Positions 1 through 64,000 of a stretch of DNA of 64,000 bases are shown here, in pieces. The notes under the pieces were generated by a model. That model ran no database searches and was not told where the DNA came from. It worked only from the letters and a program-made list of their open reading frames with translations. The stretch is from positions 2,240 to 66,239 of the forward strand of contig CAYUTF010000005.1 of assembly GCA_964447495.1 (NCBI GenBank). The letters run 5' to 3'. The stretch is from an uncultured archaeon (GTDB taxonomy: Archaea; Asgardarchaeota; Lokiarchaeia; Sigyniarchaeales; SOKP01). The position numbers and the translations under genes are program-made. Numbering within the stretch: position 1 is the first letter of the stretch; the number at the start of each line of letters is the position of its first letter.

Positions 1-146
1 TTCGTTCTTAAATTTAATGCCCATAACCAAAAGAATAATCCCCCTTCACTATAAATAACAAAAGCCACGGGTGTTAATAATCCAATTATAGCTAGAATAG
101 CACTACATATTGGTAAAATCCAGAGATATTTTTTAATTCCTACCAT
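1..146 (-). CDS. Hypothetical small membrane protein, 5' part only (runs off window start)
   Basis: ATG at 146-144 on the minus strand opens MVGIKKYLWILPICSAILAIIGLLTPVAFVIYSEGGLFFWLWALNLRT..., which is hydrophobic and open to position 1. Not in the ORF track because it is truncated. Confidence 0.3.
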   Translation of the reverse strand, partial: MVGIKKYLWILPICSAILAIIGLLTPVAFVIYSEGGLFFWLWALNLRT

Positions 147-222
147 TTTTTACAACCCTCAAGATAAAGATATATCAATAAGGAAAATAAAATTAATTAT
201 TTTAAATTATACTTTTCCTATT

Positions 223-1524
223 TCAAAATATTTTGGGTGGATCAGTTCTTAAATCCTTGATTTTTCCCTGTAATATTGGATCATTCGTTTCTTTTAACCA
301 TCTAAATAATTTGACTTTAAGCGTTTCTTTAATTGACTTATATTCAGAATTAGAGCAAAGATTATTCATTTCCGTAGGATCAGATATAAGATGATACAAT
401 TCTTCATCGGGACGAGGTTTCTTGATTAACTCCGTCATATATTTTCCTGTTTTGAAAGGGGCAGTAAATAAATCTATTTGATATAATGCTGGAAATTTTT
501 CAAAGTTCACAATATACTTATATTTCTCTGTTCTAATACTTCTCATGGGATCATAGAATTCATGAAAAGTTTTTTCAGTATAAATTTCTTTCCTAAAAGG
601 TTCAGCTTGGTTTCTAAGACACTTTAGAAAACTTTCCCCTTCAATATTTTTTGGGATCTTTGCTCCAATATAATCCAATATCGTAGGGAGCAGATCAATA
701 TTACTGATCATTTGACTAATTTCCTTTCCATTGCTAAAGAGATCCGAGTTAGGAAAAGACATTAAGAGTGAAGTTTTAATGCCAGGGTCGTAAAGCGTAC
801 ATTTAGCTCTTGGAAATGGTTCACCATGATCTGTTGTAAATATAAATAGAGTATTTTCCGCCAATCCGAAGGATTCTAAATGTTCCATTAATCTTCCTAT
901 TGTTTCATCAACTATGTGAATAGCACCATAATAGTCTGCGAAGTCTTCATGTATCATATCATTATCAGGTAAGTAAGGTGGCACCTTAACATTAACTGGG
1001 TCAACTGGATCACCCCATCCTCCAAATGGTCGATGTACTTCCCATGATCCGATACATGCATAAAAAGGTTTTTTAATATTTTTATGTTCTGACAAAAAGT
1101 CGCGATATTTCCTTTTCATTCGATTACAGGAATAGTTAATTACATGCCCTCTTTTACTCATCGTATCATATCCGAGTGTTTGGGCGTCCATCGACTCATG
1201 CTGTAATCCAAGTAAATGTGTTGTATATCCATTTTCTTTTAAATACATCGGAAGGGTTTTATTTGTTTCGGGTAAAGTCCAACCTCGATCCACTAAACCC
1301 ATTAATCCATTTTGATGAGGATAAAGAGATGTTTGTATGCTTCCCCGACTGGGACTGCATTGTGGAGCTGTACAAAAATAATTGTTAAATTTTATCCCAT
1401 CTCGAGCTACATTATCTAAATTTGGAGTTTTCAATGAATTTGGGGTTTGTTTTGAATCATAGCACCCAATAAATTGCCCTTGATCATGAGTGATAAACAA
1501 AATGATATTTGGTTTTTCCTTCAT
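223..1524 (-). CDS. Cys-type sulfatase (arylsulfatase family)
   Basis: N-terminal IILFITHDQG metal-binding start and a formylglycine motif C-S-P-S-R (CTAPQCSPSRGS). The size of 433 aa is typical. Confidence 0.85.
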   Translation of the reverse strand: MKEKPNIILFITHDQGQFIGCYDSKQTPNSLKTPNLDNVARDGIKFNNYFCTAPQCSPSRGSIQTSLYPHQNGLMGLVDRGWTLPETNKTLPMYLKENGYTTHLLGLQHESMDAQTLGYDTMSKRGHVINYSCNRMKRKYRDFLSEHKNIKKPFYACIGSWEVHRPFGGWGDPVDPVNVKVPPYLPDNDMIHEDFADYYGAIHIVDETIGRLMEHLESFGLAENTLFIFTTDHGEPFPRAKCTLYDPGIKTSLLMSFPNSDLFSNGKEISQMISNIDLLPTILDYIGAKIPKNIEGESFLKCLRNQAEPFRKEIYTEKTFHEFYDPMRSIRTEKYKYIVNFEKFPALYQIDLFTAPFKTGKYMTELIKKPRPDEELYHLISDPTEMNNLCSNSEYKSIKETLKVKLFRWLKETNDPILQGKIKDLRTDPPKIF

Positions 1525-1585
1525 AATATCAATTTTATTTTTTTGAGTATTTTAAAAAAGTAATAAAAAAAAGGATAAATAATTA

Positions 1586-2983
1586 TTATGCAGATAATTT
1601 CGCACGTTTCTCTTCATGTAGTTTATTTACGTCTTCTTTTAACTTCTCAAACTTTTTCTTAGTTATAGGAAAAAGTAGCATCATTACAATTCCGAAAGCC
1701 AGTGCTATTACTGGGAAAGTAAACATTAGCATTCTTAATCCAATTACGGTATCAGGGCCTGCTGTTTCTGGAGTAAAAACTCTCCATCCTACACTTTCAA
1801 ATACTGAATTTATTGTAAGAAAGATGAAGATTGTTGAGAGTCTTATAACTAAAGCATTTACACCATAAAAGCTTCCTTCTCTTCGAACACCTGTTTTAAG
1901 TTCATCTTCATCAGCGATAGCGGAAACTAAAGGATCTCTGAAAAATAAGGATCCTGATAAGCCAAGACCTACAAAAAAGAATGCTACCAAGCCAGATGTA
2001 AAATCAGATATCCAAATAAATGGAATTAATACAAGAATAAATGCTATCATCGATAAAATAAAGCCTATTCTCAATCCAAGTTTTAGAGTTACAAAACGCC
2101 ACAGAAAAATAAATATTATAGCTGATACAAAAGCTAGCCCAAGCAGCACTGATTGAAGCAATGCATCTGGAGTGTTGAGTACAAATTTCCCAAAGAGTGG
2201 CACAATAGTAGGAAGCATCCCGAATACATACCAATTAGCTAAAGCAGTTAATGCATAACAAATAAAAGCCTTATTTTTAAAAGTTATTTTTATAGACTTA
2301 AGAAATGATGGAGTAGTCGCCTTATCAATAACAAATTCAGCCTTTTCCTTAATACCCCATTTAATGAAGATAATAGCACCGATAGCCATAACAATTGCCA
2401 TAAAAATTCCAGTACCTATATAATTAGGTGCAAATTGGGAAAGGGTATAATCAGGTATGAAGAAACTAGGCACTATAAAAGCAAAAATGAGACCAATAAC
2501 AGAAAATATCTGTCTTACATTGTTTACTTTTGATCTTAATTCTAATGATTGGAACATCTCTGGAAAAAGTGAAGTTTGGTTGATACTGTATAAAGTATAA
2601 ATTGTGTCAAATAGAATTATAATTATTAAGAAATAAAAGAAGGTAATTATAGGAGATGTAGTAATTGGTGTCCATAGAAGAATTGTTATAACACAGAGTG
2701 GTATAAAGCTTATGATTATATACGGACGTCGTTTTCCCCATTTTGTATTTGTCCTATCTGAAATTATGCCCCACATAGGATCATTTAGGGCATTCCAAAC
2801 ACTCCAAATAATAAAGGCAATGGTAATCCAATCAGTTGGTAGACCGATAACAGAATAGTAAAATGTAAATATCAAGAATGTAAAAAATTGATAAGATAAG
2901 ACATCAGAAAATAGCCCTGAGCTATAAGCTAAGGTATGTTTTAAAGAAAACTGTTCTCTTTCTACATCAGACATAAATGTCAC
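1586..2983 (-). CDS. GPH-family (glycoside-pentoside-hexuronide) sugar:cation symporter, MFS superfamily
   Basis: About 12 predicted TM segments and a loop DRTNTKWGKRRPYI characteristic of MelB/GusB-type carriers. It lies 61 nt downstream of the sulfatase on the same strand. Confidence 0.8.
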   Translation of the reverse strand: MTFMSDVEREQFSLKHTLAYSSGLFSDVLSYQFFTFLIFTFYYSVIGLPTDWITIAFIIWSVWNALNDPMWGIISDRTNTKWGKRRPYIIISFIPLCVITILLWTPITTSPIITFFYFLIIIILFDTIYTLYSINQTSLFPEMFQSLELRSKVNNVRQIFSVIGLIFAFIVPSFFIPDYTLSQFAPNYIGTGIFMAIVMAIGAIIFIKWGIKEKAEFVIDKATTPSFLKSIKITFKNKAFICYALTALANWYVFGMLPTIVPLFGKFVLNTPDALLQSVLLGLAFVSAIIFIFLWRFVTLKLGLRIGFILSMIAFILVLIPFIWISDFTSGLVAFFFVGLGLSGSLFFRDPLVSAIADEDELKTGVRREGSFYGVNALVIRLSTIFIFLTINSVFESVGWRVFTPETAGPDTVIGLRMLMFTFPVIALAFGIVMMLLFPITKKKFEKLKEDVNKLHEEKRAKLSA

Positions 2984-3226
2984 TTTAAAATATTTATTTT
3001 AAATGTTGTTTTTATATTGATTTACTAATATTTAATAGTTTCTGATTTAGTAATAGAGTAGAATAATTGAAACTGATAAACTATACCACTATTAAAAGAC
3101 TTTGAGATATAGTAAAACCCATTTTTACAGATAGAAAACCGTCATATTAAATTTATACGGTTTCCTATTCCAAATTTAAAAAGATAATGTCTTTCCGTAA
3201 TTAAACTATTTGCTATTGTTTAACTA

Positions 3227-4453
3227 TTACATTACTTTTTTAAACAAATCTAAATATTTCTCAACATGTTTGGGTAAAAGAAATTCTTTTTTTACTTTAT
3301 CATGTCCTTTTCTACCCATTTCCTTAGCTTTTTTGGGATTCTTTAATAAATATAGAATTTTTTCAGCAGTTTCATCAACATTATTAACAAGAAAACCATT
3401 TATGCCATTCTCAATTTGAAGTTTGATTCCTCCAACGTTGCCCCCAATAACTGGAATTTTTTTCCAAAGTGCTTCAGTAACAGTAAGTCCAAAACCTTCT
3501 TTTATTGATTTCTGCAAAATTATATCCGAAACACGCTGAAAGGCATTTACTTCTAAATTACCTATACCATCAAGATTACTTAAGACATGAACATAAGGAT
3601 CATTTCCAATATAATCTCTAATTTTTTGTAACCATCTATTCCCTTCGGGATCGTCATGGGCTAAGCTGCCCACAAGAGCGAGTTGTATGGGTGTCTTCTC
3701 TTTAACGATTTTATAAGCATCAATTACCCCAAGAGGATCTTTCCATGGATCAAATCGAGAAACTTGAGTTATTAAAGGGCGATCTAATGGAATATACTTT
3801 TTTACTATATTTTTAGATTCTTCAATCGATAATTCCTCATTTTTTTTAGAAAAAGGATCAATAGATGGGGTGATTTGATAGATAAAATTCTTGAGACTAT
3901 CTTTGGCATATTCTAATTTTGTAAAAATTAAAGCATCGTAAAAAGCCAAATAAGGAGAGATTAATTCCCAAGCTTGAGGATTTCGATCCGAAGTATCAAT
4001 ATGACAGCGCCAGATCCACTTACCATGCTTACTTTCAGCAAAGTTAATTAGTGGGCTTGGTTGAGGATCATGAATTATATTGAAATCAGCATCAGGATGA
4101 ACTTGTTCATATGTAGATTTAGCTTGTTCAATGAATAATTTGACCTCCTCCTCGGTAAACTGAATACTTTTATCACCTTGCAATGCGTTATGCATTTTTT
4201 TTGAGATTTCGAAAAAAGCATCAGGAGCGGTAAAAGTTTTCCATTCTGTATTAATTCCTAATTCATTCATAAGTGGGACCATATTTTGTAAAATCTCTGC
4301 TACTCCACCACCAAATTTAGTAGAATTTACATGTAAAACAGACATATTACTGAACTCTTTAGAAAGTTTTAACAGTTTTTTTATTGAATTTTCTCCTAAT
4401 AATTTTCTATAGGCCTCTAACAAACTCTTTTTATCGTTTTCCATTAACTTCAC
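3227..4453 (-). CDS. GT4-type glycosyltransferase, trehalose glycosyltransferring synthase (TreT)-like
   Basis: N-terminal VNSTKFGGGVAEILQNMVP and a C-terminal GT-B region (EGFGLTVTEALWKKIPVIGGNVGGI). It is about 410 aa and divergent from a sugar ABC transporter, as in Thermococcales treT loci. Confidence 0.6.
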   Translation of the reverse strand: MKLMENDKKSLLEAYRKLLGENSIKKLLKLSKEFSNMSVLHVNSTKFGGGVAEILQNMVPLMNELGINTEWKTFTAPDAFFEISKKMHNALQGDKSIQFTEEEVKLFIEQAKSTYEQVHPDADFNIIHDPQPSPLINFAESKHGKWIWRCHIDTSDRNPQAWELISPYLAFYDALIFTKLEYAKDSLKNFIYQITPSIDPFSKKNEELSIEESKNIVKKYIPLDRPLITQVSRFDPWKDPLGVIDAYKIVKEKTPIQLALVGSLAHDDPEGNRWLQKIRDYIGNDPYVHVLSNLDGIGNLEVNAFQRVSDIILQKSIKEGFGLTVTEALWKKIPVIGGNVGGIKLQIENGINGFLVNNVDETAEKILYLLKNPKKAKEMGRKGHDKVKKEFLLPKHVEKYLDLFKKVM

Positions 4454-4622
4454 TATTTTAATATTTATTATATCCTAAGAAGATTATTTGTATTAAATTT
4501 ATTTTCCTTATATTTTTAATAGCACAGAAAAATCATTGAATCAAATTTAAAGATTTTGAAGAATAAATATTTATTAGTAGTGATATTTAAAAATAAGTCA
4601 ATAATTTTGTAATATATAAAAA

Positions 4623-5261
4623 TTGATAATCTCTATTAGTCTATTAATTATGGAATTTAAGGGACTTATTGAAGAATATAAAACCTATAATAAACAAAGA
4701 ATTAAAAAGTTAATATTATATAGCATTATAGGTTTTTATTTGTTATTTTTATACTTATATAACATCCATCGACAATATGGGTTAAGTATTCAATTAAGTT
4801 GGTTAAATGGAATTATTTCAGCTTTAATAACTACCCTAATTTATCTATTTCTATTCAATTTTTTAGGGTTTCTTCTAAAAACAGAACATACAAAACAGAA
4901 TCTAAAAATTAATTTATTTATTGTATTAATTGGAGTTGTTATGTTGTTATTTGCAGGTATTATTGGAATAAATAATGAGAATATTATGTCTCTTTTAATC
5001 ACCGTTCCGAGTGTTTTTTTAGCTTTTTTTATGCCATTGATCTTAAGCATTATAGGTTATCTTGGAATTATTATTGTTCTTCTGGGGAAAAGATATGGAA
5101 ATTATATAATACTTCTTGCTGGAGGAATTGCAATTATTGGAATGTTTATAACAATCTTTAGCAATTCAATTATTACAATACCATTGGTTCTTACATTTAT
5201 ATTTATTGATCCGTTTCTCATAATCATTGGTGGCGTCCTCGGACTTATTTTTAAAGCGTAA
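4623..5261 (+). CDS. Hypothetical polytopic membrane protein
   Basis: 212 aa, almost entirely hydrophobic helices. No recognisable motif. Confidence 0.4.
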   Translation: MIISISLLIMEFKGLIEEYKTYNKQRIKKLILYSIIGFYLLFLYLYNIHRQYGLSIQLSWLNGIISALITTLIYLFLFNFLGFLLKTEHTKQNLKINLFIVLIGVVMLLFAGIIGINNENIMSLLITVPSVFLAFFMPLILSIIGYLGIIIVLLGKRYGNYIILLAGGIAIIGMFITIFSNSIITIPLVLTFIFIDPFLIIIGGVLGLIFKA

Positions 5262-5459
5262 TTCTTTTATGTTTGTGAAGTGTGAGAATGTGAGAGCTTA
5301 ATTATAAATATACTCAAATTGAGTTATGAAGATTCATTTACTATAACAAAATAATTATAAAGGATATATTTATAAGCAATTTTTTCTCAAATTTTAAATA
5401 ACTTAAATTAAACAAGAAAATTTTGAAATTAAACTTTAAAATGAAGTGATATGTAATAA

Positions 5460-6920
5460 ATGAGAAGAATTACAAATAAAAAATCCGTAATTTTGTTAAT
5501 TGGACTATTGACATTATTTCCACTTGCATTTTTTGTATTTCCAGCCAGCGCAGTATCACAACCTAAAACTTCTGCTCCTTTAATTCTTAATATTGTAGTA
5601 ACAACAGAACAACAACCAGGGGTAACTGGTGTTATTCCTGACTTTTTAGCATCAGATTTGGGCTCAGGAGTAGATGGTGTTAACGTTCTTGCTTCTGGTA
5701 CAACTTCTGATGATCAGCTTGTGTATGTTTCAACTCGCTTAGCTGCTCAATCGTCCGATCTCGATGTTATAGGCATGGATGTAATATGGACAGCTCAATT
5801 TGTGGATAATGGTTGGCTCGAGAATTTGTCTCCGCTTTTATTATCGAATGAAATGGATGATTATGTTGGCGGGATGGTAGATTCCGCTACATATAAGGGT
5901 TCTGTTTGGGCATTCCCATACTTCCTTGATATGGGCGTTTTATATTATCGAACAGATTTATTGAATGATACATTTGGACCTGGTGGATGGACCACTGCTG
6001 ATTTTGATACATGGGCTGAACTAAATGCCACTGCGAATGCAGTACTTCAATATGAGAATGATCCTAATTTATTTGGATATATTGCTCAACTTTCAGCCTA
6101 TGAAGGAGGTACTGTCAACTTTCAAGAGTGGATCGGAAGTAACGGGGTAACAGATATTTTTAATCCAGATGGTACTCCTAATGTTACTCAACAAGCAATG
6201 ATCGATGCATTATCTTTTCTGAAAGCGTTAATTCCACCTAAACCACCAGCATCACAAGATTTAATAAACTCACCCTATATCATTCCAAGAGTTGCTCTGA
6301 CTTATAATGAAGGAACCTCACATGCAGCTTGGTTGGCGGGTCATGCTTTATTTATTAGAAATTGGCCTTATATGTACTCATTAACTCTTGCTTCACCATA
6401 TAATGCGTCTTTTGGAATAACTGCCATACCAACTTTCCATGGTACCCCTGATGAGAAGTCTTCTTGCGTTGGTGGGCAAATCCTTGGTATTTCTACATAT
6501 AGTAATCATAAAGAGGCAGCTCTTAATCTCACACGTTTCTTAAGTTCTAATCATTCACAATACTATGCTTTAGATACATTAGGACACTTTCCAGCATTGA
6601 AAGAAACTTATAGTTCTTTACCACCTGATAAAGCATATGTATATGACTTCTATTTAGCTTCAGATAGCACCCTTGCTAGACCTAAAAACGCACAATATTC
6701 TACTATAAGTGGGAAAATTAATGAAAATTTCGTTAGCATAATCAGTTGTGATGTAACTGCCACAGTGGGACTACAGAATTTGCAAAGTGATATTGAAGAT
6801 ATTTTAGCACCAGTTCCAGAAGTTGCAATCCCTGGGTTTCAGATTGGTTTACTTCTAATTGCAATGATGTCAACGATTTCGATAGTCATTGTAATAAAAC
6901 GGAAAAAAATTAAACAATAA
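5460..6920 (+). CDS. Extracellular sugar-binding protein of an ABC transporter (family 1 SBP) with a C-terminal PGF-type membrane anchor
   Basis: N-terminal signal/TM segment and an SBP-like body (WTAQFVDNGWLENL, WAFPYFLDMGVLYYRTDLL). The C-terminus is PGFQIGLLLIAMMSTISIVIVIKRKKIKQ. It is followed by permease and ATPase genes. Confidence 0.75.
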   Translation: MRRITNKKSVILLIGLLTLFPLAFFVFPASAVSQPKTSAPLILNIVVTTEQQPGVTGVIPDFLASDLGSGVDGVNVLASGTTSDDQLVYVSTRLAAQSSDLDVIGMDVIWTAQFVDNGWLENLSPLLLSNEMDDYVGGMVDSATYKGSVWAFPYFLDMGVLYYRTDLLNDTFGPGGWTTADFDTWAELNATANAVLQYENDPNLFGYIAQLSAYEGGTVNFQEWIGSNGVTDIFNPDGTPNVTQQAMIDALSFLKALIPPKPPASQDLINSPYIIPRVALTYNEGTSHAAWLAGHALFIRNWPYMYSLTLASPYNASFGITAIPTFHGTPDEKSSCVGGQILGISTYSNHKEAALNLTRFLSSNHSQYYALDTLGHFPALKETYSSLPPDKAYVYDFYLASDSTLARPKNAQYSTISGKINENFVSIISCDVTATVGLQNLQSDIEDILAPVPEVAIPGFQIGLLLIAMMSTISIVIVIKRKKIKQ

Positions 6921-6985
6921 TTTTAAATAAAACCAAATTCTCTTTTTTTTTTAATAATTTTTAAAATTTTAAATTATGATTAAAT

Positions 6986-9016
6986 ATGTCAACAACATCA
7001 CTTACTGAAAAGTTAGAGGTTGTATTACCTAAAAGTAAAAAGAATAAACCCCCATCTGATAGTAAATTCATTATTGCTATAGTATCTCCCGCGTTATTAT
7101 TATTTGCTATAGCTATTTTACTACCTATTGCAGTAGGGATAATTATTAGTTTGCGAGATAGTCAAGGCTCAAATTTCTTCGGAAATCAATTCGTTTTAAC
7201 TCAGTATTATAACCTTTTATTTTTTGGAAAGGATGCGAGCCAAACTTTTTATCAATATACCTATCAAACTTTGTTTTTTTCAATTGTTTCTGTTTCAATT
7301 GAATTCGTATTAGGTATAGGATTTGCACTGATATTAAATAAAAAATTTAAAGGAAGGGGTATAGCTCGTGCAACATTATTAATCCCTTGGGCAATACCTA
7401 CAGTAGCATCTGCCACAATCTTTCGTTATAAAATCTTTGCTCCTTTAGAAGATTATGGATTGATTAACAGCTTCTTAGCCTTACTAAACATGAACCCAGT
7501 GCAATTTTTTGGATCTTATGGTGTAGCTGAGACAATATTTACGATTCCAATACTTTTCCCCTTCAGTCCATTCATGGGAGAAATAGAAATTTCTACAACA
7601 ATGTTCACGGCAATTGTAATAGATGTCTGGAAGACGACTCCCTTTATAACATTATTAATTTTAGCGGCTCTTCAGATTGTATCAAGAGATTTATACAAAG
7701 CTGGAGATGTAGCAGGTGCATCTGGATTGCAAAAATTCAGATATATTACATGGCCTTTAATTAAGCCTGGTATAGGAATAGCCTTAGTTTTTCGAATGAT
7801 GCAGGCTTTGAGGGTATATGATGCGATAGTTATATTTCAAGATCCAAGGGTAGCATCTATGACAGTTCAAGCCTACAATGTATATACTAATTCTAAATAT
7901 GGTTTAGCTTCTGCTATTGCAGTATTACTATTTGCCTTAATAATAATGTTTGCTGTTATTATATTTTATTTTACTCGAAGAAGAGAAAAAGGTGAAACTA
8001 AAGGTAATAAAGCAGAAGTTAGTAAAGTTTATGAAAAGTCAGATGATTTGCTTGGTACTGAAGAATATTTAGAAGAAATAGGATTTCAAGAATCAAGAAT
8101 TGAAGCTCCTTCAGAAAGGAAAATTATGTGGTACATAAGAAAGAGAAAATTAAAATCAATAATTTTTTATATAGCAGTTGGGTTTATGTGCTTGTTTTGT
8201 GCATTTCCTTTTGGGTGGGTTGTTTTACATTCATTCAGAGATCCATTCACTTATCCTACTTCTTTTGAAATAATTCCTAAAATATTTTCTATCGAAGCAT
8301 ATGTGCTATTATTTCAAACTTCTCAATTTACAGGTGTTTCTTTTGGTATAGCATTGTTAAATAGTTTAATATTAGCAGGACTTACAGTACTTTTAACAAT
8401 TACCACTGGATCATTAATCGCTTATGCTATAGCAAAATTTGATTTTCCTGGAAAATCTACATTGAATTCCTTCATTTTTTCAATGAATAGTTTACCACCA
8501 TTAATTATAATAATACCTTATTTTATACAAACAGCATTTCTATCAGCATTAATCCCATTCATTCAATTCCAAGACAACATTTTTGCATTAGTACTGCCAT
8601 ACTCTGCTTTCAATTTGCCACTAGCCGTTTTTGTTTTAGTTGCTTTTTTTAACGAGATTCCAGAAGAATTAAGAAAAGCAGCTAAGGTAGACGGAGCTTC
8701 AAATTTCCAAATTTTCAGAAAAATCTTCTTACCTTTAACTGTTCCTGGAATTTTTACTTGTGGGATTTTAGTTTTTATTTCTTCTTGGAATGAATTGTTA
8801 TTTGCACGCATTTTCATCACTACTGATATCAATCAAACGGTTCCTCAGGCAATAGTAAGGTTTGTTTTTAATGATTTATCTCAAACAGCACTTTGGGATA
8901 CTACTGTTACCTTAATGGCTGCAACGTCGTTGGCTACAGTTCCTTTAATTATATTCGTATTAATATTTCAGAAAAAAATAGTGAGTGGATTAACTATGGG
9001 TGCAGTGAAAGGTTAA
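6986..9016 (+). CDS. Fused ABC sugar permease (MalF/UgpA-like plus MalG/UgpE-like halves in one polypeptide)
   Basis: Two complete permease modules, each with its own EAA loop (KAGDVAGASGLQKFRYITWPLIKPG and KAAKVDGASNFQIFRKIFLPLTVPG), joined by a charged linker (about aa 330-380). Confidence 0.8.
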   Translation: MSTTSLTEKLEVVLPKSKKNKPPSDSKFIIAIVSPALLLFAIAILLPIAVGIIISLRDSQGSNFFGNQFVLTQYYNLLFFGKDASQTFYQYTYQTLFFSIVSVSIEFVLGIGFALILNKKFKGRGIARATLLIPWAIPTVASATIFRYKIFAPLEDYGLINSFLALLNMNPVQFFGSYGVAETIFTIPILFPFSPFMGEIEISTTMFTAIVIDVWKTTPFITLLILAALQIVSRDLYKAGDVAGASGLQKFRYITWPLIKPGIGIALVFRMMQALRVYDAIVIFQDPRVASMTVQAYNVYTNSKYGLASAIAVLLFALIIMFAVIIFYFTRRREKGETKGNKAEVSKVYEKSDDLLGTEEYLEEIGFQESRIEAPSERKIMWYIRKRKLKSIIFYIAVGFMCLFCAFPFGWVVLHSFRDPFTYPTSFEIIPKIFSIEAYVLLFQTSQFTGVSFGIALLNSLILAGLTVLLTITTGSLIAYAIAKFDFPGKSTLNSFIFSMNSLPPLIIIIPYFIQTAFLSALIPFIQFQDNIFALVLPYSAFNLPLAVFVLVAFFNEIPEELRKAAKVDGASNFQIFRKIFLPLTVPGIFTCGILVFISSWNELLFARIFITTDINQTVPQAIVRFVFNDLSQTALWDTTVTLMAATSLATVPLIIFVLIFQKKIVSGLTMGAVKG

Positions 9017-9043
9017 GTTGTACGTTTAAAGAGGTAAAGAAAA

Positions 9044-10132
9044 ATGGTTGTAATTAGATTAAAAAATGTGAATAAACAATTTGGCGAAGATGTAGTTGTT
9101 CTAAAGGATATAAATTTAGAGATACTTGATAAAGAATTCCTTGTTCTTGTTGGTCCATCTGGGTGCGGTAAATCAACATGCCTAAACTTAATAGCAGGTT
9201 TAGAATATGTAACTTCAGGAAAGATCTATTTTGATAATGCTGACGTTACTTATCTACCTCCAAAAGAACGTAAAATTGCTATGGTATTTCAGAGCTATGC
9301 GTTATATCCACATATGAATGTGAGAGAAAATATGGGCTTTTCTTTAAAACTTTCAAAAATGGATAAGAAAGAAATTAATAAAAGAGTTGAGGCTGCAGCG
9401 GAATTGTTGGGAATAAAACAATTATTGACTCGCAAACCTAGTGAATTAAGTGGAGGTCAACGGCAGAGAGTAGCTTTAGGAAGATCTATTGTTCGTAATC
9501 CGACAGTATTTCTCTTTGATGAACCATTGAGTAATTTAGATGCGAAGTTACGTATACAAATGAGAGGTGAGATAATTAAATTGCATAGAAAACTCAGGAT
9601 TACACAGGTATATGTAACGCACGACCAAGTAGAAGCTATGTCTATGGCAGATCGTATAGCTATTTTATTTAATGGCCAATTTCAGCAGATAGGACCTCCT
9701 AAAGAAGTATATAATAAACCTGCAAATAAGTTTGTTGCAGGATTTATTGGATCACCAGCTATGAATTTCTGGGATGCACAAGTTAATGGTACTAAGGTTG
9801 TTTTTGGGAAACAAGAATATCCTCTTCCTCAAGATATAGTAGAAAAACTTAAAAGTAAAGGAGCAGACAATATAGTTCTTGGAATCCGGCCTGAACATAT
9901 AACTATTACCCCTAAAGTCCGCGATGAATCATATAAAGTTCATCTAACTGTAGTGGAGTTTCTTGGTGCTGAGACTATAGTCACATTTGAGTTTTCTGAT
10001 GGAATAAATGGTATGGTGGCTGTGTCTGGTTTTTATCCCGCAAAAATGGGTGATAATGCTTACATTTCACTTCCTTCTGAAAAAATACATATATTTGACA
10101 GGGAGACTGAAATAAATCTTATTTTATCATAA
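9044..10132 (+). CDS. ABC transporter ATP-binding protein, MalK/UgpC family
   Basis: Walker A GPSGCGKST, signature LSGGQRQRVALGR, Walker B FLFDEPLSNLD, and a C-terminal MalK-type regulatory/TOBE-like domain. Confidence 0.9.
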   Translation: MVVIRLKNVNKQFGEDVVVLKDINLEILDKEFLVLVGPSGCGKSTCLNLIAGLEYVTSGKIYFDNADVTYLPPKERKIAMVFQSYALYPHMNVRENMGFSLKLSKMDKKEINKRVEAAAELLGIKQLLTRKPSELSGGQRQRVALGRSIVRNPTVFLFDEPLSNLDAKLRIQMRGEIIKLHRKLRITQVYVTHDQVEAMSMADRIAILFNGQFQQIGPPKEVYNKPANKFVAGFIGSPAMNFWDAQVNGTKVVFGKQEYPLPQDIVEKLKSKGADNIVLGIRPEHITITPKVRDESYKVHLTVVEFLGAETIVTFEFSDGINGMVAVSGFYPAKMGDNAYISLPSEKIHIFDRETEINLILS

Positions 10133-10158
10133 AATTAAACAGATTAAAAGGAAATAGC

Positions 10159-10620
10159 ATGACTATTGCTGGCTTATATCAAAGAGCGAAAGAGAAAAGT
10201 ACTTTGGCGGGAGTAATAATTACATATTTGATAGCGTTCATTTCATTTGTGATTTTTCCTTCTGGGATAATATATTCTGGAGATATTCAAATGATTATCG
10301 GTTGCATAATAGGCACAAGATTTACTCTTAGAAATAATCATTCACATAGGCATTATATAACATATGGAATTTTTGTAGGTTTAATAGGAGCAAGTTTAAC
10401 TTGTATTTCATATACTACTCTTGTTTTTATAGTTTTATTGGAAAGTTTTTTCAATTCATTCGCAATATTAGTCATATTTGAACTTTATTTCATTGAAGCT
10501 ATAATAGTTGGATTAACTGTCGGATTAATAATTGGAGGATATTATAATCATAAATACAAATCAATAACTAAAACATCAATTGAAGATGATCCTTTTTATC
10601 AAAGTCTATACGAGAAATAA
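10159..10620 (+). CDS. Hypothetical membrane protein
   Basis: 153 aa with four hydrophobic segments. It begins 26 nt after the ABC ATPase. Confidence 0.4.
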   Translation: MTIAGLYQRAKEKSTLAGVIITYLIAFISFVIFPSGIIYSGDIQMIIGCIIGTRFTLRNNHSHRHYITYGIFVGLIGASLTCISYTTLVFIVLLESFFNSFAILVIFELYFIEAIIVGLTVGLIIGGYYNHKYKSITKTSIEDDPFYQSLYEK

Positions 10621-10679
10621 CAAACTTAGATAATAAAATATTAAAAAAAGAATTTATTTTAATATTTACAACTAAAATC

Positions 10680-10703
10680 TTCGTGAAACCATCCTTTCAC
10701 GAA
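10680..10703. promoter_or_regulatory. Perfect 9-bp inverted repeat TTCGTGAAA-N6-TTTCACGAA
   Basis: Read directly: ttcgtgaaa (10680-10688), ccatcc, tttcacgaa (10695-10703). It is in the spacer between the 10159..10620 and 10882..12288 genes. A second repeat, TATACCT-N13-AGGTATA, lies at 10710-10736. Confidence 0.3.
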
Positions 10704-10881
10704 TGAACATATACCTTAGAGTAATATCGAGGTATAAATTGGGATATTATAATTTACAGATTTGTCAAGATCAGTAATTCAACTTAACTTAGATAAATTT
10801 AAAAAATTCTAGACTATTATTTTAAAAAATTTGATTAACTTATTTTGTTAATTTTGAATTTACGTATGTTGGTTATTAAGA

Positions 10882-12288
10882 ATGAGTGAAAAAACACCTA
10901 AAGAAAAGTTTTTAATCGATGATGAGAGTATAGAAGAAGAGATAATTACTCAGGAAGAACAAGAAGAGGAAGATGAGATAAAGCTTTCAGAAGAAGATAT
11001 CCAAGAACGTATAAAGAAAAGCAAAGAAATAAAAGAAAACAAAAAAAAAGAAAAAGCAAAACAAGAAGAATTTGCTGAATCCTTTAAAAATGAGTTAGAA
11101 CAGAAAATCGTTAAAATATTAAAAAAGGGGAAAGTAGAATCTAAATATTCGCTAACCCATCTTTTGATTAAAGAGGGAATCCAAAATTACAACTTCAGAA
11201 TAAATCTTATTGAAAATAAACTAACTCCTGAAATTCCATATATTGGGAATGTGTTAAAACAATTAAGATTCGCCCATAAAATATTCTTCGCAGTAAATAA
11301 TGGAGCCCATGTATATTATACTGATATAAAACAAAAACTTCTTAAAGTAAAGGAGCAAGATATTGAGTTTGACTGGAAATCTTATAATATTCCCAAGGGA
11401 AATAATGAAATCTATTTAATTCTAAAAGTGCCGGGAAAGAATGTTAATACGCACCATCTCCTCTCTAGCTGTTATCCCGAAGCGTCTTTATCTAATTTTT
11501 ATTTAAAAGTAGACAAGAAATACGAGACTACATTCGGGTTTACGATATACAGCAACTTAAGCGGTTATTTTGATGATGATAAACTAATCTTGGTATGTAG
11601 AACGAGTGATGAAAATCGAGCAAAAACCTTGTTTAAAATAATTCAAATTGGAAGAAAAATAATAATAGAGCTATTAAAACTTAATTTAAGATATTCTGAA
11701 GCATTGACAATAATTAATCAGAAAAATTCTTTATTTATTCCAGTCTTGCCAGTGTTTAGAGCCATCGAACGTGAGGCATTTTATTCCTCTAAATTCACCA
11801 ATGCAATAAGGTCTATTTATGATTTTCCCAAAGAATTTGATAAAAAAATTATCTATGGTAAATATTCAGCTATTTCAAAGGAAGACGACGATAAAGATTT
11901 TGACATCAAAGATTTCTATGACTTTTTTTATAAGACATGTCAATTTCAAACTAAATCATTTATATCGAATGCAATTTTAAAAGACTGGATAATTAATCCG
12001 AATAAGTCATTAAATTATATCGAAAAAGATGATGAATTAAAACATTTAATCGATGAGTATTTACAGGAGATTGATATTGATAGGATTATTCAAGAAAAAG
12101 TAGAAAATTCCATGGAAAAAGGAGAATTTATTAAAGATATCACCACTAATCTATTATTAACCTTGTTAGGGCTCTCTATAATTGCTGACTGGGCACCATT
12201 TCAATGGGGACTTATCGTAGTTTTCATAATCATAAACGTATATTACTTCTATATTAAAACAAGAAAAAAGAAGAAGATAATTTATTAA
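10882..12288 (+). CDS. Hypothetical protein with an acidic/lysine-rich N-terminus and a C-terminal TM anchor
   Basis: The N-terminal roughly 70 aa are E/K low complexity. The middle region is unknown. The C-terminus is LLLTLLGLSIIADWAPFQWGLIVVFIIINVYYFYIKTRKKKK. Confidence 0.4.
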   Translation: MSEKTPKEKFLIDDESIEEEIITQEEQEEEDEIKLSEEDIQERIKKSKEIKENKKKEKAKQEEFAESFKNELEQKIVKILKKGKVESKYSLTHLLIKEGIQNYNFRINLIENKLTPEIPYIGNVLKQLRFAHKIFFAVNNGAHVYYTDIKQKLLKVKEQDIEFDWKSYNIPKGNNEIYLILKVPGKNVNTHHLLSSCYPEASLSNFYLKVDKKYETTFGFTIYSNLSGYFDDDKLILVCRTSDENRAKTLFKIIQIGRKIIIELLKLNLRYSEALTIINQKNSLFIPVLPVFRAIEREAFYSSKFTNAIRSIYDFPKEFDKKIIYGKYSAISKEDDDKDFDIKDFYDFFYKTCQFQTKSFISNAILKDWIINPNKSLNYIEKDDELKHLIDEYLQEIDIDRIIQEKVENSMEKGEFIKDITTNLLLTLLGLSIIADWAPFQWGLIVVFIIINVYYFYIKTRKKKKIIY

Positions 12289-12336
12289 TTTTCACTATAA
12301 TATTCTTATTTTCAAATTCCTTTTTTTTATTAAAAC

Positions 12337-13545
12337 TTGAATGAATTTAAAATGACTAATTTAAATAGTTTTGAAGTTAAAAACTCAAAATTAATCCAAG
12401 TCATAATTTATCTCTTATTTTGGCTAGGTCCACTTACCGGAAACGTTATATTGGTGTTATTTAGGACCCTCTCTATAGAGTTTAGTGTTTCTCCTGACGC
12501 AATTTTAATTGCAATTCCTTCATTCATGTTTCCATTCGCATTTGTACAACTATTCTCCGGAGCAATCTCTGATGTCAAAGGACGTGGATCTATTATATTA
12601 TTAGGGCTGTTAATATTTGGATTAGGTATGATCGTTGCTGTATGTTCTTTTTCATTAGCTTCTTATGCAATCGCAAATATTTTGGGAGGAATAGGATTTG
12701 GTTTTGTGAATCCTGTGCTGGTTGCGTTATTGACAGACATGACTCCTAAACCAAATATTCCAAAGAAGTTAGGCTTTTTAGTTGCTGTTGCTAATCTAGG
12801 GGTTGGGTTAGGACCGATCATCGCAGGTCAAGTTGTATTACTCAATTGGAGATATCTATATATCCTCTTTATAGTTATAACAACTATAGGTTTTGGATTT
12901 ATATATTTTCTAAAGCAGCCTGTGACTGAAAAGAGACATGGGAAAAATTTCTCTTCATTTTTTCATCAATTATGCCATGAATTATGTAGAATTGTAGTTA
13001 TTTTGATGATTTTTTCTGCTATTCTGGCAACTCAGACTTATCTCGCAGTTATTACTTGGACTTCAAGAGCATTCTCTGGTTTTGTTCCTGAAAACCTTTC
13101 TGGTATTATTATTGGATTTGCGGGAATATTCGGAGCGATTTCTAGCGTAGTAATCGGATTTTTAATAAAAAAATATGGAGTATTGAGTGCAATTCTTTTG
13201 GGAATTTTATCTTTATTCGTTGCGTTAATCTTATTGTTATCTTTAGGGGATATTACTAAAAATGAAGCCTTATTATTTGTTTCAATAGCGTTTATGCTAT
13301 TGGGGACATCAGGTGGAAGCTTAATCTCCACCGTAATGTATTATAGCCAAATATTATCACAAGAGAGTCGAGGAACATTAGCAGGATTGGTAACATTTGG
13401 CCAGTTCATAGGAACAGCGCTTATACCTATAACTTATGATTATCTTTTTCATTCGGGAGGTATACAAGCTGTTTATTATTCAGTTATGATAATCTCAATA
13501 CTATTTGTTGGAGTTTTAGGTTTATTATATAAATTAACACGATAA
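12337..13545 (+). CDS. MFS transporter
   Basis: About 12 TM helices and an MFS loop motif GAISDVKGRG between TM2 and TM3. Confidence 0.75.
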   Translation: MNEFKMTNLNSFEVKNSKLIQVIIYLLFWLGPLTGNVILVLFRTLSIEFSVSPDAILIAIPSFMFPFAFVQLFSGAISDVKGRGSIILLGLLIFGLGMIVAVCSFSLASYAIANILGGIGFGFVNPVLVALLTDMTPKPNIPKKLGFLVAVANLGVGLGPIIAGQVVLLNWRYLYILFIVITTIGFGFIYFLKQPVTEKRHGKNFSSFFHQLCHELCRIVVILMIFSAILATQTYLAVITWTSRAFSGFVPENLSGIIIGFAGIFGAISSVVIGFLIKKYGVLSAILLGILSLFVALILLLSLGDITKNEALLFVSIAFMLLGTSGGSLISTVMYYSQILSQESRGTLAGLVTFGQFIGTALIPITYDYLFHSGGIQAVYYSVMIISILFVGVLGLLYKLTR

Positions 13546-13565
13546 ATGTATCTTGTTTTCTTTTA

Positions 13566-14006
13566 TTATTTAGGATTAAATGGGCCAAGTTCTTTAATGT
13601 GATTTGTAAATTCAGTTATTATTTCTGCAAAACGTTTTCCTTCAGAAGCACTAACCCATTCTAATCGAATTCTCTTAGGATCTATTCCAAGTTGTTTAAT
13701 TATAATATTATGCAATCTGTTAAATCTTTCTTGTGCATACTCATTCCCAGAAATGTAATGACAATCGCCAATATGGCACCCACTTATTAAAACACCATCT
13801 GCCCCATCATTCAAAGCTTTCAATACAAAAGATGGGTCGACTCTACCCGAACACATTACTCGAATTATGCGAATATTAGGAGGATATTGAAATCGTGAAA
13901 CCCCGGCTAAATCTGCTCCTGCATAGGAACACCAATTACAGCAAAATACCAAAATTTGGGGCTCAAATTTAGTTGCTTTTGATTTTCCTTTTGTTTTTGA
14001 CATCAA
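13566..14006 (-). CDS. mvhD: MvhD-like (methyl-viologen-reducing hydrogenase delta subunit family) [2Fe-2S] protein, all-Cys form
   Basis: [15 protein letters not shown] ... [10 protein letters not shown] ... [11 protein letters not shown] are MvhD hallmarks. The likely true start is ATG 14003-14001, overlapping the hdrA TGA stop (TGATG) and preceded by GGAGGGTGA. Confidence 0.85.
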
Positions 14007-17000
14007 TCACCCTCCATAGGTGTTTTAACTAATAAATAAGAATCGATCATGGCTCCGATCTGGTTGAAATCGTAATGCTTTACAGAAATAGCGTTTATAG
14101 GGCAAGTTGCGGCACAAGTTCCGCACCCCTTGCATAGAGCAGAGTTAATATGAGATTTTGTGATTATAATAGTGATTTCTTCGAACTCCTTAGTTGCATC
14201 TATAAGATCTATTGCATTATATGCACATACATCTTTACATTTTCCACAGCCAATACACTTTTCAGAGTCAACTTCAGCTACAAGTCCAGAAGTCTTAATC
14301 TCACCCGCACTTAAGAATCGGCTTGCTCTCCCTGCAGCTCCGTTTGCTTGAGAAATAGAATCTTGAATATTTTTTGGCCATTGGGCACATCCGCATAAAA
14401 AGATGCCATCCGTGGCAAAATCAAGAGGTCTTAATTTCACATGAGCTTCAAGGAAGAATCCAGTTCTATCTAATGGAACTTTAAGCATTTTAGCTAATTC
14501 TTCAAGATTATCCGCAGGGATCATCGGGGTCGATAATATGATAAGGTCAGTTTCAAAATCAATGTCTTCTTGTAAATTAGTATCAAAGACATTTACTTTG
14601 AATTTTTCTTGTGATTTTCCTTGTGAAATTTTTGAGATTTCAGGGGGTTTATCTAAACTATAGCGCAGAAAAATCGCATCCTTTCTTCGTTCACGATAAT
14701 AATCTTCAAATTCCTTTTTGGCCATTTGAAGATCGCGATAAAGAATAAGAATTTCAAGATCGGGCTTTAACTCCTTTAGTATACCTATATTTTTAATGGA
14801 TACAGCACAACACACATTTGAACAATACGTAATACCTTCTTTTTGACGCGCATTTACACATAAGATAGTAGTAACCCTTTTGATTTTTTCAAGCCACGTG
14901 ATATCTCCGCTTTTCAAGCGTTCTTCTAATTCTAATTGGGTAATCACATTCTTATTTTTTCGATCATATTGAAATAATCCATCTGGTTTGTATTCATTTG
15001 CTCCTGTAGCGACAATAATGGTCCCAACTTTCAATTCTTTGCTCTTCTTCTTAGAATTTTTAATCGTAATGTCATAGTTGCCTATGTATCCTTTAATATT
15101 TTCAATTGTGGTTGAGAGATGAATCTCGATGTTTTTATGGTTTTTTACCTTATCTATAATCTCATTAAGATAATTTGATGCATCTTCTTGGATGGGATAT
15201 AAAATATTAAGATTGTTAAGATTTCCTCCCAAAATTTTCTCTTTTTCGATTAAATATATTTTAAATCCTTGATCTGCGATATTTAACGCAGCGGTCATTC
15301 CCGAGACACCCCCTCCTATAATAAAAGCACTCTGAATCATTTTTAAGGTCTCTTCTTTTTGCGGTCTAATGAGTTTCGCTTTAGAAACTGCCATTCGTAT
15401 AAGATCTTTTGCTTTCTCAGTTGCCGCCTCAAGTTCGTTCATATGCACCCAAGAACATTGATCGCGTATATTAACCATCTCGAACAAATACTTGTTCAAT
15501 CCCGCTTCCAGACAAGTTTCTTGAAAAAGGCTTTCATGGGTTCGTGGAGTACAAGAAGCTACAATAAATCGATTTAAATCCATTTCTTGGATAACCTCCT
15601 TGATTCGTTCTTGCGAATCACTAGAACAAGAATAAAGATTTGCTTCACAATGAACTACATTTGGTAGTTCCTTTATGTATTCTACAACTTCGGGGACATT
15701 AACATATTTCCCTATATTAATACCACAATGGCATACCAATACTCCGATTCGTGGCTCATCAGTAAGTTCTACTTTCTTTTCGGGTACTTTTATTTCTTTT
15801 TCCTTAGTCTCGGTAAACTTTTCCTCGTTTAAAAGGGAAGCAACTTTAGCAGCCACACCACTCGCGTCTGCAACTGTTTCCGGGATGTCCATTGGACCTT
15901 GACAGAATCCACAAAGGAAAACACCTTCTTTAGAGGATTCTGATTTTGAAAAATAAGATTTTTCTTTAAAAAAATTATAATCATCTAATTTAATGTTAAG
16001 AATATTAGCCAGCTCTTTGGTGCCATTCGAAGGAATAAGAGGAGAAGCCAGAACAACTAAATTTGCTCGAAAATCGGCAAATCCTCCATTTTTCAAGTCT
16101 TCATAATGGATGATCAAATCATTGGTCTCGGGATCTTCTTCTATCGTACTGATTTTGGTCTGAAAGTAAGTCACTCCATATTCGTCTTGAGCACGTTGGG
16201 TAAATTCATAGAAATTTTTACCATAAGCCCGAATATCGTGACGAAAAACAAAGCATTGAGTACTTTCAGAATGTTCTGAAGTAATAATCGCTTCTTTTGC
16301 CGTGTACATACAACAAACACTAGAACAATAAGGAACCCCTTCATGCAAATCTCGGGATCCAGCACATTGAATAAAAGCAATTTTTCCAGGCTCTTCGTGG
16401 TCACTTGGTCGAAGAACATGCCCTCCAAAGGGTCCAGAAGCGCATAAAATCCGCTCATATTCTAACGCACTCACAACATTTGGAAAATGGTATCCCCATC
16501 GAGCAGATAATTCTTCTGCTTTTACATCGAATCCTGTCGCAACCACAACTGCTCCAACTTGTAGTTTAATATCTTTTGGCTCTTGTTCATAATCTATAGC
16601 TTCTGCTTTGCAGACTTTCTCACATACTCCACACACGCCTTTAGTTATTTTTAAACATAATTCGGGATCAATTAAATAAACCGGAGGGACGGCTTGAGGA
16701 AATGGAATATAGATAGACTTTCTCTTGCCCAAATTCATATCAAAAAGATTTGGAACCTCGATTTTTGGACATTTTGACGCACAATCTCCGCATCCTTTAC
16801 ATTTTGTCTCATCAATATACCTAGGTTTCTTCGTGACAGTTACATTGAAGTCTCCTCCCTTTCCCTCTAATTTTTTAACTTCGCTATAGGTTAATAATTC
16901 AATATTGGGGTTTCGAAAGACCTCGACCATTTTTGGAGCGAGGATACATAAAGAGCAATCGTTTGTTGGAAAGGTTTTATCAAGCTGAGCCATCCTTCCC

Positions 17001-17113
17001 CCAATAGAAGGTGTTCTCTCTACAAGATATACTTTAAATCCTAATTCCGTTAAATCAAGAGATGTTTGAATTCCAGCTATCCCACCACCAATCACCAGAA
17101 CTGAACCTTGCAT
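14003..17113 (-). CDS. hdrA: HdrA-like flavoprotein with duplicated HdrA modules (1036 aa), all-Cys form
   Basis: Two FAD folds ([10 protein letters not shown] and [10 protein letters not shown]), the [11 protein letters not shown] motif, inserted and C-terminal 2x[4Fe-4S] ferredoxin motifs ([44 protein letters not shown]), and an internal HdrA N-domain (VCHCGINIG...[10 protein letters not shown]). Confidence 0.85.
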
Positions 17114-17117
17114 TCTT

Positions 17118-18359
17118 TTATGCCTCCTTCTTTTTTATTTTTACAAAATTCATAATAAATTCTGTAAAATCTAATATATCTAAATGAGCAATGTCCTCAT
17201 AATCGTTTTGAAGACATCTGAAATGCATAATGCACTTTGGACAGCTAGTCACCATCATCTGACCCGCTTCTTTTGCTTCTAATAATCGTTTATATCTTAA
17301 CGCTTTGGATCGTTCATTACATCCAATCCAACTCCCAATCCCACAACATAAGGAGTCTTCCTTATGATGGACCATTTCCTTGAATTGAGGCCCAGATTTA
17401 TTCAAATGGTAAAAGATTTCCCGTACTTTTTCCATCATATTATTCTCTTTAGGAAGAAATCTACTCATTCGGCAAGGATCGTGAAATGAATAATTAATAT
17501 CTTCCTTAATATCCTTACTAGGTTCAAATTCGATAATACCATCTTTCCACTTTTCATATATATATTCAATAATGTGTTTTACTTCGAATCTTTCTCCAAA
17601 ATCCTTAAAATATTTGGGATAATCTATTTTGAACGTACGATAGCCTTCAGAACAGGTAGTAATAATGGTTTTTGCTCCTGCTCGTTCGAAATTTCGTATA
17701 TTTTTCTCTGCAAGTCTAAGAAAGGCTTCGAGGTTGCCATGACCCCAATATAAATCATGACCACAGCAATATTCATCCTTAAGAACAACAATCGGTTCGG
17801 ATTCAGTCTTGTTTAATAATTTAACCGTATTGATCGCAATAGGGTCAAGATCATCAAATTCAAATTTAAAATATGGAAGACAACCTACATGATAGAGAAC
17901 TTCTCCTTGTTCTGCTATCTTGCATCCTTTTGGAATCCAGTCAAGATTTCTTTCTGGTTGCACTTGAGGTTTACTCATCAGTTCTGAAATCGATAAATAG
18001 ATGCCCTTATGAGCAGTATAGTTGTCAGGATCGAATTCATAAGCTTGAACCATTTTATGGCGCGCCACTCGAACGATATTCGCGAAGTTTATATCTTCGG
18101 GGCACTTCTGAAGGCAGCTATTACACATTAGACAATCCCATAGCACTCCTGATTGAAGGACTTGATCCTCAAACCCTTCTAAAATTCTCTGAATAATACG
18201 ACTTGGGGTGAATTTTTGTACTTTGCTTAGCTGGCAGACCCCAGAACATCGAGCACATTGATAGCATTGCTTCAGTAATGATCTCAATGAAAGAGTAGTT
18301 GAATCCTCTACCAATTTTTTATTCAATTTTAAGTCTGGTTCTTTTTTAACCTCAGTCAT
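17118..18359 (-). CDS. HdrD-like Fe-S/CCG-domain protein (fused HdrC-type ferredoxin plus HdrB-type CCG domains)
   Basis: CYQCARCSGVCQ and CLMCNSCLQKCP cluster motifs, followed by two CCG motifs (YCCGHDLY, LCCGIGSW) and DPCRMSRF / TSCPKC. Confidence 0.75.
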   Translation of the reverse strand: MTEVKKEPDLKLNKKLVEDSTTLSLRSLLKQCYQCARCSGVCQLSKVQKFTPSRIIQRILEGFEDQVLQSGVLWDCLMCNSCLQKCPEDINFANIVRVARHKMVQAYEFDPDNYTAHKGIYLSISELMSKPQVQPERNLDWIPKGCKIAEQGEVLYHVGCLPYFKFEFDDLDPIAINTVKLLNKTESEPIVVLKDEYCCGHDLYWGHGNLEAFLRLAEKNIRNFERAGAKTIITTCSEGYRTFKIDYPKYFKDFGERFEVKHIIEYIYEKWKDGIIEFEPSKDIKEDINYSFHDPCRMSRFLPKENNMMEKVREIFYHLNKSGPQFKEMVHHKEDSLCCGIGSWIGCNERSKALRYKRLLEAKEAGQMMVTSCPKCIMHFRCLQNDYEDIAHLDILDFTEFIMNFVKIKKKEA

Positions 18360-18364
18360 GATGA

Positions 18365-19495
18365 TTAACCTTCGATTGTTTTCATAAATTTTTCCCTTCT
18401 GTTATGTTTATTTTGAGAAAAAGCAGCAATGAGTTCCTTCATTTTTTGTTTCCGATCTTCATTAAGATCTAATTTTTTAATTATCCCGCTATTTAATGCC
18501 TTTTCAAATATCTCCTTTCCCTTTTTAGTTCTTGGAATAACAGTAGTATATTTCTCTATTGAGCCGAGCCCTCCAAAAGAAATATCTGAATAAATGTTTG
18601 TAAAGTCTGCGCATGCATTACAGGCGGGACGCATATAGGGTGCTAAATGATTAAAAGGAACATGAATTACCCTGTTCCCTACATTTGGATCCTTTAAGGT
18701 GAAAATTACGTCTTCTTTAATATTTATCTTAATAATATCTCTAAAATTTATGTTAAAATCCTTTTCAAACTTTTTAATTTGGGATTTTTCAAAGAAAAAA
18801 TTTTCATAACAAAATAGACCTAAACATACCTCTATATTTTGCGATGGTGTGACTCCTAAATCTTTCATACACGCAATTGTATAGAGTTGACACGGTGTTC
18901 CTACCACCGCCAGCTTTTTAAATTTATAATGATTCAACTCAGGAATGGAATGAGTATAAGTGCTAAACTTTTGAATTTCATCTAATTGGGGAGTAATATC
19001 TAACTTTGCTCCTGAAGCTTTTAGTAGATCAGATTTACAATCTGCAAAAGTCGCTTCCCTTGAAAATGGAGCTTCGGTTTTCGATACTACCGCACCCTCA
19101 ACCATCTTATTTTTGATTAAAAAGTAAAGGATTGAGTTCACCACACCTCCATCAGTGCCGTACTCTAGGAATTCCTTATCAGTGGCTTGACAAGAATAAA
19201 TATCATCATAGTTTCCTAAAGGCATGGAAGAAAAATCAGTAAATCCATAAGTTTTATTCAGCTGGTCATCTAATATATGAGTTTGAGGACAAATATAATA
19301 ACAGATACCACACTCTAAGCACTTATCTTTATTAATATACACTGGTGGCTTATATTCGTCTTTAAAACCGATAACATCAAATTCTGCTGAACTACAAAAG
19401 CTCACACAGCCTCCACATTCTTGACATATTCCCTTTTCGTGTACCTCTTTTATGAGATCTTCAAAAGTTTTTGTACTCATGATAGATTTATTCAC
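18365..19495 (-). CDS. FrhB/FdhB-family flavin/Fe-S protein (F420-hydrogenase beta-like), paralog 2
   Basis: N-terminal CQECGGCVSFC / CLECGICYYICP, then GTDGGVVNSILYFL, VGTPCQLYT and CNACADFTNIYSDISFGGLG family motifs. It overlaps the upstream frhB-like gene by 8 nt. Confidence 0.75.
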   Translation of the reverse strand: MNKSIMSTKTFEDLIKEVHEKGICQECGGCVSFCSSAEFDVIGFKDEYKPPVYINKDKCLECGICYYICPQTHILDDQLNKTYGFTDFSSMPLGNYDDIYSCQATDKEFLEYGTDGGVVNSILYFLIKNKMVEGAVVSKTEAPFSREATFADCKSDLLKASGAKLDITPQLDEIQKFSTYTHSIPELNHYKFKKLAVVGTPCQLYTIACMKDLGVTPSQNIEVCLGLFCYENFFFEKSQIKKFEKDFNINFRDIIKINIKEDVIFTLKDPNVGNRVIHVPFNHLAPYMRPACNACADFTNIYSDISFGGLGSIEKYTTVIPRTKKGKEIFEKALNSGIIKKLDLNEDRKQKMKELIAAFSQNKHNRREKFMKTIEG

Positions 19496-20996
19496 TTAGA
19501 TTTCTTATTTTATCATAGGGACTCTTACAATTATTTCGTTTAGTACCCCCAATTTTTTCCACTAAAAATAACCCAGGCTTGACTTCTTTGAGGCTTTTAG
19601 ATTCAATATCTCCATTTTTCACTAACTCATTATAGATAGTGTCCGCCTCTTTGGTCCGCGTAATTACTGAAGACCACCCATCTTGAGACCCAATGGAGCC
19701 TACTGAAAAGTCTGCATAATCGGATGTTAAATCCTCACAATAATGGCAACTGTCCCGAGCATATTTCTTTACCTCTTTGAGTGGAACATCTAATTGCTCT
19801 CCAGATTTTAATCGAATGATAAACTTTCCACCTCCAATATTCATCTTAGTCAATTCATTAATATCCTTGTCGAATTGTTCCTTAGCTAGTTGAATGATTC
19901 CCTCATATGGAAATGATTCCATACAGAAGAGCCCTATCTTGTATTTAATATTTTTAAAGAACGGAAGTCCGCTCGGAAAAAGAGTACCTTTCTCTAAAGC
20001 CTTCATCATACAAGGAACCCCTACAAAAGCAATTTTTTCATACTTTTTTGCCTGATCGATGATCGACAAGGACGGAGAATTCGCATATTTCGTGCCCGCC
20101 GTCTTATAGAGTTCCTTCACATTCTCAATAATTACCGGTTCTGGTTTCCATAGTTGATCTGAATGTTGTACTGCAATTACTGCATCAACAAGGTTTTTTT
20201 TCAATAAATATTCGGCGATGGTAGTAACGATCCCTCCATCTTGACGTACTTTTATGATCTCGTCATTCTTTGTGCTTCCCGAATAGGTGCCAATATACCC
20301 TCCAATTTTATCTGACCAATTCAAATTTTTATCTAACTTCTTAATCGCTTCATTCATTTGGTCTATAGAAAAGGAACGAGGGCAGACTGTAAAGCATAAC
20401 CCACACTTCATGCATACATTATCGTCGATTTTAAGCGTATTCGCATCAACCTCGATCGCATTTACAGGACATATGGCAGCACACCAACCGCATTGACAGC
20501 ACGCACCAGCATCATATACGATGGAAACGGGTTCAAAATAGTGTTCAATAAAAGCGGGTTCAAGTTCTTTAACTTGATATCGATAAAAATACTCTTTTAC
20601 CTCGACTTCCTTCTCTTCTCCTTTAATTTTTTTAGTGACCTTTTTGATTTTTACTTCAACAAGTTCCTTTACATATCCCTGCTCTTTTAAGTATATCACA
20701 TCTCGGATAACATTTTCTGGGGGAAATTCCTTGATAACATCCATAATCTCTTCTAAAAATAAGGGTTCTTTGCCTCTTAAATACTCTAAGACGATTTTAC
20801 GCTCCGTTTCAGCATCAACCATAGCATCCAAAATTGCATAGTATTCTTGTTCCCCATATTTTCCTGCTTCAAGAATTTCGTCCTTAGCTTCATAGAAAGC
20901 GCGGATCTGAAAGTTCTTTGACGCTTCATAGGTGGCATCCATCAATTCTTTGGGAGACACCCCTTCAAATAACTTACTATTTACTATTTGAACCAT
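19488..20996 (-). CDS. FrhB/FdhB-family protein with an N-terminal extension of about 150 aa, paralog 1
   Basis: CCQCGWCAAICPVNAI / CMKCGLCFTVCP, VRQDGGIVTTIAEYLL, VGVPCMMKAL, and CHYCEDLTSDYADFSVGSIG. The N-terminal extension has no recognised motif. Confidence 0.75.
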   Translation of the reverse strand: MVQIVNSKLFEGVSPKELMDATYEASKNFQIRAFYEAKDEILEAGKYGEQEYYAILDAMVDAETERKIVLEYLRGKEPLFLEEIMDVIKEFPPENVIRDVIYLKEQGYVKELVEVKIKKVTKKIKGEEKEVEVKEYFYRYQVKELEPAFIEHYFEPVSIVYDAGACCQCGWCAAICPVNAIEVDANTLKIDDNVCMKCGLCFTVCPRSFSIDQMNEAIKKLDKNLNWSDKIGGYIGTYSGSTKNDEIIKVRQDGGIVTTIAEYLLKKNLVDAVIAVQHSDQLWKPEPVIIENVKELYKTAGTKYANSPSLSIIDQAKKYEKIAFVGVPCMMKALEKGTLFPSGLPFFKNIKYKIGLFCMESFPYEGIIQLAKEQFDKDINELTKMNIGGGKFIIRLKSGEQLDVPLKEVKKYARDSCHYCEDLTSDYADFSVGSIGSQDGWSSVITRTKEADTIYNELVKNGDIESKSLKEVKPGLFLVEKIGGTKRNNCKSPYDKIRNLSE

Positions 20997-21130
20997 TGAG
21001 TCTTCATTTTAAATTTTTTTCTTAAAAAATCTAATTTTTACTACTATTTTCCAACTAGCTCCCTCCTGAGCAAGGAGTGTTATCTTATAACCAAAATTTT
21101 CTTATAAGAATCATTCAATGGGAGCTGATA
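20997..21130 (-). promoter_or_regulatory. Candidate SECIS-bearing 3' region of the hdrA-vhuD selenoprotein pair
   Basis: Minus-strand RNA ...CAGCUCCCAUUGAAUGAUUCUUAUAAGAAAAUUUUGGUUAUAAGAUAACACUCCUUGCUCAGGAGGGAGCUAGUUGG... Complementary pairs read directly: AGCUCCC/GGGAGCU, UCUUAUAA/UUAUAAGA (A-rich 11-nt loop, AUGA one nt upstream), and CUCCU/AGGAG. Not folded computationally. Confidence 0.3.
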
Positions 21131-21557
21131 CTAATTCTTTGTTACCTTCTGTCAAATTAATCGGATTGGGACCAATTCTACTAATCTTTTCATACGCATC
21201 TTCAACACTTTTTACTAATTTTTCTGCTTCTGCACTACTACACCAATACATATTCGCTCGTTGATTACCAAAACCTCGTTTTTCAAGTATCCTGTTAGCA
21301 AGATCTATATGTTTTTGAGCTGTGAAATTACCGGCTTTAAATTGACACTCATTAGGTCTTCATCCTACAACCATTACTCCATCTGCACCTGTTTTAATCG
21401 CAAATAAAATATGCTTTACATCAACTCTCCCTGTGCATTTTACTTTGATTATTTTCACATCAGGAGTATATTTAAACCGCGAGACTCCTGCTAAATCTGC
21501 GGCACCATAACCTCATTTTAAGCATGCAAACATGATAATCTTATATTTATGTTCCAT
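21111..21557 (-). CDS. vhuD: VhuD/MvhD-like selenoprotein with two in-frame TGA (Sec) codons
   Basis: Absent from the ORF track. ATG 21557-21555, preceded by GGAGG (21570-21566), overlaps the hdrA stop (AATGGAACATAA). The translation is [46 protein letters not shown]...GADGVMVVG-U-RPNECQF... TGAs at 21515-21513 and 21362-21360 align to Cys in [15 protein letters not shown] and [12 protein letters not shown] of the paralog at 13566..14006. Confidence 0.75.
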
Positions 21558-23499
21558 TTTCTGCGCCTCCTTGTATAATTGCTTCAATTTCAGCATATAA
21601 TTGATAATCCCTATAATACTTTATATCAATTGCTTGAGTTGGACAACAAGATGCACATATACCACATCCGTCGCAATTAATGTCATCAACAACCGCTTTA
21701 TTATCTTTAATAGTTATGGCTCCTTTAGGACATTCCTTTTCACATCGCCCACATGAAATACATAAATCAGGGTTAATTTCAGCAATTATCAATTCAAGAT
21801 CAATTTCACCTGAGGATGTTAGCTCAACTACTTTACTAGCAGCAGCTCTCGCTTGAGATACTGAATAAGCAATATCTTTTGGTCCCTGTGCAAATCCTGC
21901 GATAAATATCCCTTTTGTTTTCGTTTCTTGCGGCATTAATCCAAAATGCGATTCTGTCAAAAAACCATTTTTATCGACATCTAAATTTAGTACTTTGGCA
22001 ATTTGCTGAGTTCCGCGAGAAGGGAGTGCTGCAGTTGATAAGACCACTAAATCTGCATCAATTTTAATAATTTCATCAGTTAGAGAAGAATAAACCCTTA
22101 TTTCAACATTTTTGGTATCAGGGTTTTCTGTAATGCCACCAACTTTTCCACGAATCATCCGAATATCTGAATCTTTTGCCCGTTGGTAATATTCTTCGAA
22201 TCCTTTTTCATTGGTTCTAATGTCAATATAACAGATCGTTATATTAGCGTCGAGTATTTCCTCTTTAAGTAATTTTGCATTTTTGAGAGCCAGCATACAA
22301 CATACTCCGCTACAATAAGTCCTTTCGGTGTCACGGCTGCCAACACATTGGATAAATACAATCTCTTTTGGTTTTTTTAAATCAGATATTCGAGCGATGT
22401 GACCTTCTAATGGACCGTTCGGTGCTAACATTCTCTCAAGTTGGGCTTGATTTATAACATTATCATACTCACCATATCCATACTCACCCATAGGCTCATA
22501 TATGTCCCACCCTGTAGCAATTATTATAGACCCTACTTTAAAATTTACCTCTTCTGGCACTTGGCTAAAATCTATGGCATTTAGCTCACAAACATCAACA
22601 CAACTGAAGCATTCAACACAAGTATCTCTATGAATATCATATAAAAAAGGTACCGCTTGACCAAATGCTATATCAATTGTTTTCCGAACCCCAAGATGTT
22701 CGTCAAAATAATTGGTTATGAACACTGGGCAGACCTCCGAACATGCTCCACACCCATTACAATCATTATTAATGAATCGGGGCATCTTTTCTACCGTGAT
22801 TTCATAATTTCCGACATATCCCTTAACGTTTCTAACAAAACTATAGCTCAATAGTTCTATATTTTCATGACGGTTAACTTCTAACATCTTAGGACCACAT
22901 ATTCAGATGCTACAGTCATCTGTTGGAAATGTTCTGTCCAATTGAGCCATTCTTCCACCAATTGTAGTATTTTTATCAACTAAATATACCTTAATTCCCT
23001 GATTCGCTAAGTCTAAGGCAGCATTCATCCCTGCAATACCTCCACCAACAATTAAACATGCTTTTTCTATTGGAACTGTTCTTATAGGTATTATCTCTAA
23101 AGTTTTAGCTCTTTCTATACCGCTTTTGACTAAAATTTTTGCTTTTTCTGTTGCTTCCTCTTTATCAGCGGTACACCAACTGCAATGTTCTCTTACATTA
23201 ACCATCTGGAAGTAATAGGGGCTTAAATCCGTTTTTGAAATTGAAGCCCGATATATGGGTTCATGTGTCCTTGGAGTTCACGCAGACGCAACTACTCTCG
23301 TTAATTTCTTTTCTTGAATATCTTGGATTATTTCATTTTGTCCACTTTCAGTGCAAAGGAATGCATTAGTTTTGGCAACCACTACGTCATCAAAAGTTTT
23401 AGCAAATTCAACAAGTTCATTACAATCAACTTTACTTCGAATATTTATGCCTCATTGACACGCGTAAAAACCAATCCGATGCTGGGTAGTTTTTTCCAT
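21547..23499 (-). CDS. hdrA: Heterodisulfide reductase subunit A (HdrA) selenoprotein with three in-frame TGA (Sec) codons
   Basis: Track ORFs 21547..22887 and 22903..23205 plus untracked 23206..23499 form one 651-codon frame (ATG 23499-23497, TAA 21549-21547). TGAs fall at 23454-23452 (codon 16), 23280-23278 (codon 74) and 22905-22903 (codon 199). They align to Cys of the 14003..17113 paralog: YACQ-U-GINI vs LVCH-C-GINI; VASA-U-TPRTHE vs [10 protein letters not shown]; DDCSI-U-ICGPKM vs [12 protein letters not shown]. Confidence 0.85.
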
Positions 23500-23952
23500 C
23501 TTTTTGAGTTTTCTCACCTCATTTTTTACATTAATGTCTAAATATCCGAATCTATAAAAGTTTTTCACCTTTAGATCAATTTCTTTAATATAACTATTTT
23601 TATAGTTCGAATATATGAATGTTTTAAATTTCTATATTAATCATTTACATTTTAATGATATTTATACTTATTAATTTATTTATTATACCTTATCCGTTAT
23701 TCTTTAAATGTTATTTTACAGAATGGAAAATTTTGCAATATATTGATTAACTCCAGATTGAAAAGTAACATTTATTTAAAGCAATTCATCATGACAAAAA
23801 TCAATGTTTAATCCTAAAAATAAGAGATCTTATAATTTATATCAATGAGATTTTAAAAGTTGAAAATCTAAATATAAATAGCTATAAATTAGTGAGAATT
23901 TTTTTTTTTATTTCTTGTATTTAATATCAGTAATTAGATTCTTAGAAATCAT

Positions 23953-24987
23953 ATGATAAGAAAAGTCCTTATAAAGTATATTATCATTCTTATTGTGTTA
24001 TGTTTGCCTCTATTTGGATTGGTTGGACTAATAATTAGTAGAAATATTATTACTCCAAATGATACATTTTTTGTAATCAGTAAGGGTGAAACTCCAGATA
24101 TTAACATCATTAGTTGGAGGTTGAGAGTGGAGGGTCAGGTTAATAATAGTTTACTCCTTGATTATTCTAGTTTAATATCACAACCATCAACAGAGGTTGT
24201 TGCTACTCTACAGTGTGTAGAAGGGCCGTCTGGAACCGCATTATGGAAAGGAATATTAATTAGAGAATTATTGGATTTAGCAGAAGTAAAAGGAAATGTG
24301 GTTGATGTGGTTTTTTATGCTGCAGATGGTTATTCGTCATCTCTCACTATTGAAGAAATAAATAATGATGATGTTCTATTAGCATATGAAATGAATGGCG
24401 AACCTTTACCAGCAGAACAAGGTTATCCCCTTAGAGTTGTTGCTCCTAACCATTTAGGATATAAATGGGTGAAATGGGTTGTAAGAGTAGAGGTAGTCGA
24501 TTATGATTATATAGGTTTTTGGGAGAGCCGAGGATGGAATGATGATGCATACAGTACTCCTTTTTCAAATTGGATTATACATGCTTTATTGCTGGCAATC
24601 TCTTTCATTTTTGGAGGATTTGCTGTAATATCGGGATTAAAAAGATCTCCAATTACAAATTATTTTCGCGATCTTCCCAAATTCTTCAATGTAAAGTTTC
24701 ATATAACGGTTTCTATAATGTATTTCCTAATATCTATAGGTACATTCTCTTATTGGATTATATCAACGATTTTAAACCGAGGAGCGGTATTTTTCACCAT
24801 CCATGGGTTATTAGCCTTACTCTCTATTATATTGTTAATACCAGGCGTAATTACAGGCATAAAAAAGAAAAAGAAAAGAAACCCGAATAAAAAGACATGG
24901 CATTATAAATGGACCATGAATTCTATTTATGTATTTTTATCTACTATTATTTTAGGCTTCTTATTGGCATTTACTGGGTTATTTTGA
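23953..24987 (+). CDS. Molybdopterin-dependent oxidoreductase (MsrP/YedY, sulfite-oxidase family) fused to a C-terminal multi-TM domain
   Basis: Moco-domain motifs WRLRVEGQV, ATLQCVEGPSGTALWKGI, EMNGEPLPAEQGYPLRVVAPNHLGYKWVKWV. These are followed by about 4 TM helices carrying several His residues (IIHALL, KFHITV, TIHGLL). Confidence 0.75.
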   Translation: MIRKVLIKYIIILIVLCLPLFGLVGLIISRNIITPNDTFFVISKGETPDINIISWRLRVEGQVNNSLLLDYSSLISQPSTEVVATLQCVEGPSGTALWKGILIRELLDLAEVKGNVVDVVFYAADGYSSSLTIEEINNDDVLLAYEMNGEPLPAEQGYPLRVVAPNHLGYKWVKWVVRVEVVDYDYIGFWESRGWNDDAYSTPFSNWIIHALLLAISFIFGGFAVISGLKRSPITNYFRDLPKFFNVKFHITVSIMYFLISIGTFSYWIISTILNRGAVFFTIHGLLALLSIILLIPGVITGIKKKKKRNPNKKTWHYKWTMNSIYVFLSTIILGFLLAFTGLF

Positions 24988-25002
24988 TTATATTAAAAAA
25001 TT

Positions 25003-25704
25003 TTATTTAGGTTTTAACTCTTCTTTATTAAAAACAATAAGGGAGAGAGGTATAATCCAAGCGAGGATCGAAAATAATAACATCCATTCCCATAATGGAT
25101 TACTAACCATAAGGAAAATGATAATAGTAGTTAGAGGGCCCAATATACCATATAAACCAAGCAATTTTGGAATATTTGTATTAAAAAGTATGATTACCCA
25201 CCCCATGAAAAATGCTCCTAAAGTAAAGCCGCCAAAAGCTAAGCTTGATGTAATGGTATGAAGATTATAATAATTACGATTTTCACTAAAAATGCCAACC
25301 CCAATATAGCCTACACTTCCAATTAAATTGAAAAGGAACGCGGAACTCACTAATCGATATCTCATACGAGAAAAGTGAATCTGAGGCCCTTTTCTCTTTG
25401 GTAAAGGAGCTAAAAGATTTTCCATATAAAATGTAAATGGAATTGTAAATGTCCCTGCCACAATACAAGCAATATCATACAAATATGGAGCAGGTGTATG
25501 AGGACTACCTCCCAGATCGCTAATCCAATTTGTCAGAATCGAATAACCGTCAGGATCTGATAGTGCAGCTACAATAATACCGATAATTATTAGAGGTATA
25601 TAGATAATAATGACCGTTGAAGTAAAGATTCTTACCATCCTATAATTAATGATATTATTGAATATTTTCTCTCTTAAATTATTAATTTTTACTCTGAGTC
25701 TCAA
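25003..25704 (-). CDS. Hypothetical polytopic membrane protein (DUF998-like)
   Basis: 233 aa with about 6 TM helices. The motif WISDLGGSPHTPAPYLYD resembles DUF998-type proteins. Assignment is from memory only. Confidence 0.4.
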   Translation of the reverse strand: MRLRVKINNLREKIFNNIINYRMVRIFTSTVIIIYIPLIIIGIIVAALSDPDGYSILTNWISDLGGSPHTPAPYLYDIACIVAGTFTIPFTFYMENLLAPLPKRKGPQIHFSRMRYRLVSSAFLFNLIGSVGYIGVGIFSENRNYYNLHTITSSLAFGGFTLGAFFMGWVIILFNTNIPKLLGLYGILGPLTTIIIFLMVSNPLWEWMLLFSILAWIIPLSLIVFNKEELKPK

Positions 25705-25794
25705 ACTAATCTGTTTTTAATAGAAATTAGATTATATCAATATTAGTCTTTATAGTATAAAAAATATCTTAATCCATAAACAAATTACTTCATA

Positions 25795-27705
25795 TTATTC
25801 TATTTCTCCAAGAAAAAGCTCTATAATAACAGACCATTTTTGGTTAGTATACTCGTCTTTAACATATTCAAGTAGTTCTTTACCTTTATTAAAATTAGTT
25901 AATGCCAAATCTTGATTTCCCACTGTATGGTAACATATTCCCAGTTTGATGTATGTTTGATAGATATACCATTCATTTTGCCCTAAAACAAGAACTTTTA
26001 AGAATTTTTTAATAGCTCCTGAATAATCTTCAAAATACATCAAAATTTCTCCATAACTATCGAAATTAAATGCATTTTCTGGCTCAATTTCGATTAAATT
26101 TTCAATGATTTTAATGGCATCCTCTTTTTTATCTATACATTTAAGCCAATGTGCCTTATAGTTCTTAAGTTGATTATTTTCAGGAAATCTCCTAACTAAA
26201 TCTTCAATTATCTCTAACCCCGCTTCTAGATTCTTCATTTTCTTTAATATGGATGCCTTTTTCATCTGTAGATCGATTTCTTTATCGGGGAATATGTCCA
26301 AAATCTCTTCTAATAAACTCAATACCAAATTATATTGATTAAAATAAATTAGAGTACTTAGTTTCATATTATATAAATCATAATTCAAAGGCTCTGATTC
26401 AAGAGCTCTATCGATCTCATCGATTTTTTCCTCATATTGATCTCGGAGTTCGTGGGGAGCTTCTTGTTCAAAAACTTCTGCAATATTCTGCCATATAATC
26501 TGTTCTATCTTATCATATGAATCTTTTATTTCTTTTTCACTTTCTATCTTATATGTAAGATATTGTATATAGCTTGGAAGTAATTCTCGTAGCGCTTCTT
26601 CAAAATCATTATGAATTATTGTTCCGCAAGATTCATCTATTATTGCTTGTACGACCTCATCAATAATGTTTTTAGCTATATGATCCTTTTTAAATGATTG
26701 TAATTCATTTATGTAGGTAAAATTAGCAATGTGCTCTTGGGTTATAATCCTCAACATTTTTTCTAACTTTTCACCTGTCTGAAGATAATAAACCTTTCCA
26801 GAAGGGCTTTTTAACTCAAAAAATCGAACAGGATAAATCTTTCCCTCACAGATTTCCGTTAGATAATAATCCAAAGTAGTTAGCTTAATTTTATAAAGTT
26901 TTGAAAATTCTTCTCGGGATATATGTTCAAGATATCGATTAGGATTATTCATTGCGAAATAGAGTAATATCTTATGAAAACTTTCTTCATTTTTCAACAA
27001 GGGTTTTACTTTATCGTAACTAAATTCCAACAACATTTTAAGAAACTGTATTTGAATTTGTTTATCGTCGATACGGTATTTATTGAAAAAAGCTAGTATA
27101 TTATCCGTCATCTCCCGCATTCGCTTAGTTTCTTCATCTAAGATTGTCTGTCGGTCTAAATCGTAGTTCTCCAGCATTTTAGAATATTCATTTTTTCCTG
27201 AAGGGGTAATTATATATTTAGTGTCTTGTTTTATTATAAATCCTTTTTTAATTAAATTATTCAGACTTTTTGATAAAGATGATTGATTAATAGAGAGTGG
27301 AATTTGAAAGAAATCGCTTCTTTTGCAATATTGATTGTTATACACCATCCAAAGTATCCAATGATCATAATTACGTCCACTTTTTAATATCACTCGTGGA
27401 GGATAATTTAGCGTTCGAACCTTCTTTTTTGCACTAGAAAGGTCGTTATATTTCTTCTTGCCCTCTGGAGTGATCTTGTATAACCCTCTTGAAATTTTAT
27501 TGACGTAATCTAAAGTTATTAACCTTTTTAAATGTCTTGATAATGTTCCTCCAGGGATTTTAATTGGATTTTCATTAAAATCAGCCCATGAGCAACTCTC
27601 ATTGTTGTTCAACATCCATAAAATAAGATGATCATAATCCGGACTTTTTTCACTCGAAGGATCATAAATATTTGTTGGAGGATAATTTATATTTTCTGTT
27701 GACAT
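25795..27705 (-). CDS. Putative regulator: two tandem winged-helix domains plus C-terminal TPR repeats
   Basis: Internal duplication DYDHLILWMLNNNESCSWADF...LSRHLKRLITLDYV...ITPEGKKKY versus NYDHWILWMVYNNQYCKRSDF...LSKSLNNLIKKGFI...ITPSGKNEY. The C-terminal third has TPR-like helices. Confidence 0.55.
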   Translation of the reverse strand: MSTENINYPPTNIYDPSSEKSPDYDHLILWMLNNNESCSWADFNENPIKIPGGTLSRHLKRLITLDYVNKISRGLYKITPEGKKKYNDLSSAKKKVRTLNYPPRVILKSGRNYDHWILWMVYNNQYCKRSDFFQIPLSINQSSLSKSLNNLIKKGFIIKQDTKYIITPSGKNEYSKMLENYDLDRQTILDEETKRMREMTDNILAFFNKYRIDDKQIQIQFLKMLLEFSYDKVKPLLKNEESFHKILLYFAMNNPNRYLEHISREEFSKLYKIKLTTLDYYLTEICEGKIYPVRFFELKSPSGKVYYLQTGEKLEKMLRIITQEHIANFTYINELQSFKKDHIAKNIIDEVVQAIIDESCGTIIHNDFEEALRELLPSYIQYLTYKIESEKEIKDSYDKIEQIIWQNIAEVFEQEAPHELRDQYEEKIDEIDRALESEPLNYDLYNMKLSTLIYFNQYNLVLSLLEEILDIFPDKEIDLQMKKASILKKMKNLEAGLEIIEDLVRRFPENNQLKNYKAHWLKCIDKKEDAIKIIENLIEIEPENAFNFDSYGEILMYFEDYSGAIKKFLKVLVLGQNEWYIYQTYIKLGICYHTVGNQDLALTNFNKGKELLEYVKDEYTNQKWSVIIELFLGEIE

Positions 27706-27787
27706 AACATCACAAAATTGAGATCTATTAAATTATATATCAATTAATGCTTTATTTATAGTTTCTGTTGGAATTTTCACATAGTTA

Positions 27788-27831
27788 TGGAACTTTTATG
27801 AAACTATTAGAGCTATAATCATATATGTAAG
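27788..27831. repeat. Intergenic direct repeat, copy 1
   Basis: tggaacttttatgaaactattagagctataatcatatatgtaag. About 80% identical by hand alignment to copy 2, which lies exactly 170 nt downstream. Confidence 0.6.
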
Positions 27832-27957
27832 GTTATAACACATTCTAAGTAATCATTACTTCCTTTTTTTTTAATCTAAATTTAGTTGTAAATAAAATCA
27901 CAGTTCACTATTTTTCTCCATATTACTACATTTTTACTTAAAAATCTCATCACCTAC

Positions 27958-28001
27958 TGAAACTTTCATGAAATTATTGAAACTCTAATCATATAAGTAA
28001 G
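27958..28001. repeat. Intergenic direct repeat, copy 2
   Basis: tgaaactttcatgaaattattgaaactctaatcatataagtaag. It lies about 70 nt upstream of the surface-protein start. Confidence 0.6.
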
Positions 28002-28069
28002 AAAACTTGAATTCTTACTAAAGCATCTTCATGATGATGCCTAAAAACAATCTATAATGAAAAAATGAG

Positions 28070-31000
28070 TTGAAAATGTATAAATATACAAAAAATAAAA
28101 AATTGAAATCGAAAAGAATTCTATTAATTATATCAGTACTATTCATTCTCCCCATAGTTATCAATTTTCTTGAAATGGATTTAGGATTTTACAATTATGT
28201 AGATGATAATATGGAGAATCTTGATAATGATTATCTTAGAAATTCTAATGTTTATAGTAGAGACTTTTCTGGAGATGGATGGGACATATTTATTTCTGGA
28301 GATTACGCATATATTGCTGATGGAAGCTTATACGGAGGATTGGTGGTGATTGATATCTCTGATCCTACTAACCCAGGTTCTCCGATATATGAGGCCACGG
28401 ATGGAAATGCTTTTGGAATTTATGTAAGTGGGGACTATGCTTATATGGGTGTTGGAAGTGTTGGATTGGCTGTGATCGATATCTCTAACCCTACTAACCC
28501 AGGATCTCCGATATATAAACCTATGGATGATTTCGCTAATGGACTTTATGTGAGTGGGGATTATGCATATGTCGCAGATGGAAGTGCTGGATTGGCAGTG
28601 ATCGATATATCAAATCCCACTAATCCAGGACTGCCTGTACATGAACCTACGAGTGATTATGCCTATGACGTTTATATACGTGGGGATTATGCTTATGTCG
28701 CAGATGGAAGTGCTGGATTGGCAGTGATCGACATATCAAATCCTACTAATCCGGGAACAGCAGTACTTGAAAATACTAGTGGATATTCGATGGCGGTTTA
28801 CGTGGAAGGAGATTATGCTTATGTGGCGGATTCAGGGAGTGGATTAGCAATCATTGATATTTCAGATCCTACTAATCCAGGAACACCAGTTTATGCTAGT
28901 ACGGATGGATCTGCCTATAGTGTTTATGTAGATGGGGATTATGCTTATGTGGCAGATAATCATAAAGGATTAGCAGTCATTGATATTTCAGATCCAATAA
29001 ATCCAAGTAAAATTGCTCAAGGATCTCTAGATAAAAATGTATATTCAATATGCATAGATGGAAATTATGCTTTCTTGGCTGGTAGTTATAAGTTTTACAC
29101 GATCGAGATTTCAGAACTTATTACGCCTCTAGAACTATGGTGGAATCAAGATACATCAGGCAATTCGCAAGGAGTATTTGTAAGTGGAGATTATGCCTAT
29201 GTTGCCGACGGAGCTAATGGATTAGCAATCTTTGATATTTCAGATCCTACTACTCTAGGATCATCTGCGTATAGCAATACTGCAGGAGATGCGGAAGATG
29301 TAGTGGTGAGTGGAGACTATGCATATGTTGCGGATGGTGGTGGTGGATTAGCGGTGATCGATGTTTCTGATCCTACTACTCCCGGAACCTCTATTCGTAG
29401 GGATACAACAGGCGATTCAAGAGGTATATTTGTGAGTGGAGATTACGCCTATATTGCTGATGGAGGGAGTGGATTAGCAATTATCGATATTTCTAATCCA
29501 ACCAGTCCAGGCGCTCCCGTTTACAAGGATGATGGTTATTTAACCAAATCTGTGTATATAGAAGGTGATTATGCTTATCTTTCTGCTGGAAGTGGAATAT
29601 TAACCATTGATATTTCTGATCCTACAACCCCGGGAGCATCAGTTTATTTATCTCTCGGAGGAGATGCTAGAGATATATATGTAAGGGGAGATTATGCCTA
29701 TCTTGTAATTTACAGTGATATAGTTACAGTTGATATTTCGGATCCCACTAATCCCACGTTGTTAGATAAAGAGCAGATATATCATACTGTTCCTGAAGGT
29801 ATATTTGTAAGCGGAGAATATGCGTATACCGCAGAAGATTATGGAAGTATGGGAGGGTATATAAAAATCTGGGATATTTCTGATCCTTCCCATATTTCAA
29901 TGGAAGATTCACTATACATTGGAGATACATATGGAGGAGATGGAGCGTTTGAATCATTCGTGACTGGAAACTATATTTATGTTGCAGACTCTGGTTCAGG
30001 ATTACTTGTGTGTGAGGTTCGTGAAAGGGTTGACACAAAAGACCCCGTAATTACACAATCCCCTAGTGATAAAATCATCGAAGCAGGTTATACAGGCGAA
30101 ACATTGTCTTGGAGAGCAACAGATACCAATCCAAATACATATACTATTGAACTTGAAGGAGTTGGTACTGTTGCCGGTCCAACAGCTTGGTTAAGTGGAT
30201 CCTTGGTAACTTATAATATCCCGGATGGATTATCGGTAGGAGAATATGATTACACTATTACTTTTACTGATGATCATGGATTTTATGCTGCAGATACAGT
30301 AAAAGTAACTGTTCAAGATACGGAAAAACCTGTGTTTACAGAATTTCCATCAGATCTTAAAATTTTAGAAGGCTATACTGGAATTAGTTTTTCTTGGAAT
30401 GCAACCGATGCCAATCCTGATACTTATATCATTGAACTGGGAGGAACAGGTATCGTTGCCGGTCCAACTTCTTGGTCAAGTGGGGTTGCCATTACATATA
30501 ATGTTCCCGATGGATTATCATTAGGGTATTATTTCTATAGAATCAACATTACCGATGAATATGATCATTTTTCCACAGCTACAGTGAAATTAACGGTTTA
30601 CGAACCAGATGATCCCATTATTACGGATAGTCCAATCGATCTTGTAGTTGGACCTGTTTATACAGGATTGAATTTTTCATGGACGGCTACGGAAGCCAAT
30701 CCTGACACTTATACTATCGAACTCCAAGGAGCTGGAATTATTACTCTTCCAACATCTTGGTCAAGTGGAGTTGCCGTTACGTATGATATTCCTGACGGAA
30801 TGAAAATAGGGGAACATTTCTTTACAATCAACTTTACGGATGAATTTGATAACTATGCCACAGACACTGTAAAGCTTACTATTCAAGACAATGCCCCTCA
30901 AATCACAAATGCTCCAGAGGATATGGTTATAATGACTGGTTATACTGATGTAGAAATTTCCTGGACAGCAACCGATGAAGAAGATCCAAACACATATACT

Positions 31001-31570
31001 ATTGAACTTGCGGGTAGTGGAATTGTTGTTGGTCCAACATCGTGGTCAAGTGGAGTAGCGGTTACATACGATATTCCTGATGGACTATCTTTAGGAGATC
31101 ATTTCTATACGATCAACTTTACGGATGAAACAAGTAATTTTGTCACTGATCAGGTAAAAATTACAGTACAAGAAGATAGCATTGATCCTGTAATTACTTT
31201 TGCTCCAGAAGATTATGGCTGTTTTACTGGATATACAGATGTGTGTTTCTTTTGGATTGCAACGGATGCTCATCCAGCTACATTTACTGTAGAACATCAA
31301 GATCATGGCATCGTAGCAGGACCAACTCCTTGGACGAGTGGAAATAATGTGAGTTATACCATTCCAGAAGGGCTATCAGTGGGAGAACACTTTTTTACCA
31401 TTAATTTTACTGATGTTGCTGGAAATTTTGCCACGGATACAGTAAAAATCACAATTATTGAGGAAACACCTGTAGAACCTCCTCCAGCAATTCCTTTCGG
31501 AAGTTCATTTTTGGTTTTCATGACAATTTCCATTATTGGAGTAGTAGTGTTCCAGAAAAGGAAAAAATAA
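28070..31570 (+). CDS. Large surface protein: N-terminal TM/signal, about 14 LVIVD beta-propeller repeats, six Ig-like (HYR-like) domains, C-terminal TM anchor
   Basis: Reiterated [26 protein letters not shown] units (LVIVD repeat). These are followed by six modules of about 94 aa (DPVIT..P.D....GYTG..(L/F)SW.ATD.NP.TYTIEL.G.G.VAGPT.W.SG...TY.IPDGLS.G.H.(Y/F)TI.FTD). The C-terminus is [26 protein letters not shown]. Confidence 0.8.
   Translation: [1166 protein letters not shown]
28247..30025 (+). repeat. In-frame tandem coding repeats (LVIVD units, about 126-nt period)
   Basis: For example, 28556-28630 and 28682-28756 differ at only 4 of 75 nt. Confidence 0.8.
30040..31470 (+). repeat. In-frame tandem coding repeats (six Ig-like modules of about 280 nt)
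   Basis: The periodicity is visible in the translated protein, and each module ends in VK(V/L/I)T(V/I). Confidence 0.7.
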
Positions 31571-31576
31571 CCATTA

Positions 31577-31615
31577 TTTTTTTTATTTTATTCTTCTTTT
31601 TTTTTTTTGTTTTTA
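31577..31615 (+). terminator. Oligo-T tract, likely archaeal transcription terminator
   Basis: ttttttttattttattcttcttttttttttttgttttt lies immediately after the surface-protein stop codon. Confidence 0.4.
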
Positions 31616-31807
31616 CAAAACATAATTTATAAATATTCAAAAAATTAATTTTGAAGAAAAGATTCCTACATTTTGTTTGTGAAATGATTCAAATAAAGAA
31701 GAAATTTATCCATGAGATTTAATGAGGGGATATAGATCATTCTGAATGAACTTGATGAAGTAAAAAAATTAATAGAAGAGGAGAAATTCCAAAAGGCTAA
31801 CGATTTA

Positions 31808-33676
31808 TTGGATAAATTGGAGGAAAAAACTGATCTCAAAAAATCAGAATTAGGCTCCTTATTTTTCTATAAAGCTGTAGCATTAGTAAGGAGGGGAAAT
31901 TATCCAGAGACATTGAAATATGCTAAAAAAGCATATCATGTTGTTCCTAAAGAAGCGTTAAGTCCTCGAATGGTTGAAATTTTAGCGATGATGGGTCTTG
32001 CTTCTTGTTGGATAGGAAATTTTGAAATAGGATATCAATATCTAGATGAAGCTGAGCAGAAATTAAATAACCTAATTGATATTTCAGAAAAAAGACGGAT
32101 TCTTCTGGAAACAATGATATATGCTGATAGGAATTGTGGTTATATGCAACAAGGAAAAAGCGATCTATTCTATGAATCCGCAATGAAGCTTTCAAGTCTA
32201 AGTGAACAGATTAACGACAAATATGTATTGGCTCAAATCTATTATCAATTAGGATCGCTTTATACCTTTATTAGAATTGATATAAAGTTAGCTATAAAAT
32301 ATTCTTTCAAATGTCAACCTCTCGCAGAAGAGTTGGGAAATAATACTTTTATTGCTCTCAATTTAGTAACTATTGGTGCGATTTATGTTATAACAGGTGA
32401 TTTAGAAAAAGCGTTATTTTATCACAAGGAAGCATTGAAAAAAGCTGATATTATCATGATCAAAATGTCTATTTTTAATAATATTTCAATGATATATAGT
32501 CAAAAAGGAGATTTAGATAAAGCTTTAGAATCGCTTGAAAAAGCTTTTGAATTAGCCAATAAAGTTAAAGCCCCATATATTTTGAGCACCACATTGGCAA
32601 GTATGATCGAAGTATTAGTTTTAACAGGCAAAAACGAAAGAGCAAGAGAGCATTTAATTACATTGAAAGAGATTGCTAAAAATGAGAAAAGTCAATTTAC
32701 GGAATTACTTGCCCATTACTGTGAAGGATTTATCTTAAAAACAAAGAGTCGAATTCAAGATCGTGCTAAAGCACAAAATATCTTCGAAGAAATAGTACAG
32801 CAAAACGTGATTTCTGGAGAATTGACAATGAAAGCTCTTATAAATCTGTGTGATTTATTAGTAGAGGAATTTCGCTTTACTTCTGAATTGGAAATATTAG
32901 ATGATCTGAGTATATTACTTGAAAAATTAATAACTATTGCAAAAAGTCTAAATTCTTTTTGGATTTTAACTGAAACTTATCTATTACAAGCAAAATTTGC
33001 TTTATTAAAAGGAGATTTGAAGAGTGCTAGGAAAAAATTAACTGAGGCTCAAGATCTCGCCGAGAAAAATAATCTTAAATTATTAGTTGGTAAAATATCA
33101 TATGAGCATGATAAAATATTACGAAATTTGAAGATGTGGGAATCACTTATAGAAAAAGATGTTCCTTTAAATGAGCGAATCGAGTTAGCTGAATTAACCG
33201 TACATATTGAAAATATGCTTCTTAATCGGAAGGTTTCTCTTGAAATTTCTGAAGAAGACCCCGTAATAATCTTAATCATTACAGAAGGAGGCACACCCAT
33301 ATTTTCACATTCATTTATTAAAGAAAAAACATTTGAAACCCAAATTATTGGTGGATTTCTAACAACAATAGATTACTTTATTAAAGAGACTTTTTCTCAA
33401 GGATTAGATCGAGCAGTTTTCGGAAATTATACACTCTTAATGAAATACATTCAACCTTTTTACATAACCTATATCTTTAGTGGTAATTCTTATTATGCCC
33501 TTCAAAGAATTAATTATTTTACTGAAAATTTGAAAAATAAAGATATAATATGGGAAAAATTAATAGTTAATTGTGAAAAGGGTAAAACTATTCGCCTTAA
33601 TGATATTCCTTTACTGGAAACATTGATAAGTAATACTTTTATATACAAAAATGTAGAATTAAATCAACTAATATAA
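31808..33676 (+). CDS. TPR-repeat protein with a C-terminal roadblock/longin-like alpha-beta domain
   Basis: TPR-like helices run through about aa 1-450. The C-terminal segment PVIILIITEGGTPIFSHSF...QIIGGFLTTIDYFIKETF...AVFGNYTLLMKYIQPFYITYIFSG..YYALQRINYFTENL has a strand-helix-strand-strand-helix pattern. The frame is open from 31736 with no canonical start before TTG 31808. Confidence 0.5.
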   Translation: MDKLEEKTDLKKSELGSLFFYKAVALVRRGNYPETLKYAKKAYHVVPKEALSPRMVEILAMMGLASCWIGNFEIGYQYLDEAEQKLNNLIDISEKRRILLETMIYADRNCGYMQQGKSDLFYESAMKLSSLSEQINDKYVLAQIYYQLGSLYTFIRIDIKLAIKYSFKCQPLAEELGNNTFIALNLVTIGAIYVITGDLEKALFYHKEALKKADIIMIKMSIFNNISMIYSQKGDLDKALESLEKAFELANKVKAPYILSTTLASMIEVLVLTGKNERAREHLITLKEIAKNEKSQFTELLAHYCEGFILKTKSRIQDRAKAQNIFEEIVQQNVISGELTMKALINLCDLLVEEFRFTSELEILDDLSILLEKLITIAKSLNSFWILTETYLLQAKFALLKGDLKSARKKLTEAQDLAEKNNLKLLVGKISYEHDKILRNLKMWESLIEKDVPLNERIELAELTVHIENMLLNRKVSLEISEEDPVIILIITEGGTPIFSHSFIKEKTFETQIIGGFLTTIDYFIKETFSQGLDRAVFGNYTLLMKYIQPFYITYIFSGNSYYALQRINYFTENLKNKDIIWEKLIVNCEKGKTIRLNDIPLLETLISNTFIYKNVELNQLI

Positions 33677-33779
33677 ATTCTATTACTTTTATTCTTTTTA
33701 TAGCATTAAATGTTTAAATTAATAGAGATATAATTCTAAATTATTGAGAGTTAATCTCTTTTGACTAATACTAAGAATT

Positions 33780-34316
33780 ATGAGTAAAGGAGAATATCAA
33801 TTCAAAATTTCAGTAGTAGGAGATGGAGCGGTAGGCAAAACTTCTCTTATTAAAATGTTTACAAAAGGAATATTTGAAAAAGATTATATCAAAACTATTG
33901 GCGCGCAATTTTCACGATTTGAAAAAGTAATAGAGAATGATAGCGTAAATCTAGTCTTCTGGGATATCGCTGGTCAAGAAGATTTTGATTTTCTTCAGCC
34001 ACTATTTTATAAAGAGAGTAAAGCTTCTATTGTAGTCTATAGTCTTGAAGATAATGATTTAGGTAGAGAGAGTTTTAATCATATAAAGAACTGGGTTCAA
34101 AATCTAAGAAAATATTGCGGAGAAATCCCCCTGATTTTATTTGCTAATAAGGTAGATTTAATAGAGGAAAATGAATTAAATTTACTGGATATAAAGAACA
34201 TAGCTGAAAAACATAATTTTTTTAGCTTTTCCTTGACTTCTGCGAAAACAGGCCAGGGAGTTAATGAAGCATTTAATCTAATCATCCATGAATTATATAA
34301 TAAGTATAGAGAGTAA
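33780..34316 (+). CDS. Rab/Ras-like small GTPase
   Basis: G1 GDGAVGKTS, switch I YIKTIGAQF, G3 WDIAGQE, G4 NKVDL, G5 TSAKTG. There is no C-terminal prenylation Cys. Confidence 0.9.
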   Translation: MSKGEYQFKISVVGDGAVGKTSLIKMFTKGIFEKDYIKTIGAQFSRFEKVIENDSVNLVFWDIAGQEDFDFLQPLFYKESKASIVVYSLEDNDLGRESFNHIKNWVQNLRKYCGEIPLILFANKVDLIEENELNLLDIKNIAEKHNFFSFSLTSAKTGQGVNEAFNLIIHELYNKYRE

Positions 34317-34547
34317 TTAAAAATCTGAGAACTTAAAATGGTTTGTGTTATTTTTGTAAATTATTATTTCTGTATCGAAGATTGTGGCATATATCCTTAA
34401 TATCAAAGGTTAAAGATGCTAAAATCATTATATTTAAACGTATTTTTTGTAAGTTAAGGAAAGATTTTTATGGTGAGATGATCTAAAATCTTAATAATTA
34501 TAAATATTTAAATACATTTTTCCGTTATTAGCCTCTTCTTTCTTACA

Positions 34548-36143
34548 ATGACGAATCCTAACTTCCCTCCCGAAGAGATATTCGAAAACAGAGCTGAATT
34601 TGGTTTATACAATTCAATAAGGATGCTAACCAAGATTATTGAGTCATCAGATGATAGTAATAAAAGAAAAAGTGCGATAAAGTATTTAGGATTAGTAAGT
34701 AAAGAAGCACCAGCATATAAAGAAGAGTGTTTTGATAGTATAGAAAACATTTTAATCTCGGAAGAGAATATTGAAATTAAATGCGAAGCGGCTAAGGCTT
34801 TAGGAAAATTAAAACTGAAAAAGGCTTTAAAACCTTTACTATGGATTTTTGATAAATCCGTAGATAACAACGATTTAAGGCTTTCAATATTAAAAGCGAT
34901 CTATAAAATTACATTTGAAGATGCTGAAATTGAACTCTTCATAAAAGAATTAGATTCTTCTCATATTGAAATTAAGGAATATGTGAAAAATCAGTTACTT
35001 ATCCTCAATCCTGAAGTATTGGTAAAAAAATTAATTAATTCTTTACCTAATAAAAATCTTTCAAATAAAAATAAAGCGGAGATAATAAAGTTAATTGCTT
35101 TTGAAATTTCGAGTATAAATTCATCCTTTGAGGGTTCAAGTTTCATAGAAGTAAAGTATCCCGAAATTCTCTCAGAATTAATAAACCAAAAAGAAGTATT
35201 GCTGACAGAAATAACTCAAATATTGAAGACAGATGATAAAAGTCTACTTGAATCATCAATTTCGATTCTTAGTATACTTAAGGATAATATTAAAGAAGAT
35301 ATTATTAAGTTACTCCTTACAGATAATTTCATCATAAAAAAAAATGCAATTACAATTTGTGGTAAACTTCAATTAATTGAGGCTGCAGACTTAATAGTTC
35401 AAAACTTGGATAATCTCTATAATGAGGTAAGCATAGCTTCAATCGAGGCATTAGGAGAGATTGGTGATCTTACAACTGTACCTGATTTACTTGATATTCT
35501 AAATGTTGAAGATATCAGTTTTGAATATTCTGATATTGATATGAAATTCCAAATTATGGATGCTGTAAAAAAAATTTATTTAAAGCATGATCAAATATCC
35601 TATAAGGACTTATATCAATCTTTAGAAAAGGAAAATGACACTATCAGGGCGAGCATCGCATTTATTTTAGGAGAGATAGGAAGAGAAGAATTTATACAAC
35701 CATTAATACGACTATTGAAGATTAAAAACGTAGATGTTAGAAAAAATATAATAATAGCTCTAGGAAAAATAGGACATATCGATGCTTTAGATAATTTAAT
35801 TGATATTATTAATGATGATAGTGCATATTGGCTTATTAAAAAAGTAACTACTGATGCTATATATAATATCTTTCAACAAAATTCGTATAAGATTGATAAA
35901 AATACTAAACAATTGAAATCGGAATTAAATAAAAAAATAGCTATTATTATTGAGCATTTAAGAGAATCAGAGAAGGAAAATTACAAAGTTAAATTAGGTT
36001 TAATAAAATTCTTAGAAACTTTCGGAGATACAAAAGCTTTAGATGCTTTATTGAGAAGAGTTAATGATTTTCATAGAGTAGTTAGAATTTATGCTTCTAA
36101 TGCGATTAAAAAAATCGAGGAAAGATTGGAATTAGGCAATTAA
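34548..36143 (+). CDS. HEAT-repeat (PBS-lyase HEAT-like) protein
   Basis: Recurring units such as EAAKALGKLKLKKALKPLL, SIEALGEIGDLTTVPDLLDIL, IAFILGEIGREEFIQPLIRLL, and IIALGKIGHIDALDNLI. Confidence 0.7.
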   Translation: MTNPNFPPEEIFENRAEFGLYNSIRMLTKIIESSDDSNKRKSAIKYLGLVSKEAPAYKEECFDSIENILISEENIEIKCEAAKALGKLKLKKALKPLLWIFDKSVDNNDLRLSILKAIYKITFEDAEIELFIKELDSSHIEIKEYVKNQLLILNPEVLVKKLINSLPNKNLSNKNKAEIIKLIAFEISSINSSFEGSSFIEVKYPEILSELINQKEVLLTEITQILKTDDKSLLESSISILSILKDNIKEDIIKLLLTDNFIIKKNAITICGKLQLIEAADLIVQNLDNLYNEVSIASIEALGEIGDLTTVPDLLDILNVEDISFEYSDIDMKFQIMDAVKKIYLKHDQISYKDLYQSLEKENDTIRASIAFILGEIGREEFIQPLIRLLKIKNVDVRKNIIIALGKIGHIDALDNLIDIINDDSAYWLIKKVTTDAIYNIFQQNSYKIDKNTKQLKSELNKKIAIIIEHLRESEKENYKVKLGLIKFLETFGDTKALDALLRRVNDFHRVVRIYASNAIKKIEERLELGN

Positions 36144-36310
36144 GTTTCAATTTCATAATTGTTCTTTCACTAGTTATTTAAAGTAAATGAAATGGTTTAA
36201 AAAACTAAATAAGCATTTAATAAATTTTTTTATTTGCTAGCAATTACATTACCATAAGATTTTGATCACAAATGTAGTTTCAATTTTGAATAGTATATGA
36301 GAAAATAGAA

Positions 36311-37807
36311 ATGACTGAAAACCAACCAAAAGAAAAGCAAGAATCCTCTCAATATGAATATTCATTTAATTATATTCAGAAGAAGTTAGAAGGGAAGAAA
36401 GATAGTCTCGGTATGCTCATGAAGGAGATCATCCGAACGGGGATATGTACTGAATGTGGCACATGTGCTGCGGTCTGTCCTGTCTTAGAATGGGATCATG
36501 AGCTAGGAGAACCTAAACTGGTAGGAAAGTGTACGGGATGTGGAATATGTTATAATCAATGTCCACGAACTATAACAGATCCGATACAACTCATGGGAGA
36601 CTTCAAAACAGGTTATGTATCGAACACAAATATTCCCGAAGTCATTGGAGGTCAAGATGGGGGCACTGTGACTTCATTGTTATGCTATTTATTCGATGAA
36701 CATTTAATAGATGCAGCAATCGTTACAATGAAAGATCCTGAAAATCCATGGAACCCAGTTGCACAGATCATAACAACAAAAGAAGATGCTATTAAATCAT
36801 CAGGTTCGATTTATTCACATTCCCAAACTGTTGAGGCTCTTATGGATGCGATTAGACAGGATTACAGGTCGATTGCTTTTGTAGGAACTCCCTGTAATAT
36901 TGATGCCGTTGATAAAATGATGAGTTCTCCTGCAGGAATGCTAAAATACTTCATGAGAGCACATGTATTAAAGTTAGGGCTTTTTTGCATGGATTCATTT
37001 GCACCTGAAGCATTATATTCATTTTTTGATAAAGAAGGAGTTGATCTTAAGCAAGTAAAAAAAATGGATATTAATAAAGGTAAATTTCATTTATACTACG
37101 ATCCGGATAAAGAACCTGTTAAATCATATACCATTAAACAATTAGATAAATTTAAGTCATCGAGTTGTAATTTTTGCACCGATTTAACCGCTGAAAATTC
37201 GGATATCTCTGTTGGATCAGTAGGAAGCGGGCCAAATAAGAATACAGTATTTGCTAGAACCGGGATTGGGGCTGAAATTATTGAGGATGCCGCGAAAAAA
37301 GGATACCTAAAAATTGAACCTTTTAATGCTATAAACCTTAATGCTGTATTATTTTTAGCCAAGCTTAAAAAAGTTTCTCAATATAATATACAGAAACGTA
37401 AAGTATTCATCGTTAAAGATACTATTGAAGAAGAACCACGTATTAAAACAAAACCAGAGGCTGAGAAGTCGAAAACAACGCCAGAATTAGGAGCAAGGAA
37501 ATTTTTACGAGTTACAAAGGATATTAACGAGGAAGAGAATGTTTTAAATATATCTATAACGAATTCTGTTGGCTATGTTTTAGAGAAATTAAAAATAAGA
37601 ATAGTAACCGTAGAAGATTTATTTGAAAGTCGACCATGGATCACGACAATAAAAGAATTATTTCCATACGAAACCATTGAAATTGGATACCCTTTAGAAG
37701 AAAAAGAAGGGAAGATTATTTATGGGAATGTTTTAGTTGAAGCCTCCACAGATGATTTTGGAAAAATATTCTCAAAAACTTTTAAATTAGTACCTAAAGA
37801 AGTATAA
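36311..37807 (+). CDS. FrhB/FdhB-family protein, paralog 3, with a unique C-terminal extension of about 140 aa
   Basis: CTECGTCAAVCP / CTGCGICYNQCP, GGQDGGTVTSLLCYLF, VGTPCNIDAV, CNFCTDLTAENSDISVGSVG. A K/E-rich linker follows, then an unrecognised beta-rich tail. Confidence 0.7.
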   Translation: MTENQPKEKQESSQYEYSFNYIQKKLEGKKDSLGMLMKEIIRTGICTECGTCAAVCPVLEWDHELGEPKLVGKCTGCGICYNQCPRTITDPIQLMGDFKTGYVSNTNIPEVIGGQDGGTVTSLLCYLFDEHLIDAAIVTMKDPENPWNPVAQIITTKEDAIKSSGSIYSHSQTVEALMDAIRQDYRSIAFVGTPCNIDAVDKMMSSPAGMLKYFMRAHVLKLGLFCMDSFAPEALYSFFDKEGVDLKQVKKMDINKGKFHLYYDPDKEPVKSYTIKQLDKFKSSSCNFCTDLTAENSDISVGSVGSGPNKNTVFARTGIGAEIIEDAAKKGYLKIEPFNAINLNAVLFLAKLKKVSQYNIQKRKVFIVKDTIEEEPRIKTKPEAEKSKTTPELGARKFLRVTKDINEEENVLNISITNSVGYVLEKLKIRIVTVEDLFESRPWITTIKELFPYETIEIGYPLEEKEGKIIYGNVLVEASTDDFGKIFSKTFKLVPKEV

Positions 37808-37918
37808 ATCTCAAAAATTTTTAATAAAGTTAAATGAAATAAAATATTATAAAATTATAATAATAGAATGAGAAATTAAAAAAAGAGACATTTTAATCAT
37901 GAAAGAAATAAATAAGAG

Positions 37919-38839
37919 GTGCTCCCGTACTTGAAAATTGCATTGATAGGGCTTTCAGGTTGTGGTAAAACAAGCCTCTACTCTGTTGCTTTTGCGGAAA
38001 AAAGTCCAGAAGACACCAAAAAGTTTAGTCCAACAATTTTATATGAAACTCGAAGGCATCCCTTTTTAGGATTACAAGTTGGCATATTTGACTTTGGAGG
38101 GCAAGAACAATATAGAAAAGAGTATATGGAAAAGCCAGAAGTGTTTAGAGGTACTGATATCTTAATTCCTATTGTGGATTTACATGATCCTAAATCTTTT
38201 AAGCAAGCAAAGGAGTATTTTGAAGGGTTATTAAATATTTATCGAAAAAATAATGAAAAGCCGAAAATCTTTCTATTCTTGCATAAATATGACGTTGAGA
38301 ATTATCAAAAAGAACTTCTCGATACAAACGTTAAAATGGCTAAGGAAGCTTTATTAGATTTGTTCAAGGATTATGAGTTTGATTACAAGTTAACGAGTAT
38401 TTATTTACAAGATGAATTAGCTAAAATTTTCAGGGATATTTTAATATCTTCCTATTCAGAGCTAAAAACTCATGTTGAGAAAGCAGAGAAGCAGTTAGAA
38501 GAAATTAAAGCAAAAATTATTATTTCTGATGTATCGGGAAATGTCATAGTACATAATGTTCAAGGCGTGAGTAGTGGATTAACATTAAGGGGAGATTTAA
38601 GAGACTTTATCAATGCTTGCAATACAGTCCGAGAAAATCTTTTTATGTCAGATTCTGCTGAGTTTAAAGGGAGAAATGATGATGGAAAAGAGATTGAACT
38701 CTACATCTTCAAGTATATCATTTCTGTTCTTGTAATGAAATCTGGGGAGATTGAACGTGAATCTCAAGATAAACTTAATATGTTATTGAATGACATGAAA
38801 TTATTTGCTGATTTAATAATTTCAGCCCACACTGAGTAG
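37919..38839 (+). CDS. Rag/Gtr1-like GTPase with a C-terminal roadblock domain
   Basis: G1 GLSGCGKTS, G3 DFGGQEQY, and an atypical G4 HKYD (compare HKMD of Rag GTPases). TSIYLQDELAKIFRDIL resembles the Rag TSIWDETLYKAW segment. The C-terminal roughly 120 aa show an alpha-beta roadblock pattern. Confidence 0.7.
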   Translation: MLPYLKIALIGLSGCGKTSLYSVAFAEKSPEDTKKFSPTILYETRRHPFLGLQVGIFDFGGQEQYRKEYMEKPEVFRGTDILIPIVDLHDPKSFKQAKEYFEGLLNIYRKNNEKPKIFLFLHKYDVENYQKELLDTNVKMAKEALLDLFKDYEFDYKLTSIYLQDELAKIFRDILISSYSELKTHVEKAEKQLEEIKAKIIISDVSGNVIVHNVQGVSSGLTLRGDLRDFINACNTVRENLFMSDSAEFKGRNDDGKEIELYIFKYIISVLVMKSGEIERESQDKLNMLLNDMKLFADLIISAHTE

Positions 38840-38891
38840 AATCAACCTCAATTAATTTTTATATCTTTTCTATTTATTGAATTCAGTGTAT

Positions 38892-39533
38892 TTAGGTATA
38901 GAATATTCTATAAAGTTCGTCATAAAGTCTTGCAAGCTTAGAAATTACATCGGGATTATTTTGTTGTAAATAATATGAGAGATAACTTGATAAACCTTGT
39001 GGATTTTTAATCCATTCTAAAAAAGCCTCAACTTCTGCTTTTATTAAAGGATCGATATTAATCTCGCCTACTTTTGATAACCCATTATAACTTTTAGCTA
39101 AATTCTCCGCTTCTTCAGTATCGACATCCGTTTCAATAAATGTAGATTTTGATCCTTTTGATATCATAGCAGCAGCCCTTGCTACAGCAGGATAAGCTAA
39201 ATGAAACCATCCTTTCGCTTTAGGACTGATTTGAGCAATCATGTATTTATCTCCATCGGGTGTAGCTGCCCCAATAAGATGCCCCTTATTATGCCGATTG
39301 GTTGCAATGAATCGTTCTGGTGCCATTTGAACAATCGAATAGCGTATACTTGCTACTGTAACTGATTGAGCAGAATTACTTGTCCAAGATGCTAATAGAT
39401 TTTTTATATCGCTTTTAATATTCCAATTCTTTGTTGAATATAGCATTTTTCCATTGTTTGCAATAATTGCTATAGATTTTGCATCTTTATAATGATGCTG
39501 TAATTTGCTGACCACATTTTTAAAATCTGCCAT
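38892..39533 (-). CDS. Profilin-like protein with a C-terminal extension of about 80 aa
   Basis: The profilin-type pattern SIAIIANNGKMLYSTKNWNIKSDIKNL ... VASIRYSIVQMAPERFIATNRHNKGHLIGAATPDGDKYMIAQ parallels eukaryotic AAIIGHDGSVWAQS ... [24 protein letters not shown]. The first roughly 130 aa match profilin length. Confidence 0.55.
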   Translation of the reverse strand: MADFKNVVSKLQHHYKDAKSIAIIANNGKMLYSTKNWNIKSDIKNLLASWTSNSAQSVTVASIRYSIVQMAPERFIATNRHNKGHLIGAATPDGDKYMIAQISPKAKGWFHLAYPAVARAAAMISKGSKSTFIETDVDTEEAENLAKSYNGLSKVGEINIDPLIKAEVEAFLEWIKNPQGLSSYLSYYLQQNNPDVISKLARLYDELYRIFYT

Positions 39534-39556
39534 CTGATTTCCTTTTTACTTTATTA

Positions 39557-40912
39557 TTATTTACTTATATCTATCCAATTATCGATTTTTTCTAAAAATT
39601 CATATTTTTCTTTGGCACTCAATCCTTTATTAAGTTGAGCACGTTGATATATATTTGCTAATTTACTCATTTCCCATAAGAAGTTAATATGGAATACTAT
39701 AGATTTTATATAATCACGTCCTATTTCCAATGCTTTTCCAATTGAGCGTACATCGTAATCCGCTTCTACAATTTTTTTCAAAGTCGATAAAGTATCAACT
39801 ATATTTGTCATAGGAATCTGTGGAAGGGGTTTTATCTTCACAGTTGGACGCTCTATAAATCTGGGTTCAAAATAATCTCGTTTTAATTCTTCTTCTGCCA
39901 TATCTGGCTCTACATGCTGTGGCTGATATAATTTGTCTTTAATGATCGATACAGAATCTTCTAACTCTTTTTGGGATTGTCGTTTAAACTGATTGGGCCA
40001 ATTTACAATACTATCGATGTATTTTTCTGCAGCTCTTAAAATCGACACTTTTTTTCCGTTTTTATTGGTATTGTTTACTTGATAAATTGGCAAATTTGGT
40101 ATCTTTATTTTTAACCATATATTAGCTTGATCAATTAATGAATACAGGTGCATCGGATCAAATTCAATCGTAGAATATACATCCTTCAGTATGTTTAAGT
40201 TCTCATTAATTGACTGGATTTCTGAATCGGTGAAATGATCAATAAGAAATCTATAAAGTCTCAATGAGATTGAATTGATTCCTGCAGTTGGTTCTATATA
40301 TTTCATTTTTAAATTAGATTCCATTCCATCGGAAATTAATATAGTATTGAAATAATCCCAATGAGCGCTTAAAATCATATGATCGGTTTTTCTAAGTTGA
40401 TACGACGTAGGATCACGGATTTTCTCCATAAAATCTAAGAGAATGTCCTTATAGGGAATAAAAAGATTTCTCACTAAGGTCCCTTCAATAAAGGTCTTTT
40501 TATTTGGTGATTTAAAAGACAAATCAATTGGTAGTTTAATCACATCTTCAGCAATAATCACATCGGAATCATTTTGTAATGTAAGATTTCTTGATGTTGC
40601 TAAACGATCGTATACAAAATCAGAGAGCATTAATCCCGTTAACAATCTACTATCTGTTATATATCTCCCAGATTGAACTTCGAATTTTGTATAATAATAT
40701 CCTAAACCCATAAGATAATATATTATTCCTTTTGGAGTGTGAACTCGTCGTTCCATCCCACCAAAAAAGATTACTAAATCCTGAGAAATTTTTACAACAT
40801 CATGATGAACATAAGTACCCAATGTGGGATATCCTAGAAGCTTACCCCAACTAGGGATTACCAGAAAGATGTTATTTTTAATTAAATCTCCTTTTATAAT
40901 TGCTTTTGACAT
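39557..40912 (-). CDS. Hypothetical protein, apparently co-operonic with the profilin-like gene
   Basis: 451 aa with no recognised motif. Its stop is 23 nt upstream of the profilin-like start on the same strand. Confidence 0.4.
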   Translation of the reverse strand: MSKAIIKGDLIKNNIFLVIPSWGKLLGYPTLGTYVHHDVVKISQDLVIFFGGMERRVHTPKGIIYYLMGLGYYYTKFEVQSGRYITDSRLLTGLMLSDFVYDRLATSRNLTLQNDSDVIIAEDVIKLPIDLSFKSPNKKTFIEGTLVRNLFIPYKDILLDFMEKIRDPTSYQLRKTDHMILSAHWDYFNTILISDGMESNLKMKYIEPTAGINSISLRLYRFLIDHFTDSEIQSINENLNILKDVYSTIEFDPMHLYSLIDQANIWLKIKIPNLPIYQVNNTNKNGKKVSILRAAEKYIDSIVNWPNQFKRQSQKELEDSVSIIKDKLYQPQHVEPDMAEEELKRDYFEPRFIERPTVKIKPLPQIPMTNIVDTLSTLKKIVEADYDVRSIGKALEIGRDYIKSIVFHINFLWEMSKLANIYQRAQLNKGLSAKEKYEFLEKIDNWIDISK

Positions 40913-41213
40913 TGGTGTATGACTTTGATTATCCCTTTAGTAATAGGATGTTAATTATTAATATATAGTTTTTCGAAATGGATAAAGCAATTTATACAGA
41001 AAAGAAGAAAAAAATGATATTTATACTTATAGTTCTTCTATTTTAAAAAAATTACTATAATTTTGTTCTTCTAATATTAATTTGATACCAAGATATCAAA
41101 AATACATATAAGTCCTGAATTGTATAATTTTTAGAATAGATGATGCGTTATATTTCTTAATTTTTTACTTTTCATATGAATGAGATAGTATAAATTAATT
41201 CATTTATGATTTA

Positions 41214-42008
41214 CTAACTTAGATTTTTAGGTTTCTTCATATAATAATATTTAAATAGTGTTCTAAATCCTAGTTTTTGGTATAATCTGAGCGCTGGAAT
41301 ATTATCTTTCTCAACTTGAAGCCATATTTTTTTAATTTGATTCATAGAGGATAAATATTCGATAATTTCTTTTATCATCGTTGATGCTATAGCTCTTTTA
41401 CGATACTTAGGCTTAATTAATATATCAGCTAAATATAAATATTGTCTTGGCTCTAAAACAGCCATAAGTATTCCGATAATCTCATCGTTATTTTTCGCAG
41501 TTATGAATCTTTTTTTCGGTATGATTATTTTATTAGTTAATCTTTGAATTACTTTCTGTTCTTCCTTAGATCGAGAAGAGAACTCTGCTAAAAAATTTGA
41601 AAACTCTAGAGAGCGTTCTTTATCAATATTATAACTAAATTCATAATTATAATCCCCAAATATTAGATTTTGAGCCTTGACAACCATGGTATTTGTGAAG
41701 TCGAATGGAGTATAGTTTCTTTCGATAAGTTTGTCCTTTAAATAAGATGGTTTGAAACAATCTGGTAAATAAAAAGTAGGCGTAATGATATGTCTCTCAT
41801 ATGCATTTTCAACCATATCTATATCTATATCTATTGTTTCCATTGTTCCAGTATAATTTAAGGGAATTACGGAGTTTGCACGCCAAGTCACACCATCATT
41901 AAATCGTAAAATCCACCCATTCAAGAAGAAATAATTATTAGCGGGCCAAGAATTCATAAATATTTCTTGAACTTTTCTAACCTCATCAATGTGTTTCATA
42001 TTTATCAC
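41214..42008 (-). CDS. GNAT-family N-acetyltransferase
   Basis: Acetyl-CoA binding core IKPKYRKRAIASTMIKEIIEYL ... LQVEKDNIPALRLYQKLGF. Confidence 0.75.
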   Translation of the reverse strand: MINMKHIDEVRKVQEIFMNSWPANNYFFLNGWILRFNDGVTWRANSVIPLNYTGTMETIDIDIDMVENAYERHIITPTFYLPDCFKPSYLKDKLIERNYTPFDFTNTMVVKAQNLIFGDYNYEFSYNIDKERSLEFSNFLAEFSSRSKEEQKVIQRLTNKIIIPKKRFITAKNNDEIIGILMAVLEPRQYLYLADILIKPKYRKRAIASTMIKEIIEYLSSMNQIKKIWLQVEKDNIPALRLYQKLGFRTLFKYYYMKKPKNLS

Positions 42009-42186
42009 AAGAATAAAGTAGCTTAAATAATTAAAATTTCATATCCTTAATTATAATATTTAACTTTTTTTAATCTAAGTTTGTACGTCATATAAGTAAT
42101 AAATCAATGAGAATCTCGTAAGAATTTAAGTAAATAATTAATTGAATTGTTAAAGAGTATATTTTAGATAATTTAGGCTTATTTGT

Positions 42187-42342
42187 ATGAAAAAACTTGC
42201 AGAAAAATTAGGAAAACTTGATATTGAACTTTCAAAATGGACAAGAAAAATATTGTATGAACATATTGTGGAGATTAGTGACCAGCTAAATACACAATTT
42301 AATCCTAAAAGTCATCAATTTAAGCAAACCGTAGAAGTATAA
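42187..42342 (+). CDS. Possible small ORF (51 aa)
   Basis: The ATG-to-TAA frame MKKLAEKLGKLDIELSKWTRKILYEHIVEISDQLNTQFNPKSHQFKQTVEV lies in an otherwise empty 690-nt spacer. It is below the ORF-track cutoff. Confidence 0.2.
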   Translation: MKKLAEKLGKLDIELSKWTRKILYEHIVEISDQLNTQFNPKSHQFKQTVEV

Positions 42343-42696
42343 GCTTTTCTTATTTCATCCTATCCTATTTTTTGTAGTATTAACTTGGATCTTCTAATCC
42401 AGATTTTCTTTCTTCCATTGTTTTAGATATAAATAAAAAATTCTATAGGAGAAACCAATTGAACTGAAAGAATCTTTTAAATACCGAGTAATCTTCTTTT
42501 GGTTGGTTCGAAACTTAATCAACTTTAAAATTAGGTATAAAAACTCGTTAATTAATCATTATAATATCATAATAACATAACTTTTATCTCAGAAAACTCT
42601 AAAATCATTAAAGGGAATACTAATTTTTAAGAGGTTTACATAATTCTTTTTCTTAATAATTTTAAGAACCTCGTAAGTTATTTCGAATTTGGGACA

Positions 42697-42900
42697 GTGA
42701 TCATGAAAAAGATTTGTAAATGGTACTATTGTTGTCCTATTAAGTATTTTGTTGATAGTGGCAAATTAGATAAAAAGTGGGTTGAAGATTTTTGTTTAAT
42801 TGACAATCATGAGTGCGTTCGATTTCAATTAGAAGAAAAAGGTATTTACCATGAAGATAATATGCTTCCTGATGGAAGTATAAAAGATGATCTTGAATAA
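42697..42900 (+). CDS. Small Cys-rich protein (67 aa)
   Basis: CKWYYCCPIKYF...KKWVEDFC...HECVRF, which resembles a small conserved anaerobe family recalled from memory. Confidence 0.4.
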   Translation: MIMKKICKWYYCCPIKYFVDSGKLDKKWVEDFCLIDNHECVRFQLEEKGIYHEDNMLPDGSIKDDLE

Positions 42901-42929
42901 TATGGTATTATTCCTATATTTATAAGATC

Positions 42930-44354
42930 TTACTTTTTATGATATTCAATTGTCACTGTGTCTAACTTCTTTACTGCGGATTTTTTCTTATTCCATAATT
43001 GTTGGGCTTTCTCAACCCATTCGATAAAATTATCAGTATTGTCAGGATAATGTTCATAGTGTTTTTTAATTTTTCCCGCTAAGCCATTTGCGCTTATTAA
43101 ATTCTTAATATGCTTGAAAGACAATTTTCGTTTAATTATTCCCCATAATAATTTTCCAATAAATTTAAGGAGTTCTCCTAACGTCATCTCTTCTTCATAT
43201 TCTTTATTAGGCTCTGGAATCTCATCATCTTCGCCTGTTTTATAGATTAATCCTTTTTTAATGAAATAACCCCATTCTTTTTCATTGAAATTGAGAATCC
43301 CAGAGAGTTGGGTAAATAACATCGCAAATTTAGCACCTTGGTCTTTGAAATATCTTGCATTAATATCCCATAATAAATCTCTCGATATATACCCTGGAGT
43401 CTGAAGAGCTTTATCAATGACTTCAGTAGCGATCATACATAACATCCAAGTGGCGGTGACTCCATGTCCAGAAAAGGGATAAGTTATAGCTGCGGCATCA
43501 CCAATACAGAGAAATCCATCTGCCACTAATGAGTAAGGTGGTCTTCTGTATGGTGTAAATCCTTGCTCTTCCTTAGTTACTTCATATGAGGGTAATTCAA
43601 TTCTATTTAAGAAATCTTCACGAGCTAAACGGGCATTTTCATAAGAACCTGGTTGACCAACACCCAAAATTGCCCCTTCTTTCTCATAAGAAGGACCAAA
43701 CCATAGTAACCACCAATTATACCCCGTATCTGATATTGGATGAGGCTTTTCAAGTTCAGACCATTTAATATACTGTAAAAGAACATGCATTACATCATTT
43801 GGACCTAATTTAAAAGTTTCCATACCATAATCTTGAGGCAATGAAGTTCTAATTACTGCAGAGGTACCTGAAGCATCAACTATGATTCGCGCATTATATT
43901 TTAGTTCTTCTCTATTTTTTTCAACAATTATTCCAACAATTTTCTTATTTTCAAAAACTAACTCCTTAAATTTAGTTGAAAATTCAATTATTACTCCATC
44001 CTTTTCTAAAATAGTATACATTTTATTTAGGAAGGGCGTTAATCTTACTATGGTTTGAAATGCTCTGATTTTTAGTTCTGTTTTTAAATCAGGAGTCACA
44101 ACTGTCGATTGATCTCTTATTTCAATACAGTCTGGATCGCCAGGTTTAAAAGAAGGTAATCCCGCTTTTTTTATCCTATCTGATTCAAAATGTATCACAT
44201 CTAACCTCTTTCCCACATTTTCTCTCTTATCTTGTTCAATGATTAGAACAGAGTGCCCTAATTTTGCAATACTCCATCCTAAATAAGTCCCTGCTGTACC
44301 TGCTCCAACAATTAAAACATTATATTCATATTTTCTACTCATTTTACTATTCAC
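42930..44354 (-). CDS. FAD-dependent oxidoreductase (geranylgeranyl reductase-like family)
   Basis: N-terminal dinucleotide fold VLIVGAGTAGTYLG...LIIEQ and a later GDAA motif (CIGDAAAITYPFSGHG). Confidence 0.65.
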   Translation of the reverse strand: MNSKMSRKYEYNVLIVGAGTAGTYLGWSIAKLGHSVLIIEQDKRENVGKRLDVIHFESDRIKKAGLPSFKPGDPDCIEIRDQSTVVTPDLKTELKIRAFQTIVRLTPFLNKMYTILEKDGVIIEFSTKFKELVFENKKIVGIIVEKNREELKYNARIIVDASGTSAVIRTSLPQDYGMETFKLGPNDVMHVLLQYIKWSELEKPHPISDTGYNWWLLWFGPSYEKEGAILGVGQPGSYENARLAREDFLNRIELPSYEVTKEEQGFTPYRRPPYSLVADGFLCIGDAAAITYPFSGHGVTATWMLCMIATEVIDKALQTPGYISRDLLWDINARYFKDQGAKFAMLFTQLSGILNFNEKEWGYFIKKGLIYKTGEDDEIPEPNKEYEEEMTLGELLKFIGKLLWGIIKRKLSFKHIKNLISANGLAGKIKKHYEHYPDNTDNFIEWVEKAQQLWNKKKSAVKKLDTVTIEYHKK

Positions 44355-44854
44355 CTTAATTACTTACAAGTAAAAATCTTCTGATCTTAAATATGTAAAA
44401 TTATAGTATATCTTATATTTTATGTACTAGTATGTGTAAAAAAGTATGTTTTTGATAAACTTTAAAATAGAGTAATAACGTTAGTGATTTGAATTTACAT
44501 TAAAAACGTTTTGATGTAATATGGATGACCGAAAATCTGAAAATAAATCGGAAATATGGTTAAAATATTGCGAAGACTGCATCAAATCGAAATTAGAAAG
44601 TAATGGAGACTCTGTTTCTAACCCTAATCCTAATCGCTTGAAAAAGAATTCCTCACCACTTTAACGGTTAAATGCATTTAAATATCTCTTTTCTTCTTTT
44701 TTAGACAGAATATAAAATAATTAAATATGTCGGAATTGTTTACTTCTACTTCTAATCACCCCTCTCCCTCTCCCTCTCCTTGCAAAATTCTTAAAGGGCA
44801 AATTTTTTTTAACCCCATTTCATATTATCAAATAACATTTATCGTGAGTATATA

Positions 44855-46039
44855 TTGATTATGAATTCAAAAAAACGGGTTAAAGCAGCAATTTACTTCA
44901 ATACTCCCGATAGAGTTCCCATCTTTAATAAGATAAGTGGTGATGTATTCCCATTACTGATCAGTTATTCAAAAAATTGGAAACCTGGTTGGAATGAAGG
45001 TGAAGAAGATTTATTTCCCCATATAAGAGGTATATCTAATTGGAATCGCCCTAATTGGGTAATTAAAAACCCTGAATATGAAGGAAGTAATTGGAAAAGA
45101 ATACCTCATGAGGAAATTGATGAATGGGGATGTATATGGAACATGAAAGGAAATGATCAGAATATGGGACATCCCGGGCGTCCTTCCCTTCTCGATTGGA
45201 ACGATTTTGATGATTATTTTGATAGATATACTCCAGATGCAAGTGATAAAACAAGATATGAGTTCGCTCTTGATCAATTAAATAATCTTCATGATGAAAA
45301 ATATAAAACTCTACATTTAAATTGTAATGGTCCATCACAAGTGATATCCAATGTAAGAGGTTTCGATAGATATTTAATAGATCACAGAAAACATCCAAAT
45401 GAGTTACAAAAAGCCTTAAAAAAGGTTGCAGATTATCATGTTGAAGTTATGAAATATGCTAAGAAATATGGAATTAATGCTGATGGATTTTGGATTGTTG
45501 ATGATTTAGGTGAACAAACTGGTCCTTATTTTGGGCAGAAATTGTTTGAAAAGATTCATGAAGAATCATATCGAATTATTATTGATAACGCTCACGATAT
45601 GGGTTTAGAAGTACATCAACATTGTTGTGGGAAGATCGATCCTTTACTTGATTCATTAATAAAATGGGGATTAGATGCAATCGAATTAGACAGTCCGCGA
45701 ATGAGCGGGTATCCTGATTTAAGAAAATATCGGGGAAAAATAATGTTCTGGGGTTGTGTAAACATTCAATCAACATATACTTTAGGAACACCTGAGGAAG
45801 TTGAAAGAGAAGTATGGCATATGATTCGAAATTTAGGGACAAAGTATGGAGGCTATGGAGCATACTTTTACGATACTCCAAAGGATTTAAATGTTCCCCG
45901 AAAGAACATTAAAGCATTTCAAAAAGGTTTAGATCATTTTGGAGTATACTCGGAAATTCCAGCTCATTGGTGGAATTATCCAACACCAGAGATTTGGAAG
46001 GATGATGTGGTACCCCTTTTACCACCAAATCATTTATGA
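44855..46039 (+). CDS. Uroporphyrinogen decarboxylase (URO-D)-like / methyltransferase-like family protein
   Basis: N-terminal KKRVKAAIYFNTPDRVPIF and a TIM-barrel-sized body, typical of URO-D/MtaA-like proteins. The true start may be ATG 44861. Confidence 0.45.
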   Translation: MIMNSKKRVKAAIYFNTPDRVPIFNKISGDVFPLLISYSKNWKPGWNEGEEDLFPHIRGISNWNRPNWVIKNPEYEGSNWKRIPHEEIDEWGCIWNMKGNDQNMGHPGRPSLLDWNDFDDYFDRYTPDASDKTRYEFALDQLNNLHDEKYKTLHLNCNGPSQVISNVRGFDRYLIDHRKHPNELQKALKKVADYHVEVMKYAKKYGINADGFWIVDDLGEQTGPYFGQKLFEKIHEESYRIIIDNAHDMGLEVHQHCCGKIDPLLDSLIKWGLDAIELDSPRMSGYPDLRKYRGKIMFWGCVNIQSTYTLGTPEEVEREVWHMIRNLGTKYGGYGAYFYDTPKDLNVPRKNIKAFQKGLDHFGVYSEIPAHWWNYPTPEIWKDDVVPLLPPNHL

Positions 46040-46942
46040 TAATTTATAATTCATTGGAATAAAAACGGGAAAAATATAAGCATCAATTACCTTAGAATAA
46101 TATTTTATTGTATCTCCTACCACCCACATAATCGTTGCTTTTTTTATATGATTTTGTTGCATATCCCATAAGCACCACTTTAAGAGTTCTGCGCCAATTC
46201 CTTTTCCACGCAAATTTTTCAATACTCCTGTGGGACCAAAAGAACCAGGGAATAATTGACTATGTGTTGCCCATCCTATTATCTTATTCTGTTTGTCTTT
46301 TGCTATGAAAGTAGTTGGTGGATTTAGTTTATAAGAGAGTTCGACTTCTTTTGCCCAAGTTCTTTCTGGTAAGAATTCTTCCACAAACTTAAATAATTTT
46401 TGAAAATCCTCTTGTTTAACCCTTTCAAAATGATATCCTCCATTTTCTAATTTAGGAATTAGGCTTAAATCTTCAAGATTAACCGTAAGATTTTGTCTCA
46501 TTTTAGAAGTACGAAATCTATTTTTTTTCAAAAAGAAATATAAACTTGTATGTCGTAAATCAACACCAGGTTGCCAATAATTAGGGACAGAATCACCATA
46601 AGAAATCCTATTTGCGCCTTTAGAATGGGCTCTTTTTATTAATTCATTTAACATGCGGGTTCCAATACATTGTCTCTGAAACTTTTTGTCTACTAGACAT
46701 GCTTTTAAGTAACAAATTCTTTTAACTGCATTTAAACGTATAATTGCGATAAACGCAGCGATAATTAAGTTTTTTTCTTTACTTCTTAAAATTAAGGTTA
46801 AATCAGGGTCAAAATCTTTATCCTCTAATGTTCCCTTTTTAAAATAATGGGAGGGAATTAAGGATACAATCTGATTTCTTTTAAATAAGGCATAAACATC
46901 TTCAATATTTTCCGCATTTAAGGATTTATAACTCATATTCAT
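46034..46942 (-). CDS. Tandem GNAT acetyltransferase-domain protein
   Basis: Two GNAT cores: VDKKFQRQCIGTRMLNELIKRAHSKG and LKNLRGKGIGAELLKWCLWDM. Confidence 0.7.
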   Translation of the reverse strand: MNMSYKSLNAENIEDVYALFKRNQIVSLIPSHYFKKGTLEDKDFDPDLTLILRSKEKNLIIAAFIAIIRLNAVKRICYLKACLVDKKFQRQCIGTRMLNELIKRAHSKGANRISYGDSVPNYWQPGVDLRHTSLYFFLKKNRFRTSKMRQNLTVNLEDLSLIPKLENGGYHFERVKQEDFQKLFKFVEEFLPERTWAKEVELSYKLNPPTTFIAKDKQNKIIGWATHSQLFPGSFGPTGVLKNLRGKGIGAELLKWCLWDMQQNHIKKATIMWVVGDTIKYYSKVIDAYIFPVFIPMNYKLS

Positions 46943-46958
46943 TGCTTTGGGCTTTTAA

Positions 46959-47672
46959 TCATAATAATTTTATTACATCCTTTAATGAGCCTTTATAATC
47001 AGGTTCGGGCATACTTGAGCTAAAATCTGTATTCGAACTTTCTACCAAGAAAGTTGGACAGCCTATTTTAGCAGCAATCATATCTTTCGCCTCATCACCA
47101 ACCATCAAGCAATTATTAGCGGGAATCCCCATAAATTGTACTATATCTTTATAATATAACAAATTGGGTTTATTGGCTCGGGAATTTTCAATGTGCGTTA
47201 TTAATTTAAAATCAAAGTTACCAACTCCCGCCCAATCTAATCGCTGCTTAATAGCTGTTAAAGGAAGAACGGGAGTAGTGGCAATTACAGCTTCAAGATT
47301 ACTCTCAAATACTTTTTGAACAACAGAAAAAGCACTTTCTTTTTTTACGGTATATTGTTTAAGTTTTACAAATTCATTTTCATAAAATTTATCAAAATAG
47401 GGTTGTATTTCTTCACGAGTGTAGCCTTCTAACGGAAAAAAAACTTCAGCAAATACAGAATCATTAGTTTTATTTCCATCATTATGATTTACTGCTTCAG
47501 ATGCTTTCAGGAGTTTTGAGATTACTTTCCGTTGTGGAACTAAATGGGAAATACTTTCTGATAACATTCTTAAATAATTAGGAATAAATTGTTTTAAATC
47601 TACGTCTATTAAAGTTCCATCTAAATCAAACAATACTGCTTTTATATTATGTTTTTGTCCCACTTTCTTCAA
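46959..47672 (-). CDS. HAD-superfamily hydrolase
   Basis: Motif I VLFDLDGTLID and motif IV MVGDEAKDMIAAKIGC. Confidence 0.8.
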   Translation of the reverse strand: MKKVGQKHNIKAVLFDLDGTLIDVDLKQFIPNYLRMLSESISHLVPQRKVISKLLKASEAVNHNDGNKTNDSVFAEVFFPLEGYTREEIQPYFDKFYENEFVKLKQYTVKKESAFSVVQKVFESNLEAVIATTPVLPLTAIKQRLDWAGVGNFDFKLITHIENSRANKPNLLYYKDIVQFMGIPANNCLMVGDEAKDMIAAKIGCPTFLVESSNTDFSSSMPEPDYKGSLKDVIKLL

Positions 47673-47925
47673 TTAGCAATAGAATTATATTAATGATAAA
47701 AAGTTATAATTAAAATTATAATTTTCGAATAATTCACATAGCTAATGTTAAACACGAAACTTTATCAAAGGATCAAAGTTTTATCCTTACTTGAATTAAT
47801 TAAATTATTTTTACTCAAGAGAATGCAATATAATCTTTAATGGTAATCTAAATTAATAATAAAAAATATTTATTAAAGTCTATATTAAATATAATTATAA
47901 ATATCTCTCAAGCGATTTGTAAATT

Positions 47926-49131
47926 ATGAAATTAGAACTTAGCGATTTAAACAATGGGTTAGTTTATATCGGAGACAAACTCAATGTGAGAACAAAGTTT
48001 CACTTTGAAAAGGAAACCCCAATATTATGGTCTGGTATTAAACTACTTGCTCACTCCCCTTGCTTTAAAGAAATACAAATCGCAAAAAATGAGATTTTCT
48101 CTAAAGGCACTTTTGAAGCGGGGGATTATTATCGCGATCGTGCCTTATTAGTAACTAATAATGCTGTACCTACAATAAAGAGCCGTAATCTAAATTATGA
48201 AATTAAACTTACGCTTCGGCAACCACATCCACTTAATCCTAGTGAAGATGATCTTATAATAAATAAAGCTCATGATATTACTATCAAAACTAAAGAAATG
48301 GGTATTCTAAATAAAAAGCCAAACCCTATTTCATTCTCAATGTCGGGATTAAATTTAATGATATCCAAAGATATTTTCAAACCGGGAGAAACGATGAAAA
48401 TAAATTTTTCTTCAGAAGAAATTAGACATATCGAAGTGCGATTATTACAGGAAGCAAATATTATTTGTTATTGTGAAGCTTACGGTCAAAATTGTAGGAA
48501 AGTAGAAATATTACCCCCTGCAATCGCAGGAGATGCAAAGACCTCTGATATAGACAAGGGCTATTTATTATTAAAAATTCCTGAAATCGCTGAACCAACT
48601 CATAACTATTTATGGGAACCTACAGAAAAAGAGCATTGGGGATTTAATTTTGGAGATTATTCTAAGTGGTTTCTATTAGTATTAGCGAAACCTATAGTTG
48701 GACGAGAAATAATTAAATTTGAAGTTCCTATTATGATTTCAGCATCACCAATCGAGAAAGAAAAAGGAGATATCGATCTATTTGCAAAAGCTACAGGAAG
48801 TGCACCGTCGTTATTTGAAGGTGTTTCATCCAAATTTCAAAATATTTACAAAATAATATCGATTGATTCGGATATTGAAAAGTATAGAATACACATTAAA
48901 AATATATCAAAGCATAAACTCGAAGGGGTTACCGTTAAACTGATAGGATTACAAGAAGCATTATTCGAAACAGCACCAGCATTAACTGGGTTTAAAGAGT
49001 GGGATGTTAATGAAGAAAAAGAGGTTGAATACCTTACAAAACAAAACATTACTACGCTAATTTCTCTATTTGAGGATAACTCACAGAGATCTATACGAAT
49101 TCAATCACCTCTCTCTTCGGATTTCTTTTAA
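47926..49131 (+). CDS. Hypothetical protein, possible arrestin/Spo0M-like double beta-sandwich
   Basis: Two similar halves: VYIGDKLNVRTKFHFEKETPILWSGIKLLAHS...FEAGDYY...VPTIKSRNLNYEIKL and IFKPGETMKINFSSEEIRHIEVRLLQEANI. A third beta-rich region follows. Confidence 0.35.
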   Translation: MKLELSDLNNGLVYIGDKLNVRTKFHFEKETPILWSGIKLLAHSPCFKEIQIAKNEIFSKGTFEAGDYYRDRALLVTNNAVPTIKSRNLNYEIKLTLRQPHPLNPSEDDLIINKAHDITIKTKEMGILNKKPNPISFSMSGLNLMISKDIFKPGETMKINFSSEEIRHIEVRLLQEANIICYCEAYGQNCRKVEILPPAIAGDAKTSDIDKGYLLLKIPEIAEPTHNYLWEPTEKEHWGFNFGDYSKWFLLVLAKPIVGREIIKFEVPIMISASPIEKEKGDIDLFAKATGSAPSLFEGVSSKFQNIYKIISIDSDIEKYRIHIKNISKHKLEGVTVKLIGLQEALFETAPALTGFKEWDVNEEKEVEYLTKQNITTLISLFEDNSQRSIRIQSPLSSDFF

Positions 49132-49184
49132 TTATCATCTGTTGATTAATTTCAACTTTAAAAACTTTAGATGAAGCGAATAAA

Positions 49185-49991
49185 ATGAATAAATCTGAAA
49201 TGCTCAAGTTTTTCTTTGATGATCCAAAGTCTAAAGGAATCGAGAAACAATTAGATAATAATAGACTTCAATATTTTTATTTTAAAGACGATTTAAGTAT
49301 ACATACGGAAAAAAAGGAAGTATTGAATGGATGCTTATTAAAAGGACAATGTGAATTAAAATTTGAAAATTTCACTTTTAAGCTTGATCAATTTGATCTA
49401 TTTTTTTTACCTCCTGAAAAGGAGATATCAATTCACTTAGATTCTAAAATTAAGCATCAAAATAAAATATGTCTTTATTATAGTCGAATTAAAGATACTG
49501 TGGAGGCAAAATTCGAGATACAACAATTTTCTTTGGATAAATTTATTCCAAGAGGAGAATTTAGCTCAGAAACAAAAATGGCTACATATCGTACAGTTTG
49601 GACTGCATTTAAAAACGGCTACTTTATGTCTGGATTTACAAATATACCTAAAAAGGCTCTAAAGCAAGGTGTAGTAACCAGTGTTAATATAGAATCTCCA
49701 TCTGATGAGGATAAGGAAATTTTTCCACATATACATCCTGATTTTCCAGAAGTCTATATCTTTTGTATTGATGATGATAATTATGCGGTTACCCAATATT
49801 TAATAGATGATGCGGGAAAATCGGTCTGTCAAGATATACCCGATGGAGGAGGTGTATTTTTTCCCGGATATCTTGGGCATTTAAATTTTGCAAAACCATT
49901 TGGTAAAAATATTAAATATTGTATGTATCTATGGTTTATATCAACGCAAGGAGAAACTCACACTGTAAATCCTATAACGCTTAGAGTGTAA
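49185..49991 (+). CDS. Cupin-fold protein (IolB/KduI-like?)
   Basis: FPHIHPDFPEVYIFCIDD ... GGGVFFPGYLGH resembles a cupin metal site. The assignment is weak. Confidence 0.3.
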   Translation: MNKSEMLKFFFDDPKSKGIEKQLDNNRLQYFYFKDDLSIHTEKKEVLNGCLLKGQCELKFENFTFKLDQFDLFFLPPEKEISIHLDSKIKHQNKICLYYSRIKDTVEAKFEIQQFSLDKFIPRGEFSSETKMATYRTVWTAFKNGYFMSGFTNIPKKALKQGVVTSVNIESPSDEDKEIFPHIHPDFPEVYIFCIDDDNYAVTQYLIDDAGKSVCQDIPDGGGVFFPGYLGHLNFAKPFGKNIKYCMYLWFISTQGETHTVNPITLRV

Positions 49992-50135
49992 AAAGAGACA
50001 CTATTAATAATTTACAATAATTATATAATTTTGCTTGCCTGATTCGAATCTCGATGAATTAGTATATAATATTATATCGAAAACTATTTCTAAAGTAAAC
50101 AATTTCAATAAATAAGCTAAACATTAATACCCTCA

Positions 50136-51626
50136 TTGATAATTTTGTCGAATATGAATATAATTCACACCTTTTTATATCCTAAATCAGTTGCTGTAAT
50201 AGGTGCTTCGAAAAATCCCTTAAAAGGAGGGAATCGAATTGTAAATAATCTTGTGAACAATAAATTTAATGGTAAGGTTTACCCAGTAAATCCAAATGCC
50301 AGTGGAGAGATTTATGGATTGGAATTCAAAACCTCGGTGTTAGATATCGATGATGATGTTGATCTTGCTATTTTTTACGTTCCAAATCGCATGATTCCTA
50401 ATTTATTGAAAGAGTGTATTACAAAAGGCATAAAAGGAGCCATCATTGAGGCGTCTGGATTTGAAGAAGTTGGTGAATTAGGTCTTCAACTTAGAGATGA
50501 AATTCTGGAAATAACTGATAATTTCAACAAGATTAAAATAGTTGGTCCGAATTGCATGGGATTGACTAGAATAGATCATAACAGTAATTCTGAAAATAAG
50601 GGAGGTTTTTTCAGTAGTTTTGGTGTCTTTTCATATTACAATACAGGAAATATTGCAGTAATAAGTCAATCTGGGATGCTTAATGGAGGTTATTTAATGC
50701 ATATCTTCGCTAAATATCCTAAAATAGGTTTCAGATACTCTATTTCAATTGGAAATAAAATGGATCTAGGAGAAAATGAATTCTTAGAGTATTTAATTGA
50801 CGATCCTAAGATAAATGTAATTGCTATTTATTTAGAATCTTTTAAAGACCCTAGAAAGTTCCTTGAATTATGTAAAAAAGTAAAAATCAGGCATGATAAG
50901 ACTATAATTCTTGTCAAAGGCGGAGTTTCGAAACTAGGACAAAAAGCCGCACACAGTCATACTGGAACTCTTGCTGAAAATTCTAGGTTAATTAATGCTG
51001 TTATTAAACAGGCAGGTATTATTCAGGCAAATAGTTTTCATGAATTATTTCAATATGCTCAAACTTTTTCAATGATATATGCAACTAAGAAAAGTTTTCC
51101 AATCAAGGGGAATGCAGCGATGGTTGCCGGTTCGGGAGGAGCAGGTACTATAACAGCAGATTTAACCAATAAACATGGGTTAGATTTTCCAATGTTAAGT
51201 AAAGAAACATATGATATACTGTTGAGTGTTTTTCCCGAATGGATGCCCCCAAATAGGTTTTCATTAGTTGATATTTGGCCTGCTATGGAAAAAGCGATGA
51301 TGAATGACGTAAATCCACAGGTTGTAACTGCTAAGGTTTATAAAGCATTAGTAGCTGATAGTGATATTGAAGGGGTGTTCAATATGTTATTTTGCTCACC
51401 GCTATATCGTCAATTTAATAATTTAGAAAATATCATAGACGAGCTAAGATATAACCCTAAACCTTTCTTTTTTTGGTTAATAGGCGATAAAAAAGAAGTA
51501 GAAAAAACATCGCGCTTTTTAAGTGAACATGATATCCCAGATTTTCCAAGTTTGGAAGATATGGTTAAAAATTTTGAAATTTTGGTACAAGAAGCAAGAA
51601 ATAAGGATAATACAAAGGGTAAATAG
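50136..51626 (+). CDS. ADP-forming acyl-CoA synthetase alpha-type subunit (CoA-binding plus CoA-ligase domains)
   Basis: FLYPKSVAVIGASKNPLKGGNRIV...KVYPVNPN...DLAIFYVPNRMIPNLLKECITKGIKGAIIEASGF and GPNCMGL. Confidence 0.75.
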   Translation: MIILSNMNIIHTFLYPKSVAVIGASKNPLKGGNRIVNNLVNNKFNGKVYPVNPNASGEIYGLEFKTSVLDIDDDVDLAIFYVPNRMIPNLLKECITKGIKGAIIEASGFEEVGELGLQLRDEILEITDNFNKIKIVGPNCMGLTRIDHNSNSENKGGFFSSFGVFSYYNTGNIAVISQSGMLNGGYLMHIFAKYPKIGFRYSISIGNKMDLGENEFLEYLIDDPKINVIAIYLESFKDPRKFLELCKKVKIRHDKTIILVKGGVSKLGQKAAHSHTGTLAENSRLINAVIKQAGIIQANSFHELFQYAQTFSMIYATKKSFPIKGNAAMVAGSGGAGTITADLTNKHGLDFPMLSKETYDILLSVFPEWMPPNRFSLVDIWPAMEKAMMNDVNPQVVTAKVYKALVADSDIEGVFNMLFCSPLYRQFNNLENIIDELRYNPKPFFFWLIGDKKEVEKTSRFLSEHDIPDFPSLEDMVKNFEILVQEARNKDNTKGK

Positions 51627-51653
51627 CTCTGTATAATACTTTGATTTCTTAAT

Positions 51654-52361
51654 TTAAAGAGAATAGCATACATTTTCTGTACTATTATTCTCTATTTTTA
51701 ATATTTCCTTCTTTAGAAATAAACTTCTAAAAAATTCTACATTATTTATCATTGGAGGTAAGGGGGGCAAATTTACTCCTCCAGATTTTAAATAGTATAA
51801 CCTTGGAATCAACCCAATGAGATCTCTATATGAAGTCACCATTTTCATGATTTTATGCCAAGACTGCCCCGCTTTAAAATTAACATCATTAGTTAATTCA
51901 AAATACACAATATCTAAATTTAGAAATAAGAAGACTTCTTTTTTTACATCATAAATCTTCTGAAGACGAGTTATAATATTCTTTTTTAATGAATCATATT
52001 CTAATCCAATTTGATGGTTTATCACTTCAAGGATTTTTGCTAAAACCAAAGCTGCTGTATCGTTATGAATAACCCAATTTATAGGCACTAATGAGAGTTT
52101 GGGGAATAATCTTGAAATAACCTCAATACTTATACTCCTCACCAGAGAGCTCTCATCAGATAGCATGCAATTTTCAAGAATTTTGAAAATATATGCTCCT
52201 TTTAATTCTAATTTACCTATAATCTCAATGCATTTGGTTCGTATATGGATATTATCACTTTTTTCTAATAATGAAATTAGAATATCAGTAGCAGCTTTTT
52301 GATTTAAATTGTCTTTTAATACTTCATAATACACTTTTTCGGGGGTATATTTCTCTTCCAT
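51654..52361 (-). CDS. Hypothetical HEAT-like repeat protein
   Basis: The N-terminal half has HEAT-like units (IRTKCIEIIGKLELKGAYIFKILENCMLSDESSLVRSISIEVISRLF). It lies 133 nt downstream of the MglA-like GTPase on the same strand. Confidence 0.4.
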   Translation of the reverse strand: MEEKYTPEKVYYEVLKDNLNQKAATDILISLLEKSDNIHIRTKCIEIIGKLELKGAYIFKILENCMLSDESSLVRSISIEVISRLFPKLSLVPINWVIHNDTAALVLAKILEVINHQIGLEYDSLKKNIITRLQKIYDVKKEVFLFLNLDIVYFELTNDVNFKAGQSWHKIMKMVTSYRDLIGLIPRLYYLKSGGVNLPPLPPMINNVEFFRSLFLKKEILKIENNSTENVCYSL

Positions 52362-52494
52362 ATTTAATGATCAAATACTATAAACGTAATTAAATTGTAT
52401 ATTGTTTTGTTTATTGATGATAAAGAATCTAAGATAGCCATTTAATCTTATCCATAAAAGAATAGAAAAAAAATGAAAGAAATATGTAAAAAAG

Positions 52495-53154
52495 TCAATG
52501 AATTGCTGAAACTAATTGGTTCTTGTATAGTTGCTTAAATACTAAACTCAAAATCTCTTCGAATGAATCTAAGATTCCCTCTCCGTTAAGAGCAATGGTG
52601 TTTTTGATATTAATATTCTTGTATTTATAATAATTAATTTGATCCAGGAATACTTTTGGATTGTATTTACCTTGTACGTCCTGTTTGTTAAATGCGATAA
52701 TTTTTGGGATATCTTCAAATTTGTCTTCATAAAAAGAGCATAATTCATTCCAAGAGGTTAAAGTTCGGTTGAAGGCCTTTTTTTGAGAATCTGCGACAAA
52801 GATTATCCCATCAATTGCTCTTAGGGTAATTGGGCGGGTCACAATATAGAAGTCCTGACCTGTGGTGCTGTAAATATGAATTTTTAATAACCATAGTTCA
52901 TTTTGAAAAGAAATACTACCATAATCAAAAAATAAAGTACGACGTACTGAACTTTCTATTGATTCTAGTTTATTTTCCATTCCAAAATGCTTAAAAAGGG
53001 ATTTAATAGAAGTTGTTTTCCCTGATAAAGCAGGACCGTAATAGACTATTTTAATCTGTATATATTTTTCTAACCAATCAATAATCATAATCAAATAATA
53101 TCTATTTGTTATAATTCTAAAAATAGGTTTATAAAAGACTATTTTTTCAGTCAA
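52495..53154 (-). CDS. MglA-like small GTPase
   Basis: KIVYYGPALSGKTTSIKSL (MglA: KIVYYGPGLCGKTT), RTLFFDY, YSTTGQDFY, DGIIFVADSQ, FNKQDV. The true start is probably an internal Met (MIIDWLEKY...). Confidence 0.8.
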   Translation of the reverse strand: MTEKIVFYKPIFRIITNRYYLIMIIDWLEKYIQIKIVYYGPALSGKTTSIKSLFKHFGMENKLESIESSVRRTLFFDYGSISFQNELWLLKIHIYSTTGQDFYIVTRPITLRAIDGIIFVADSQKKAFNRTLTSWNELCSFYEDKFEDIPKIIAFNKQDVQGKYNPKVFLDQINYYKYKNINIKNTIALNGEGILDSFEEILSLVFKQLYKNQLVSAIH

Positions 53155-53188
53155 TGATAATTATACTCAATAGCATAATAAAGCTTGA

Positions 53189-53338
53189 TTAATCGTCTAT
53201 ATCACTCCCAAACCATAATTTTTTTCCTTTTTTTACCCAATTATCAATTCCAACCTTTTTAATAGCTTTTAAATTTTCTCTACACGAATCACCGCAATAT
53301 AACCCACAATATCCCAGAAATTCTTTTTTAGTTTTCAT
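53189..53338 (-). CDS. Possible small Cys-rich ORF (49 aa)
   Basis: MKTKKEFLGYCGLYCGDSCRENLKAIKKVGIDNWVKKGKKLWFGSDIDD. The GxCGxxCxxC start resembles DUF3795-type proteins but is much shorter. It is below the ORF-track cutoff. Confidence 0.25.
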   Translation of the reverse strand: MKTKKEFLGYCGLYCGDSCRENLKAIKKVGIDNWVKKGKKLWFGSDIDD

Positions 53339-53430
53339 TGTATTTCAAGGTTTAAAAAAAGTCATTATGATTTATATGAATATTGATACTATATGGTTTA
53401 AGACGTGAGTCTGAAAAATAAGATATACAT

Positions 53431-53808
53431 TTAGAGTAAAATTTTGTTATTGTCGACTTTACATGATAATAGAGAGCGTAAAACTAAAATTTCGATCTCT
53501 TTTTTAAGTGTAGCCTCATCAATTTCTAAAGATTCTTCTTCGCTCAATAATTTAAGTAATTCTTCATAGCTGATTTCTTTCTTCTCATTTGAAATGTAAA
53601 AGATTGATTTTAATATCAATTGCTGATTATATAAAGAACGGACATTTGAATCCAGCTGATATAACTTATGAGTTAAATTGTAATTATAACTACTTTCCTT
53701 TTCAATGACTTTTAATTTATCCAATATCATCATTGCTCTTTTATAATGTTCTTTTAGCATTAATTCTTGTACTTCATTTAGCTGGTTGATAAATTCTTGG
53801 GAGTTCAT
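53431..53808 (-). CDS. Hypothetical helical protein with a PCI-like winged-helix C-terminus
   Basis: The C-terminal ISYEELLKLLSEEESLEIDEATLKKEIEILVLRSLLSCKVDNNKIL resembles the WH end of PCI domains. This is pattern level only. Confidence 0.3.
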   Translation of the reverse strand: MNSQEFINQLNEVQELMLKEHYKRAMMILDKLKVIEKESSYNYNLTHKLYQLDSNVRSLYNQQLILKSIFYISNEKKEISYEELLKLLSEEESLEIDEATLKKEIEILVLRSLLSCKVDNNKILL

Positions 53809-54027
53809 TCTGATAATTGTTATTTTTGTTTGAAAATGTATGCATTAAACAATTTTAACTTATTAAGTGAAATATTTCATTCGTTTTTAATTTATTAGTC
53901 TTTAAGGTTTATATGTTCCAATAAATAATGGCTTCCAAAAAGTATTTCATAAAATATTAAGAAACGCTTTAAATAGGAGATTTTATTTATATTAATAAGA
54001 ATAAAATACTTAAAAAGAGGATTTCAA

Positions 54028-54255
54028 ATGGATAAAGAAAAAGTAAAACAAGTTATTGAAAAAATTCGACCACAATTGCAAATGGATGGCGGAGACATTG
54101 AGCTCATAAGCGTTGAGGATGATGGGACTGTACGGGTAAGACTAATGGGCCATTGTGTTGGTTGTATGCATGCACAGCAGACATTAACATATGGTGTTGA
54201 AAAAGCTTTAAAACAGTTTGTTCCTGAAATAAAGCAAGTAGTAAATGTAGCCTAA
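54028..54255 (+). CDS. NifU-like (Nfu C-terminal domain) Fe-S cluster carrier
   Basis: IRPQLQMDGGDIELISVEDDGTVRVRLMGHCVGCMHAQQTL, with the CxxC motif. Confidence 0.85.
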   Translation: MDKEKVKQVIEKIRPQLQMDGGDIELISVEDDGTVRVRLMGHCVGCMHAQQTLTYGVEKALKQFVPEIKQVVNVA

Positions 54256-54470
54256 CTCTATTTTAATTCATTTTTTTTAGCTTTTCATAAATCTAGTTAA
54301 TTTATTTATTTGTTCCAATTATTTATATTCATATTTTAAGTATGTTTACTAAAGTAATTTATTTTCTATTCCTGTGTAAAATTAGAGTATATAAGATATT
54401 TTAATATTCTTTAATAAGTGATTTAAAATATATTAGATCGTATGTGAACTTAATTTAATGTGAGTCATAA

Positions 54471-55469
54471 ATGGAAGAAAAGGAGTTTCGGAATTATTTA
54501 AAAGAAAAAAATGTTGATGAAAATATAATATCTAATTATATTAAAAAACTTCAAAATTATGAAAATTTTCTCAAGAAAGAAGGTAAAACTCTCGAAACTG
54601 TTAACCCAGATGAATTAATAGGATATTCAGACAATCTAGCTTCTACAGATAAAGAATCTGTTCTGGATTTTCTCCGGGCAATCATCAATTATGCTAACTA
54701 TTCGAAGAATTATGATTTTATCGTTAAAGTCATAGATATTTCTGAATCTTTTAACGCAATGGATACTCTATATACACGAATAGCTGAAGTTCACGGTGAA
54801 AATATAAGAAATGATATTTTCAAGGATTTGAATATTCCTGCATTAGGAGTTGATCCCGAAAAGAAACCCGCATTTACAAAAACAATCATGAAACGCGTGG
54901 AAGAAAAATTAGGTGAGGAAGAGTCAATTAATCTTCTTTCACCATGTCTCCACGGAAGACCTCCAGATGATATAGAAGGTGATAAAAAGAAACTCAAAGA
55001 ACTAGGTATTGATGCATTTTTAGAAATGAAACATCAAAAGCTTATTGAAAGGCTTGAAAAGATTCGAGATGAGGGAACGTTAGAATTTGCTCAATACGTA
55101 GATGATAATGTAATAGATTTTGTAAAAAACGATCAAATGTTTGGTGAGGGTATTAGAGAAGGAAATATCATATATGTCAAGAAGTTGCCATACCAAACTA
55201 AAGGATTTCTTAATGCAAAAGAAGAAAACATCAAACGTTTTTACATTTGTTATTGTCCTTGGGTTCGTGGAGCAATGAAAAATAAGTCCGAAGATGAAAG
55301 TTTGCGAAATTTCTGCTATTGCAGTGCTGGTTGGTATAAATTGTATTGGGATCAAATTCTTGAACATCCAATTAAGGCTGAACCTGTAAATACTGCGCTT
55401 GATGGGGCATTAGAGTGCAAAATTGCTTTATATATACCTGAAGAAGCCTTAAGGGCTTATATAAAATAA
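54471..55469 (+). CDS. Hypothetical protein with a Cys-rich C-terminal domain
   Basis: 332 aa with a C-terminal FYICYCPWVRG ... FCYCSAGWYKLYW. No confident family. Confidence 0.4.
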   Translation: MEEKEFRNYLKEKNVDENIISNYIKKLQNYENFLKKEGKTLETVNPDELIGYSDNLASTDKESVLDFLRAIINYANYSKNYDFIVKVIDISESFNAMDTLYTRIAEVHGENIRNDIFKDLNIPALGVDPEKKPAFTKTIMKRVEEKLGEEESINLLSPCLHGRPPDDIEGDKKKLKELGIDAFLEMKHQKLIERLEKIRDEGTLEFAQYVDDNVIDFVKNDQMFGEGIREGNIIYVKKLPYQTKGFLNAKEENIKRFYICYCPWVRGAMKNKSEDESLRNFCYCSAGWYKLYWDQILEHPIKAEPVNTALDGALECKIALYIPEEALRAYIK

Positions 55470-55493
55470 AAAAAAGACTAAATTGAATGCGTT

Positions 55494-56330
55494 TTAAGGA
55501 AGTCCTGCTTTAGGAATCTCAACTTCTACATATTCTATACGACCTTGGTTTCTAGCATGTGTTGAGGTTGCTATAAATAAAGTGGTATTATTAATGCCTC
55601 CTAAGATGCAAGCATAAGCATCATTTTCTAGTTTCACTTTGTGTGTTATTTTTCCTCCTTCTAATACTCGAACACATCTATGTCTTCCTGGAGCAGCAAC
55701 CCATATTCCTCCCTCCTCATCAAGAGATATACCATCTGGTGCTAAAGATCTTAAATTTGCCCATACTCGTCGATTAGTAAGAGTTCCATCTTCATTTATA
55801 TCAAAAGCAGTAAGCCTTGCAGCAAAAGTTTCACTAATTATAAGTGTCTTATCATCAGAAGTTATTACAATGCCATTTGGAAAAGCCATATCCTCTGCAA
55901 CAATTTGAAAATTACCATTTGGGAACACCAAAATTAATTCTGCAGGCACAAATGTTGCATTATTAAAATAATCAAAGCCAAAATTGCCTATATATGCTCT
56001 GCCTTTTTTATCCACGGTCATATCATTTAAGTAAAATGTCGCGTGCTTACTTAAATCTGTCACTTCTTTTACTCCATCGGAATCAAGTCTTAACAACTTA
56101 CGATCTTCCATAGAAACAATTAGCAATTTACCATCAGGTAACCATCCTAACCCCGATACCCGATTCGGTCTTTCGAGGATTAAATCTACATTTCCATTCA
56201 AATCAACCGTAAATACCTTATGATCTTCCATATCGGAAAACCACAACTTATCTTCATGCCATCTTGTACCCTCTGGGAATTTTAAGCCATCCAGAAGAAT
56301 TTTAGTTGTTAGTATTGAAGTTTTACTCAT
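55494..56330 (-). CDS. SMP-30/gluconolactonase/LRE-like six-bladed beta-propeller protein
   Basis: FPEGTRWHEDKLWFSD, FPNGIVITSDDKTLIISET, APDGISLDEEGGIWVA. Confidence 0.8.
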   Translation of the reverse strand: MSKTSILTTKILLDGLKFPEGTRWHEDKLWFSDMEDHKVFTVDLNGNVDLILERPNRVSGLGWLPDGKLLIVSMEDRKLLRLDSDGVKEVTDLSKHATFYLNDMTVDKKGRAYIGNFGFDYFNNATFVPAELILVFPNGNFQIVAEDMAFPNGIVITSDDKTLIISETFAARLTAFDINEDGTLTNRRVWANLRSLAPDGISLDEEGGIWVAAPGRHRCVRVLEGGKITHKVKLENDAYACILGGINNTTLFIATSTHARNQGRIEYVEVEIPKAGLP

Positions 56331-56510
56331 ATATTAGTATGAGATGTATTGATATTTATAAATATAATTTTAAAGCGAGAATAAATGAAATTATATATCT
56401 TATAATTATAAGATTGATGTCAATTCTTCTTCTTAATCATTTTCAAAAAGTTAATTATCTTACGTTAATTAATAACAAATTAATAACCTAATGAAATTTA
56501 AATAAAAATT

Positions 56511-57767
56511 ATGACAGAAAGCAAAAAAAATATCGATGAGAACGATAAAACTTCTGAAGAACAAGGACAAAAAGCAAAGCGTTCAAGAAGAAAATCTGAA
56601 AAAACACGCGGACAAACCTTACAAGAAGCTTTAGGAATTGATGCTCAAGAGATTCAAGATGTTGAAGAGAAATTATTTATTGCCCGATTTATCGATTATT
56701 TTTCTGAAGATCCATTAGATTTTATCTATAAAGACAAAAATACAGAGCAATACTTAAAAAAAGTTAATGAAAAAGTTGCTCAATTAGACAAGGGAAATGA
56801 AGAAGATAAGTTATTAAAGATGAGTTTTGATGATAAACACATCATAGAAACCATCTACAATTTGAAAGGCAAAGCAGAAGCTCTAGCTCAAAGTAAAGGA
56901 ATTAAAGGTTCTGCAGATAAGCGTTTAAGATGGTTAAGTTTAGCAATAACAATACCCATGCTAGCTTTAGTTTTCGTTCTCTCATTATTGAGTATTGACA
57001 TTATCTTTTTGTTTCCAATCTTATGTGTGTTTTGTATAGTACCTCAATTTCTTAGAAGTTATGTGCTAAAAAAGTGGTTTACCTTCAAAGAAGAAAGTAA
57101 GGATGAAATTTACGCTCAAAATCGTGAAGACATAATGGTACTCAAAAGTTTTGTTGGAGAATTACTCAACAATATTAGAGCGAAACTTCTCCAATCAAAG
57201 GTTCCATTAAAGTTAATTAAGTTTGTACTTCATAGTAGGGATTATGAAAATTTGAAATTGTTAAATCAGAGACCTACAAAAGGGTTAACTCAATATTTTT
57301 ATTCTTTTGAATATCCTGAGGGTATGGAACCTTTTTCAATTCCAGAGAGTCTTAAACAATACGATACCCCTATTTTTGAAAAAAAAGAGAAAGATAAACC
57401 AGAAAAGAATTTTGTAATACTAACAGAAATGAAAGGTAAAGATGGGATAATTGAAAGTTTTGTCCCTAGTCTAAGAGAGCATTTAGCTGAGAAGATTAAT
57501 CAGATGCTAAATGAATCTGAATTTTCAAAATCCCCTAAAGAATTCAAAGATATAATTCCTAATTACTCTGAAAATATGGCTATTTTTTGTGTTTGTGGGG
57601 AGATTGTGGAAGTTTCAGACGTTCAAGTGAGTAATTGGAAAGATAAGTTTGAATTTTATTTATTTGAAGGAAAAGAATGTAAATGTGGAGAGACTATATA
57701 TGCTCTTTCATTAATGGATGACTCCACTGACGTTCCAGAAGAGTTAAAAGATATTTTCTTTAGTTAA
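56511..57767 (+). CDS. Hypothetical membrane protein with a K/E-rich N-terminus and a C-terminal zinc-ribbon-like motif
   Basis: Two adjacent TM helices (about aa 145-190) and a C-terminal FCVCGEIVEV...CKCGETIY. Confidence 0.4.
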   Translation: MTESKKNIDENDKTSEEQGQKAKRSRRKSEKTRGQTLQEALGIDAQEIQDVEEKLFIARFIDYFSEDPLDFIYKDKNTEQYLKKVNEKVAQLDKGNEEDKLLKMSFDDKHIIETIYNLKGKAEALAQSKGIKGSADKRLRWLSLAITIPMLALVFVLSLLSIDIIFLFPILCVFCIVPQFLRSYVLKKWFTFKEESKDEIYAQNREDIMVLKSFVGELLNNIRAKLLQSKVPLKLIKFVLHSRDYENLKLLNQRPTKGLTQYFYSFEYPEGMEPFSIPESLKQYDTPIFEKKEKDKPEKNFVILTEMKGKDGIIESFVPSLREHLAEKINQMLNESEFSKSPKEFKDIIPNYSENMAIFCVCGEIVEVSDVQVSNWKDKFEFYLFEGKECKCGETIYALSLMDDSTDVPEELKDIFFS

Positions 57768-57771
57768 ATAT

Positions 57772-59124
57772 TTATTTTCTTTTTTTAATTTTTGAATAAT
57801 AATCATGTAATAATCGAAACCCTCGAACAGCTCTTTCAACTTCATTTTCAAATACAGGAATCTTCAATTCAGAAGCAGACTTTATTACACGCTTAGCACC
57901 CTCACGTTCTGCTTGTATCAATATTGTTATAATCGGTTTTGAAGGATATTTTTCTTTTAATGGTTTGAAAATATCGAAATCAAATTCAATTTCAATAAAA
58001 AATTCAAGAGCTAAAATTAACCCATCCACATTATCATCTCTTAAAAGTGTTTCTGCAGACGTATTGTAAATTCCGCAAATCTTAATACCTATAAACTTTT
58101 CAGGGGGCCAATAATCAACAGGATTGCCATATGCACAAGTACTCCCCCCAATTTTATCTATAATTATATCTCTCGAGCTATTATTTGGTTTAGCTAAACT
58201 CAAATTTTGCTTTCTCATTTCTTTTACTATTAAATGAATTGCTCCAGAACTTGGACCAATTATTCCTAATCTCACTCCTTTGGGCTCTGGACACCAGAGA
58301 AAAATCTTAGCTATTTCAAAGAGTTCAATATAATTTGAAAGAGGTATTCCACCTGCTTGAATTACTGCCTTTTCGCTCTCATCATCCTTTCCCACATAAA
58401 AAAATAACACAGGTTTGAAAGGGGAAATTTTTTTTATAGCTTCAATTAATTCAGGTGTTATCTCTCTTAAGAAAAGTGAAATTACTTTTGTAGTATCATC
58501 TTTTAAAAAAAACTCCAGAATATCAGCTTCATTAATATGATACCCTTTCCCTAAGTGTATTACCTTAGAAATTGGCAACTTTTGTGATGGAGTCCACCAA
58601 CCTAATGCTCCAGCTAAACCACCCGATTGTGCAATAAAACTTATTCCTTCTTTGATATTTTTATTTTCACGCATTATATGTTGTCTGACAGGAATAATGG
58701 AAGTCGTGAAATTATCGATAAAATTAATTATACCCAACATTGACGGTCCAAGATAAGTGATATCATATTTCTCACAAATTTCATTAAGTTTTGAATGTAC
58801 AAGGTTGACATTAGTTCCCGGCTTTAATTCGGTTTGAATTGCTATATACTTAACCCCTTTTTGTCCTAATTGCTCAACAATTTGTATGATATCTTTTCCT
58901 AATACTATTACGGCTAATTCGGGTATTTCTGGTAAATCCTCAAACGAGTGATATGATTTCACCCCCAATATTTCACCTGCATTAGGGTTTAAAATATATA
59001 ATCTTCCTTGATAAAATATCTCTAACAAATTTTTAAGAACCGTATAACTAAATGATAATGCTTTTCGAGATACTCCAATGATTAACACACTTTTTGGATT
59101 AAAGAAGGGTTCGAGATTTTTCAA
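57772..59124 (-). CDS. ADP-forming acyl-CoA synthetase alpha-type subunit paralog
   Basis: FFNPKSVLIIGVSRK...LYILNPN...ELAVIVLGKD...GVKYIAIQT...GPSMLGI. Confidence 0.7.
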   Translation of the reverse strand: MKNLEPFFNPKSVLIIGVSRKALSFSYTVLKNLLEIFYQGRLYILNPNAGEILGVKSYHSFEDLPEIPELAVIVLGKDIIQIVEQLGQKGVKYIAIQTELKPGTNVNLVHSKLNEICEKYDITYLGPSMLGIINFIDNFTTSIIPVRQHIMRENKNIKEGISFIAQSGGLAGALGWWTPSQKLPISKVIHLGKGYHINEADILEFFLKDDTTKVISLFLREITPELIEAIKKISPFKPVLFFYVGKDDESEKAVIQAGGIPLSNYIELFEIAKIFLWCPEPKGVRLGIIGPSSGAIHLIVKEMRKQNLSLAKPNNSSRDIIIDKIGGSTCAYGNPVDYWPPEKFIGIKICGIYNTSAETLLRDDNVDGLILALEFFIEIEFDFDIFKPLKEKYPSKPIITILIQAEREGAKRVIKSASELKIPVFENEVERAVRGFRLLHDYYSKIKKRK

Positions 59125-59219
59125 CGAATTTCATCAAATTGGAAATAAATGACTTATAATAATTATATATGAAAAACCTATAATTAAAAAGTTAAGTTAA
59201 AAAATTAAAAAACAAATGA

Positions 59220-60227
59220 TCATTTTCTATTTAAGGTGTATGCCTCTAATACAAATTCAACTGCTCTTTTTCCATCCTCAAAATTAGGATGCTCATGTTT
59301 ATTTTCAATAATACAATTAATGAAATGTTCAATAAGTTTATCTTGATAATTATTAGAACGCTTTTTTTGCGAGATAGCTTTCTTAATTATTTTGTTAGCT
59401 TTTAACACTTTTGGTTGGCAAGTTAGTGGCTTTTTTGAATGAAAATCTATTCGTAAATTTCCTTCAGTCCCATAAATTTCCATTATTTCCAATGGGTAAT
59501 TACACCATGACACAGAAATCATTCCAAGAATATTATTGTGAAACCTAAGTAAAACATTACAATTATCCTCATATTCCATATTTATACATGAGGTATTAGT
59601 GTTAATTCCATCAATATTTTTATAATCTCCAATTAAATATCGCAATATATCTATACAATGTACGCCTAAATCTAATAAAACACCCCCTCCTGCCATCTTC
59701 GAATCAAAAAACCATTTTTCATCAGATAATGCATTCCACGACTTATAGGGGCCATAATGACTAAAATAATACTTGATAAATATTAATTTTCCAAGAAGTT
59801 CATTATCTACTATTTCTTTGAGTAATGGGAAAATAGGATTATAACGTTTTTGAAAGGAGGTAAAAAAAATAATATCTTTTGCTTTAAGAGCACGTTCTAC
59901 TTCTTCTAATTCCTTATAGGCAGTGCAAATTGGTTTTTCACACAAAATATGGATATTATTATCGAGAGCTTCTAAAACCATTGGAGCATGCAAATAATTT
60001 GGTGTGCAAATACTCACGGCATCTATATCTTCCTTTCTTAACATATCCTTCCAATTATTATCTCCAAAATAAGCTTTTCCGATTGAGAATTTCTCAGCAG
60101 TCTTTTTTGAATGATTTTTAGTCCTTGAGGATATAGCTATTACCTTACATTTAGGATTTTTCATATATCCGGCTAAATGTATTTGCCCAAACCCTCCGGC
60201 TCCGATTAATGCTACTTTTACTTTCAT
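59220..60227 (-). CDS. Gfo/Idh/MocA-family NAD(P)-dependent oxidoreductase
   Basis: MKVKVALIGAGGFGQIHLAGY, AVSICTPNYLHAPM, EKP motif (LCEKPI). Confidence 0.85.
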   Translation of the reverse strand: MKVKVALIGAGGFGQIHLAGYMKNPKCKVIAISSRTKNHSKKTAEKFSIGKAYFGDNNWKDMLRKEDIDAVSICTPNYLHAPMVLEALDNNIHILCEKPICTAYKELEEVERALKAKDIIFFTSFQKRYNPIFPLLKEIVDNELLGKLIFIKYYFSHYGPYKSWNALSDEKWFFDSKMAGGGVLLDLGVHCIDILRYLIGDYKNIDGINTNTSCINMEYEDNCNVLLRFHNNILGMISVSWCNYPLEIMEIYGTEGNLRIDFHSKKPLTCQPKVLKANKIIKKAISQKKRSNNYQDKLIEHFINCIIENKHEHPNFEDGKRAVEFVLEAYTLNRK

Positions 60228-60321
60228 AGTAATTAATAATGAAATTGTTATTATAATATGTAATTATGAAAATGAAAGAAGAATAAAGAGAAAAGAGCTT
60301 ATTACTTTTTTAATGAGCAGT

Positions 60322-60948
60322 TTAAGCAGATATTACTTCATATATCGGGACTGATAACCGCTTCTTATCATCATAAAACATCAATCCAGATTTTTTTAGA
60401 AGCTCTTTAGATTTGTACTTAATTATTACTATAGAACAAGAGCAAGGCACTTTCATGGAAGCAATTCTTAACCGATCTCGTGCTAACGCTAAATTCTTTA
60501 TATTAATGCCAATATCGCATAAAATAGCACCAGCCCGAACTCGTGCACATACACCTGTGGAACGACCAAAGGAATTACGCATACCAGATTGTACTCTATC
60601 AGCCCCCGCGAAAGCTAACATACGATTTTCTCTATACTTTTGAAATGGTTTAGATCTCATACGAAAACGATAACCTAACCGCCCCAGTTTCTTTTGTAAG
60701 GCACCATTTACGGTAATACGGATCGCTTCCAACGCATTTGAAGAGACTTGAACTTGTTTATCCATTTTTAAACCGACCACAAGATCCCAATCTTCCCAGG
60801 CGATTTCTTTCGCGCCACCCCAGTATCTTTGGATTTTTGATTGCGCTCCACCACGCGCATACTCTCTTCTGTGGTTTCTACTGCGTTTATGCTGAAAGGG
60901 TCGCCTATTCCAGCTACTATAACAATGCCAAGGTCGTCTATGAGCCAT
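60322..60948 (-). CDS. rpl10e: Ribosomal protein uL16 (L10e)
   Basis: MAHRRPWHCY..., SSNALEAIRITVN, and MLAFAGADRVQSGMRNSFGRSTGVCARVRAGAIL match the L10e/RPL10 core (AGADRLQTGMRGAFGKP). The local GC content is visibly higher than in neighbouring genes. Confidence 0.85.
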   Translation of the reverse strand: MAHRRPWHCYSSWNRRPFQHKRSRNHRREYARGGAQSKIQRYWGGAKEIAWEDWDLVVGLKMDKQVQVSSNALEAIRITVNGALQKKLGRLGYRFRMRSKPFQKYRENRMLAFAGADRVQSGMRNSFGRSTGVCARVRAGAILCDIGINIKNLALARDRLRIASMKVPCSCSIVIIKYKSKELLKKSGLMFYDDKKRLSVPIYEVISA

Positions 60949-61198
60949 TCTTATTCACTTATTCTATTATTTTGCTATTACATTTAATATAATTGTAATT
61001 TTAGTTAGACTTTTTAAGAGGAAAAAAAGAATAACCTAAATTTATAGAGTGGGAAATGAAGTATTTTTAATAAATTTTACCACAGATAATAGATCCACCA
61101 CTTCATTAGATAATTTTATTGAGTGAAAAATTTTATGTTCCTTATTTTTCAGAAAAGGTGTGTTCCAACCTTCATTTGCTATTTTTTGCAGACCGGAT

Positions 61199-61221
61199 GC
61201 ATCCCGGACTGAACCCTATTG
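61199..61221. other. Isolated GC-rich hairpin in an AT-rich spacer
   Basis: cagaccggatgcatcccggactg: CAG/CTG plus CCGG/CCGG arms around a central ATGCAT-containing loop. It lies between the C_GCAxxG_C_C gene end and the uL16 start. Confidence 0.3.
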
Positions 61222-61286
61222 AATTAATAAGTATTTCCATTTAGAGCTCTCTTCATTTTTCTTCACTTAATTGATTAAATAATAAG

Positions 61287-61720
61287 CTAGAGTAATTCTT
61301 CCAATATTTCTGCCGCATTTTTTACATACTGCGAACATTTTGTCTCAAAATAATTATTCAGATCGTAATGTTCTTTACCCTCGTGTGTATTTATATCACA
61401 TCCTAGCAATTCTCTACATATCAAGGAGCCATTTTTTTCTTTAAATTTTTTAGAAAATTCATTAACTAATTGAATGTTTGTTCTTTGGTATCATTTTTAT
61501 TTTTTAATCCCATGCCGAATTTTAAGCCTAGTACCATATAAGCTCCGGTTACTGCTCCACAGGTCCTTCCACTATGTCCCATACCTCCTCCAAATCCAGT
61601 AGCTATTTTTAGAGCAGTATCTTGATCTAACCCGTATTTACTAGCATAGGTACCGAATATTGATTGAGCACAATTATATTCTCCTCTGATGTGGGATATA
61701 GCTTCTTCCACCTTAGACAT
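61287..61720 (-). pseudogene. C_GCAxxG_C_C family protein gene interrupted by a frameshift
   Basis: The track ORF 61466..61720 (YNCAQSIFGTYASKYG...GRTCGAVTGAYMVLG) stops at TAG. The family's C-terminal half (IQLVNEFSKKFKEKNGSLICRELLGCD...ETKCSQYVKNAAEILEELL, stop 61289-61287) continues in the -1 frame. The shift must fall within taccaaagaacaaacattcaattag. Confidence 0.6.
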
Positions 61721-61975
61721 ATTTATTCACCAATTCATTATGAGTAAATTAAATTAAAATCAATAAATAGTATAAAATTTAATCATTTATGAACTGAGTG
61801 AAACTGTCCGAAATAAAAAAATAAAGGGTAAAGCTCAGTAGTTTTTTAATATATGCTTCGAAACCATTTAATGTATTAATTATTATAAGAAATAAAAATA
61901 AAAGAATTTGAAATTTAAAAATAACATAGATAAGGATAGGTATATTGATTATATTAAATTTACTTCAATGATTTC

Positions 61976-63124
61976 TTGCTTAAATTTATGTTAGATAATA
62001 ATACGACATTTTCACAGAAAACGGAATTATTGTGTAAGGGATTATACTTAGATAAAAATTTAAGAGATTTTTATAAACAACAGGGTATCAATATAGATTT
62101 TGGGCGCAAAGGAGGCGCGGGACCGTTAGGGGGGCGTTATTTTCTATTTGAAAATAATACATTAGTGAATGTGGCATTATGGGATGATAAAAGAAAGACT
62201 GATCTAGTACTCAGTGAAAAAAAGAATGATTTTTTTCAAGTGATCAATAATCAGAATAATGAATATTTTTGTAATTTAAAATTAGTTGAGGAACCTCAAT
62301 ATTATAATCCTGAATTTGTCACTTCTGATGGAATTGAAATGAAAAAAATAGCATTAGTTCATGGTGTTGATTGTTTAGCAAGCACAATTTATCAAAAATG
62401 CAAATATTGGGCGTGTGGAGAAGCATGTGCCTTTTGTGGGATTGAACTTAGTTTAGCTCAAAATAGTACCATATTGGAAAAAATTCCGCAACAAATGTTA
62501 GAAGTAATTAGCGCTGCAAAAAAGGAGGGAAGATGTGCTCACATGACATTGACTAGTGGTACTGAAGAGAGTGATGATAAAGGTGCCAAAAGATATATTG
62601 AGTTATTAATGGCTATCAAAAAGGTATATCCTACTCTTCCTCTTCATGTGCAAATTGAACCGTTAGAAGATTTAGAGTACTTATATATGTTAAAAAGTGC
62701 GGGTGCTGACACTATCGGGATTCATATTGAAACTTTAAATGAAAAGGTGAGAAAAATAATCACGCCTGGTAAATATCATATCCCTTATTCTACTTTTGAG
62801 AAAAATTGGAAAGAGTCTGTTGAAATTTTCGGTAAAGATCAGGTCGAAACCTTTATACTTACTGGTTTCGGGGAACCTCATCAGGATTTAATGGCTAAGT
62901 TGGAAAAATTAATTGCTATAGGTGTCATACCATTTATAACCCCTGTGAGATCAATTCCTGGATTAAAAGATTTACCTCCAACAGACACAACTGCCCTTCA
63001 CAAACTTTATTTAAAAACCGCTAAATTCATGAAGGTATATGGAGTCAATCCTTTAAAGAATAAAGCAGGTTGTGTGCGGTGTGGTGGTTGCTCTGCTATA
63101 AATGAGGCTTACTTAGTAGTTTGA
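61976..63124 (+). CDS. Radical SAM protein with an N-terminal domain of about 140 aa
   Basis: A CX3CX2C motif within CKYWACGEACAFCG, a TIM-barrel-sized core, and a C-terminal CVRCGGC. Confidence 0.7.
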   Translation: MLKFMLDNNTTFSQKTELLCKGLYLDKNLRDFYKQQGINIDFGRKGGAGPLGGRYFLFENNTLVNVALWDDKRKTDLVLSEKKNDFFQVINNQNNEYFCNLKLVEEPQYYNPEFVTSDGIEMKKIALVHGVDCLASTIYQKCKYWACGEACAFCGIELSLAQNSTILEKIPQQMLEVISAAKKEGRCAHMTLTSGTEESDDKGAKRYIELLMAIKKVYPTLPLHVQIEPLEDLEYLYMLKSAGADTIGIHIETLNEKVRKIITPGKYHIPYSTFEKNWKESVEIFGKDQVETFILTGFGEPHQDLMAKLEKLIAIGVIPFITPVRSIPGLKDLPPTDTTALHKLYLKTAKFMKVYGVNPLKNKAGCVRCGGCSAINEAYLVV

Positions 63125-63180
63125 ACAAAAAATTCATTAAATTAGAAATTTTATTTTAGTAAATTACTTTATATATATAG

Positions 63181-64000
63181 ATGGATCGACCAAATATTCT
63201 TTTTATACTCACCGATCAACAAAGATTTGATACGTGTGGTTGTTATGGGCAGAAACTGGATGTTACTCCAAATCTTGATCAGTTAGCTAAGGAAGGAATT
63301 TGTTTTAAACACGCTTTTACTAATCAACCAGTTTGTGGTCCAGCAAGATCTATCCTTCAAACTGGAAAATATGCAACAGAAACAGGTTGCTATAGGAATG
63401 GGATTGCTTTACCGAAAAGTGATCAGAACATAGCAAATTCATTGTCAAATCATGGTTATGAAGTAGCATATATCGGAAAATGGCATCTTGCTAGTACTAT
63501 CGGTAGATCTAAAGAGATTAGATTAAAAAAAATGAACAATATAACCACTGCTATACCAAATGAACTTAGAGGGGGATATAAAGATTATTGGCTTGCTTCC
63601 GATCTACTTGAATATACTTCTCATGCATATGAAGGGCACTTATTTGATAAAAATGGTGAAAAGCAAGATTTTAAAGGTTATAGAGTAGATTGCTTAACTA
63701 ATTTTGCGTTACTATATTTAGATTCTTTAAAAATGGAAAAGCCTTTTTTCCTGTTTTTATCTTATCTAGAGCCACATCAGCAAAATGATCATAATGCTAT
63801 TGAGGGACCAATAGGTAGTAATCAAGAGTTTAGACCGTATGAAATTCCTGGTGATTTAAAAGCAGTAGATGGAGATTGGCAACAGTTTTTTCCCGATTAT
63901 CTTGGATGTTGTAATTCTATTGATAAGAATCTTGGAAGATTAATCAAAAAGTTGAAAGAATTAGGAATATATGATAATACTACAATTATTTTTACTAGTG
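63181..64000 (+). CDS. Cys-type sulfatase, N-terminal part (runs off window end)
   Basis: Hand translation: MDRPNILFILTDQQRFDTCGCYG...FTNQPVCGPARSILQTGKY (C-x-P-x-R motif). The frame is open to position 64000. It is absent from the ORF track because it is truncated. Confidence 0.8.
   Translation, partial: MDRPNILFILTDQQRFDTCGCYGQKLDVTPNLDQLAKEGICFKHAFTNQPVCGPARSILQTGKYATETGCYRNGIALPKSDQNIANSLSNHGYEVAYIGKWHLASTIGRSKEIRLKKMNNITTAIPNELRGGYKDYWLASDLLEYTSHAYEGHLFDKNGEKQDFKGYRVDCLTNFALLYLDSLKMEKPFFLFLSYLEPHQQNDHNAIEGPIGSNQEFRPYEIPGDLKAVDGDWQQFFPDYLGCCNSIDKNLGRLIKKLKELGIYDNTTIIFTS

Follow-up and report, generated by a model that had tools for sequence, protein, structure and literature searches.

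How are the UGA codons that a gene would read as selenocysteine (Sec) told apart from the UGA that ends it? The question is raised by a minus-strand stretch at 21111..21557 of the 64-kb DNA analysed here (the window), for which the ORF list holds a 46-aa fragment only. A first-pass annotation had placed there an unlisted 148-aa MvhD/VhuD homolog with two TGA codons read through, and both frame and family membership agree with it. Translation of the minus strand over 21557..21099 (MEHKYKIIMFACLK-stop-GYGAADLAG...GVMVVG-stop-RPNECQF...ELVSAPIE-stop-FL-stop) gave 148 codons and a terminal TGA, the in-frame stops being TGA at codons 15, 66 and 149 (21113-21111), followed by TTC TTA TAA, with no further in-frame stop before codon 149. 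With Cys substituted at the interior TGAs, the product matched Pfam family PF02662 (FlpD/MvhD) with E=3.4e-42 and 143.8 bits (cut-off 22.3 bits); the match joins residues 7-129 to profile positions 1-123 of 123 and cannot have arisen by chance. The conserved Cys/Sec set of the family (C12, C/U15, C41, C/U66 and C71) was invariant in the alignments. An in-frame ATG at 21596, picked by a start finder, was rejected as the start in favour of the ATG at 21557, since orthologs begin with MEHKY or MENxY and have a GGAGG 8 nt upstream.

The two interior TGAs fall on positions occupied by Sec or Cys in relatives of known structure. Codon 15 (21513..21515, minus strand) lies in the motif FACLK-U-GYGAADLAG and codon 66 (21360..21362, minus strand) in VVG-U-RPNEC, and both align to X (Sec) in the best solved relative, PDB 9sfi chain K ('F420-non-reducing hydrogenase subunit delta', E=7.4e-36), where the corresponding stretches read FVCYQ-X-GYGAADLAG and VAG-X-KPNECAF; the likeness to the two-Sec methanococcal VhuD that had been suggested earlier thus holds at both sites. 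The 2026 cryo-EM work on the M. maripaludis Hdr-Vhu-Fwd complex (PMC13518236) is presumably the source of chain K. Cys stands at both positions in the MvhD structures 5odc_D and 9sw2_D, and also in the 38% identical Cys-type mvhD paralog of the window (13566..14006, minus strand, downstream of a 1036-aa Cys-type hdrA), whose cysteines the TGAs replace, as had been proposed.

A genome scan with one genome per species returned 80 loci, and the 64 closest (62-85% identity) came without exception from MAGs of Promethearchaeota or other Asgard archaea. In each of the 64, codons 15 and 66 are TGA and the frame is otherwise open; the conserved Cys positions and the TGAs coincide at both sites. Among more distant relatives, the Sec/Sec pattern was seen in Methanocaldococcus and one Methanothermococcus, Sec/Cys in another Methanothermococcus and in Desulfobacterales, and Cys/Sec in a Borrarchaeota MAG. 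The window locus was at most 85-89% identical to any relative retrieved. The window also encodes three GTPases (Ras-, Rag/Gtr1- and Arf-like) and has a G+C content of 31.6%, both consistent with an Asgard origin. Taken from sequence and homology, vhuD is a real gene absent from the annotation, with two predicted selenocysteines.

In 63/63 loci hdrA lies directly upstream. In the window it spans 21547..23499 on the minus strand (650 codons, ending in TAA) and is itself a selenoprotein gene, its product matching the PDB HdrA chain 9sfi_A with E=5e-201. The Sec codons are 16, 74 and 199 (23454-23452, 23280-23278 and 22905-22903, minus strand); the X (Sec) of 9sfi_A, which is Sec197 in M. maripaludis HdrA, lines up with codon 199, and Cys of that chain with codons 16 and 74. 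Where the window has Cys49, a fourth Sec (FL-U-TESGQ) is found in many orthologs of HdrA from Asgard archaea. A possible homology of HdrA Sec16/Sec74 with VhuD Sec15/Sec66, suspected from the MvhD-like look of the HdrA N-terminal domain, found no support (BLASTP E=0.65 and 3.6; hhalign probability 1.3%).

The two genes overlap by 11 nt (21547..21557, minus strand), the vhuD ATG (21557) lying within the last hdrA codons (GAA AAT GGA ACA TAA, stop at 21549-21547); that vhuD begins there after a GGAGG, and overlaps a Sec-containing hdrA, is as first described, the hdrA in question having three Sec codons. The GGAGG (21566..21570, minus strand), which resembles a Shine-Dalgarno motif, lies within hdrA codons and precedes the vhuD ATG by 8 nt, and GGAGG or GGTGG occurs at the equivalent site in most orthologous loci, in the final ...EGG codons of hdrA. 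The 11-nt overlap was also found in the two closest relatives, most other loci having a gap of 1-8 nt. Through the overlap and the GGAGG, initiation of vhuD could plausibly be coupled to termination of hdrA.

The 3' end of vhuD holds the element on which the answer turns. Its terminal TGA (21113-21111) is the UGA of an AUGA sequence (21111..21114, minus strand), invariant as ATGA in 65 aligned sequences, that forms the core of a SECIS. The main hairpin follows at 21079..21110 (minus strand) and was detected by pattern scan, covariation, RNAalifold and a covariance model (R1) built from the SECIS alignment. It consists of a 5' arm UUCUUAUAA (21110-21102), an 11-nt apical loop GAAAAUUUUGG (21101-21091) whose first five nt are A-rich, and a 3' arm UUAUAAGAU (21090-21082), with AAC after the stem (21081-21079); eight of the nine stem positions are Watson-Crick pairs and the basal one is U.U. 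The element was found in the window and in all 62 close Asgard loci. Across these 63 loci, the last loop nucleotide was always G, the loop was 11 nt long in 62, the triplet after the stem was GAC in 54, AAC (the type of the window) in eight and GAT in one, and the distance from the vhuD stop to the AUGA was 0-16 nt in every case. In a MAFFT alignment of 65 sequences, 94.9% of stem cells were paired, both sides had changed in seven of the nine pairs, and RNAalifold recovered the stem unguided.

When run on the 64-kb window, model R1 scored 83.3 bits at 21114..21079, the other listed match (16.1 bits, E=0.47) being the plus strand of the same hairpin. R1 produced exactly one match per Asgard locus, and two loci outside its training set (L068 and L069) scored 48-50 bits. 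Beyond this hairpin and its plus strand, neither the pattern scan nor R1 found a second SECIS in the window, and R1 found none in the hdrA flanks (3 kb upstream) of 64 loci. Rfam contained no SECIS or other relevant family matching the whole window at the gathering threshold or 20900..23950 at E<=10, and the assignment therefore rests on the literature description and on our own model. The 'lokiSECIS' as published (PMC4989117) lies beside the stop codon and has an AUGA before a stem of 9 positions, an 11-nt loop with an A-rich beginning and an ultraconserved G as its last nucleotide, and a GA (in some genes AA) after the stem. The AA of the window departs from the canonical GA; an AUGA_AA variant has been reported for Lokiarchaeia hdrA and frhD (PMC11227280). 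By its predicted structure, 21114..21079 is a lokiSECIS with all published features present. An AUGA...GAC SECIS-like element next to a 2-Sec VhuD was also seen on a contig (L070) binned as a bacterial 'Ca. Deferrimicrobium' MAG, which is probably mis-binned or horizontally transferred.

The hairpin may be part of a larger, three-way junction (21058..21125, minus strand; MFE fold), a possible extended SECIS that is moderately supported. Helix I would pair 21125-21120 (GCUCCC, in the last vhuD codons) with 21063-21058 (GGGAGC), and hairpin III, situated between the GAC/AAC triplet and helix I, would pair 21077-21073 with 21067-21063 (both minus strand; hairpin consensus CCUUGCRAAGG); G21063 is counted in both helices and cannot serve both. 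Helix I was 79.7% paired, with a covariation score of 0.344 as against at most 0.194 with slid partners, and both the slid-partner and the column-shuffle controls favour the extended form; the per-sequence shuffle test, at only 6.5 vs 5.4 bp, was unconvincing. RNAalifold did not recover helix I or hairpin III from the alignment of the SECIS region. The three-way layout also appeared in the MFE folds of two Methanocaldococcus loci (L078 and L081) and of the divergent Asgard locus L068, and hairpin III alone folded in L080, L070 and L072. In the text of PMC4989117 and PMC11227280, the sole mention of an extra helix is 'a short extra stem', for methanococcal VhuD.

The terminal TGA is thus the UGA of the SECIS core, and not an unexplained third UGA. 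The core UGA is the first stop met in frame in 46/63 loci; the vhuD of the remaining 17 stops upstream of the AUGA (TGA by 3 nt, TAG by 4 nt, TAA by 6, 15 or 16 nt) or has the AUGA out of frame. The frame after the core UGA closes after two codons in 37 of the 46 loci, after three in six and after 21-30 in three. That vhuD ends at TGA with a TAA two codons later, as the first-pass annotation had read it, stands as sequence; the role of a backup given to the TAA does not, this codon being part of the SECIS stem (UUCUUAUAA) and no dedicated safety stop. At that position the TAA is absent from 10/46 orthologs with an in-frame core UGA. Three of these loci (L008, L023 and L048) have the stem UUCUUACAA / UUCCUACAA, with CAA replacing UAA, and their frame then runs for 21-30 codons through the SECIS. 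Where the tail codons vary, the 3' arm of the SECIS varies in a compensating way, and the conservation of ...E-UGA-x-Leu-stop is therefore conservation of the RNA and no evidence of a translated tail.

Distance separates the core UGA from the other UGAs. In the window, the vhuD Sec codons lie 401 and 248 nt and the hdrA Sec codons 2340, 2166 and 1791 nt from the SECIS, and in all 63 loci the vhuD Sec codons lie 236-437 nt from the AUGA. The hdrA stop is located about 430 nt upstream of the SECIS and was TAA in 53 loci, TAG in 10 and TGA in none; a UGA at this position would be recoded, and UGA is avoided there. For Loki genes whose last codon is UGA, Mariotti et al. 2016 (PMC4989117) argued from minimal spacing, naming the AUGA explicitly as a stop only for VhuU.1, as compared with VhuD and 46/63 loci here; the minimal-distance model with the AUGA as stop is also found in PMC11227280. 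Discrimination of the terminal UGA would follow this published model, with the AUGA doubling as stop codon, and the comparative data reinforce it.

Taken together, the locus is very probably an Asgard hdrA-vhuD pair of Promethearchaeota/Lokiarchaeia type in which a single lokiSECIS directs Sec insertion at five UGAs and the core UGA terminates translation. Folded near the end of the hdrA-vhuD transcript, 3' of vhuD, the SECIS would recruit the archaeal Sec-specific elongation system, and the three UGAs within hdrA and the two within vhuD, 248-2340 nt upstream, would be read as Sec. When a ribosome has 21113-21111 in its A site, the next ~12 nt, which form the 5' arm of the stem, would be in the mRNA channel; kink-turn and stem would then be absent because their 5' arm is inside the ribosome, and with the SECIS unfolded there would be no Sec delivery, so that a release factor would terminate translation and the C-terminus would be ...SAPIE. 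ARAGORN and Pfam found no Sec machinery (tRNA-Sec, EFsec, PSTK, SepSecS or SPS) in the 64-kb window, ARAGORN finding no tRNA of any kind; the Pfam scan covered the 45 ORFs that are 100 aa or longer and not nested, and left out six shorter nested ORFs. The Sec trait has been found in 55.5% of Asgard genomes (PMC11227280).

Decoding of the core UGA as a third Sec, at least in part, would give the protein an -E-U-F-L tail ending at the stem TAA, a redox arm like that of thioredoxin reductase. The UGA is in frame and the first stop in the 46 loci mentioned, a further stop follows within 2-3 codons in 43 of them, and the UGA is preceded by conserved residues (T/A-P-[IV]-E). What follows the UGA, however, is the SECIS stem, where changes are compensated in the 3' arm, which points to constraint on the RNA, and in L008, L023 and L048 the reading frame runs on for 21-30 codons through the SECIS. 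Furthermore, in 17/63 orthologs the gene stops earlier by 3-16 nt or the AUGA is not in frame, and the C-terminal tail is therefore dispensable; no such tail is present in the solved VhuD/MvhD chains, and a ribosome at the core UGA must already have melted the SECIS. We consider a third Sec improbable on these grounds. If it were true of a fraction of ribosomes in the lineages with an in-frame core UGA, VhuD would there gain a redox tail -E-U-x-L at its C-terminus, and the same four bases would serve as kink-turn core, stop codon and occasional Sec codon.

Much less credible still is that the TGAs are true stops in a decayed mvhD-paralog pseudogene. The ORF callers gave no gene here, and a Cys-type paralog lies 7 kb away. 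Decay is contradicted by the recurrence of the same two TGAs, with no other lesions, in the 64 Asgard loci, whose proteins are 62-85% identical, and by the covarying SECIS that accompanies them (no frameshifts or extra stops were seen in the vhuD orthologs of these loci), and both positions are Sec in a solved structure.

The protein search with the vhuD product returned 264 relatives, 18 of which were aligned; these 18 are stored with Trp at both Sec positions and at the terminal TGA. In the DNA of two of the Trp-stored relatives each 'W' is a TGA, and they must therefore have been called under genetic code 4, for which reason public protein collections store vhuD with Trp at its UGAs. The presence of W at all three TGAs of database homologs would fit a UGA read as a standard amino acid (Trp or Gly, by code 4 or 25), to which we give practically no credence: TGA is the stop of 8/34 Pfam-supported genes of the window, which rules out a reassigned code, the vhuD TGAs fall on Cys/Sec and not on Trp or Gly positions (no in-frame TGAs at Trp or Gly positions were seen among the window ORFs), hdrA avoids a TGA stop that ordinary genes use, the SECIS is conserved, and the lineage is Asgard, with a documented Sec trait (PMC11227280).

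With respect to function, the [2Fe-2S] cluster of VhuD/MvhD accepts electrons from a hydrogenase or a formate dehydrogenase and passes them to HdrA, at its bifurcating FAD (PMC6019823, PMC13518236), and by homology the vhuD product would be a [2Fe-2S] adaptor feeding electrons to the bifurcating flavin of HdrA. Downstream of vhuD are genes for two FrhB-like proteins, an HdrB/C-like CCG protein, the 1036-aa Cys-type HdrA and the Cys-type MvhD. Pfam found no [NiFe] hydrogenase genes (vhuA, vhuG or vhuU) among the window ORFs of at least 100 aa, and 'VhuD' is for this reason used here as a family name and not for a demonstrated hydrogenase subunit.

Loci of this kind are already known: Mariotti et al. 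2016 (PMC4989117) reported Lokiarchaeota HdrA-VhuD selenoprotein pairs that share a lokiSECIS, and in Huang et al. 2024 (PMC11227280) the set was widened to Asgard archaea, the genes there being called hdrA-frhD and the elements eSECIS-like type I. As in these pairs, a multi-Sec hdrA immediately precedes a 2-Sec vhuD on the same strand, the two genes overlap or nearly touch, and a single SECIS, found after vhuD only, abuts or overlaps its stop codon; the hdrA stop is never UGA. It differs in that its HdrA has three of the five reported Sec positions, and in that the overlap is 11 nt, compared with 28 nt in HdrA.3-VhuD.3 of PMC4989117. The locus is thus an ordinary member of a kind that has been in the literature since 2016 (PMC4989117, PMC11227280).

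M. maripaludis VhuD (9sfi_K) belongs to the same Pfam family, has the same two Sec positions (QXGYGAADLAG and GXKPNEC) and an hdrA neighbour, and the methanococcal SECIS region likewise carries AUGA...GAC/AAC. Identity to methanococcal VhuD is ~47%, the methanococcal SECIS is of the GAA_A archaeal type, and no hydrogenase genes are nearby in the window. In methanococci, hdrA contains one Sec and is served by an element of its own, whereas the Asgard pair shares one SECIS, and Asgard VhuD has a variable C-terminal extension of ~15 residues relative to the methanococcal protein.

Eukaryotic type I SECIS elements have in common with the window element the AUGA...GA core of kink-turn type and an A-rich apical loop, as well as the capacity to act on several UGAs far upstream, with a UGA that is too close not being recoded (PMC4989117). 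The window element differs from them in its shorter stem (9 positions), in having no Rfam SECIS match at E<=10, and in its location in a prokaryotic operon, where it overlaps coding sequence. SBP2 has no known homolog among Asgard archaea (PMC4989117).

The vhuD of the window illustrates that a doubly recoded gene missed by ORF callers can be recovered from sequence alone. In the hdrA-vhuD pair, five UGAs spread across 2.3 kb appear to be recoded through one eukaryote-like SECIS whose own core UGA terminates translation, and the Asgard system to which the pair belongs bears on the origin of eukaryotic Sec decoding.

Comparison of the DNA of vhuD-homologous loci (L071-L086 together with Lokiarchaeia-type loci) revealed that Sec usage in MvhD differs between lineages. 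In Desulfobacterales and one Methanothermococcus, Sec occupied position 1 but not position 2; in a Borrarchaeota MAG it occupied position 2 but not position 1; and in Methanocaldococcus and all Lokiarchaeia-type loci it occupied both. A two-Sec VhuD was also encoded by locus L070 (DATKTP010000045.1), from a bacterial bin labeled Ca. Deferrimicrobium sp. Its SECIS-like element (AUGA-stem-GAC) had 9/9 pairs and was scored at 29.6 bits (E=6e-4) by R1, the covariance model built here from the SECIS alignment; L070 suggests either an archaeal contig that was mis-binned or horizontal transfer. The Asgard assignment is corroborated by three small GTPases encoded in the window (33780-34316 (+), 37919-38839 (+) and 52495-53154 (-)), among them the Ras, Gtr1/RagA and Arf/Roc types; eukaryotic-signature proteins of this kind are characteristic of Asgard archaea.

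In the overlapping hdrA gene, Sec codons 16 (23452-23454, (-)) and 74 (23278-23280, (-)) aligned to Cys in methanococcal HdrA (PDB 9sfi_A, M. maripaludis), and codon 199 (22903-22905, (-)) was the only one to match a Sec of that protein. Many Asgard HdrA orthologs have a fourth Sec (FL-U-TESGQ), at the position occupied by Cys49 in HdrA of the window. An in-frame ATG at 21596 (-), 13 codons 5' of the proposed vhuD start, was considered as an alternative start that would extend the hdrA overlap to 50 nt, but the orthologs and the GGAGG spacing favored 21557. Upstream of hdrA lie approximately 450 nt of non-coding, very AT-rich DNA (23500-23950, (-)), in which searches for SECIS-like elements and Rfam families gave no match, and beyond it a divergent molybdopterin-oxidoreductase gene (23953-24987). 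The Cys-type hdrA (1036 aa) and mvhD are closely joined as well (junction 14003-14006, (-)); the hdrA stop TGA (14005-14003) overlaps the TTG/ATG start of mvhD, whereas the Sec-type hdrA stop is not TGA. No SECIS was detected after the Cys-type pair by R1 over the window.

The single SECIS of hdrA and vhuD may, with moderate support, form a three-way junction instead of a simple hairpin. The possible extended element (21058-21125, (-)), likewise proposed for L007-L069, L078 and L081, would be closed by a helix with its 5' strand within the final vhuD codons, and would include a small conserved hairpin (CCUUGCRAAGG) 3' of GAC/AAC. This layout was also seen in MFE folds of vhuD 3' regions from Methanocaldococcus and L068; RNAalifold did not recover the extended element, and a per-sequence shuffle test backed it only weakly.

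In the database entries of the aligned vhuD homologs (from proteins P0001-P0120; loci L001 and L004), each of the three TGAs is given as Trp, as a result of genetic code 4 having been applied to short metagenomic contigs. This systematic mis-annotation of vhuD homologs conceals the selenoprotein.

Follow-up and report, generated by a model that had tools for sequence, protein, structure and literature searches.

A eukaryote-like SECIS of Lokiarchaeota, the lokiSECIS, was defined as an AUGA directly 5' of a 9-bp stem, an 11-nt loop in which the first five positions are A-rich and the terminal G usually follows an A, and GA (AA in some genes) 3' of the stem (Mariotti et al. 2016, PMC4989117). 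In the hdrA-vhuD gene pairs a single SECIS lies after vhuD and serves up to six UGAs over ~2 kb; it may overlap the coding sequence, the AUGA then supplying the stop codon, and hdrA stops with UAA or UAG, never with UGA (PMC4989117). An Asgard survey of eSECIS-like elements in more than 400 genomes described an AUGA_AA core in hdrA and frhD of the Lokiarchaeia, one element being common to both genes, and a type I model with a GA_[G/A]A core, an upper stem of 7-15 bp and a loop of 8-20 nt (Huang et al. 2024, PMC11227280). The shared lokiSECIS has been proposed as a link between the archaeal and eukaryotic Sec systems, a significance that is owed to these 2016 and 2024 papers. Asgard archaea have no known SBP2 (PMC4989117), and in the one heterologous assay of a Loki element the hairpin of a vhuU.2 gene, whose folding energy is predicted at just -6.9 kcal/mol, showed no activity in Methanococcus maripaludis (PMC11881835).

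The stretch of DNA analysed here, 64 kb long and called the window below, carries such a gene pair on its minus strand. Translation and Pfam FAD and Fer4 (4Fe-4S) domains identify hdrA, encoding heterodisulfide reductase subunit A (21547-23499, 650 aa), and Pfam FlpD (PF02662, E = 3e-42) identifies vhuD (mvhD/frhD), encoding the hydrogenase delta subunit (21111-21557, 148 aa). The vhuD start at 21557 lies inside the 3' end of hdrA, with an 11-nt overlap of both genes, and an SD-like GGAGG precedes the vhuD ATG. The stop codon of hdrA is UAA, which fits the published argument that a UGA at that spot would be recoded. Translation bore out the original prediction of five UGA codons in two overlapping cistrons, with three in hdrA (codon 16 at 23454-23452, codon 74 at 23280-23278 and codon 199 at 22905-22903) and two in vhuD (codon 15 at 21515-21513 and codon 66 at 21362-21360). 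The closest catalogued relatives of this VhuD are in the Lokiarchaeia FrhD selenoprotein list of the PMC11227280 supplement, from which the exact VhuD sequence of the window is absent.

Loci for comparison were taken from a scan of one genome per species (four loci, one titled Promethearchaeota) and from a metagenome scan (33 loci). Positions 16, 74 and 199 of hdrA are TGA in 19/19 related loci covering them, positions 15 and 66 of vhuD are both TGA in 30 loci, with locus L035 ending after its first vhuD UGA, and all 136 in-frame stops at Cys-aligned positions across the relatives are TGA, in a conserved context of flanking protein sequence. In many related loci position 49 of hdrA is a further, fourth UGA, and L002 adds a fifth at position 300. 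It is scarcely credible that these UGAs do not specify Sec, i.e. that the genes are pseudogenes, or that UGA is reassigned or read through genome-wide, and that the hairpins are incidental. Gene callers do fragment both genes, as such a reading would have it, but the unanimity of TGA at the Cys-aligned positions and the conservation of the protein around them speak against it, as does the use of TGA to terminate eight of the 45 long ORFs of the window, where UGA is therefore still a stop codon. Moreover, known selenoproteins have the canonical Sec site of HdrA, near residue 200, and both Sec sites of VhuD (PMC4989117). Judged by these alignments, the UGAs of hdrA and vhuD are genuine Sec codons.

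Two observations on related loci may be added here. In L002 (positions 1-3462, Promethearchaeota MAG DZ1S.191) the hdrA TGAs align to positions 16, 49, 74, 199 and 300 and two more are found in vhuD, placing seven UGAs upstream of one SECIS, compared with the 'up to six' quoted in PMC4989117. The DNA of the window recurs in L038 (JGI 3300031551) and L039 (SRR8556706), where public gene calls break hdrA to a fragment of 446 aa and vhuD to fragments of 32 and 46 aa, illustrating the routine mis-annotation of such selenoprotein genes in metagenome catalogues.

From the end of vhuD to the next ORF, which has its ATG at 20996, there are 114 nt, the spacer length originally given. Measured to the AUGA described below, the UGAs lie at distances of 248 and 401 nt (vhuD) and 1791, 2166 and 2340 nt (hdrA), matching the predicted separation of up to 2.4 kb. 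The complete module at this site (21057-21126, minus strand, ~70 nt) is a three-way junction, delineated by its MFE fold, by a covariance model and by covariation. It is closed by helix I, of which the 5' arm AGCUCCC (21120-21126) lies in the last vhuD codons (Ala-Pro) and pairs with the 3' arm GGGAGCU (21063-21057), a helix that RNAalifold also found independently. Residues 21111-21117 form the 5' strand of a putative kink-turn (K-turn), in which U21117 and G21116 contribute to a 2-bp C-stem, A21115-A21114-U21113 would bulge, and G21112 and A21111 would form the sheared pairs. The AUGA (21114-21111) thus sits directly 5' of the helix II stem, and its UGA (21113-21111) is the vhuD stop codon. 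The 5' arm of helix II, UUCUUAUAA (21102-21110), opens with a U at the variable 3b position (U.U here), and its other eight positions are Watson-Crick paired, UCUUAUAA (21109-21102) with UUAUAAGA (21090-21083), around the A-rich 11-nt apical loop GAAAAUUUUGG (21091-21101), of which the last base is G. The returning strand (21078-21090) comprises the 3' arm UUAUAAGAU (21090-21082), the core AA (21081-21080) and C21079 and A21078 of the C-stem, and leads into side hairpin 3, (C)UCCU-UGCUC-AGGA(G) (21063-21077), in which CUCCU (21077-21073) pairs with AGGAG (21067-21063). All three complementary pairings that had been predicted are therefore present, the one inaccuracy being that GGGAGCU had been placed at 21062-21056, one base off; the prediction of an AUGA followed by a hairpin with an A-rich 11-nt loop was correct.

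The element (21126-21057, minus strand) lies at the 3' end of a coding sequence and combines AUGA, a nine-position stem, an 11-nt loop and AA 3' of the stem, with one copy for the hdrA-vhuD pair. On these sequence features it is very probably a lokiSECIS, of type I with the AUGA_AA core variant, and the single Sec signal shared by hdrA and vhuD. The shared lokiSECIS at this locus is a correct rediscovery of an already published system, of which the window provides a further clear instance. The background given with the prediction, that eukaryote-like SECIS elements were reported in Lokiarchaeota, is accurate (PMC4989117), and the sharing between hdrA and vhuD was published as well. The proposal of a eukaryote-like SECIS in the post-vhuD spacer serving five UGAs is upheld by the agreement with the lokiSECIS definition, by covariation, and by the covariance model, which has its only significant match there in the window and in each related locus.

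There is no essential difference from the lokiSECIS of Mariotti et al. (PMC4989117), which has the same AUGA, stem and loop, the same overlap with coding sequence and the same proposed reach of one element over ~2 kb, and is likewise missed by the standard SECIS tools. The window copy departs from that consensus at three points: its stem base is a U.U, its core has AA where the consensus has GA, and its loop ends in GG instead of AG. The first five loop positions include four A's, and the terminal G is preceded by a G instead of an A, as in L005. The element also fits the type I model and the AUGA_AA variant of Huang et al. (PMC11227280). With eukaryotic SECIS elements (Rfam SECIS_1), which form a K-turn bound by SBP2, it shares the 3' placement, the proposed distant action on several UGAs and A's in the apical loop that are predicted to be unpaired. 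In a check of the eukaryotic SECIS quartet the AUGA and the loop A's were present, the 3' partner being AA in the window and GA in most relatives. Unlike the eukaryotic elements it has an upper helix of 8-9 bp instead of about 12-15, no Rfam match, and a three-way junction with a 2-bp C-stem in place of a simple helix I, and it would serve a bicistronic message in a lineage from which no SBP2 is known (PMC4989117). The SECIS elements of Methanococcales and Methanopyrus are alike in their 3' UTR position, putative here, and in the genes they serve; that of Methanococcales vhuD has AUGA...GAC/AAC around its main stem and an extra stem, and the GAC/AAC trinucleotide is found here too. The element nevertheless differs from euryarchaeal SECIS in being without the GAA_A internal loop and the three G/C pairs, and whereas methanogens have a SECIS of their own described for each selenoprotein gene, here there is one per gene pair.

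Taken alone, the 74-nt element has an MFE of -19.3 kcal/mol (z = -2.29, 6/200 shuffles being as stable), and its MFE structure is exactly the three-helix, three-way junction. Folding of the 151-nt stretch around it, the check that had been suggested, disappointed in that the energy was not significant (z = -0.93), and the 74-nt element and comparative data were used for this reason. A loose AUGA-stem-loop-stem-RA pattern matches four times in the window compared with 2.3 times in shuffles, so that in this AT-rich DNA the motif is not discriminating by itself. It is therefore the position and the conservation of the element that make it significant, and not its sequence taken singly.

The conservation set comprised the 31 loci with VhuD at least 65% identical, representing 27 distinct sequences. 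The arrangement AUGA + 9 + 11 + 9 + GA/AA is found at the vhuD end in all 31 loci, in exactly one copy each. Among the distinct sequences GAAUGA is invariant (27/27), the apical loop is always 11 nt long (27/27 vhuD loci) with A36-A38 and the final G invariant, and the 3' dinucleotide of the core is GA in 23/27 and AA in 4/27 (the window, L002, L007 and L022). RNAalifold applied to the 27 sequences predicted helix II and helix I independently, with compensatory changes in 8/14 pairs. For the full structure 92-93% of cells are paired, compared with no more than 57% in slid controls, double-sided changes occur in 10-11 of the 20 pairs, and for four of five measures none of 500 shuffles attained the observed value. 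All three predicted pairings thus proved conserved in orthologous loci. Helix II is paired in 100% of cells, with four pairs changed on both sides; its basal position is variable or non-Watson-Crick across the relatives and the remaining eight positions account for the complete pairing. Helix I is paired in 95% of cells and has compensatory changes in 4-5 of 6 pairs, e.g. GCUCC:GGAGC in the clade of the window versus CCCC:GGGG elsewhere. Hairpin 3 is paired in ~79% of cells, with a C-G, C-G core that is invariant or nearly so and a loop of the form NGCNN; MAFFT registered this hairpin wrongly in five loci, and the alignment fitted by covariance model is better but biased towards the model.

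In 21/27 distinct loci the UGA within AUGA serves as the vhuD stop codon. Most loci read AUAGAAUGA (21119-21111 in the window) as Ile-Glu-stop (UGA), whereas in six (L001, L009, L010, L011, L014 and L016) vhuD is in the other frame and ends with a UAG stop at -4, and AUAGAAUGA is still kept. Its retention across both reading frames places the constraint at the RNA level rather than on the protein, and it is apparently the SECIS that determines the C-terminal residues of VhuD, not vice versa.

The conserved core also has the sequence layout expected of a K-turn. In 26/27 loci the G that precedes AAUGA is paired to the C of a conserved GAC/AAC, and the pair adjoining this G-C covaries (AU in 14, UA in 5, GU in 3). 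The 3-nt bulge AAU is invariant, the GA/GA core is found in 23/27 loci, and at 2b.2n the window and three other loci have A.A, the rest A.G. We infer from this layout a simple K-turn whose 2-bp C-stem opens into a three-way junction. It resembles the consensus sequence layout of the simple kink-turns bound by L7Ae (box C/D RNAs, rRNA Kt-7) in the G-C pair closing the C-stem, the 3-nt AAU bulge, the tandem G.A/A.G, the variable 3b.3n and the regular helix that follows, and differs from them in that the C-stem is only 2 bp long before the three-way junction and that 2b.2n is A.A in the window.

The 27 sequences were used to build a covariance model (R1), with which the whole window was searched without filters. 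The model's sole significant match in the 64 kb is at 21045-21134 (88.7 bits, E ~ 3e-24), and each related locus likewise has exactly one strong match (81-103 bits), at the vhuD end. It found no match in the hdrA leader (23500-23950), in the hdrA coding sequence or in the region 21550-23950 as a whole, nor was there one in the upstream flank of any related locus. These results bear on the view that the hdrA UGAs are recoded by local elements, either bacterial-type hairpins 3' of each UGA or a 5'-leader SECIS as in Methanocaldococcus fdhA. The 1.8-2.3 kb that separate these UGAs from the element, across a cistron border, are unusual, and 5'-UTR SECIS elements do occur in methanogens (PMC11881835), but such local recoding is very improbable here. 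Sliding RNAalifold over the hdrA-vhuD-SECIS alignment of 15 loci showed conserved structure at the SECIS only (E = -8.6 kcal/mol, SCI 0.5-0.66), the windows after all five UGAs, where a bacterial-type hairpin within ~40 nt and inside the coding sequence was looked for, reaching just 0 to -2.6 kcal/mol. A pattern scan for a euryarchaeal GAA_A-type SECIS (lower stem, GAA/A internal loop and three G/C pairs) returned none in the operon and none in the window. Rfam gave no SECIS family at E <= 10, whether 6 kb or just the 121-nt stretch was searched. The leader and intragenic positions that the original prediction had named as the alternative were thus searched by covariance model, sliding RNAalifold and GAA_A scan, and no SECIS was found there. 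The match to standard SECIS covariance models that it had envisaged did not materialise in Rfam; this is documented lokiSECIS behaviour, and as archaeal, bacterial and eukaryotic SECIS tools all overlook lokiSECIS (PMC4989117), it is not evidence against the element.

Two further candidates were considered in these scans. A relaxed GAA_A match at 21365-21339 was rejected, as it overlaps a UGA codon itself and shows no conserved structure. The second-best match to the covariance model (35536-35624, plus strand; 21.7 bits, rough E ~ 1e-3) is probably due to chance, having AUGG in place of AUGA and lying in the middle of a 531-aa ORF (34548-36143); it does have an 11-nt A-rich loop and a nine-position stem followed by GA, in AT-rich DNA.

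The lower part of the element is conserved together with the core. Its constant components are a C/G-rich closing helix, often over the last (Pro) codons, a putative K-turn with a 2-bp C-stem and helix II, and a CC...GG side hairpin with GC in its loop. Huang et al. found no conserved nucleotides of internal loop or lower stem across families, whereas here the whole lower part is common to the elements of vhuD and of PrxL (FFRGNWU-type) selenoprotein genes. Using the vhuD-derived model, we detected the entire module after such PrxL genes on other Asgard contigs (37-46 bits, E = 1e-8 to 3e-11); with three of the four PrxL elements added, the fourth having missed the E-value cut-off, double changes extend to 14/20 pairs at 93.3% pairing. 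The presence of the whole module in both hdrA-vhuD and PrxL suggests its transfer as a unit. We therefore propose, tentatively and with the balance leaning the other way, that the functional lokiSECIS is a conserved three-way junction of ~70 nt rather than the simple K-turn hairpin that was published. The conservation of the module may go beyond published models, as the core, upper stem and apical loop are all that is modelled in the main text of the 2016 paper, in that of the 2024 paper and in a 2026 review, and the main text of Mariotti et al. makes no mention of the closing helix and side hairpin seen here. No paper connecting SECIS elements and archaea with a three-way junction of this kind came up in a literature search, priority remaining uncertain with the 2016 paper covered in its main text only. 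If the proposal is right, the closing helix and the side hairpin might provide additional determinants for recognition or stability in a lineage without SBP2. The conservation of the lower part could inform the design of constructs with which an Asgard SECIS is first tested for function or structure. What the present analysis adds to the published system is a quantified covariation test, negative results for every alternative SECIS location, and the conservation of the lower part within and between families.

A competing explanation of the lower part is that at least helix I and hairpin 3 are a terminator or a structure for 3'-end stability, and that only the AUGA hairpin is the SECIS. A run of U4-U5 directly follows the G-rich 3' arm of helix I in most relatives, so that termination or 3'-end stability is a serious alternative function or a supplementary one, and published SECIS models require just the core, upper stem and loop. 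The window, though, has no U run adjoining helix I, its U6 lying ~30 nt further on; the whole module, helix I and hairpin 3 included, recurs after the unrelated PrxL genes, and hairpin 3 is present even in a vhuD clade that is only 47% identical. We consider the explanation unlikely on this evidence; as a dual role is possible, the terminator and SECIS readings are in any case compatible. A terminator and promoter scan flagged hairpin 3 only, on the wrong strand, by bacterial-type rules that are uninformative for archaea.

Several related families show variations on this architecture. The distant clade just mentioned (L029-L034) is GC-richer, and its VhuD, ~47% identical, has one Sec (position 66) and Cys at 15; in the accompanying hdrA, positions 16 and 74 encode Cys and in-frame UGAs are absent. 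GGAAUGA...GAC is preserved in the element of this clade, as is a side hairpin (CCCU-ACGC-AGGG); the upper part is longer, with an apical mini-stem (type-II-like), and the model scores the element at only 12-15 bits. A Pro codon (CCN) among the last codons is part of the closing-helix 5' arm in VhuD (..A/T-P-x-E-stop, 21120-21126 in the window) and in some PrxL genes (..N-P-x-stop; L050, L052 and L053), and this common terminal Pro codon would agree with a copying of the SECIS module between genes together with a few terminal codons. Sec-containing PrxL genes of the INUPxCRWH subfamily (L040-L049) are without an AUGA...GA lokiSECIS and have another conserved three-way junction ~5-100 nt after the stop, made of a helix I (GAUUUGG/CCAAAUC), a 9-11 bp helix capped by an A-rich loop of ~10-17 nt, and a hairpin in which the loop UAGCCAC is invariant. 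RNAalifold gives this junction 23 pairs, eight of them with compensatory changes, and it may be a SECIS variant without a K-turn. In L050-L056 a PrxL selenoprotein gene stands beside a gene for an Arf/Ras-family small GTPase, and all but L052 also have a Sec23/24-like gene; these are eukaryotic signature proteins and confirm the Asgard origin of the contigs.

The mechanism that we would propose for the shared lokiSECIS begins with hdrA and vhuD on one mRNA, as their 11-nt overlap and the SD-like sequence before the vhuD ATG would imply. RNA past the vhuD stop would fold into the K-turn, with its G-C closing pair, AAU bulge, and sheared G.A plus A.A or A.G pairs, bearing the 8-bp helix and the 11-nt A-rich loop within the three-way junction of closing helix and side hairpin. 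A putative SECIS-binding factor, archaeal EFSec with Sec-tRNASec, or both could then bind this fold, no factor of the kind being known from Asgard archaea (cf. SBP2, PMC4989117). Looping of the mRNA might carry the complex to ribosomes paused at any upstream UGA, and cistron borders would therefore be irrelevant. At the vhuD stop UGA, which would lie within the K-turn core, the ribosome would itself have melted the SECIS, so that this UGA would terminate. The recoding of five to seven UGAs over two cistrons and more than 2 kb by a single 3' element would be the most extreme action at a distance known in Sec decoding.

Downstream of the module the rest of the spacer (20997-21056, minus strand) is A/U-rich and includes the U6 run (21029-21024); from its sequence it may be the transcript end, the promoter region of the next gene, or both, and the SECIS may lie either in a true 3' UTR or in the intercistronic spacer of a longer operon. 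That gene (19488-20996, minus strand; Pfam PF04422 and PF04432) is FrhB/FdhB-like, is not a selenoprotein gene, and is a syntenic neighbour, an FrhB-like ATGGT start being found ~100-123 nt after AUGA in most related loci. The region 14003-20996 (minus strand) as a whole holds two FrhB/FdhB-like genes, a CCG-domain HdrB/D-like gene and a 1036-aa HdrA-like fusion with two FAD/NAD domains, which points to a larger cluster of the electron-bifurcation type, with no hydrogenase large subunit in view.

Follow-up and report, generated by a model that had tools for sequence, protein, structure and literature searches.

An hdrA-vhuD gene pair with in-frame TGA codons and one SECIS element very probably forms a selenoprotein unit in a Lokiarchaeia-type archaeon

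Does an hdrA gene that gene callers break into pieces encode one intact enzyme and, if so, what is read at its in-frame stop codons? Within the 64-kb stretch of DNA from an uncultured archaeon analysed here (the window), a mechanical ORF list places a 446-aa fragment at 21547-22887 and a 100-aa fragment at 22903-23205, and leaves the first 98 hdrA codons uncalled. An earlier note, made from the DNA letters alone, had joined these pieces into a single frame interrupted only by three TGA codons, each opposite a conserved Cys, and had taken the TGAs to be selenocysteine (Sec) codons. We conclude that the locus very probably represents two genes of an Asgard (Lokiarchaeia-type) archaeon that form an intact and expressed selenoprotein unit, and that the three hdrA TGA codons almost certainly encode Sec.

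Results

Across its 651 codons, 21547-23499 (-) translates with just three internal stops, all TGA, so the single frame stands; with a TAA stop, it would encode a 650-aa protein including three Sec. Compared with PDB sequences using phmmer, the product matched 9sfi_A (E 5e-201) and 5odc_A (E 2.5e-195) with residues ~6-643 covered. It has the full-length HdrA architecture, comprising an N-terminal Fe-S domain, an FAD/thioredoxin-reductase domain with an inserted ferredoxin domain, plus a ferredoxin domain at the C terminus.

Codon 16 (23452-23454 (-), motif YAC-Q-U-GINI) and codon 74 (23278-23280 (-), motif VASA-U-TPRTHE) correspond to Cys13 and Cys71 of 5ODC HdrA and fall within the N-terminal Fe-S domain (residues 1-135), where the earlier note had put two of its three TGAs. 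The third, codon 199 (22903-22905 (-), motif DCSI-U), had been matched to the Sec position of methanococcal HdrA. The alignment agrees: it lies on Cys197 of 5ODC and on X197 of 9sfi_A, which is Sec197 of Methanococcus maripaludis HdrA (PMC13518236) and the canonical HdrA Sec site. Codon 49, equivalent to Cys46 of the solved HdrA, is a Cys codon here (TGC, 23353-23355 (-)), and most orthologs have Sec at the same position. Each TGA thus stands opposite a Cys both in the solved HdrA structures and in a paralog in the window. That paralog does have Cys opposite each hdrA TGA, as had been noted from sequence, but with its 1036 aa (14003-17113 (-)) it is a fused double HdrA and not a simple copy; its first half holds the DCSLC motif and its second half both N-domain motifs.

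Directly downstream, with a start that overlaps the end of hdrA by 11 nt, is vhuD/mvhD (FlpD family; 21111-21557 (-)), which would encode 148 aa including two Sec and ends on UGA. Its product matched Pfam FlpD (E 3e-42) and the PDB VhuD 9sfi_K (E 7e-36). Codon 15 (21513-21515 (-), motif FAC-LK-U-GYG) corresponds to Cys16 of M. marburgensis MvhD, and aligns with X in 9sfi_K and with Cys16 in 9sw2_D. Codon 66 (21360-21362 (-), motif VVG-U-RPNEC) corresponds to Cys67 of MvhD and aligns with the second X in 9sfi_K. Both TGAs therefore fall where the solved M. maripaludis VhuD has its two Sec. The earlier note had overlooked vhuD with its two further Sec codons, as well as the SECIS that follows it.

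Immediately downstream of the pair are two FrhB/FdhB-like genes (18365-20996 (-), Pfam FrhB_FdhB_N/C), and beyond these an all-Cys second module (13566-18359 (-)), comprising an HdrB/C-like gene (17118-18359 (-)), the fused double HdrA and a Cys-type MvhD (13566-14006 (-)). The window also encodes Ras/Arf/RagA-like small GTPases and has a GC content of 31.6%.

We assessed conservation in the best 80 Asgard loci (75-90% amino acid identity), from MAGs titled Promethearchaeota, another Asgard phylum, or 'uncultured archaeon'; together with the window these make 81 sequences. Codons 74 and 199 of hdrA are TGA in 81/81 sequences each. Codon 16 is TGA in 80/81, the one exception lacking the whole N-terminus, and so in 80/80 where the region is present. 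At codon 49, 55 sequences carry TGA and 26, the window among them, carry TGT or TGC; the non-TGA state is always a Cys codon. Both vhuD TGAs are similarly fixed (codon 15 in 79/79 loci, codon 66 in 77/77 alignable loci), and 77 and 72 of the 81 sequences retain the gene order hdrA-vhuD-frhB-frhB. HdrA's N-terminal domain has just five Cys positions that are universally conserved (14, 16, 26, 49 and 74), and in orthologs with four Sec codons three of these five are Sec. Synonymous divergence in hdrA is saturated (pS ~0.75). In each of the four segments delimited by the TGAs, pN/pS is 0.14-0.29, and every one of them is thus under strong purifying selection. Other stops or frameshifts, either of which the earlier note would have counted against recoding, were found in none of the 80 orthologous hdrA loci.

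After vhuD lies a SECIS of the Lokiarchaeota type, built on a kink-turn core (whole modelled region 21049-21136 (-)), which hdrA and vhuD would share. A covariance model built on 76 orthologous elements scored it at 80.5 bits (E 3e-18), the sole strong match in the window. The SECIS begins in the vhuD stop codon: the UGA of its core AUGA (21111-21114 (-)) doubles as that stop, and the four core nucleotides, A23-U24-G25-A26, are invariant in the 76 sequences. The element reads AUGA / UUCUUAUAA / GAAAAUUUUGG / UUAUAAGAU / AA. Its upper stem (21082-21110 (-)) has nine positions per arm, of which the first is a U.U pair, leaving canonical pairs at 8/9 positions, and closes on an A-rich 11-nt apical loop with G at its end (GAAAAUUUUGG, 21091-21101 (-)). 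The 3' half of the core is AA (21080-21081 (-)), making this an AUGA_AA rather than an AUGA_GA element, a variant shared by about 12 orthologs and described for Lokiarchaeia hdrA/frhD (PMC11227280). The U.U pair and the AA both depart from consensus, and both recur in orthologs.

In the ortholog alignment 94.7% of upper-stem cells are paired, and in seven of the nine pairs both partners have changed; 0/500 shuffles reached the observed covariation, which also exceeded all slid controls. The lower stem pairs 21120-21126 (-), inside the last vhuD codons, with 21057-21063 (-); it is 73.8% paired, with double changes in 5/6 pairs. An extra hairpin, H3 (21064-21076 (-), UCCU-UGCUC-AGGA), sits within the 3' strand of the internal loop and is 92.5% paired, with double changes in two of three pairs and a nearly invariant loop G and C. 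The MFE fold reproduces the modelled structure, including H3 and 7 bp of lower stem; the single-sequence thermodynamic z-score (-0.95) is unremarkable. With H3 the SECIS becomes a three-way junction, a minor detail that is possibly not yet described.

Searching the window with the model and its filters off gave only weak further matches. The best of these, at 35534-35619 (+) in a HEAT-repeat gene (19.5 bits), was rejected as it has AUGG rather than AUGA. A bacterial-type hairpin following codons 16, 74 and 199 was absent from 30 codon-aligned orthologs (RNAalifold 0.0 kcal/mol), and the pattern constraints of PMC11227280 gave 0 matches to a euryarchaeal GAA_A-type SECIS in 20980-21160 (-).

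UGA could instead be reassigned or read through, genome-wide or regardless of context, for example with a suppressor tRNA inserting Trp, Gly or Cys. Such codes are known in some uncultured lineages, and Sec machinery was not seen in the window: Pfam scans of all window ORFs of at least 100 aa, minus a few short ORFs overlapping larger ones, together with ARAGORN, detected no tRNA-Sec, EFSec/SelB, PSTK, SepSecS or SelD within the 64 kb. ARAGORN and Rfam gave no tRNA and no Rfam match in the window, this SECIS type being unmatched at gathering thresholds. Because the window holds no Sec machinery, we assume Sec decoding by the source genome from its relatives and the literature; the Sec trait is reported in 85.9% of Lokiarchaeia/Helarchaeales MAGs (PMC11227280). 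Against reassignment, TGA is the terminator in 8 of 33 other Pfam-supported window genes and is in frame in none of them. A six-frame scan of the window for TGA-bridged frames found no credible one beyond hdrA and vhuD; candidates at 51654-52511 and 53898-54251 were rejected for low-complexity or non-coding-looking extensions. The in-frame TGAs of the pair and its orthologs, moreover, all fall on Cys columns and alternate with TGT/TGC only, the homologous positions were modelled experimentally as Sec in the M. maripaludis structures, and a SECIS is present. We therefore regard reassignment as very unlikely.

Still less probable is a naturally split HdrA, in which the TGAs would be true stops separating small polypeptides. 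ATG-started ORFs of 100 and 446 aa do follow two of the TGAs, yet the stretches from a TGA to the next ATG are conserved as protein (pN/pS 0.20 for codons 17-73), and codons 75-98 precede the first ATG of the 100-aa ORF. Breaks at these sites would also cut single structural domains of the solved enzyme, and alternation between Cys and TGA at position 49 would make no sense in a split gene.

We find it scarcely credible that hdrA is a decaying pseudogene, its TGAs being nonsense mutations in a dead copy that the Cys-type paralog has made redundant. Decay would fit the single step that separates Cys codons from TGA, the presence of a Cys-type Hdr module on the same strand at a distance of 4-10 kb, and the fragments that gene callers make of hdrA. 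However, of the 294 ways in which one step can create a stop codon in hdrA, only 33 lead from Cys to TGA, and three random nonsense hits would all be of this kind with p ~0.0014. Taken by itself this figure is suggestive of recoding; the comparison of ortholog sequences is decisive. All three TGAs recur in 80 species-level orthologs with saturated synonymous sites, in genes that lack other stops and frameshifts and have low pN/pS on both sides of every TGA, and the pair is followed by a conserved SECIS. Identities of 75-90% exclude the orthologs being copies of a single contaminant.

Nothing specific points to sequencing or assembly error, a generic worry with metagenome-derived sequence, and we consider its probability negligible: two other public assemblies contain the same DNA (Logan SRR8556706, 100% identical over 7209 nt spanning the whole of hdrA; JGI 3300031551, one mismatch in 6111 nt), and the codons recur in eighty independent MAGs. 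On identical public contigs, too, hdrA is called as pieces of 100 + 446 aa, the fragmentation that the earlier note had anticipated.

The arrangement in the window is real but already known, and it matches the published model point for point. A multi-Sec HdrA and a VhuD sharing one lokiSECIS were published for Lokiarchaeota by Mariotti et al. 2016 (PMC4989117), and the HdrA-VhuD arrangement was catalogued across Asgard genomes in 2024 (PMC11227280). As in the pairs described there, hdrA lies directly upstream of vhuD, both on one strand and separated by a tiny or negative spacer, several HdrA UGAs fall on conserved Cys, one of them always at the canonical site near residue 200, two UGAs occupy the canonical VhuD Sec positions, and a single SECIS, which may overlap the stop codon, follows vhuD only. 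The element itself has the lokiSECIS form: AUGA, then a stem of nine positions, an A-rich loop of 11 nt with a final G, and GA or AA. In the published pairs hdrA stops on UAA or UAG, not UGA, and the window hdrA stops on TAA; a crude first-stop count in 79 sequences with an adjacent vhuD match gave 59 TAA, 15 TAG and 5 TGA. We see no difference of kind. The window copy is a 3-Sec variant (16, 74 and 199) with Cys at 49, and its SECIS uses the AUGA_AA core variant with a U.U first stem pair.

Methanococcales have full-length homologs of both products (M. maripaludis Hdr-Vhu-Fwd, PDB 9SFI, PMC13518236; E 5e-201 and 7e-36), with Sec at HdrA 197/199 and at both VhuD positions and with hdrA and vhuD adjacent. 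The methanogen HdrA has one Sec, however, whereas the window HdrA has two more in its N-terminal Fe-S domain; the euryarchaeal GAA_A-type SECIS of Methanococcales is absent from the window locus, and the window host is an Asgard archaeon, with no methanogenesis genes seen in the window. The Cys-type HdrA-MvhD of Methanothermococcus thermolithotrophicus/Methanothermobacter (5ODC, 9SW2; PMC13580544) shares the fold and cofactor motifs, but has Cys13, Cys71 and Cys197 where the window has U16, U74 and U199; recoding is unneeded there because all those positions are Cys. With eukaryotic SECIS elements, such as that of selenoprotein P, the window element has in common a kink-turn AUGA...GA/AA core, an A-rich apical loop and a 3' position, and multi-Sec selenoprotein P likewise has several UGAs served at kilobase distance. 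It differs from the eukaryotic elements in its shorter stem, an mRNA serving two cistrons and the extra hairpin in the internal loop. No SBP2 is known in Lokiarchaeota (PMC4989117).

Discussion

The codons, their conservation, the purifying selection, a SECIS with covariation and the homology were all observed in this analysis. Following the published Lokiarchaeota model, hdrA and vhuD would be translated from one polycistronic mRNA. The UGA codons would be read as Sec at U16, U74 and U199 in HdrA and at U15 and U66 in VhuD, with the 3' SECIS, an archaeal Sec-specific elongation factor and Sec-tRNA(Sec) recoding all five upstream UGAs. The SECIS would thus act on UGAs over ~0.25 to 2.3 kb. The UGA within the SECIS core is presumably too near for recoding and would therefore end vhuD, and since the hdrA stop is UAA, it could not be read through.

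Going by the solved homologs, HdrA would be the flavin-containing electron-bifurcating subunit and MvhD/VhuD its [2Fe-2S] partner. Sec would replace conserved Cys on or beside the mobile arm and the Cys pair adjoining the bifurcating FAD, and the selenols would likely adjust how electrons pass among the VhuD cluster, the FAD and the shuttle cluster at the N terminus. On the homologous structures, U199 is Cys197, the residue reported to ligate the N-terminal [4Fe-4S] cluster of the partner in the crystal structure and to form a Cys-Sec pair beside the FAD in M. maripaludis; U16 and U74 (and U49 in most orthologs) lie in the HdrA domain holding the shuttle cluster. In VhuD, U15 is the relay residue Cys16, and U66 adjoins residues binding an unidentified ligand.

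A bolder joint reading, about which we are doubtful, is that nearly the whole thiol set round the mobile arm of the flavin has been turned to selenium, and that H3 lets one SECIS recode five UGAs in two overlapping cistrons at distances of up to 2.3 kb. As three of the five conserved N-domain Cys are Sec in the 4-Sec orthologs, at least one cluster ligand there would be a selenolate. If true, HdrA would contain either a [4Fe-4S] cluster that is naturally ligated by Sec or a relay of several selenols. A possible homology between the HdrA N-terminal domain and VhuD, which could make U16/U74 and U15/U66 equivalent positions, found no support from hhalign on shallow alignments (probability 2%). 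PMC9012536 names Cys197 of the partner subunit as one ligand of the N-terminal [4Fe-4S] cluster HA3.

That a single SECIS of eukaryote-like form appears to act on several far-off UGAs in two cistrons is important but established, and the shared SECIS has been used to argue for descent of the eukaryotic SECIS from the archaeal VhuD element. To this the window locus adds modestly, as a clean, well-supported 3-Sec example. Its 80 orthologs quantify which Sec positions are fixed (HdrA 16, 74 and 199; VhuD 15 and 66) and which toggles with Cys (49), and the Sec sites, when mapped on Hdr structures from 2017-2026, all lie round the mobile-arm/FAD junction. The finding also matters for Asgard energy metabolism. 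Gene callers break HdrA into meaningless fragments, on identical public contigs as well as here, and because the enzyme is fragmented in this way HdrA/MvhD will be under-counted or mis-called in Asgard metabolic reconstructions.

A single hdrA frame with three in-frame TGA codons

The hdrA gene (21547–23499 (−)) translates as a single 651-codon frame that ends in TAA and contains exactly three internal stops, every one of them TGA: codon 16 (23454–23452 (−)), codon 74 (23280–23278 (−)) and codon 199 (22905–22903 (−)). These results confirm the observation in the earlier note of one frame broken only by three TGAs, together with its account of two fragments and an uncalled stretch: the mechanical ORF list splits the gene into pieces of 446 aa (21547–22887) and 100 aa (22903–23205), and the first 98 codons have no ORF call. 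A stop can be reached in hdrA by 294 one-step routes, of which 33 are Cys-to-TGA changes, and the chance of three stop changes all being of this kind is p ~0.0014; taken alone, the pattern in the window's hdrA is suggestive and not conclusive. A sliding RNAalifold scan found only one conserved hairpin inside the gene, a small structure at ~21826–21842 (−) (CDS nt ~1658–1674, −4.8 kcal/mol) in an Ala-rich stretch, possibly reflecting mere codon composition.

A tblastn search of the window with the Cys-substituted translation placed a Cys opposite every hdrA TGA in a paralog at 14003–17113 (−). The Cys-containing downstream paralog claimed earlier therefore stands, with the correction that it joins two HdrA-like halves in one 1036-aa protein, the first having the DCSLC motif without an N-terminal domain and the second having two N-domain motifs without DCSxC. 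Complementary halves also occur in the heterodimer-like fused HdrA of ANME archaea (PMC9012536), but the halves in the window are in the opposite order.

An overlapping vhuD carries two further TGA codons

The following gene, vhuD (21111–21557 (−); MvhD/VhuD (Pfam FlpD) family, E 3e-42), overlaps the final 11 nt of hdrA and has in-frame TGAs at codon 15 (21515–21513 (−), in FACLK-U-GYG) and codon 66 (21362–21360 (−), in VVG-U-RPNEC). The gene likewise ends in TGA, which is the UGA within the AUGA motif (21111–21114 (−)) of the SECIS, the Sec-decoding RNA element described below. The same triplet thus provides both the vhuD terminator and kink-turn nucleotides, while the five UGAs upstream are predicted to be recoded. 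Stop and AUGA core coincide in this way in 55 of the 79 sequences where a vhuD match adjoins hdrA.

The TGA codons are conserved among Asgard orthologs

Scanning one genome per species yielded 80 orthologous loci with HdrA at 75–90% identity, all from MAGs titled Promethearchaeota, another Asgard phylum or 'uncultured archaeon'. With the window included (n = 81), hdrA codons 74 and 199 are TGA in every sequence, with no other codon at either site, and codon 16 is TGA in 80, the sole exception (ACT) being locus L075, whose hdrA lacks the first ~45 residues. DNA upstream of position 3001 in L075 is full of stops in all frames, so this hdrA is either a truncated variant or has a decayed 5' end. 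In vhuD, codon 15 is TGA in 79/79 loci and codon 66 in 77/77 alignable loci.

Other positions vary. Codon 49 of hdrA (23353–23355 (−), TGC in the window) toggles between Sec and Cys, with TGA in 55 sequences and TGT/TGC in 26, window included, while TGA is fixed at codons 16, 74 and 199. Sporadic extra TGAs occur at codon 300 (L040, L049), codon 297 (L050) and codon 612 (L057), on Cys297, Cys300 and Cys612 of ferredoxin-type [4Fe-4S] motifs (CxxCxxC), and would place Sec at classical cluster-ligand positions. Two loci from MAGs of one study (L059, L062) have a 13-residue insertion after HdrA residue 101 (IRVMMUFHSCSQY and IRVLIUNDSCSQN, respectively) with one additional in-frame TGA.

Comparison of the window with 13 of the orthologs showed saturated synonymous sites (pS ~0.75) and pN/pS of 0.29 for hdrA codons 1–15, 0.20 for 17–73, 0.14 for 75–198 and 0.14 for 200–650. 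Saturated pS with low pN/pS in all four segments indicates that every piece of hdrA has been kept as protein and the TGAs kept as TGAs. Together with the conservation of the TGAs in orthologs, these purifying-type ratios exclude a pseudogene, bearing out the earlier argument against gene decay, and their presence in each segment likewise excludes a naturally 'split gene'. Assembly error is also excluded: a Logan assembly of SRR8556706 matches the window without a difference across 7209 nt, a JGI assembly matches it across 6111 nt with one mismatch, and the same codons recur in the 80 MAGs. Global reassignment of UGA is excluded, as TGA terminates 8 of the 33 Pfam-supported window genes and is in frame in none, and the window holds no further credible TGA-bridged gene. 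No tRNA, Sec-specific elongation factor, PSTK, SepSecS or SelD gene was found within the 64-kb window.

One SECIS element 3' of vhuD

The region 3' of vhuD is conserved in every locus having it. In the window, the element reads AUGA / UUCUUAUAA / GAAAAUUUUGG / UUAUAAGAU / AA, in which AUGA and AA flank a stem of 9 positions whose A-rich loop spans 11 nt and has G as its last base. Its geometry agrees with lokiSECIS, the published Lokiarchaeota type, as described in PMC4989117, and its core is the AUGA_AA variant that PMC11227280 reports in Lokiarchaeia hdrA/frhD genes. Across an alignment of 76 distinct elements, A-U-G-A and the loop AAA are invariant, and RNAalifold predicted the upper stem, 6 of whose 8 predicted pairs show compensatory changes.

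Pairs were also counted on a three-helix structure that we specified (21057–21126 (−)), with slid registers and 500 shuffles as controls. Its helices are the upper stem, a lower stem with its 5' arm in the final vhuD codons (columns 12–17/78–83 of alignment A1), and a small, conserved extra hairpin set into the internal loop on the 3' side (columns 64–66/73–75 of A1). The loop of this hairpin has the consensus YGCRA, its G and C almost invariant. Paired cells reached 87.4% on this structure versus 43–54% in slid registers, both sides had changed in 14 of 18 pairs, and none of the 500 shuffles attained any observed measure. The MFE fold of the window sequence alone gave the same three-way junction, with an ordinary z-score (−0.95).

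The alignment was turned into a covariance model, which gave the element in the window 80.5 bits (E 3e-18) and, with filters off, found no second credible SECIS in the 64-kb window. A match at 35534–35619 (+) (19.5 bits, E 0.037), within a HEAT-repeat gene, has AUGG and not AUGA and was attributed to chance. No conserved hairpin was found after any UGA, which excludes a bacterial-type SECIS, and the 3' region has no GAA_A-type euryarchaeal SECIS. Given a single SECIS and no local or euryarchaeal alternative, one element must serve all five UGAs, which lie ~248, 401, 1791, 2166 and 2340 nt upstream of AUGA across two overlapping cistrons.

Predicted Sec sites in the Hdr structure

Window HdrA aligns end to end with solved HdrA chains. 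U199 (codon 199 read as Sec) aligns to residue 197, which is X (Sec) in M. maripaludis HdrA (9sfi_A, from the Hdr–Vhu–Fwd structure) and Cys197 in the Cys-type HdrA 5odc_A, in agreement with the earlier assignment of the third TGA to the Sec position of methanococcal HdrA. Sec197 contributes to a Cys-Sec feature lying between FAD and A3, the N-terminal [4Fe-4S] cluster (PMC13518236), and in a crystal structure Cys197 of one HdrA ligates the partner HdrA's N-terminal cluster (as summarised in PMC9012536). The counterparts of U16, C49 and U74 are Cys13, Cys46 and Cys71, which with Cys11 and Cys23 are the five N-domain Cys common to the window protein and the two solved sequences compared; two TGAs thus fall in the N-terminal domain, as had been proposed. 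Opposite the two vhuD TGAs, M. maripaludis VhuD (9sfi_K) has its two X residues. U15 is Cys16 of M. marburgensis MvhD, and U66 is Cys67, directly preceding His68, which together with Asp71 touches an unidentified ligand; window VhuD has Arg67 and Glu70 in place of this pair. On these alignments, all five predicted Sec residues map to the mobile-arm/FAD junction.

Gene neighbourhood

On the same strand, the pair is followed by two FrhB/FdhB-like genes directly after the SECIS (18365–20996 (−)) and then by an all-Cys Hdr-like module (13566–18359 (−)) of an HdrB/C-like CCG-domain gene, the fused double HdrA and a Cys-type MvhD. The two FrhB/FdhB-like genes are syntenic with hdrA–vhuD in 77/81 and 72/81 sequences (the 80 loci and the window); this synteny suggests that they are a conserved electron-input partner for the HdrA–VhuD module. 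A third such gene lies at 36311–37807 (+). Ras-, RagA/Gtr1- and Arf-like small GTPase genes (33780–34316 (+), 37919–38839 (+) and 52495–53154 (−)), eukaryotic-signature proteins typical of Asgard archaea, are consistent with an Asgard origin of the window.

Relation to published Lokiarchaeota selenoproteins

According to Mariotti et al. 2016 (PMC4989117), every Sec position in Lokiarchaeota is on a conserved Cys; a two-Sec vhuD always follows hdrA, either overlapping it or separated by very little; both genes have one common lokiSECIS 3' of vhuD; the hdrA stop is always UAA or UAG; and AUGA is at times also a stop codon. The window locus agrees in every one of these features. A 2024 survey recovered 1439 selenoprotein sequences from Asgard archaea, in which HdrA and FrhD/VhuD were the families found most often (PMC11227280). 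Neither the three-way junction (extra hairpin plus lower stem) nor a mapping of Sec sites onto recent Hdr structures was found in the main texts of these two papers, to which the comparison extended; we claim no novelty for either. The evidence strongly supports the reading as a tri-selenocysteine HdrA, which we consider very probably correct. The fit to every published feature makes this a correct identification of a phenomenon described before and not a new kind: the ortholog group is already richly present in public MAGs, and the window locus is an already known kind of selenoprotein pair.

Follow-up and report, generated by a model that had tools for sequence, protein, structure and literature searches.

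MglA-type GTPases use an intrinsic Arg and have another residue in place of the catalytic Gln in switch II. The GEF of Rab23 is a tri-longin complex, the arginine fingers of FLCN and NPRL2 are placed in the β4-β5 hairpin, and Rac-GTP binds the TPRs of p67phox. Longin and roadblock domains form dimeric GTPase platforms that act as GEFs or GAPs (PMC12290439, PMC13408092), and the TPR domain of SgmX binds, as an effector, the GTP form of a prokaryotic small GTPase (PMC13408092). In the Asgard archaea, pairings of longin or roadblock domains with Rab- or Rag-like GTPases have been seen as conserved neighbourhoods or fusions. Here, we analysed a window of 64,000 nucleotides from an uncultured Asgard archaeon (contig CAYUTF010000005.1), to which all coordinates below refer, and describe a gene for a TPR superhelix fused to a predicted longin domain that stands next to a gene for a Rab-like GTPase.

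The TPR-longin gene and its neighbours

The first-pass annotation of this locus had listed a TPR protein, a Rab-like GTPase 103 nt downstream and a HEAT-repeat protein, and all three were recovered on the plus strand. The features discussed in the text are as follows.

25795..27705, minus strand: HTH-TPR gene, 636 aa, with two winged-helix DNA-binding domains and C-terminal TPRs
31724..31731, plus strand: Shine-Dalgarno-like GAGGGGAT, a conserved motif read from the sequence
31736..33676, plus strand: TPR-longin gene, 646 aa from 31736 or 622 aa from TTG 31808, stop codon 33674-33676
31736..33154, plus strand: TPR superhelix, aa 1-473, about 23 helices in the full-length AF2 model
33077..33124, plus strand: I-S-x-E-H-D helix, aa 448-463, with S455, E457, H458 and D459
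33167..33256, plus strand: linker helix and low-confidence loop, aa 478-507, joining the TPR superhelix to the longin domain
33257..33643, plus strand: predicted longin-fold domain, aa 508-636 of the 646-aa reading (AF2, Foldseek)
33713..33720, plus strand: TTTAAATT, resembling a TATA box, 67 nt ahead of the GTPase start codon ATG
33780..34316, plus strand: Rab-like GTPase gene, 178 aa, a bare G domain
34548..36143, plus strand: HEAT-repeat gene, 531 aa (Pfam HEAT_2, E=2.4e-35)

A gene for a 1166-aa surface protein stands between the HTH-TPR and TPR-longin genes. The frame of the TPR-longin gene is open from position 31736, and TTG 31808 is its first canonical start (31808..33676). The annotated length of 622 aa holds from this codon, but the true start is probably located upstream, giving a protein of about 644-646 aa. 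This reading is based on three features of the region: the stretch of 24 codons that begins at 31736 is conserved at the protein level in the orthologues, the strong Shine-Dalgarno-like GAGGGGAT precedes the near-cognate codons ATC 31736, ATT 31739 and CTG 31742 by 4-10 nt, and the position equivalent to these codons is occupied by TTG in one relative (L004) and by ATG in another (L011). Both the motif and the coding sequence after it are kept in four orthologues (L002, L003, L004 and L006).

The gap between the TPR-longin stop codon and the GTPase gene (33677-33779) is 103 nt in the window, and its median is 134 nt elsewhere. Of 73 GTPase genes of such cassettes in different species, 52 have a TATA-like element whose first position is 66-68 nt ahead of the ATG, and the upstream consensus is BRE/TATA-like (ctAAAATTTTATATTAaac.A.A.CTAATtTTaca). 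The TTTAAATT element is thus probably the GTPase gene's own promoter, as judged from its sequence and position, and runs of T are located between it and the TPR-longin stop codon. Given the promoter-like element and the T-runs, the sequence presents the two genes as neighbours rather than as a proven operon.

The GTPase is Rab-like and lacks a cysteine tail

The product of the downstream gene matches Pfam Ras (E=1.3e-41) and Roc (E=1.3e-29), and its best matches in the PDB are Rab23 (E=2.3e-31), Rab21, Rab5 and Thor-Rab (E=5e-27). It contains a complete set of motifs: G1 GDGAVGKTS, switch I KTIGAQFS, G3 WDIAGQED with the catalytic Gln, G4 NKVD and G5 SAK. With these motifs and with Rabs as its closest relatives, the protein is the clean Rab-like GTPase that had been annotated, and its relatives are labelled “Rab family GTPase” at NCBI. 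The G1-G5 motifs, DIAGQ included, are at least 90% conserved across 72 cassette GTPases, which are 57-88%, mostly 60-69%, identical to the protein in the window. An MglA-type GTPase was considered and ruled out by the conserved Gln of DIAGQ and by the best matches, which are Rabs and not MglA. The cassette GTPases are bare G domains of 178-188 aa that lack a hypervariable tail and a prenylation Cys; none of the 72 has a Cys among its last six residues, and the protein in the window ends in ...ELYNKYRE.

The C-terminal domain is predicted to be a longin

The first-pass annotation had proposed that the upstream protein ends in a roadblock/longin domain of about 130 aa. AF2 modelling combined with Foldseek searches of the C-terminal part returned a longin fold and not an unrelated one, which upholds the superfamily assignment, whereas the order of strands and helices differs from that proposed. 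Two independent AF2 runs, of the domain alone (pLDDT 73) and of the full-length protein (pLDDT 89.5, pTM 0.90; 87-94 across most of the domain), gave the order β1-β2-α1-β3-β4-β5-α2-α3(-α4), and neither model has a helix that packs N-terminally against the sheet. In the full-length model, DSSP places the strands at 508-516 (β1), 521-526 (β2), 559-562 (β3), 565-572 (β4) and 575-582 (β5), and the helices at 531-555 (α1), 585-601 (α2), 603-615 (α3) and 625-636 (α4). The corresponding elements of the domain-only model, in its own numbering, are E38-46, E51-56, H61-81, E89-92, E95-102, E105-112, H115-131 and H133-145. The helix ahead of β1 belongs to the low-confidence linker (pLDDT below 60), which consists of a helix at 478-496 with pLDDT values below 50 at 487-501. 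The modelled domain is discrete, and its succession of a pair of strands, a long helix, three more strands and then helices marks it as a longin rather than a roadblock. A Roadblock/LC7 domain, which has the order α1-β1-β2-α2-β3-β4-β5 with an N-terminal helix, was rejected as an identity for this region, which, like longins, has two C-terminal helices after β5, and has no match to Robl_LC7.

Structural searches placed the domain among solved longin domains. Its best match in the PDB is AP2 sigma (E=6.7e-5, TM 0.51/0.62), followed by zeta- and delta-COP, AP1 and AP3 sigma, Mon1-Ccz1, BLOC-3, the VAMP7 longin and sedlin, while the LAMTOR/MP1-p14 roadblocks come after all of these, with E=2e-3 to 5e-3. 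The Foldseek E-values, 1e-4 to 1e-3, are to be read with the moderate confidence of the domain-only model. Sequence profiles did not recognise the domain: the last approximately 200 aa of the protein had no Pfam match even at E<=1, the longin-family models of Pfam (Longin, Clat_adaptor_s, Sybindin, Sedlin_N and others) were not matched, NCBIfam gave no match in the domain, and a profile search against the PDB sequences returned nothing relevant. An hhalign comparison with a manually entered sigma2 sequence gave a probability of 0.1.

The ranking of the structural matches could suggest a proto-adaptor or a coat half-unit, in which an alpha-solenoid and a sigma- or zeta-like longin act with a small GTPase. 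Such a protein would be comparable to the paired large-subunit trunk and small subunit of AP complexes and of the COPI F-subcomplex, which is recruited by Arf. The top matches are indeed AP2, AP1 and AP3 sigma and COPI zeta and delta (E=7e-5 to 1e-3, TM up to 0.64), the solenoid and longin domain stand beside a small GTPase gene, and tandem paralogues could form pseudo-dimers like those of the AP core. However, the margin over the longins of Mon1-Ccz1, BLOC-3, VAMP7 and sedlin is small, and the comparison with the manually entered sigma2 sequence revealed no sequence similarity. Furthermore, the solenoid is of the MalT/Rap/LGN type and not an adaptin HEAT/ARM repeat, the GTPase is Rab-like rather than Arf-like and has no membrane anchor, appendage, mu-homology and membrane-binding domains are absent, and the HTH partner and the variants with TIR or kinase domains described below point to signalling. 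We consider an adaptor- or coat-type role highly improbable.

The TPR superhelix resembles sensor domains

The N-terminal approximately 470 aa consist of TPRs (Pfam TPR_12, E=9.4e-16; TPR_MalT, 57.2 bits against a cut-off of 45). The AF2 model of this part matched LGN/Pins, domain III of MalT (TM 0.70) and the Rap receptors (TM 0.66-0.72) in Foldseek searches, and its sequence matched LGN with E=4e-7. It thereby resembles TPRs that sense ligands or peptides, and is presumed to be the input or binding domain. No STAND or MalT-type NTPase domain was identified by Pfam in the protein, and the sole NTPase is the separate Rab-like GTPase.

The TPR part is the fast-evolving portion of the protein. 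Tandem copies are 54% identical in this part and 71.5% in the C-terminal module, and relatives are about 30% identical in the TPRs and 40-85%, mostly 45-57%, in the longin module. No stretch of the family is better conserved than the I-S-x-E-H-D helix near the end of the superhelix (S455 in 89/89, H458 in 88/89 and D459 in 89/89 diverse sequences), and its motif is retained by the variants fused to TIR and kinase domains.

The gene pair is conserved across the Asgard archaea

We identified 119 homologous copies of the longin domain in 76 Asgard loci, 115 of which are fused to TPRs; the fusion is in frame in 115 of the 116 copies that have an upstream TPR match. The copies are organised in arrays of one to four in tandem, and a GTPase of the same subfamily ends 70 of the 76 arrays with a visible 3' end. 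Seventy copies are followed by the GTPase gene, 64 of them within 400 nt, and another 41 are followed by a further family member, in arrays that mostly end in the GTPase where the 3' end is visible. Since 70 of 76 arrays are followed by the same GTPase subfamily, chance linkage is excluded. The binomial tail is about 1e-110 by our own arithmetic, which assumes that about 2% of the genes encode small GTPases, a value taken from the 74 small GTPases in MK-D1 (PMC10933270).

The pair is conserved over Asgard MAGs labelled as Prometh-, Hod-, Hermod-, Thor- and Heimdallarchaeota, and the closest TPR-longin orthologues are 84-85% identical. Sampling in the reverse direction, from the GTPases, placed a TPR-longin gene upstream in three of four informative loci, and in four of five the GTPase gene had an HTH-TPR gene for a neighbour. 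At E<=1e-3, the family comprises 1318 clusters among 1.84 billion representatives; it is large and so far confined to the Asgard archaea. Two earlier suggestions are borne out by these data: the pair is kept in relatives, as the first-pass annotation had required of a functional module, and the fusion of a longin domain to a long TPR scaffold is not a textbook architecture.

An HTH-TPR protein is the recurrent third component

A HEAT-repeat protein had been put forward as the effector of the module. A HEAT homologue follows the GTPase gene in only two of the 76 loci (L002 and L004), which are the two closest relatives, and the HEAT protein is therefore placed outside the module. The recurrent third component is instead a protein with two winged-helix domains and TPRs, for which a 45-57% identical homologue is present in most loci, either divergent upstream of the array or convergent after the GTPase gene. 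The HTH-TPR protein matches HTH_34 (E=7.1e-07), HTH_45, MarR and TPR_14/TPR_19 in Pfam, and Sso10a/Sta1/Lrs14-type HTH models in NCBIfam below their cut-offs; no specific sequence match to RRNPP proteins was obtained. Pairs of HTH-TPR and GTPase genes that lack a TPR-longin gene are found in four loci (L083, L015, L019 and L022), which implies that the GTPase can work without the TPR-longin protein.

Other outputs are fused to the longin module itself. Among the top 150 representatives, five carry a TIR domain and one a Ser/Thr kinase domain, and the TIR variants are similar to ThsB and SAVED-TIR. In the two gene contexts of such variants that were inspected (L077 and L078), there is no GTPase gene directly downstream, with the kinase variant located on a contig of only 2.5 kb (L078). 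The first-pass annotation had seen in the locus a minimal module of a kind that would have preceded eukaryotic trafficking. This part was not supported, as a GTPase without a Cys tail, a pair in which Pfam recognises domains of the TPR and Ras families only, a sensor-type TPR domain and paralogues with TIR or kinase outputs point to signalling rather than vesicle traffic.

The same variants raise the question of whether the cassette serves in conflict or immunity, with diversifying paralogues that sense invaders or non-self in the manner of the TPR sensors of STAND/Avs proteins or RRNPP receptors, with the GTPase, TIR and kinase as outputs and with the HTH-TPR protein as regulator. Many paralogues per genome are present in tandem arrays without positional orthology, the TPRs are fast-evolving and of the MalT/Rap type, and one locus (L082) has a HepT/MNT toxin-antitoxin pair with a TIR variant on either side, beside a canonical cassette. 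However, no core component of the cassette matched any PADLOC defence model, no mobile-element or defence-island context was found in the window, and one TIR variant sits among arginine-biosynthesis genes. The GTPase is also unusually conserved for such systems, and GTPase and longin families are expanded in Asgard archaea in general (PMC10933270; bioRxiv 10.1101/2020.10.19.343400). We regard a conflict role as improbable, and it overlaps with a signalling cassette rather than excluding it.

Conserved loops and a putative mechanism

The invariant columns of the longin domain are G519 in the β1-β2 turn, D558-R559 at the α1-β3 junction, Y579 and G583. Longin GAPs of the FLCN/SMCR8/NPRL2 type have a conserved G-P dipeptide immediately ahead of strand β2 or at its first residues, and beside it a catalytic arginine finger, in a pocket to which two longin domains contribute (PMC12290439). 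The strict dipeptide is absent from the 89 diverse sequences, in which the motif reads G-x-P, with G519 in 89/89 and Pro at position 521 in 36/89. As judged from the topology, R559 (89/89) and the β1-β2 turn share one end of the domain. Since the TIR and kinase variants also retain this Arg, as do the six copies that have no GTPase beside them, it may serve the structure and not act as an arginine finger. The E-G-G β1-β2 loop, by contrast, is conserved where the longin is linked to a GTPase, but has disappeared from the TIR and kinase variants; it falls where longin GAPs have the GP motif of their catalytic pocket (PMC12290439).

We slightly favour the interpretation that the TPR sensor, the longin platform and the GTPase form a signalling cassette, probably with a transcriptional output. 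The TPR-longin protein would be a cytosolic two-part adaptor, composed of a variable TPR superhelix and a conserved C-terminal module that ends in the longin fold. The TPR part would take up the input, for example a protein, a peptide or a small ligand. The longin domain, by analogy with other longin/roadblock platforms probably a homo- or heterodimer, would then contact the cognate GTPase, and either set its nucleotide state as a GEF or GAP or read this state as a GTP-dependent adaptor. Finally, the switch would be relayed to the HTH-TPR protein, and hence to transcription. The TIR and kinase paralogues may represent versions with a built-in output.

Alternatively, the longin could be a dimerisation or assembly domain only, with the GTP-bound GTPase binding as an effector partner to the TPRs of the TPR-longin protein, of the HTH-TPR protein or of both. 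The longin module and its invariant residues persist in the TIR and kinase variants even though, in L077 and L078, no GTPase gene directly follows, which fits a generic oligomerisation that brings output domains together. The HTH-TPR/GTPase pairs without a TPR-longin gene are also consistent with this, and the SgmX TPRs are a documented effector of MglA-GTP (PMC13408092). Yet it is the longin module, and not the TPR part, that co-varies in conservation with the GTPase-linked architecture, the E-G-G loop follows the same division, and the known longin and roadblock domains beside GTPases contact the GTPase directly. An assembly-only role thus appears unlikely.

A wider scenario, which we put forward tentatively, is that the signalling cassette represents a widespread and hitherto overlooked three-part system of the Asgard archaea, with many copies in each genome, in which interchangeable TPR-longin sensors act as ligand-controlled GEFs or GAPs and gate a dedicated Rab-like GTPase that signals to an HTH-TPR transcription factor, with TIR and kinase sister versions. 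The eukaryotic longin-Rab pairing could then have begun as a soluble switch for sensing and transcription, possibly immune-like, and have been recruited to membranes for trafficking only afterwards.

Comparison with known systems

As in MglA-MglB, a prokaryotic small GTPase gene stands beside the gene for a protein of the roadblock/longin superfamily that is expected to form a dimeric platform, and in the MglA system the GTP state is recognised by the TPRs of SgmX (PMC13408092). However, MglB is a small stand-alone roadblock with the order α-β-β-α-β-β-β, whereas the domain described here has the predicted longin order and follows about 470 aa of TPRs in one polypeptide, and the cassette has a Rab-like GTPase with the Gln of DIAGQ, an HTH-TPR partner and tandem arrays of paralogues.

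The longin RabGEFs Mon1-Ccz1, BLOC-3 (HPS1-HPS4) and Inturned-Fuzzy bind and regulate Rabs as heterodimers, and chains of the first two are among the structural matches of the TPR-longin domain. Rab23, for which the GEF is a tri-longin complex, is the best solved relative of the cassette GTPase. They differ in containing three longins, whereas there is one per chain here, together with a TPR N-terminus and without sequence similarity or evident membrane targeting. The longin fold is also shared with FLCN-FNIP, GATOR1 NPRL2-NPRL3, C9orf72-SMCR8 and the “GP-motif” longins of Asgard archaea (PMC12290439). By topology, the E-G-G turn and the α1-β3 D-R with its invariant Arg are located at the end of the domain that holds the GAP pocket, but the G-P dipeptide is not conserved, and the β4-β5 hairpin Arg and the DENN module are missing. 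AP sigma and COPI zeta, the best structural matches, likewise combine a solenoid with a longin and couple to a small GTPase; here, TPRs instead of HEAT/ARM repeats are covalently fused, the GTPase is Rab-like and not Arf, parts of a coat or appendage are missing, and the context is that of signalling.

The TPR superhelix is similar in sequence and structure to those of MalT DIII/STAND proteins, the RRNPP regulators (Rap, PlcR, AimR) and LGN/Pins. The LGN/Pins proteins join a TPR scaffold to a G-protein-facing module, the GoLoco G-protein regulator, a combination that the TPR-longin protein would share, and the RRNPP regulators join an HTH to TPRs, as does the HTH-TPR partner. Unlike these sensors, the protein has neither a STAND NTPase nor a GoLoco motif, and no adjacent gene for a signalling peptide was identified.

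Within the Asgard archaea, close counterparts are the operon of a LAMTOR1-like protein, a Rab-like GTPase and a DENN protein, and the fusions of longin or roadblock domains with GTPases (10.1101/2020.10.19.343400; PMC10933270), which share the Asgard-specific pairing of a GTPase with a roadblock or longin domain. They differ in that the cassette has a TPR-longin partner and an HTH-TPR third gene, and no DENN or LAMTOR1-like protein. The GTPase genes of MK-D1 were described as generally not in operons with roadblock or longin genes (Tran et al., PMC10933270), and since the longin domain matches no sequence model, the cassette would have escaped that survey. No earlier description of a TPR-longin/GTPase cassette was found in the literature. 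The association of longin or roadblock domains with GTPases is thus an already known theme, of which the TPR-longin cassette is a new form, and it singles out a specific protein as candidate partner of a Rab-like switch in archaea.

Gene layout and start codon

The window has a low GC content of 27-38%, and its nearest relatives are MAGs labelled Promethearchaeota. The sequence of its GTPase is also contained in public assemblies. The first-pass annotation described a TPR protein, a Rab-like GTPase and a HEAT-repeat protein as consecutive genes. Both the open reading frames and Pfam agree with this, and that account of the sequence holds. The genes are located as follows, including a gene for a helix-turn-helix TPR (HTH-TPR) protein:

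25795-27705, minus strand: HTH-TPR gene
31808-33676, plus strand: TPR-longin ORF, 622 aa from the first canonical start, TTG
33677-33779: spacer of 103 nt between the TPR-longin and GTPase genes
33780-34316, plus strand: Rab-like GTPase ORF, 178 aa
34548-36143, plus strand: HEAT-repeat ORF, 531 aa (Pfam)

The first ~450 aa of the TPR-longin protein are TPRs (Pfam TPR_12, E=9.4e-16), with a TPR_MalT match of 57.2 bits against the curated cut-off of 45, and the 178-aa protein is a Ras-superfamily GTPase (Pfam Ras, E=1.3e-41; Roc, E=1.3e-29). Gene callers choose the TTG at 31808, which yields the 622-aa protein. The frame is open from 31736, and the 24 codons ahead of the TTG are kept as protein in orthologues. 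These codons are preceded by a strong SD-like sequence, GAGGGGAT (31724-31731), and begin with three near-cognate candidate starts, ATC at 31736, ATT at 31739 and CTG at 31742; an ATG in the same frame at 31712 runs into a TAG at 31733-31735. At the equivalent position, the orthologues have ATC-ATT, TTG or ATG, the last of these in L011 (L-numbers denote Asgard loci with relatives of the family), and the arrangement is common to the orthologues in L002, L004 and L006. The product of the gene, as read from these sequence features, is probably ~646 aa long and begun at a near-cognate codon, and residue numbers refer to this reading.

Structure of the C-terminal domain

Querying with the final 176 aa of the protein gave 44 relatives, none of which has a Pfam domain, and those that are named all come from Asgard MAGs. 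Pfam gave no match in the last ~200 aa at E<=1, NCBIfam gave none for the C-terminal domain, and a comparison of its profile with PDB sequences gave no link. Alignments of the domain by hhalign to AP2 sigma2 (an approximate query sequence) and to the roadblock-like C-terminus of the RagA-like protein in the window were negative. The domain has so far been unannotated because no sequence method detects its longin relationship.

The AlphaFold2 model of the domain with an alignment of its relatives is of moderate confidence (pLDDT 73.3, pTM 0.67) and contains, in order, a linker helix, b1, b2, a long a1, b3, b4, b5, a2 and a3. An independent full-length run based on 89 diverse family members is of high confidence (pLDDT 89.5, pTM 0.90) and places the same domain at aa 508-636, after ~23 TPR-type helices (aa 1-473) and the linker helix. 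The predicted order of strands and helices is that of a longin domain; in roadblock domains, by contrast, a helix stands at the N-terminus and the second C-terminal helix is missing (Tran et al., PMC10933270). In a Foldseek search of the domain against the PDB (E=6.7e-5 to 5e-3, TM 0.45-0.64), the 12 matches at E<=1e-3 are clathrin-adaptor sigma subunits, COPI zeta/delta and Mon1-Ccz1, followed by BLOC-3, the VAMP7 longin domain and sedlin, while the Ragulator roadblocks MP1/p14 rank after these. The first-pass annotation had proposed a roadblock/longin-like C-terminus, and AlphaFold2 and Foldseek bear out the superfamily and replace roadblock by longin within it.

The TPRs of the full-length model resemble those of LGN/Pins, MalT domain III and the Rap/RRNPP receptors (TM 0.66-0.72, target-normalised), which are superhelices enclosing peptides or small ligands. 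The protein is a fusion of a longin-fold domain to a sensor-type TPR. Sigma and zeta subunits being the top structural matches, it might also be read as a proto-adaptor or coat half-unit, but the type of TPR, the anchor-less Rab-like GTPase and the signalling context make this highly improbable.

Linkage to the Rab-like GTPase

For the linkage survey, one genome per prokaryotic species was scanned for relatives of the domain, and the proteins of the window were then mapped onto the loci. The scan gave 168 domain relatives, and 76 loci were kept, all of which (76/76) are Asgard MAGs labelled Prometh-, Hod-, Hermod- or Thorarchaeota. These loci contain 119 distinct copies of the domain, 116 of which have a TPR region directly upstream, in frame and without a stop except in L001. 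The next gene is a close homologue of the window's GTPase on the same strand for 70 of the 119 copies (64/70 at <=400 nt; median spacing 134 nt), another TPR-longin gene for 41 and an unrelated gene for six, and two copies are followed by the contig end. From these counts, the unit that recurs consists of one to four TPR-longin genes in tandem, closed by a single GTPase gene, and 70 of the 76 arrays with a visible 3' end have this form. In reverse sampling, which set out from long contigs carrying GTPase relatives, three of four informative cases had a TPR-longin gene directly upstream. The first-pass annotation had proposed a GTPase-regulator pair that would fall if the genes were not linked in relatives; both samplings find the linkage conserved, which settles the question for the pair. 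A position next to one conserved Rab-like GTPase is near-obligatory for the TPR-longin genes. A Rosetta-stone fusion of the family to a GTPase is absent from both the top 150 representatives of the family and the top 120 relatives of the GTPase.

Recoding was considered for five cases in which an in-frame stop seemed to separate the TPR part from the longin part, and was rejected, four of them being alignments that overrun the true stop. The homologue in L001 (6726-8681) is split by two internal stops (TAA, TAG) in the TPR part and was annotated as two separate genes (402 and 226 aa); rather than a stand-alone longin protein, it appears to be a pseudogene or an assembly/sequencing error.

At a threshold of E<=1e-3 the family comprises 1318 clusters (50% identity) out of 1.84 billion representatives, and at E<=1e-30 it comprises 497; most members are 600-700 aa long with the domain at the C-terminus. 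Identity to the proteins of the window is 57-88% (mostly 60-69%) for the cassette GTPases, 40-85% (mostly 45-57%) for the longin module and only ~30% for the TPR part. Neighbouring tandem copies are 71.5% identical in the C-terminal module and 54% in the TPR part. The tandem copies lack positional orthology, their best cross-genome matches ignoring array position, which argues for recurrent duplication of interchangeable units. A fixed hetero-complex of the tandem copies was rejected on the same ground.

The GTPase and its upstream region

The best solved relatives of the GTPase are Rab23 (E=2.3e-31), Rab21, Rab5 and a crystallised Thorarchaeota Rab, and NCBI names its relatives 'Rab family GTPase'. 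The 72 cassette GTPases are 178-188 aa long, with conservation of at least 90% in the G1-G5 motifs and at the catalytic Gln (DIAGQ). A C-terminal cysteine is present in none of them (0/72). The protein is a complete, probably catalytically competent switch without a C-terminal lipidation motif or an extension past the G domain.

Upstream of the GTPase gene there is a conserved promoter-like element, sampled in 73 GTPase upstream regions from loci L001-L076, with the consensus ctAAAATTTTATATTAaac.A.A.CTAATtTTaca. It has the form AAAATTTTATATTA...CTAATTTTAC, in which the BRE/TATA-like element has the CTAATTTTAC box downstream. The TATA-like part begins 66-68 nt ahead of the GTPase ATG in 52 of the 73 cassettes, which come from different species, and in the window it is TTTAAATT (33713-33720), 67 nt upstream of the ATG. 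There are also T-runs after the TPR-longin stop codon, ahead of the GTPase gene. Since these accompany a promoter-like element of the GTPase's own, 'conserved neighbours' is a safer term than 'operon'. The BRE/TATA-like element and the box could be a promoter and an operator for the HTH-TPR protein. A scan for bacterial sigma-70 promoters and terminators gave 27 sites against 29.6 expected, which is uninformative since the model is bacterial and the host archaeal.

The HTH-TPR protein and other neighbours

The protein encoded by the recurrent third gene is ~636 aa long and combines two winged-helix DNA-binding domains with TPRs at its C-terminus; we obtained generic TPR matches and a weak wHTH match for it, and no specific RRNPP or other match. 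The gene is in most loci either divergent upstream of the array or convergent after the GTPase, and a head-to-tail succession of cassettes is frequent. The HTH-TPR gene is thus a recurrent neighbour, and across the cassette the input part is variable and the output part conserved. In the window, a gene for a 1166-aa surface protein lies between the HTH-TPR and TPR-longin genes. Pairs of HTH-TPR and GTPase genes without an intervening TPR-longin gene occur in L083 (2436-8074), L015, L019 and L022, so that the GTPase may be linked to the HTH-TPR protein no less fundamentally than to the TPR-longin protein. An 840-aa variant of the HTH-TPR protein is also present in L083.

The HEAT-repeat protein, which had been put forward as the effector of the module, is not a conserved one: L002 and L004, the two closest relatives, are the only loci with a homologue after the GTPase, and the gene is a local neighbour outside the conserved module. 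Other genes nearby are:

28070-31570, plus strand: predicted surface protein, 1166 aa, hydrophobic segments at the N- and C-terminus
36311-37807, plus strand: FrhB/FdhB-like protein (F420 hydrogenase/dehydrogenase beta), between the HEAT and RagA-like genes
37919-38839, plus strand: Gtr1/RagA-like GTPase, 306 aa (Pfam Gtr1_RagA, E=1.3e-23)
38892-39533, minus strand: profilin-like protein, 213 aa, no Pfam match

The surface protein contains ~15 'GDYAYVADG..GL.VIDISDPTNP' repeats as well as six Ig-like-looking ones of ~95 aa; to judge from the spacing in L002, the closest relative, its HTH-TPR and TPR-longin genes seem to be separated by this insertion too. The FrhB/FdhB-like protein carries a 2x[4Fe-4S] domain at its N-terminus, and its C-terminal extension of ~150 aa has no Pfam match. 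The RagA-like gene, 3.6 kb downstream of the cassette, encodes a second eukaryote-like GTPase, which matches Gtr1 (E=2.6e-17) and RagA (E=4e-16) in the PDB and has a C-terminal extension that is roadblock-like by eye. The N-terminal ~125 aa of the profilin-like protein match Asgard profilin structures (5YED/5YEE, E=2.5e-10; 5ZZB; 5ZZA; 7PBH), and an additional ~85 aa form a C-terminal extension. Some cassettes also contain unannotated genes of 226-227 aa (L082, 1721-2404; L084, 2000-2680), placed between an HTH-TPR or TPR-longin gene and the next TPR-longin gene. These two have no Pfam match and no similarity to the cassette proteins, and were rejected as stand-alone longin modules as they are not homologous.

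Variants and invariant residues

Among the top 150 family representatives, five have an extra C-terminal TIR domain and one has a Ser/Thr kinase domain after the longin module. The same scaffold carries alternative enzymatic outputs. No GTPase gene is located directly downstream of the TIR/kinase variants in either of the two contexts covered, of which the kinase contig is only 2.5 kb long. The TPR-longin-TIR proteins are ~795 aa long; two are present in L082 (6730-10555), where they flank a HepT/MNT toxin-antitoxin pair and adjoin a canonical cassette, and a single one lies among arginine-biosynthesis genes in L077 (4523-6913). The kinase variant (L078, 1-2064) is followed by a NUDIX gene. 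PADLOC defence models gave no match for the core cassette proteins. We regard a conflict or immune-type sensing system, a reading that overlaps with a role of the TPR-longin protein as partner or regulator of the GTPase, as unlikely.

In 89 diverse sequences, S455 and D459 are invariant in the I-S-x-E-H-D helix just before the linker, as are G519 in the b1-b2 turn, R559 (with D558) at the a1-b3 junction, Y579 and G583. The most conserved stretch of the family is the K-I-S-x-E-H-D...W-E helix before the longin linker (33077-33142). By topology, the b1-b2, a1-b3 and b4-b5 loops are placed at one end of the domain. A 2025 study in Traffic locates the catalytic pocket of longin GAPs at the b1-b2 loop, together with an arginine finger and a GP motif ahead of b2 (PMC12290439). 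A strict GP dipeptide is not conserved in the family (P521 in 36/89). Furthermore, R559 and the I-S-x-E-H-D motif are kept in the TIR variants, the kinase variants and the copies without a GTPase neighbour, which weakens R559 as a GTPase-specific arginine finger, and no arginine-finger GAP is therefore claimed. TIR and kinase variants, on the other hand, have lost the E-G of the E-G-G turn; if any element follows GTPase linkage, it would be the b1-b2 turn.

Proposed mechanism

On balance, we lean towards the TPR-longin protein being a partner or regulator of the neighbouring GTPase. The TPR would supply the input, and the longin domain, probably a dimer by analogy with Mon1-Ccz1, Ragulator, MglB and the longin GAPs, would touch the GTPase and set or read its nucleotide state, with a transcriptional output via the HTH-TPR protein. 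Within this model, GEF, GAP and GTP-dependent adaptor each receive roughly a third, and a catalytic role is slightly favoured. Alternatively, the longin domain might serve for dimerisation only and the GTPase bind the TPRs as an effector, for which MglA-GTP on the SgmX TPRs provides a precedent (PMC13408092); we consider this doubtful. For the cassette as a whole, the missing lipid anchor, the sensing-type TPRs, the DNA-binding partner and the TIR/kinase paralogues suggest a soluble signalling role, which, if true, changes the reading of these 'eukaryotic signature' proteins in models of eukaryogenesis.

Comparison with known systems

The functions and regulators of the dozens of Asgard small GTPases are a standing question, and Dey, Thattai and Baum (PMC4917890) asked whether operon analysis can reveal their targets. 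Tran et al. (PMC10933270) stated that the GTPase genes of MK-D1 are generally outside operons with RB or longin genes, and concluded that genome layout cannot match GTPases to longin/roadblock regulators. For one Rab-like subfamily that is both large and highly conserved, the cassette offers such a GTPase-partner match, and it comprises a longin partner unseen by sequence models, an HTH-TPR third component and a promoter-like element. The partner question can be tested directly with recombinant proteins or cultured strains, and the cassette bears on the trafficking versus signalling reading of Asgard Rab-like GTPases (PMC4917890).

No earlier description of the cassette was found in the open full-text literature, which was the scope of the search. 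The pairing of a GTPase with a roadblock/longin protein is already known from MglA-MglB, Rag-Ragulator and Mon1-Ccz1, and in Asgard archaea from a LAMTOR1-like/Rab-like/DENN operon and from longin- or roadblock-GTPase fusions (bioRxiv 10.1101/2020.10.19.343400; PMC10933270). What appears to be new is the TPR-longin architecture with a longin domain outside every sequence model, the tandem-array cassette with its HTH-TPR protein and conserved GTPase promoter-like element, and the TIR and kinase sister architectures.
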